Source: Candidatus Hydrogenedentota bacterium (GTDB lineage Bacteria > Hydrogenedentota > Hydrogenedentia > Hydrogenedentales > SLHB01). From it: a DNA stretch of 14,358 nt. The stretch lies in assembly GCA_034408725.1 (NCBI GenBank), contig JAWXCN010000205.1, positions 1-14,358 of the forward strand, given 5' to 3'. A program made the position numbers and the translations under genes. The notes under the pieces are model-generated. The model did not search any database, was not told the origin of the DNA, and saw nothing but the letters and a program-made list of their open reading frames with translations. Shown here piece by piece: positions 1 through 14,358 of the stretch; the first letter of the stretch is position 1; each line of letters opens with the position of its first letter.

Positions 1-1497
1 GGTCACCTGGATGAGTTGCAGGGGCTGGTCCGCCGAGAGCGCATCGATAATGGCGCCGACGCGTTGCGCCTCGGCGAGGTCGACTTTTCCGCCAGAGGCC
101 TTGAAGAACGAGCCCACCGGCGGCACGCCGACATAGTGCTCGATATCTTCCGGCGTTTTTAATCCGTGGTCGAGGTAATCGAGGAAGAAGGCAAGCCCGA
201 TACCGCCGACGATTCCGGCAATCAGGCCCAGGAGCATGTTGAACATTTTGCGGGGCCGGATGGGATTCGTTGGGAGGTTCGGCTCGGAGATTATGACGAT
301 GTTGTTGATGCCGGCGAGCGATAACTGGCTGTTGACGCGGGCTTCCTGCACGCGTTCGGCGAAGAATGTGTACGACTCCTGCTTGATGTCCGCTTCTTCC
401 TGAAGCGCATCGTGCTCGTCAATGACGCTGTTCAACAGTTTCAGGCGGGTCTCGAGTTCGGCGATGCGTTTTTCAGATGACCCAGTCGCATTGGTGATCG
501 CATCGTTCAAACTTTTGACCGCCTGATCGATCTGTTCGTTAATGCTGATGACGTCTGGATGGTTCGGGCCTTTCGACGTGACCTGCTCGTTCCGGCGCAA
601 CAGCAGTTCGAGTAGGCGCAAGCGGAGCTCGGTGATTACGGAGCTTTCGGTCTCGCGGCTCAACTGCTGCATGATGGCGGAGTCGTCCGTCGTGTCCGTC
701 AACCCAGGTGGCACGATCCCGATTTCCTGAAGCTGGCCAGAGAGCTTTTTGGCGTTCGTGTATTCTTCGACGAGGATTTTGCGTTCGTCTTCCAGTCCGT
801 AGACGTTGTTCGTCTCGCGAAACTCTTTCAACTTGTCTTGGGATTCGCCCCATTCCCCGCGGAATTCGCTAAGCTTCATTTCAAGGACATCCGTCGCGCT
901 GTCCGGCGTGCGGAAAACTTCGTCGTGTTTGTCCTTGTATTTCACGAGCAGTATCGTGAGCACCTGCTGCGCCAACTCGGGAGAGCCCATGCGACAGCGC
1001 ACTTCCATCGTGTACGAGTCCTTGACGGCATGCACGGCAATTGCGCCGCGCAGCACCTCGACGGCGCCTTCGACGGCTTCCGGTTTTTTCTTGAGGTTCA
1101 GCATGACCTGCAAGCCGTTCAAGGCATCGCGAGCGCCGCTGACGATTGCGCGAACGCCGCCGCCCCTGCCGCCGAATCCTTCCTGATCAAGCTTCGCTTC
1201 CGTTACGACTTCCTTCAGCACGTCATCGCTGTAGATCATCTGGATTTCCGAGTTGAGGTCTTCCTCGGTCATTGAGATCATCGGCGTCGTCGCGCTGTCG
1301 GTCAGCGGTGTTGCGGTTTGAAGAGTTTCGCGGCCGCGCAGCATCTGCACTTTCGCGGTTGACTCGTAGGTTTGTGGCCAGATGATGTTGCAGACGTATA
1401 CGCCCACAACCACTACCACGAGAAAGAGCAGGATGAGCGCCTTGCGTTTGAACAAGACGGTCAGTATGTCCCGCAGGAAGATTTGACGTTTATCCAT
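1..1497 (-). CDS. Polysaccharide co-polymerase / chain-length determinant (Wzc/GumC-like), 3'-truncated at the window edge
   Basis: Not in the ORF track; I translated both ends by hand, and they are in the same frame. ATG at 1497 with GAGG upstream gives MDKRQIFLRDILTVLFKRKALILLFLVVVVVGVYVCNIIWPQTYESTAKV (Wzz-type N-terminal TM, PxxYES motif). The far end gives IISEPNLPTNPIRPRKMFNMLLGLIAGIVGGIGLAFFLDYLDHGLKTPEDIEHYVGVP (Pro-rich segment, TM2, typical Wzc linker), ending ...LQLIQVT where a BY-kinase domain would start. Lies directly downstream of the Wza-like gene. Confidence 0.88.
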   Translation of the reverse strand, partial: MDKRQIFLRDILTVLFKRKALILLFLVVVVVGVYVCNIIWPQTYESTAKVQMLRGRETLQTATPLTDSATTPMISMTEEDLNSEIQMIYSDDVLKEVVTEAKLDQEGFGGRGGGVRAIVSGARDALNGLQVMLNLKKKPEAVEGAVEVLRGAIAVHAVKDSYTMEVRCRMGSPELAQQVLTILLVKYKDKHDEVFRTPDSATDVLEMKLSEFRGEWGESQDKLKEFRETNNVYGLEDERKILVEEYTNAKKLSGQLQEIGIVPPGLTDTTDDSAIMQQLSRETESSVITELRLRLLELLLRRNEQVTSKGPNHPDVISINEQIDQAVKSLNDAITNATGSSEKRIAELETRLKLLNSVIDEHDALQEEADIKQESYTFFAERVQEARVNSQLSLAGINNIVIISEPNLPTNPIRPRKMFNMLLGLIAGIVGGIGLAFFLDYLDHGLKTPEDIEHYVGVPPVGSFFKASGGKVDLAEAQRVGAIIDALSADQPLQLIQVT

Positions 1498-1527
1498 GGT
1501 CTATACCTCGCGCTTCCGCCGTAGCCG

Positions 1528-2922
1528 TTATGGGTTTAAGATAGCACCGGGCAGACCCAGGCCGCCGGTATTCGGCACCACGGTCACACCGGAACTGAAG
1601 TTATTGCTCTTGCTCTTCGAATTGACCTTCTGCTCGTTCATGTAATACGTGCCGGACACGCCCAGCGTATTTTCGAACGGCACGATTTCTTCGATGTACT
1701 GTTCGACGAACAGGTTCGCGCGCGACACCAGTTTCTTCGGAACATACACCACGTCGAACCCGCGCAGCATAATATCGTTTTCGGTGCTGCCCTTGAGCAC
1801 ATTCGCGATGTTGGTCTTGTACACGTAGGGTTTTCCGTTCGGGTTGCGCCGGATGATCAGCACGCTATTGAGCCGCGAATCTTTCGTCGGTCCGCCGGCC
1901 ATGAGGATCGCCTGGAACGCTGACGGCGCGCCTTCCAGCGGAAACACGCCGTTATTGGCAACTTCACCGCCGATGTAGATGCGCGCGCCAGTCGCCTGCA
2001 CGACGTCCGTGGAGATATCGAGTTCGTTGAACGCCAACCCCTCGAAAGCTTCGCCGATGGACGTGCGCAACTCTTCGGTGCTGTATCCTGCCGCCTGCAA
2101 TTCACCGATCCTCGGCACGGATACGCGTCCGTCCGGCCGCACTGACACGACGCCGTTCATGCTGAGCAGCGACTGGTTGATCGCCGGGAACACGATCAGG
2201 TTTACGTCAGGCGTGTTCTTCAATACCTTGGCGGCCTCGGCCTTGACCGCGTCGCCCGCTTCCTGGACCGTCATGCCCGCGATCATCACGTCCGTGTTTA
2301 TCGATGGAAGGCGGATTTTCCCGTCCGGCCTTACGGCGATATCGCGGCTCATGTTTTCGAGCCGGTCCGGGTTGGAGAAGTCGACGTTCACGGTTATGCG
2401 CGGTTCGCCTTCAATGATCCCGGTTTTCGCATAGAGCTGGGTGAGCGTTTTGCGCAGCCCGAAGGGCGTGAGCCCCGACGCCTTAACATCGCCGACTTCC
2501 GGCATCGTGATGTAGCCGTCGGGCCGCACGGTCCGGTTCGAGTTGAGCGGCCAGTTGTTCAGGAAGCTAATTCCGATGAGATCGCCGACGTCGATTTTGT
2601 ACGACTCGGCATTACCCATTGGCGCGGTGAGCCGTACTTCCATGTTGTCTCCAACTTCGATGCGGTAGTCCCAGGGGACATCTCCTTCACGGAACTCGCG
2701 CAGCCGGAATTGGAGGCTGACCTTGTCGCCCACCTGGAGCAGATAAGCCGTATCGCCGCCGCTCATTTCCTCGATCTCAGCCTGCGTAATGTCCTGCGGC
2801 TCGCCTTTCGGGTCCAACACGATTGTGTGGTCCGTTGCCGCGCAACCTGCCAGCATCCCGATAGCCAGCAATAGCGCAAACCCGCTGGTCCGTGCCATTC
2901 GGCTTTCTCCCTTCGCTTTCAT
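1528..2922 (-). CDS. Polysaccharide export lipoprotein (Wza/OPX family) with three Poly_export motif sets and one SLBB domain
   Basis: Start moved to ATG 2922 (strong SD GAGGAGG); ATG 2898 is an alternative. Lipobox LAGC; three YxxxVGD motifs; three VRPDGxIxxP motifs; SLBB-like IYIGGEVANNGVFPL...AILMAGG; C-terminal DIMLRGFDVVYVP. Confidence 0.9.
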   Translation of the reverse strand: MKAKGESRMARTSGFALLLAIGMLAGCAATDHTIVLDPKGEPQDITQAEIEEMSGGDTAYLLQVGDKVSLQFRLREFREGDVPWDYRIEVGDNMEVRLTAPMGNAESYKIDVGDLIGISFLNNWPLNSNRTVRPDGYITMPEVGDVKASGLTPFGLRKTLTQLYAKTGIIEGEPRITVNVDFSNPDRLENMSRDIAVRPDGKIRLPSINTDVMIAGMTVQEAGDAVKAEAAKVLKNTPDVNLIVFPAINQSLLSMNGVVSVRPDGRVSVPRIGELQAAGYSTEELRTSIGEAFEGLAFNELDISTDVVQATGARIYIGGEVANNGVFPLEGAPSAFQAILMAGGPTKDSRLNSVLIIRRNPNGKPYVYKTNIANVLKGSTENDIMLRGFDVVYVPKKLVSRANLFVEQYIEEIVPFENTLGVSGTYYMNEQKVNSKSKSNNFSSGVTVVPNTGGLGLPGAILNP

Positions 2923-3053
2923 ACCTACCTCCTCATCGCCACACCCGGGGTGCAACCGGGCATTTGGTCGTTTCCACTCTCCACGCGGTCTCATTCTTCT
3001 ATCGCTAAATCCACATACGTCCACGCATGTCAGAATCGTTTTGTCATTTTCTT

Positions 3054-3842
3054 TTATCTCTGTGGCTGTGGTCCGCCGTGTTCAAATTGGCCCGGCTCCG
3101 ATGGCCGTTTTATCTGGGCATCGATTTGTGGACCTGACACATCACCCGGCTTCGTTGCGCCGGGCGGCAGGACCTTTTTCTCTCGTGCCCGCATGGTCGC
3201 GCCCAGTTCGGGCCGATTGATTTCGAGTTTCGGCGCGAACGTCTGCGACGGCTCGATTTTCCGCCGCTGGCGCGTACTCGGCGTAATGCGGAACTGGCCG
3301 CCGCGGCTTTTCAGCACGCTTGTGAATATTTCCGCGGGCAGCAAGCGCGCTTCCTTGAAAATTTCCGCGACCAAGGGCGCGGCGGCTTCGACGACCTGCC
3401 GCTCGATGCCGATTGTCCGCTCGCGGATTTGTTGGAACTCGTAAAACAATTGATCGCGCGCGAACTCGGCGGGCACTTCGACCATGTTCTCGTATTCCGT
3501 TGACATTTCCAACGTGTTGATCGTGATGCGGTAGCGTTCACCTGGATTCTGAAGATAGTTTGGCGCGGACGATTTCAGCACTTCGCTGCGCACCTCGATC
3601 ATATAGTCCGGCGCGGGGTTTGCCCGAGGCGAAATGCCGGGGCCGGACGGCGCTTGCTGGTGCAAATAGTCACCGGCGGAACGGGTCCGCTCGAAGACGC
3701 CGATGCGCAGTACGCCGTCCGTTTCTTCGATCAATAGTTGGCGGTTTTCATCCAGCGTCTGGCCGTGGTAGCGCTTCTCTTGTGCGTAGGACGCGGCGCA
3801 TGCGACAAGGACGGCAATGAGCAGCGCGCTATGACGAGGCAT
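3054..3842 (-). CDS. Hypothetical secreted protein
   Basis: 262-aa ORF with a Sec-like signal peptide (MPRHSALLIAVLVACAASYA). Its start overlaps the end of the upstream nucleotidyltransferase, so it is probably operonic. Pro/Gln-rich C-terminus; no family recognised. Confidence 0.72.
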   Translation of the reverse strand: MPRHSALLIAVLVACAASYAQEKRYHGQTLDENRQLLIEETDGVLRIGVFERTRSAGDYLHQQAPSGPGISPRANPAPDYMIEVRSEVLKSSAPNYLQNPGERYRITINTLEMSTEYENMVEVPAEFARDQLFYEFQQIRERTIGIERQVVEAAAPLVAEIFKEARLLPAEIFTSVLKSRGGQFRITPSTRQRRKIEPSQTFAPKLEINRPELGATMRAREKKVLPPGATKPGDVSGPQIDAQIKRPSEPGQFEHGGPQPQR

Positions 3843-4806
3843 TCGCGTTCTCCTCGAACAACCCGGTCAGGCCGCGCAATTGGGATTGCCGCGTGATGAC
3901 GGTGTCAGTATGGGCCTTGCCATCGTCGAGCACGACGTCTGAAAGCACGACGCACCGTTCGAGCCTTGCGGGTTTCCGCACGATGACGCGATCGCCCAAG
4001 ACGGTATCGGTGAGCTCCGTGCCGCGCGCAACGCTGCATTGGTCGCCCATCAGCGCATGTTTGTTCAGCTTGCGCAACTGGTGCATGCAGCAATCGATAA
4101 GGTCGCGTGTGTAGGTTATGTTGACGTCCCAGTCGACGACGGGCGCAATGCGCACGGCGAATTCGTAGTCGATCAGTATCTGGATAGAATCGGTAAGTTC
4201 GTACTCATCGCGCATCGCCGTGCGCGGCGTTCTGCGAATCGCGTCGAATACGGGCATGTCGAACAAATAAAGACCGCAGCCCTTCAGCATGTTCGGCACA
4301 TGACGCGGCTTCTCGATGACACGGCGAACCGTGCCGTCTTCGCGCAATAAGACCGCGAAGTTCCGTTTCACGGCTTCTGCGTCAGTCTCTTCCCTTACCG
4401 CGAGCACGGCGGCGCACGCGTATTCTTCCATGACTTCCATCATGCGGCGTAGTTCGGGTATCTCGAAAAAGATGTCGCCGAGCATCAGCAAAAATGGCCG
4501 GGACACATGCTGCTCGAGCTGGCCAACGGCGTGCGCAATGCCCAGGCGCTGCTGCTGCTCGACATAACGAATCCTTAGTCCGAACCGGCTGCCGTCGCCC
4601 AGCGTTTGCGTAATGCGATGGCCGAGGTGTCCGATGACGATAAATACTTCCTCGATGCCGGCGTCCTTCATGTATTCCAATTGGTACACCAACAGCGGCT
4701 TGTTGCAGATCGGCACGATGGGTTTTGGCATTTCTTCGCCGAAAGGCCCCATGCGCGAGCCGTGGCCCGCCGCGAGAATCACGCCCTGATATGCCGCTTC
4801 ACTCAC
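3829..4806 (-). CDS. Sugar-phosphate nucleotidyltransferase (glucose-1-phosphate thymidylyltransferase-like, with short C-terminal beta-helix-like region)
   Basis: GVILAAGHGSRMGP..MPKPIVPICNKP NTP-transferase signature, plus LGIAHAV, MLGD, IEKP and EYELTDSIQ motifs; GTG start. Substrate not determinable. Confidence 0.9.
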   Translation of the reverse strand: MSEAAYQGVILAAGHGSRMGPFGEEMPKPIVPICNKPLLVYQLEYMKDAGIEEVFIVIGHLGHRITQTLGDGSRFGLRIRYVEQQQRLGIAHAVGQLEQHVSRPFLLMLGDIFFEIPELRRMMEVMEEYACAAVLAVREETDAEAVKRNFAVLLREDGTVRRVIEKPRHVPNMLKGCGLYLFDMPVFDAIRRTPRTAMRDEYELTDSIQILIDYEFAVRIAPVVDWDVNITYTRDLIDCCMHQLRKLNKHALMGDQCSVARGTELTDTVLGDRVIVRKPARLERCVVLSDVVLDDGKAHTDTVITRQSQLRGLTGLFEENANASS

Positions 4807-4815
4807 AGGAAGTCC

Positions 4816-5802
4816 TCACCGCCGCACCGGCATGTCGTCATATCCGCCGGCCAGAATCCAGTCTATCGTGCGCTGCAAGCCGTCTTCGAGTGACACACTC
4901 GCTTCCCATCCGAGCAGCGCTTTCGCCTTCGAGCTGTCCGCTTCCACCCGCTGAATTTCACTTTTTTGCGGGCGAATGCGGCTTGCATCGGTCACTATTT
5001 GCAAATCTTTATTCATCAGATTGGCAATGAGCTGTGCCAGGTCTCCAATGGTTACCGCGCGGGTCGAACCGAAGTTCACTACCTCGCCGATCACGCTGTC
5101 GGCTTCCGCAGTCCGAATGAACGCGTTTACGATGTCGTCGACATACGTGAAATTGCGGGTCGGCGCAAGATCGCCCAACCGCAACTCGGCGCCCCGCGCC
5201 AGTTGCAGAATAATCGTTGGAATTACCAGAAACTGGCCGATTCGCGGTCCGTATACATTGAAGATACGGCAGGTCGCAACCGGCAATTCGTATGTGAGAT
5301 AAAAACTCTCCGCCGTGTGGTCCGCGGCGAGTTTGGACGCCGTGTATGGGTTGTGCGCCGCCACCGGGTGTGTTTCGGTTATGGGCCGGCCGTCTTTCGA
5401 CGTGCCGTAGACCCCGGCGGATGACGTATGCACGACGCGCCGCACGTGCTCGTGCCGCGCCGCGTTGCACACGTTCAGCGTTCCCATGACATTGGTGATA
5501 ATGGTTTCTTCCGGGTTCGCATAGGAGTATGCCACACTCGTGATGGCGGCATGATGAAAAACCGTGTCCACCCCCTGCGTTGCCTCTCGCACGAATGCGC
5601 CATCCCGGATGTTGCCACCGCATATCTCGAGGTGTTTGGCTAATGGAGCGGGTACGCCGGCGAGATAGCCCACGCTGCCGCGCATATTGCCGTGGACCAT
5701 GCCCCGGACTTCCGCGCCGCGCTCCAACAATTGCTCGCACAGGTGGCTTCCGATGAAGCCTCCCGCGCCCGTTACCAGCACTTTGCGCCCTTTCCATTCC
5801 AT
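4816..5802 (-). CDS. NAD-dependent epimerase/dehydratase (extended SDR)
   Basis: VLVTGAGGFIGSH Rossmann motif, YTASK (YxxxK), RIFNVYGPR, RNFTYVDD. Start set at ATG 5802, which overlaps the upstream stop (TGATG coupling). Confidence 0.92.
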   Translation of the reverse strand: MEWKGRKVLVTGAGGFIGSHLCEQLLERGAEVRGMVHGNMRGSVGYLAGVPAPLAKHLEICGGNIRDGAFVREATQGVDTVFHHAAITSVAYSYANPEETIITNVMGTLNVCNAARHEHVRRVVHTSSAGVYGTSKDGRPITETHPVAAHNPYTASKLAADHTAESFYLTYELPVATCRIFNVYGPRIGQFLVIPTIILQLARGAELRLGDLAPTRNFTYVDDIVNAFIRTAEADSVIGEVVNFGSTRAVTIGDLAQLIANLMNKDLQIVTDASRIRPQKSEIQRVEADSSKAKALLGWEASVSLEDGLQRTIDWILAGGYDDMPVRR

Positions 5803-6593
5803 CACCCGGTCCCCGCGACGAGCGGTTTTTGCCAAACACCGAGGATATGCGTGCTGAAAGTGCGTAGGCCTGGTAGGCGAGTCTGGGCGCGTTCGAGTGC
5901 CCGCAACGCCAATGCCAGCGGAGAATTAAAGATGAAGAACGCCCACATGCCCGCGAGCATTTCGAGGCGGACAGCATTGAACCCTGCCCGGTGAAATAGC
6001 TGTTCCAATGTACGTGGCGTGTTTGCCCGGTAGTAGGTGCGAAACGTGTCCTCCGAATGGCCACCAAACAGTTTTTTCTTCATGATCTGTTTGACACGAT
6101 AGGGAACAAGGCCAGAAACCAGTGCGAACACGCTCATGCGGTTCGGCGTCAACACGGCGATGACGCCACCGGGCCGTAGCACGCGCCAAAACTCGTGGAA
6201 CACCTGCAATGGCGCCGCGACGTGTTCGATGACGAATTTGCAGACGATAACATCGAAGGCTCCGCTCCGGAATGGCAGAGTTTCCAATGGGGTCGCCACG
6301 CGATCGCGCAAGAGGACGTTTGCGCGCAGCCCAGCGAGGTCCATGTCACACCCGACCGCCTGTTTGGCGCGCTGAATCGCCGGCAAATCGGGATCGCCCC
6401 GCGACGAGCCGGCGTCGAGCACGATGCTCTCGTTCGTTATATAGGCTGCGAGGGCCGCGTCGTACGCGCCATTCACGTCGCGAATCCAGCGCATCAATAG
6501 GCCGTACTTCCGCGCGCCGAGACGCGCGGCGATGTCCTCGGGGATGGCCAGCGACGGCCTATCCTGCGATGGTTTCGGCAAAGATGCGCTCAT
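5802..6593 (-). CDS. Class I SAM-dependent methyltransferase
   Basis: VLDAGSSRG (variant motif I), GCD, LPFRSGAFDVIV, VIEHV, EFWRVLRPGG. Start set at ATG 6593 (MSASLPKP), overlapping the end of the GT gene; the exact start is uncertain. Confidence 0.85.
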   Translation of the reverse strand: MSASLPKPSQDRPSLAIPEDIAARLGARKYGLLMRWIRDVNGAYDAALAAYITNESIVLDAGSSRGDPDLPAIQRAKQAVGCDMDLAGLRANVLLRDRVATPLETLPFRSGAFDVIVCKFVIEHVAAPLQVFHEFWRVLRPGGVIAVLTPNRMSVFALVSGLVPYRVKQIMKKKLFGGHSEDTFRTYYRANTPRTLEQLFHRAGFNAVRLEMLAGMWAFFIFNSPLALALRALERAQTRLPGLRTFSTHILGVWQKPLVAGTG

Positions 6594-7659
6594 AATCGTC
6601 CGTAATCTGGTCCCAATCGTATTCAGCGCGTACACGCTCGACGGCGACCTTGCGGTAGCTCGCGACCTCATCGGGATGCTCGACGAGCCACTGCAATTTC
6701 TCGCGCAGGTCTTCGACGTCGCACGTGCGAAATGACACGCCGGCGTGGGCGACGGCTTCGACGTTGTACGAAATGTCGCTCACCAGCACGCAATTGCCCG
6801 CGCCCATCGCCTCGAGAATCGCGGGGTGCGTTCCGCCGACTTCCATGGCGTTGACATAGGCGTATGCATTGGCCTGGAGCGCCTTGTAGATGTCGCCGTA
6901 GAGGCCACCGGGAAACTTGATGCGCGGGTCCTTCGTCGCTTTCAGTTCGCGGATGTAGTCGTCCGCAAATGGCGCGCTTCCCACGATCAGCAACTGCATG
7001 TCCGTTTTCACGCCTTCAAACGCTTTCACCAGTACGTGCGCGTTGTTTTCCGGTTCGAGGCGGCTCACGAACAAAAAATATTGCTCGGGCTTGAGGCCGA
7101 AATCCGCGAGCAACTCCCGCTTGAAGCCCCGTTCAACGATGTCGGCGCCATAGGCGACATATGTCGTGTCGCGGCCAAACTTCTTTTTGTAATATTCCTT
7201 AATCACGCGTGAATCCGCGATCAGCACGTTGGAGAACTTCGCGGCGATCCATTCCGCCGCTTTGAAATAGGCCTTTGCCGCGCGGTTCCACTTTGCCCGC
7301 TCCCATTCCAGGCCGTCCGTGTTTAAGACCACCTTGATGCCGAATAAACGGGAAAGCCACGTAAATGCGCTGTTACCCGAACTACAGTAACAACCGGCAT
7401 CGGCCCCGTGCATCACGAGGTGCAGGGTCGACAGGAACGTGTGTGTGATCGAGTCCAAATGCTTTGTATGAATGGTGGACTGATACACGAGGCGTACCCC
7501 GCGGTATGTTTCCAGCCGCTCCGTATAATGTGTGCTTCGGCAATAGACCGACACGTCGTGTCCTTTGGCCGCGAGCCGGACGGCCACCTCTTCCACAAAA
7601 GTTTCAAACCCGCCGTAATTCGCCGGAATTCCGCGAGTCCCCAGGAATGCAATCCTCAT
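6559..7659 (-). CDS. Glycosyltransferase family 4 (GT-B) with DUF1972-like N-terminus
   Basis: MRIAFLGTRGIPANYGGFETF N-terminus; NTDGLEWERAKW; FVSRLEPENN; EVGGTHPAILEAM (EX7E-type region); SDISYNVE. Confidence 0.93.
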   Translation of the reverse strand: MRIAFLGTRGIPANYGGFETFVEEVAVRLAAKGHDVSVYCRSTHYTERLETYRGVRLVYQSTIHTKHLDSITHTFLSTLHLVMHGADAGCYCSSGNSAFTWLSRLFGIKVVLNTDGLEWERAKWNRAAKAYFKAAEWIAAKFSNVLIADSRVIKEYYKKKFGRDTTYVAYGADIVERGFKRELLADFGLKPEQYFLFVSRLEPENNAHVLVKAFEGVKTDMQLLIVGSAPFADDYIRELKATKDPRIKFPGGLYGDIYKALQANAYAYVNAMEVGGTHPAILEAMGAGNCVLVSDISYNVEAVAHAGVSFRTCDVEDLREKLQWLVEHPDEVASYRKVAVERVRAEYDWDQITDDYERIFAETIAG

Positions 7660-7760
7660 TCCGCTTCGTCAGCGTCCATTCCTGCCGTAAGGCTTTTAGT
7701 ACAAGGCAGTTGCATTGAAACTGCGCGGGCAAAACTCGTACAGTTCCTGAGTTGTGCCAA
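7656..7760 (-). CDS. Putative 34-aa leader ORF translationally coupled to the GT gene
   Basis: GGAGG, 5 nt, then TTG at 7760; open to a TGA that overlaps the GT start (ATGA). Peptide MAQLRNCTSFARAVSMQLPCTKSLTAGMDADEAE. Confidence 0.35.
   Translation of the reverse strand: MAQLRNCTSFARAVSMQLPCTKSLTAGMDADEAE
7706..7724. promoter_or_regulatory. 19-bp imperfect palindrome, possible operator or RNA hairpin
   Basis: GCAGTTGCATTGAAACTGC: 8 of 9 symmetric positions pair; 47 bp upstream of the GT start. Confidence 0.3.
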
Positions 7761-7803
7761 TGTGCCCTCCCGCCATAAGCGGCCACAAGATAAAGCACAG
7801 AAA

Positions 7804-7850
7804 CATCAATATCTTACCCCATCTCACAAGCACTATACAATATATTGTGT
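7804..7850. promoter_or_regulatory. Tandem NrdR-box-like operators
   Basis: ATACAATATATTGTGT (7835-7850) matches the NrdR consensus acaCwAtATaTwGtgt at 15/16 positions. A weaker core, CAATATCTTA (from 7807), lies 31 bp away. Confidence 0.55.
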
Positions 7851-7861
7851 AGATTGGTAAA
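7832..7861 (-). promoter_or_regulatory. Putative sigma70-type promoter of the polysaccharide operon
   Basis: Minus strand TTTACC-N18-TATAGT in an AT-rich intergenic segment, just downstream of the psp terminator. Confidence 0.4.
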
Positions 7862-7884
7862 GCGAAAATTATGTGTAACCGTGT

Positions 7885-7924
7885 AAAAATAGCGCGCGCG
7901 GTCCCCTAGAAAGCGACCGCGCGC
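7885..7924 (-). terminator. Rho-independent terminator of the psp operon
   Basis: Perfect 10-bp stem GCGCGCGGTC (7894-7903) / GACCGCGCGC (7915-7924), followed on the minus strand by GCTATTTTT; 27 nt after the pspC stop. Confidence 0.75.
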
Positions 7925-7951
7925 AAAATCTCGAAAATAGCCTGCCTGTGT

Positions 7952-8467
7952 CTACCGCTCGTTTAGCCGCCGTTCCCAATCGTATTCATGTGCCGTAACC
8001 AGGTTTTCCATGCGTCTAATCCGGCGTTCCAGATTGTCGAAAGTCCGCTTTAATCGGGAAAGGGCCATGGACCGGGAACTGACGTAGGAGTCGTAGAACT
8101 CTTGTTCCGAATCTTCCTCAAACGGGACCACCGGCTCTGGTTTCATGACCAAGGCGACGATAATGTATCCGATGATGAGCGGCCAGAATCCGAATACGAC
8201 GGTGGCGACGACGGCGATAATTCGAAACGCTTTGACGGAGAAGCCGAGGTATTCGGCAACACCGCGGCACACTCCGAAAATCATTCCGTTGCGCGAGCGG
8301 TAAATCGGGCGTCCACAGGCGCTATCATAGTGCATATGGTCAGGCCGCGTGCGTCCTGTCCGTTCTTCTCGACGCATCCGCCGGGACTCCCGTTCGAGCA
8401 TTTTTGAGCGCCGCCGCACGTCACGCCAGGATTCGGTTTCGGGATCGGTGTCGCTATCGTGTCCCAC
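7952..8467 (-). CDS. pspC: Phage shock protein C
   Basis: IYRSRNGMIFGVCRGVAEYLG PspC signature, a TM segment, and a C-terminal coiled coil FDNLERRIRRMENLVT. Start reassigned to GTG 8467 (AAGGAGG SD, 4 nt after the pspB stop); the longer ORF-track version overlaps pspB. Confidence 0.9.
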   Translation of the reverse strand: MGHDSDTDPETESWRDVRRRSKMLERESRRMRREERTGRTRPDHMHYDSACGRPIYRSRNGMIFGVCRGVAEYLGFSVKAFRIIAVVATVVFGFWPLIIGYIIVALVMKPEPVVPFEEDSEQEFYDSYVSSRSMALSRLKRTFDNLERRIRRMENLVTAHEYDWERRLNER

Positions 8468-8471
8468 GGTG

Positions 8472-8726
8472 TTATACCTCCTTCTTTTCCCGCTCGCGTT
8501 CGAGCAGAAGGGTCTCGAGGGCCTCGACGCGCTCTTCCATCTTGAGCAGTCCGTGATAGACGTCCTGGATGAGTTTTGCTTCGTCAATGTTGCTCGCCCG
8601 GCTACCCGGTTCGTTTGATCCAAAGATTGTCTTCACGATTCTGAGAACGATGACAAGCCCAATCGTTCCGAACACGCACAGTATCGCCACGATGGGAATC
8701 ATGACAGCAATTGCGCCTACGTCCAT
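8472..8726 (-). CDS. pspB: PspB-like membrane protein
   Basis: N-terminal TM plus C-terminal coiled coil KMEERVEALETLLL (PspB-type RxxxLExIL); immediately upstream of pspC; SD GAGGAGG. Confidence 0.75.
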   Translation of the reverse strand: MDVGAIAVMIPIVAILCVFGTIGLVIVLRIVKTIFGSNEPGSRASNIDEAKLIQDVYHGLLKMEERVEALETLLLEREREKKEV

Positions 8727-8781
8727 AAAGTTGCTCCCTCCTCGAACACTCCCGTGCTCGAAACCGAAACGGTATTCTTAT

Positions 8782-9096
8782 CTATCTAAACCGCGAATCG
8801 CGGTCCAGCATCAGCGTCTCAAGCGAGTTGAGCCGGTTTTCCATGCGCGCGAGTCCCCGGTACACGTTTTGCATAACGCGGGCTTCTTCAGGGGCATTCC
8901 GGCGCGCGCGCCGGGCAGATGGCAGACCGAGCAGCCACACGACTACCATGACAATTAACAGAGGTATGCCAAAAATCGCGAACAACCAGGCCGCGCACAG
9001 CACGAAATAGATTGCCACTGGAACGATGATACCCAGAACAAGGCTGGCAATGAGCGCGAACACCGCGGCAATTATCGAGAGTATTCCAGAAATCAT
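8782..9096 (-). CDS. Second PspB-like protein with a long N-terminal hydrophobic region (probably 2 TM)
   Basis: About 57 hydrophobic residues, then EEARVMQNVYRGLARMENRLNSLETLMLDR, which aligns without gaps to DEAKLIQDVYHGLLKMEERVEALETLLLER of the adjacent PspB. Confidence 0.7.
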   Translation of the reverse strand: MISGILSIIAAVFALIASLVLGIIVPVAIYFVLCAAWLFAIFGIPLLIVMVVVWLLGLPSARRARRNAPEEARVMQNVYRGLARMENRLNSLETLMLDRDSRFR

Positions 9097-9117
9097 GTAG
9101 CAGCCCCTTTCCCGGTC

Positions 9118-9597
9118 CTAGTCAAACTCGGCCATGCGCCGTTCGCGCTTGCGCAGAATGCGGCGCGCGCCGCACTCGATGGATCGCTTGCCCGGATTGA
9201 ACGCACTGGAGGCCTGAAAGGCGAGTGCGATGCCCCAGCCAATCATCGGGTACACAAACCAGACATCGTCAATGCCCGTCATGAAATTCAAGAGCATCAA
9301 CGCGCCGTTGATTATTAAATATGCGCGAAGGTGCCTGTAGAACCTTTGCTTGCGTTCCGCTTTATATTCTTCGCAGGCGGATTCGAAGGCGCCGAACTTC
9401 CGTTGTTCGCGAATCGCACGTTCGACTTCTCTCGGGTCCAATCCGAGTTCGCGCGCGGTATCGATGAGTTCGTCACGGGTGATTTCGCCGGAGTCGCGTT
9501 TGCGGTTCAATGCGCGCCGCAAGATAGCTTCGACTTCGCCGACGGTGAACATCGTCTCGCGTTCGGCTTGACGTTCTGTGCGGTATTCGTTTGGCAT
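9118..9597 (-). CDS. 2TM-domain membrane protein with N-terminal helical domain
   Basis: FYRHLRAYLIINGALMLLN...WFVYPMIGWGIALAFQA is typical of the 2TM domain. N-terminal EVEAILRRAL...ELIDTARELGLDPREVERA is helical. AAGGA upstream. Confidence 0.78.
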   Translation of the reverse strand: MPNEYRTERQAERETMFTVGEVEAILRRALNRKRDSGEITRDELIDTARELGLDPREVERAIREQRKFGAFESACEEYKAERKQRFYRHLRAYLIINGALMLLNFMTGIDDVWFVYPMIGWGIALAFQASSAFNPGKRSIECGARRILRKRERRMAEFD

Positions 9598-9626
9598 ATC
9601 CGCGGTTTCCTTTTGCGCGTTTACAT

Positions 9627-9663
9627 CCCCCTAAATCCCCCTTCAAAGGGGGACTTTAGGAGG
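9627..9663. repeat. REP-like palindromic element between pspA and the 2TM gene
   Basis: CCCCCTAAATCCCCCTTCAAAGGGGGACTTTAGGAGG: TCCCCCT/AGGGGGA stem extended by CCTAAA/TTTAGG, with one bulged C. Confidence 0.65.
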
Positions 9664-9693
9664 CCACTGAATGTCGGTCGTCTGCTTGGAGGT

Positions 9694-10356
9694 TCAGCCT
9701 TGCTTCTTTGCCTTTAGTTCCGCGAGCTGTTTTTCGATCTCTTCGTCGCCCGCGAGTTTTGCGAATTCTTCTTCGAGTGTGGCCGTTTTTTTACCGAAGT
9801 TCACGAGGTCCGCTTCGGCTTCCATGCGCTCGATGCGCTGCTCGAAACTTTCAAATCGCGCCATCGCTTCGACGTTGTCGTTCCTGCGAACATTTTCCTG
9901 CGTCTGGCGCCGCTTCTGGGCGGCGACGTGACGCTGTAGCAGCACGCGCTGCTTTTCGCGGGCGGACGACAACTTGTCCTCAAGCTGCATTATATCCTGC
10001 TGGTACTGTTCCACAAGCCCGTCGCAATGGGAAAGTTCGCGTGAAATCGCGTCGGACCTGTCGCGGAAGCGGCGCTTTTCGAGCAAGGCTTCGCGGGCGA
10101 GGTCTTCGCGGCCCTTGTCTACGGCCAACTGGGCCTTGCCGGCCCAATCCTGTTCGCGCTTGGATACTTCGTCGGACTCGCGCTGAATCTTCTTTTTTGT
10201 GGCCATCGCGCCCGCGCACGACGCCTTTACTTCGACGAGCGTGTCTTCCATTTCCCGGATCATCAGCTTGATCATCTTTTCGGGGTCTTCAGCCTTTTCG
10301 ATCATTGAGTTGATGTTCGAGCTGATGATGTCGCGCACGCGTGTGAAAATACCCAT
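9694..10356 (-). CDS. pspA: Phage shock protein A (PspA/IM30, ESCRT-III-like)
   Basis: MGIFTRVRDIISSNINSMIEKAEDPEKMIKLMIREMEDTLVEVK, GREDLAREAL, FESFEQRIERMEAEAD; 220-aa coiled coil; SD AAGGAG. Confidence 0.97.
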   Translation of the reverse strand: MGIFTRVRDIISSNINSMIEKAEDPEKMIKLMIREMEDTLVEVKASCAGAMATKKKIQRESDEVSKREQDWAGKAQLAVDKGREDLAREALLEKRRFRDRSDAISRELSHCDGLVEQYQQDIMQLEDKLSSAREKQRVLLQRHVAAQKRRQTQENVRRNDNVEAMARFESFEQRIERMEAEADLVNFGKKTATLEEEFAKLAGDEEIEKQLAELKAKKQG

Positions 10357-10383
10357 TGTATGAGCTCCTTAAACCTTGAATAC

Positions 10384-10860
10384 CTATACGTTTCCAGCCA
10401 GAACATCCGCTCCGGCCCGTCCCGGGATGGCTGCCGTAAATGGCCGGATTGTCCAGGCCGCGCGCACGGGATTTCCCGACGGTTGGGGCATGTCCAAAAC
10501 TCCCGAAGCAGCGATTGCGTGGGTGACCAAAGTTGAAATCGTGGTAATCGCGTCCGGTTCGTCATAAATGACCCGAACGCCTGCGACAAAGCGTTGGCCT
10601 CGCTTTTCCGGGTTACACCAGACGATTTGACCTTTAAGCTCGACGGGCTTTCCTGCCGATCGTACCTCGTCGGTGTTCAGCAGTACGTGGGTGCCAGGCC
10701 GAAGGTATCGGCCCATGTGGAGCCGCAGGCCGCCGCGGCTTACGTCCGCCGCGATTGCGGTCCCTGGATTGCCCGCCCCGTGCCAGTACGACAAGCGCCC
10801 GCCGAACGCGACCCGCGCGAAACTTCGAGCATCGTCAAATCCTGTGCGCAACCCCGACAT
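10384..10860 (-). CDS. Stand-alone PilZ-domain protein (putative c-di-GMP receptor)
   Basis: RSFAR (RxxxR) and DVSRGG (D/NxSxxG) motifs, plus LKGQIVW and AGVRV strands. ATG 10860 preferred to TTG 10890, which would leave only about 10 nt of leader after the predicted sigma54 start site. Confidence 0.78.
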   Translation of the reverse strand: MSGLRTGFDDARSFARVAFGGRLSYWHGAGNPGTAIAADVSRGGLRLHMGRYLRPGTHVLLNTDEVRSAGKPVELKGQIVWCNPEKRGQRFVAGVRVIYDEPDAITTISTLVTHAIAASGVLDMPQPSGNPVRAAWTIRPFTAAIPGRAGADVLAGNV

Positions 10861-10910
10861 CTTTTCCGAGCTCCCATCAGTTGTAACCAATAAAGAGGCG
10901 CCGGGAGTAG

Positions 10911-10926
10911 AGCAACCGGTGTGCCA
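10911..10926 (-). promoter_or_regulatory. sigma54 (-24/-12) promoter of the pilZ-psp operon
   Basis: Minus strand TGGCACACCGGTTGCT = TGGCAC-N5-TTGCW with exact GG/GC spacing; predicted TSS near 10900. sigma54 control of pspA is established in proteobacteria. Confidence 0.85.
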
Positions 10927-10942
10927 CGTTGTTTGGGTTCGC

Positions 10943-10970
10943 GTATCCCACTGAAAGAAAATGACTTACG
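10943..10970. promoter_or_regulatory. Possible IHF-binding / bending region between UAS and sigma54 promoter
   Basis: Minus strand GTAAGTCATTTTCTTTCAGTGGGATAC has partial matches to WATCAANNNNTTR in both orientations, at the position expected for IHF. Confidence 0.3.
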
Positions 10971-11003
10971 CCGACAACCGGCCGGAAAGCGGTTGCCCGA
11001 CCT

Positions 11004-11038
11004 TATGCTTCTCAACCAAAGTGTGGTGGATTTGGCTA
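11004..11038. promoter_or_regulatory. Putative PspF-type upstream activating sequences
   Basis: TGGTGGATTTGGCTA (11024-11038) and a weaker 15-mer TATGCTTCTCAACCA (11004-11018), 5 bp apart, about 105-140 bp upstream of the predicted TSS. The first resembles the E. coli PspF UAS as recalled from memory (TAGTGTAATTCGCTA); this needs verification. Confidence 0.45.
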
Positions 11039-11117
11039 TTCCACGGTTTGCCGCGCGGTGTTTTTGAACCAGGCGCAATCGGGCTTAATTGCGAATTGAC
11101 CTTGTCCATGCAGGCAA

Positions 11118-11329
11118 GCGGCAGCTATCCGCTGCCGCCTTGGCTGTTTATCGTAGATGGTCTGCCCCTCAACACGTGCGCGCACAAAGTCCTCGCCCAT
11201 AAACAGCCAAAGCGGTGTCTGCGCTACCCGCTCCGCCACCGCAGTCCAAATAGTCCTTCTCCCAAAGACAACTTAGTCTTCCACGCAAAACCACATTTTA
11301 ACGAGAAGTCTTATTTGGACTGCGGCGGC
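11118..11329. repeat. Cluster of REP-like inverted repeats (REPIN/BIME-like)
   Basis: Hairpin GCGGCAGC-TATCC-GCTGCCGC (11118-11138). 18-bp inverted pair 11134-11151 / 11199-11216 (16/18). 18-bp inverted pair 11235-11252 / 11312-11329 (17/18), extended by CTTCTC/GAGAAG. Confidence 0.75.
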
Positions 11330-11492
11330 CTCAAAGGCGCTCCGCGCGGATTTTGGACGTCAATTGCCTCGCGCGACGCTTTGGAATATGCCCAAATCAG
11401 CGGCACTTTTCTTGGCGTCACGCCAGTTATTTCGAACTTAAGCGCGTTGACTTGGCCTTTCAACGGGTCGAGAGATACCGCGTATGTGCCCG

Positions 11493-11501
11493 TGCTATAG
11501 T
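11493..11501 (+). promoter_or_regulatory. Possible extended -10 promoter of the response regulator
   Basis: TGCTATAGT (TGn-TATAGT) 30 nt upstream of the ATG; no good -35. Confidence 0.3.
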
Positions 11502-11531
11502 CCTCGGCAGTAGCTTTGTCTGAGAGGAAGT

Positions 11532-12158
11532 ATGATGCGAATTTTGGTGGCGGAGGATGATGCGTTTTCGCGCAAGGCGTTGAGCGGGGTGCTTCAGCGG
11601 CTCGGGTACGATGTGCTGGCGGTTGAAAATGGTGACGAGGCGTGGAGCGCGTTTTGCGGGCCGGACTACCCCAGGATTGGAATTCTCGACTGGATGATGC
11701 CGGGATTGACTGGTATTGAACTCTGCCGGCGCGTCCGGACAATGCCGGAGATACAGTCCATTTACCTTATTTTGCTGACCTCCCGGTCAGGCACGGAGGA
11801 CATTGTCGAGGGACTGGAGGCCGGGGCGAACGATTATATTACGAAGCCTTTCGACGAAAACGAGTTGCTGGCGCGCGTCCGCGTAGGCGAGCGTGTGCTT
11901 GACCTCGAGCAACAACTGCACAACCGCGTCGCGGAGTTGGAAGCGGCGGCGGCGCACATCAAGTGTCTTCAGGGAATCCTGCCGATTTGCATGTTTTGCC
12001 ATCGCATCCGGGACGATGAGGAGTTGTGGCGGCGGATTGAAGAATATCTGATGCAGAATTCAGATGTGCAATTGAGCCACGGTTTATGCCCGCAGTGTTT
12101 TGAAAAAAACTATCCGGACCTGTATGCGAAGAGCCAGGAGGAGGCTTCGTCAAACTGA
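11532..12158 (+). CDS. Response regulator: receiver domain plus C-terminal Cys/His-rich domain, no HTH
   Basis: ILVAEDD, ILDWMMPG (phospho-acceptor Asp), LLTSR, GANDYITKPF; coiled linker; LPICMFCHRIRDD...SHGLCPQC tail; SD GAGGA. Confidence 0.92.
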   Translation: MMRILVAEDDAFSRKALSGVLQRLGYDVLAVENGDEAWSAFCGPDYPRIGILDWMMPGLTGIELCRRVRTMPEIQSIYLILLTSRSGTEDIVEGLEAGANDYITKPFDENELLARVRVGERVLDLEQQLHNRVAELEAAAAHIKCLQGILPICMFCHRIRDDEELWRRIEEYLMQNSDVQLSHGLCPQCFEKNYPDLYAKSQEEASSN

Positions 12159-12165
12159 CGATGCG

Positions 12166-13179
12166 CTACGATGGGGGTGCGACCGCCGCCGTTTTGTTGA
12201 TGAGCGGTGACGTTGAGGGTGTGGCGTTTGCCGTGGCCGACGCGGCGCGAATACGTTCGTCCTGTATCTGCAGCCATGCGACGGTTTCTTCCAAAACGGT
12301 CATGGTGAGTTCGTCATCGATTCCAACATGGTCCGAATCGTACACGGTGAATGTCTTGGGTTCGCCGGCGGCTTGCACGAGCGCCTTCGCGGCCTCGAAC
12401 GGAATTAGCTGATCGTGCGAGCCATTCTGAAAAAGCAGCGGGCGCGGGGCGATTTGGCTGACGTATTTCAGGGGGTCAGCGGGCGCGGTTGCAAATGCGA
12501 CGATAGATGTAGCAAGGCCGTGAAAGGTGCCGAGTTCTTTCATGGCGGCATCGCTGGCAAGCAGCAAATCAAGGTCCCCGCCGCCATACGTGAGCACTGC
12601 CGCGGGGATGCGTGGTTCAAATGCAACCGCGGTGCAACCCGTGATCGCGCCGAAGCTGGCGCCGATGAGATAGATGCGGTCTTTCGCTATGTCTTCGCGT
12701 GTTTGCAGATAATCGACAAGACGCCGGGTCTCGACTACGTTCAAGGCGAGCCGGCGGCGCAAACCCAGTAGTTGCGACACGGGGTTCTTGGATGTTAATC
12801 GGCGCTCGCCGCGCATGTATTGATCGAATGACGCGATTGCAAACCCCTTCGTTGTATAAAAGGATGCGATATCGTCCAAGAAACCTTTGCTCTGGCCTAT
12901 GCCGTGAAGGAAGATGATGCAGGGATACGGTTCGGCCACGCCCAAGGGCAAGGCGAGCAAAGTCGGCACCGTGGTGTCCGGAAGGCCTTGATAGGTCAAG
13001 TCCACGCGCGTGTATTCGGCGCGGTCTTCCGTTCCGCGTATGATCGATGACAATGGCAGCGACGCGTCGTACCCCTCGTAGAAGTTTTGATCGGCGTGAC
13101 GCTTGAACAGCGCGCCGGCCACCAATATGAGGGCCAGCGCGGCCCCGACTCCCACAATGCGTTTGCTTCGCTTCGTCAT
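12166..13179 (-). CDS. Exported or membrane-anchored alpha/beta hydrolase (esterase-like)
   Basis: N-terminal basic plus hydrophobic segment; FLHGIG; nucleophile elbow GASFG; HDQLIP (Asp) and SDHVG (His) complete a plausible catalytic triad. Confidence 0.88.
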   Translation of the reverse strand: MTKRSKRIVGVGAALALILVAGALFKRHADQNFYEGYDASLPLSSIIRGTEDRAEYTRVDLTYQGLPDTTVPTLLALPLGVAEPYPCIIFLHGIGQSKGFLDDIASFYTTKGFAIASFDQYMRGERRLTSKNPVSQLLGLRRRLALNVVETRRLVDYLQTREDIAKDRIYLIGASFGAITGCTAVAFEPRIPAAVLTYGGGDLDLLLASDAAMKELGTFHGLATSIVAFATAPADPLKYVSQIAPRPLLFQNGSHDQLIPFEAAKALVQAAGEPKTFTVYDSDHVGIDDELTMTVLEETVAWLQIQDERIRAASATANATPSTSPLINKTAAVAPPS

Positions 13180-13215
13180 CGTTCACCTTGAGGAGTAGAT
13201 GGGCATGCGGTTTAT

Positions 13216-13231
13216 TGCCAATCCACTGCCA
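13216..13231 (-). promoter_or_regulatory. Possible sigma54 promoter of the hydrolase gene
   Basis: Minus strand TGGCAGTGGATTGGCA has GG and GC at the correct -24/-12 spacing, but the -12 element is TGGC rather than TTGC. Confidence 0.3.
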
Positions 13232-13332
13232 ATAGAATTATCCCGATGCTGCGGATCCGGGCATCAGGTATTGTATCATGCAGGATAGCATGCCGTGTTT
13301 TTAAATGTTTTCCGGACGAATCGCCGATACCC

Positions 13333-13812
13333 ATGATGTACACACCAATCCTTGCCACGCTCGGTTATGTTCTTTCCGGGGACAAGGTGCTGCTGGTCCA
13401 CCGTAACAAGCGCGACAGCGATCCGCATCTGGGAAAGTACAATGGACTTGGCGGAAAATTACACGATGACGAGGATATTGTTTCGTGCATGAGACGGGAA
13501 GTGCGCGAGGAAGCCGGCATCGAATGTACCGGCATGCAACTGCGCGGGACGATTAGCTGGCCGGGTTTCGGGCCGAAAGGCGAGCATTGGTTCGGGTTTA
13601 TTTTCCGAATCGACGCGTTCGAGGGCGAGCCGTTGCGCGAAAACGATGAGGGCACACTCGAGTGGGTCGAAGTTTCGCGCATCCTCGATCTGCCGCTTTG
13701 GGAGGGCGACCGTTATTTTTTGCCACTTGTTTTTTCGGATGATCCCCGGCCGTTCCACGGCGTGATGCCATACCGCGACGGCAAGCCCGTCCACTGGTCG
13801 TACTCGCGCTAG
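13333..13812 (+). CDS. Nudix hydrolase, 8-oxo-dGTP diphosphatase-like (MutT/MutX/MTH1 type)
   Basis: KYNGLGGKLHDDEDIVSCMRREVREEAG Nudix box; EGTLEW and LPLWEGD motifs. Start at ATG 13333 or 13336 rather than 13246. Confidence 0.9.
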   Translation: MMYTPILATLGYVLSGDKVLLVHRNKRDSDPHLGKYNGLGGKLHDDEDIVSCMRREVREEAGIECTGMQLRGTISWPGFGPKGEHWFGFIFRIDAFEGEPLRENDEGTLEWVEVSRILDLPLWEGDRYFLPLVFSDDPRPFHGVMPYRDGKPVHWSYSR

Positions 13813-13861
13813 CGCAACATCACGCTTACATGGCGCCACGCTTCGTCTTTGATCTGCAACG

Positions 13862-13881
13862 CCGCCTTTCGCCAAGGGTGG
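13862..13881. terminator. Hairpin between convergent genes (possible terminator or degenerate REP)
   Basis: CCGCCTTT-CGCC-AAGGGTGG: 8-bp stem with G-U pairs; no long T-tract. Confidence 0.3.
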
Positions 13882-13956
13882 AGCGACCGCGGAGCCAGCC
13901 AAACGCTGCCTTCGGGCCAGTCCACACCCTCGTGTGTCATTGGCGCGGTTAAAATT

Positions 13957-14358
13957 CTACTGCAATGAAACCAACACCATCACCAGGCCCTTTTCACCCT
14001 TGGCCAACGGCGTCATCGCCTTGCCAATCACCGAACCGGCGGCAAGCGCGTGGTCCGTCATTTTCATGGCATGCCCAGGCAGCGCCGATGTCGTCAGCAT
14101 ATCGCCCGGCACGATTCCATCGGCCGCCGTATCCACCATGCAATACACGCGACCAGAAAGCGCGACTGGATGCGCGCCGTCGGCAAGCGTGTTCTGCTGG
14201 CCCATCAGCATGCCGGTATTGAGTCCACCTGCACCGCTGATGATACCCGCCACCGTCTCGTCGTAAGGCTTTGATGAAAGCATGAGTTGTCCCGGCTTGT
14301 CCGGATCAATGCACACCACCATCCCCGGCTCAATCTTCGTGTTGGCAACCGTGCGCAC
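13957..14358 (-). CDS. C-terminal fragment of a larger protein; domain resembles peptidase G2 / intramolecular-chaperone C-termini of fibre-like proteins
   Basis: Frame open to the right edge. IEPGMVVCID...VAGIISGAG...PVALSGRVYCMVD...IVPGDMLTTS..PGHAMK...VIGKAM...GLVMVLVSLQ pattern. N-terminus not visible. Confidence 0.6.
   Translation of the reverse strand: MRTVANTKIEPGMVVCIDPDKPGQLMLSSKPYDETVAGIISGAGGLNTGMLMGQQNTLADGAHPVALSGRVYCMVDTAADGIVPGDMLTTSALPGHAMKMTDHALAAGSVIGKAMTPLAKGEKGLVMVLVSLQ

Follow-up and report, generated by a model that had tools for sequence, protein, structure and literature searches.

What is a PilZ protein, a putative c-di-GMP receptor, doing at the head of a phage-shock (psp) operon? 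The question is raised by a stretch of 14,358 nucleotides from a Candidatus Hydrogenedentota bacterium, here called the window. Membrane repair is the work of PspA/IM30/ESCRT-III proteins in every domain of life and, to our knowledge, the tie of this activity to wider cell signalling is poorly known outside enterobacteria. The second messenger c-di-GMP is known above all from decisions on biofilm and motility. A phylum-wide c-di-GMP receptor heading psp operons would be the first genomic sign of a c-di-GMP input to, or read-out from, the membrane-stress response.

The psp operon of the window

Six genes lie on the minus strand between an exact sigma-54 promoter and a strong terminator, in the order PilZ, PspA, 2TM protein, PspB-like 1, PspB-like 2 and PspC (Table 1), with intergenic gaps of 27, 96, 21, 55 and 4 nt. 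A preliminary description of this DNA had reported a sigma-54-type psp operon of six co-oriented genes, headed by a PilZ gene with intact RxxxR and DxSxxG motifs just before pspA. Genes, gaps, promoter and terminator were all recovered in place, both motifs are intact, and the Pfam PilZ profile matches above its cut-off. The window thus carries a sigma-54-type phage-shock operon with PilZ as its first gene.

Table 1. Features of the psp operon in the window (positions counted from its first nucleotide).
Feature	Position	Strand	Length	Evidence
Inverted repeat ACCAcacttTGGT, candidate upstream activator (PspF) site	11015..11027	-		some 100 nt upstream of the sigma-54 promoter
Predicted sigma-54 promoter TGGCACaccggTTGCt (-24 GG / -12 GC)	10911..10926	-		sole exact TGGCAC-N5-TTGC in the window
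PilZ, first gene	10384..10860	-	158 aa	Pfam PilZ PF07238, E 3.5e-9, 37.4 bits (cut-off 22.5)
PspA	9694..10356	-	220 aa	TIGR02977, 264.6 bits (cut-off 242.95); PF04012, E 2e-42, 145.6 bits (33.9)
Hairpin in the 96-nt pspA-2TM gap, without U-run	9627..9663	-		strong; -26.3 kcal/mol, z -3.27, 0/200 shuffles as good
2TM-domain membrane protein	9118..9597	-	159 aa	PF13239, E 1e-17, 64.4 bits (cut-off 24.8)
PspB-like 1	8782..9096	-	104 aa	TIGR02976, E 7e-6, 26.2 bits (under cut-off 51.7)
PspB-like 2	8472..8726	-	84 aa	TIGR02976, E 7e-7, 29.5 bits (under cut-off 51.7)
PspC	7952..8467	-	171 aa	TIGR02978, 112.6 bits (cut-off 104); PF04024, E 2e-14, 53.6 bits (25)
Intrinsic terminator	7885..7925	-		GC-rich hairpin 7925-7893 + UAUUUUU; -25.9 kcal/mol, z -4.65, 0/200 shuffles as good

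The PilZ gene most probably starts at the ATG at 10860, behind a GGGAG Shine-Dalgarno sequence, a TTG at 10890 being less likely. pspA starts 27 nt past the PilZ stop codon with an AAGGAG of its own, and pspC at a GTG behind AAGGAGG. The first ~47 residues of PspC are unconserved among orthologues, one of which is 90% identical over residues 48-171 only. The operon terminator was missed by a simple terminator scan and detected by folding against shuffled sequences. The hairpin after pspA was significant in only two of the six related loci folded, the window included, and is therefore not a conserved feature.

The membrane proteins of the operon are unevenly related to known families. All 11 orthologues of the 2TM protein match PF13239, and in 11 genomes, which belong to two genera, the gene follows pspA. 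The protein consists of a conserved helical N-terminal part with faint SHOCT matches (3/11 orthologues, best E 0.087), two transmembrane helices and a basic C-terminal helix; its AF2 model is all-helical (pLDDT 74). The next two genes had been labelled pspB' and pspB. Both match TIGR02976 and, at 35% identity (E 2e-13), form a pair of paralogues, PspB-like 1 having extra N-terminal transmembrane segments. However, both score below the NCBIfam cut-off (Pfam PspB gives E 0.018 and 0.057) and we therefore call them only PspB-like. To regard these proteins and the 2TM protein as sensors, as had been suggested, is a guess.

Compared with the enterobacterial pspF || pspABCDE systems of E. coli and Yersinia, the operon shares the sigma-54 promoter, a PspA above the equivalog cut-off that has the N-terminal MGIF...AEDP segment, a PspC above its cut-off and PspB-like membrane partners. 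It differs in starting with PilZ instead of pspA and in its additional 2TM and two PspB-like genes; neither pspD nor pspE was seen.

Promoter, activator site and PspF

Allowing one mismatch, TGGCAC-N5-TTGC occurs three times in the window, where 1.32 matches would be expected. By itself the motif therefore lacks significance, and it is its conserved position that provides the evidence. We scanned up to 150 nt upstream of PilZ genes for elements with at most two mismatches and the GG kept. Such an element precedes 27 of the 28 PilZ genes examined (25 with no more than one mismatch), in most cases between -52 and -76 relative to the start codon. A separate promoter between PilZ and pspA, which the preliminary description had named as evidence against its reading, was also looked for. 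No sigma-54 element with at most one mismatch was found inside the 28 PilZ genes or before pspA, no sigma-70-like site was found at the junction, and PilZ plus the following 150 nt yielded only six scattered sigma-54 matches with two mismatches. These observations would fit co-transcription of PilZ and pspA. The source genome encodes rpoN.

PspF is a sigma-54 activator that has no sensor domain; its inhibitor is PspA, which is also the membrane effector. As in enterobacteria, PspF here is sensor-less (domains Sigma54_activat, AAA_lid_14 and HTH_8), scores above the equivalog cut-off (477.7 vs 443.55 bits) and is present once per genome (exactly one in each of 99 genomes). Unlike in enterobacteria, the single pspF of the source genome does not adjoin the window operon. 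It lies outside the window, on another contig (C163), divergent from a second operon, PilZ-pspA-pspC. Between the two operons, identity is 51% for PspA and 31% for PilZ. The preliminary description was silent on this pspF and second operon, and on the classical PilZ-free pspF||pspA layout, which also exists in the phylum.

The inverted repeat upstream of the promoter may be where PspF binds. With at most one mismatch, 11 of 27 loci contain ACCA-N5-TGGT, where shuffled sequences gave 1.9 on average and 5 at most. The match is exact in four of the 27 (shuffle mean 0.085) and lies, in 10 loci, at -96 to -102 from the promoter; an alignment of the upstream regions shows conserved CCA..TTGG columns at this place. 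The repeat is found mainly in loci without an adjacent pspF, at most one of 11 pspF-adjacent loci having it; control of both operon types by a single PspF is therefore no more than a possibility.

Conservation of the PilZ-pspA pair

We surveyed 135 Hydrogenedentota genomes, 103 of them bearing pspA, with 139 strong PF04012 matches. Directly upstream of pspA, on the same strand, 85 of the 139 have a PilZ-family match, the matched stretches being 0-322 nt apart (median 120). The pair is found in 71 of the 103 pspA-bearing genomes and in 8 of the 12 pspA-bearing families, 14 genomes having two pairs, and among the 34 loci fetched PilZ is directly followed by pspA in 32. Conversely, of the 83 genomes in which the PilZ family occurs, 82 possess pspA; in the one exception the PilZ gene sits beside pspF at a contig end. 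PilZ-family members unlinked to pspA have unrelated and varying neighbours. The pairing is beyond chance. Strong conservation of the linkage among relatives means that its absence there, also listed beforehand as counter-evidence, is not the case.

The remaining 54 pspA matches are without PilZ. In the 18 of these that were examined, a sigma-54 element stands directly before pspA, so that Psp in this phylum also works with no PilZ.

The preliminary description did not know this arrangement from characterised Psp systems, and we came across no account of it in literature searches or in the consulted parts of the survey that catalogues pspFABC variants (Ravi et al. 2024, mSystems, PMC11237479). 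The main text of that survey contains no occurrence of PilZ, c-di-GMP, "second messenger" or "cyclic", and one of its supplements mentions neither PilZ nor Hydrogenedentes; its web application and full tables may list such neighbourhoods. The nearest published precedent we found for a second-messenger link to the PspA family comes from cyanobacteria, where ComFB c-di-NMP receptors are described as fused to PspA/IM30-like coiled coils (PMC12448109). There too a cyclic-dinucleotide receptor is physically tied to a PspA/IM30-like segment. However, the fold is ComFB and not PilZ, the link is a fusion and not an operon, the phylum is another, similarity to PspA is "limited", and there is no sigma-54 psp operon in that account. 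The PilZ-headed psp operon is a real and new form of the Psp system, and its occurrence across much of the phylum suggests an undescribed link between c-di-GMP and membrane repair.

The PilZ protein and its possible role

The PilZ protein of the window is composed of a beta-barrel (residues 17-97), a helix (102-119) and a disordered tail (124-158). Its AF2 model (pLDDT 81.9) has the six-stranded barrel of the PilZ fold. Foldseek returned 29 PDB matches at E <= 0.001, all those listed being PilZ domains; at the top stands the Alg44 PilZ domain in complex with c-di-GMP (4xrn/4rt1, E 6e-6), and the matches include c-di-GMP-bound Alg44, YcgR, BcsA and MapZ, the last bound to CheR1 (5xly), as well as MotI. 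The likeness to the solved complexes of Alg44, MapZ-CheR1, YcgR and BcsA covers the barrel (E 6e-6 to 5e-4, TM-score on target up to 0.74) and the RxxxR and D/NxSxxG motifs, and the PilZ profile matches the QRQFARV...DLSAGG stretch of Alg44. Nevertheless, the psp PilZ proteins form a family of their own, all named members of which come from Hydrogenedentota, with W81, C82, G94 and a GRYLRPG loop invariant outside the nucleotide motifs (about 36/39). They are partnered in the genome by pspA, unlike Alg44, MapZ, YcgR and BcsA.

Conservation of the nucleotide motifs is uneven. RxxxR (RSFAR, residues 12-16, in the window copy) keeps R12 and R16 in 39/39 family members. The second motif (DVSRGG, residues 39-44) has D or N in first position in 37/39 and E in 2/39, its last Gly is kept in 39/39, and the Ser position holds S in 18, G in 17, C in 2 and D in 2. 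The copy on C163 reads NVDQGG, this paralogue and its orthologue having DxDxxG/NxDxxG. With Ser replaced in about half of the family and in the C163 copy, some copies may not bind c-di-GMP. The source genome (92% complete) yielded 7 GGDEF and 10 PilZ matches and no EAL domain. Binding of c-di-GMP by the window copy, and with it the "input or output" role once suggested for PilZ, is what motifs and fold would predict.

The reading we favour, to which we give an even chance, is that of a sigma-54/PspF-dependent psp operon in which PilZ, a small protein with a single domain, is the fixed first gene and binds c-di-GMP as a third partner in the PspF-PspA node. PilZ and PspA would be transcribed together from one stress-induced sigma-54 promoter, and PilZ, on binding c-di-GMP, would act within the Psp regulatory node beside the PspF-PspA pair. 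The 2TM protein, the two PspB-like proteins and PspC would form the membrane side of the system. We infer a partner for PilZ in this node and an effect, of one sign or the other, by which the c-di-GMP level would tune the strength or duration of the Psp response. Because PilZ would itself be induced, we propose that it is part of a feedback loop.

Alternatively, stress-induced PilZ could be a c-di-GMP effector on a target outside Psp (a motor, a polysaccharide synthase or a transporter), sparing the Psp complex. Envelope stress would then alter a c-di-GMP-controlled behaviour, PilZ and PspA being made together only because they are needed simultaneously. Known single-domain PilZ adaptors serve unrelated targets, and the fold matches to MapZ-CheR1, YcgR and MotI agree with this. 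PilZ-adjacent and PilZ-free PspA sequences (25 vs 18) differ in a single conservative column, V/I at residue 43, and PspA is therefore without a PilZ-specific signature; the evolutionary rate of PilZ is about five times that of PspA (median end branch 0.56 vs 0.10). The window operon also adjoins a polysaccharide export and synthesis cluster, but these neighbours are unconserved, the flanks being common only to the closest relative. Moreover, the 14 two-operon genomes retain a separate PilZ for each operon where one would suffice for a shared output, the family is almost confined to pspA-bearing genomes, and the neighbours of unlinked members are unrelated and varied. We consider such an outward role rather unlikely.

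It is distinctly less probable that the PilZ fold is just a protein-binding module, say a chaperone for PspA or a factor in its assembly, with nucleotide binding lost or irrelevant. The replaced Ser (21/39), the E in first position, the divergent motifs of the C163 paralogue and its orthologue, the invariant residues outside the nucleotide motifs and the missing EAL domain would fit such a module; yet the constancy of RxxxR, of the last Gly and of D/N would be difficult to account for if there were no ligand, the window copy has both canonical motifs, and the genome has its GGDEF and further PilZ matches. That PilZ is a passenger, inserted once between promoter and pspA and co-inherited with no Psp role, seems to us very improbable. 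Since every paired genome comes from a single order of this phylum, common descent accounts for some of the linkage counts, and PilZ-free psp operons work in the same phylum. Against this, the pair is retained across 8 families and in both paralogous operons despite divergence of PilZ to about 30% identity, reading frame, motifs and promoter-to-start spacing are maintained, and of the 130 PilZ-family matches listed just 8 have in-frame stops.

As a bolder form of the reading with PilZ in the PspF-PspA node, it is tempting to see in PilZ a detachable c-di-GMP sensor that would serve the sensor-less PspF or the PspF-PspA complex, making the ESCRT-III-type membrane repair of this phylum second-messenger-gated; we hold this to be a doubtful extension. 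In Pseudomonas syringae the sensor-less sigma-54 activator HrpR/S is held by the inhibitor HrpV, which a third small protein, HrpG, can counteract. FleQ is a sigma-54 activator with c-di-GMP-dependent output. By analogy, these systems show that a three-partner, c-di-GMP-tuned scheme is workable, although the psp PilZ operon has no homology to HrpV/HrpG, and the activator FleQ is itself the nucleotide-binding protein, a role that would fall here to a separate PilZ protein. Among longer proteins no PilZ-PspA or PilZ-AAA+ fusion was found (one match, PilZ+PEGA), which is weak evidence. PilZ, PspA and the AAA+ domain of PspF are small and soluble, so binding and reporter tests are feasible in E. 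coli although the phylum is uncultured. A weak lead to PspF itself, confounded by kinship, is a Trp in its lid domain that may go with PilZ linkage. It is absent in three families in which PilZ is nevertheless linked (R in 19/19), but is present in 40/65 PspF sequences from linked-pair genomes against 1/21 from genomes without the PilZ family, and in 35/60 against 1/12 among sequences not used for discovery of the site.

The PilZ-headed operon and its surroundings

The psp operon that begins with a PilZ gene is real, and it represents a conserved, undescribed form of the Psp system. The window is the entire contig C205 (14,358 bases) of a 5.17 Mb, 92%-complete assembly, assigned to Candidatus Hydrogenedentota by its named homologues and by related records. 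The preliminary description had claimed six co-oriented genes between one sigma-54 promoter and one terminator, and all of these elements were found on the minus strand, with intergenic gaps of 27, 96, 21, 55 and 4 nt from PilZ to pspC and the sequence GGGAG before the PilZ ATG. It had also named a separate promoter between pilZ and pspA as an observation that would refute its reading; a simple sigma-70 scan of that junction returned no site. Its two pspB genes stood in part: both products match TIGR02976 and share 35% identity, but both lie under the curated cut-off. A longer, TTG-started reading of pspC (8623-7952) was rejected for its overlap with pspB; a Shine-Dalgarno sequence precedes the GTG at 8467. 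An Rfam search of the window gave no match, and PADLOC assigned none of the six operon proteins to a defence family.

Features of the window operon (window positions) and of the second psp locus (positions in L011, the locus fetched from contig C163 of the same genome)
Feature	Position	Strand	Basis
sigma-54 motif TGGCACaccggTTGCt	10926-10911	-	exact; 50 nt 5' of PilZ ATG
PilZ	10860-10384	-	Pfam PilZ 37.4 bits, cut-off 22.5
PspA	10356-9694	-	TIGR02977 264.6, cut-off 242.95
2TM-domain protein	9597-9118	-	PF13239 64.4, cut-off 24.8
PspB-like 1	9096-8782	-	TIGR02976 E 7e-6, under curated cut-off
PspB-like 2	8726-8472	-	TIGR02976 E 7e-7, under curated cut-off
PspC	8467-7952	-	TIGR02978 112.6, cut-off 104
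Terminator, end of operon	7925-7885	-	hairpin + UAUUUUU; -25.9 kcal/mol, z -4.65
C163 locus	L011:6613-9369		divergent pspF, sigma-54-like element TGGCATggcggTTGTt, PilZ, pspA, short pspC

By its PspA, PspC and promoter the operon belongs to the PspF/sigma-54 Psp system; PspF is encoded on another contig of the genome, and both PspB-like products score under threshold. The variants catalogued by Ravi et al. 2024 (PMC11237479) include duplicated PspB, PspC with a PspB-like tail, and segments of the SHOCT-like or 2TM kind; PilZ, c-di-GMP, 'second messenger' and 'cyclic' do not occur in the main text or in one supplement, which agrees with the earlier remark that the arrangement is unfamiliar from characterised Psp systems. 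A literature search covering part of the record found no paper linking PilZ or c-di-GMP with PspA/PspF. The nearest printed precedent found comes from cyanobacteria, where a PspA/IM30-like coiled coil is fused to a c-di-NMP receptor of the ComFB type (PMC12448109).

A strong hairpin without a U-run lies in the pspA-2TM gap (9627-9663, minus strand; -26.3 kcal/mol, z -3.3); through it PilZ/PspA and the membrane proteins may be made in unequal amounts. The same gap in a relative's locus (L013:7155-7300) holds a far longer hairpin (-67 kcal/mol) made of CGAGCA-type repeats, and four other relatives have none. Divergent from the operon, across a 600-nt gap, lies a response regulator (11532-12158, plus strand) with a receiver domain and a Cys-rich C-terminal part (C-x2-C ... 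C-P-x-C), the latter without a Pfam match; we rejected it as part of the system because it lacks an AAA+ domain and its synteny extends only to the closest relative. The ORF within the gap (10961-11500, 179 aa) is probably not a gene, since Pfam gave no match for it and even the closest relative lacks a counterpart. Past the psp terminator, a minus-strand polysaccharide cluster (1-7659) encodes a Wzz/GNVR chain-length protein, a Poly_export/SLBB exporter, a family-less ORF, a nucleotidyl transferase, an NAD-dependent dehydratase/epimerase, a methyltransferase and a GT4 glycosyltransferase. In the closest relative the locus breaks off inside the glycosyltransferase gene, the first of the cluster, and none of the other fetched loci matches the cluster.

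Linkage of PilZ and pspA across the phylum

The check proposed in the preliminary description, a survey of pspA homologues for a conserved upstream PilZ, gave a positive answer. Two profiles, one of the window's PilZ family and PF04012, were run against 135 Hydrogenedentota genomes. The former matched 83 genomes (130 matches listed) and the latter 103 (150 matches listed, of which 139 are strong, and 7 more besides). Among the matches listed, 85 of the 139 strong ones to pspA are directly preceded by a PilZ match in the same orientation, the two matched stretches lying 0-322 nt apart (median 120). Seen from the other side, 85 of the 130 PilZ matches listed stand in that position, and one more precedes a pspA truncated by a contig end. 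At least one such pair occurs in 71 of the 103 pspA-bearing genomes, and two pairs in 14, again among the matches listed. By family, the pspA-bearing genomes with a pair number 38/50 in f1, 4/5 in f2, 0/11 in f3, 1/1 in f4, 0/1 in f5, 0/1 in f6, 10/13 in f7, 1/1 in f9, 14/15 in f10, 2/3 in f11, 0/1 in f12 and 1/1 in f13; since kin are not independent, these counts are descriptive and carry no statistical test. pspA is present in 82 of the 83 genomes matched by the PilZ profile, the exception being a contig-end PilZ that adjoins pspF.

PilZ is followed directly by pspA in 32 of 34 fetched loci, among which three layouts recur. The layout of the window, which includes the 2TM gene, was seen in 11 genomes from two genera; all six genes reappear in the same order in the relative's locus L012, and in L013 with an additional PspB-like match. 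The second layout adjoins pspF and reads PilZ-pspA-short pspC, and the third reads PilZ-pspA-pspB. A locus of genus g18 (L014:2392-7560) has a pspF-adjacent PilZ-pspA-pspC and a PilZ-pspA-pspB in tandem on one strand, an arrangement suggestive of a past duplication in tandem of the entire PilZ-pspA unit. Five PilZ-family members unlinked to pspA have unrelated neighbours (WD40, redoxin, ankyrin, MBOAT, Na/H exchanger).

Some PilZ-family matches (genome:contig G087:C104, G047:C125, G046:C170, G122:C388, G044:C78, G045:C32 and G098:C129) contain one or two in-frame stops (TAA/TAG), and at least those of G122, G044 and G045 directly precede pspA; these copies may reflect decay or assembly errors. 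A class of weak PF04012 matches in f1 (E 1e-10 to 1e-14, frames of about 270-300 aa; for example G088:C62, G086:C33, G096:C4, G082:C17 and G095:C44) is unlinked to PilZ; these are distant PspA/IM30-like paralogues.

One activator, two operons and their promoters

The window contains no activator gene. In its genome a single PspF passes the equivalog cut-off (477.7 versus 443.55 bits); the gene lies on contig C163, where it adjoins the second pspA of this genome. The C163 operon is also headed by a PilZ (Pfam E 7.8e-8), in which NVDQGG replaces DxSxxG; its pspC encodes 73 aa and is followed on the 3' side by three ORFs without clear families. The window and C163 copies share 51% identity in PspA and 31% in PilZ. 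Among the ten PilZ-domain matches of the genome, two directly precede its only two pspA genes, and rpoN is present. As exactly one PspF was found in each of the 99 genomes with a match, the single activator would have to serve both operons in two-operon genomes.

Promoters were examined at 28 PilZ genes, duplicates and near-duplicates (L015, L016, L018-L021, L033, L039, L040) being omitted. A sigma-54-like element (GG retained, at most 2 mismatches, at most 150 nt upstream of PilZ) precedes 27 of the 28, with at most one mismatch in 25 and usually at a distance of 52-76 nt from the start codon. Within the 28 PilZ genes and the next 150 nt there are only six scattered matches, all with 2 mismatches. 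All 18 PilZ-free pspA genes examined have an element (at most one mismatch) 64-181 nt directly before pspA, and nine of them a divergent pspF; thus, the phylum harbours both the classical and the PilZ-headed layout, PilZ standing between promoter and pspA in the latter.

An inverted repeat, ACCA-N5-TGGT, lies some 100 nt upstream of the promoter; it is exact in 4 of 27 loci and with at most one mismatch in 11, versus a mean of 1.9 and a maximum of 5 in shuffles. It lies at -96 to -102 in 10 loci, and 10 of the 11 repeat-bearing loci lack an adjacent pspF. The pspF-adjacent loci carry related CCA...TTGG/TTAGC half-sites, seen by eye only. Both the repeat and these half-sites are candidate sites of PspF binding. 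The N6 spacing, ACCA-N6-TGGT, was not enriched and was discarded in favour of N5.

The PilZ protein and its candidate partners

A word-based search returned a compact family of 49 proteins, in which all named members are Hydrogenedentes or Hydrogenedentales. A full HMMER search gave 327 representative clusters (E <= 1e-10); the ten looked up were without names. In the AF2 model of the window PilZ (pLDDT 81.9), residues 17-97 form a barrel and 102-119 a helix, and the tail is disordered; its top structural matches are the c-di-GMP-bound PilZ domains of Alg44 (E 6e-6; also matched by the family profile in sequence), YcgR, BcsA and MapZ. Across 39 aligned members, both Arg of RxxxR and the last Gly of DxSxxG are invariant; the first position of the latter is D or N in 37, and its Ser is kept in 18 and replaced by Gly in 17, Cys in 2 and Asp in 2. 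In the window PilZ both motifs are canonical. W81, C82, G94 and a GRYLRPG loop, family-specific and almost invariant in the same alignment, may make up the surface that meets a partner. In the window's genome GGDEF gave 7 matches; EAL gave no match in this 92%-complete assembly, and c-di-GMP breakdown may proceed via HD-GYP enzymes.

With moderate confidence, we propose that PilZ would be a third partner at the PspF-PspA node: it would bind c-di-GMP and, induced together with PspA, would form a feedback loop. We favour a third partner because each paralogous operon retains its own PilZ, the family is confined to genomes with pspA (82/83) and the nucleotide motifs are conserved. It is unlikely that PilZ is a stress-induced c-di-GMP effector with its target outside Psp, and quite improbable that it is an adaptor blind to c-di-GMP. 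That PilZ is a passenger gene, given its retention in paralogous operons, we find very hard to credit. The third-partner mechanism is directly testable, the proteins being small and soluble.

On the PspF side, residue 240 (L011 numbering, ELG-W) in the AAA+ lid domain may be a contact site or a mere lineage marker. Of the 11 activators that adjoin PilZ operons, 10 have Trp here; all 9 that adjoin PilZ-free operons have Arg or Cys. A wider count (95 of 99 PspFs) gave Trp in 40/65 genomes with a linked pair, 4/9 with an unlinked PilZ and 1/21 without the family; outside the discovery sequences the figures are 35/60 (linked) versus 1/12 (no family). In f2, f10 and f13 PilZ is retained and residue 240 is Arg in 19/19, and kinship confounds the remaining families; we regard this association as a lead and not a result.

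On the PspA side, the sole difference between PilZ-linked and PilZ-free PspA is one conservative column, which does not favour a co-adapted PspA surface. Among longer proteins, fused forms gave one match, PilZ+PEGA, and none with PspA or AAA+, which is weak evidence. The supported terminal groups of the PilZ and PspA trees agree, the deep nodes of the PilZ tree being without resolution, and PilZ evolves about five times as fast as PspA.
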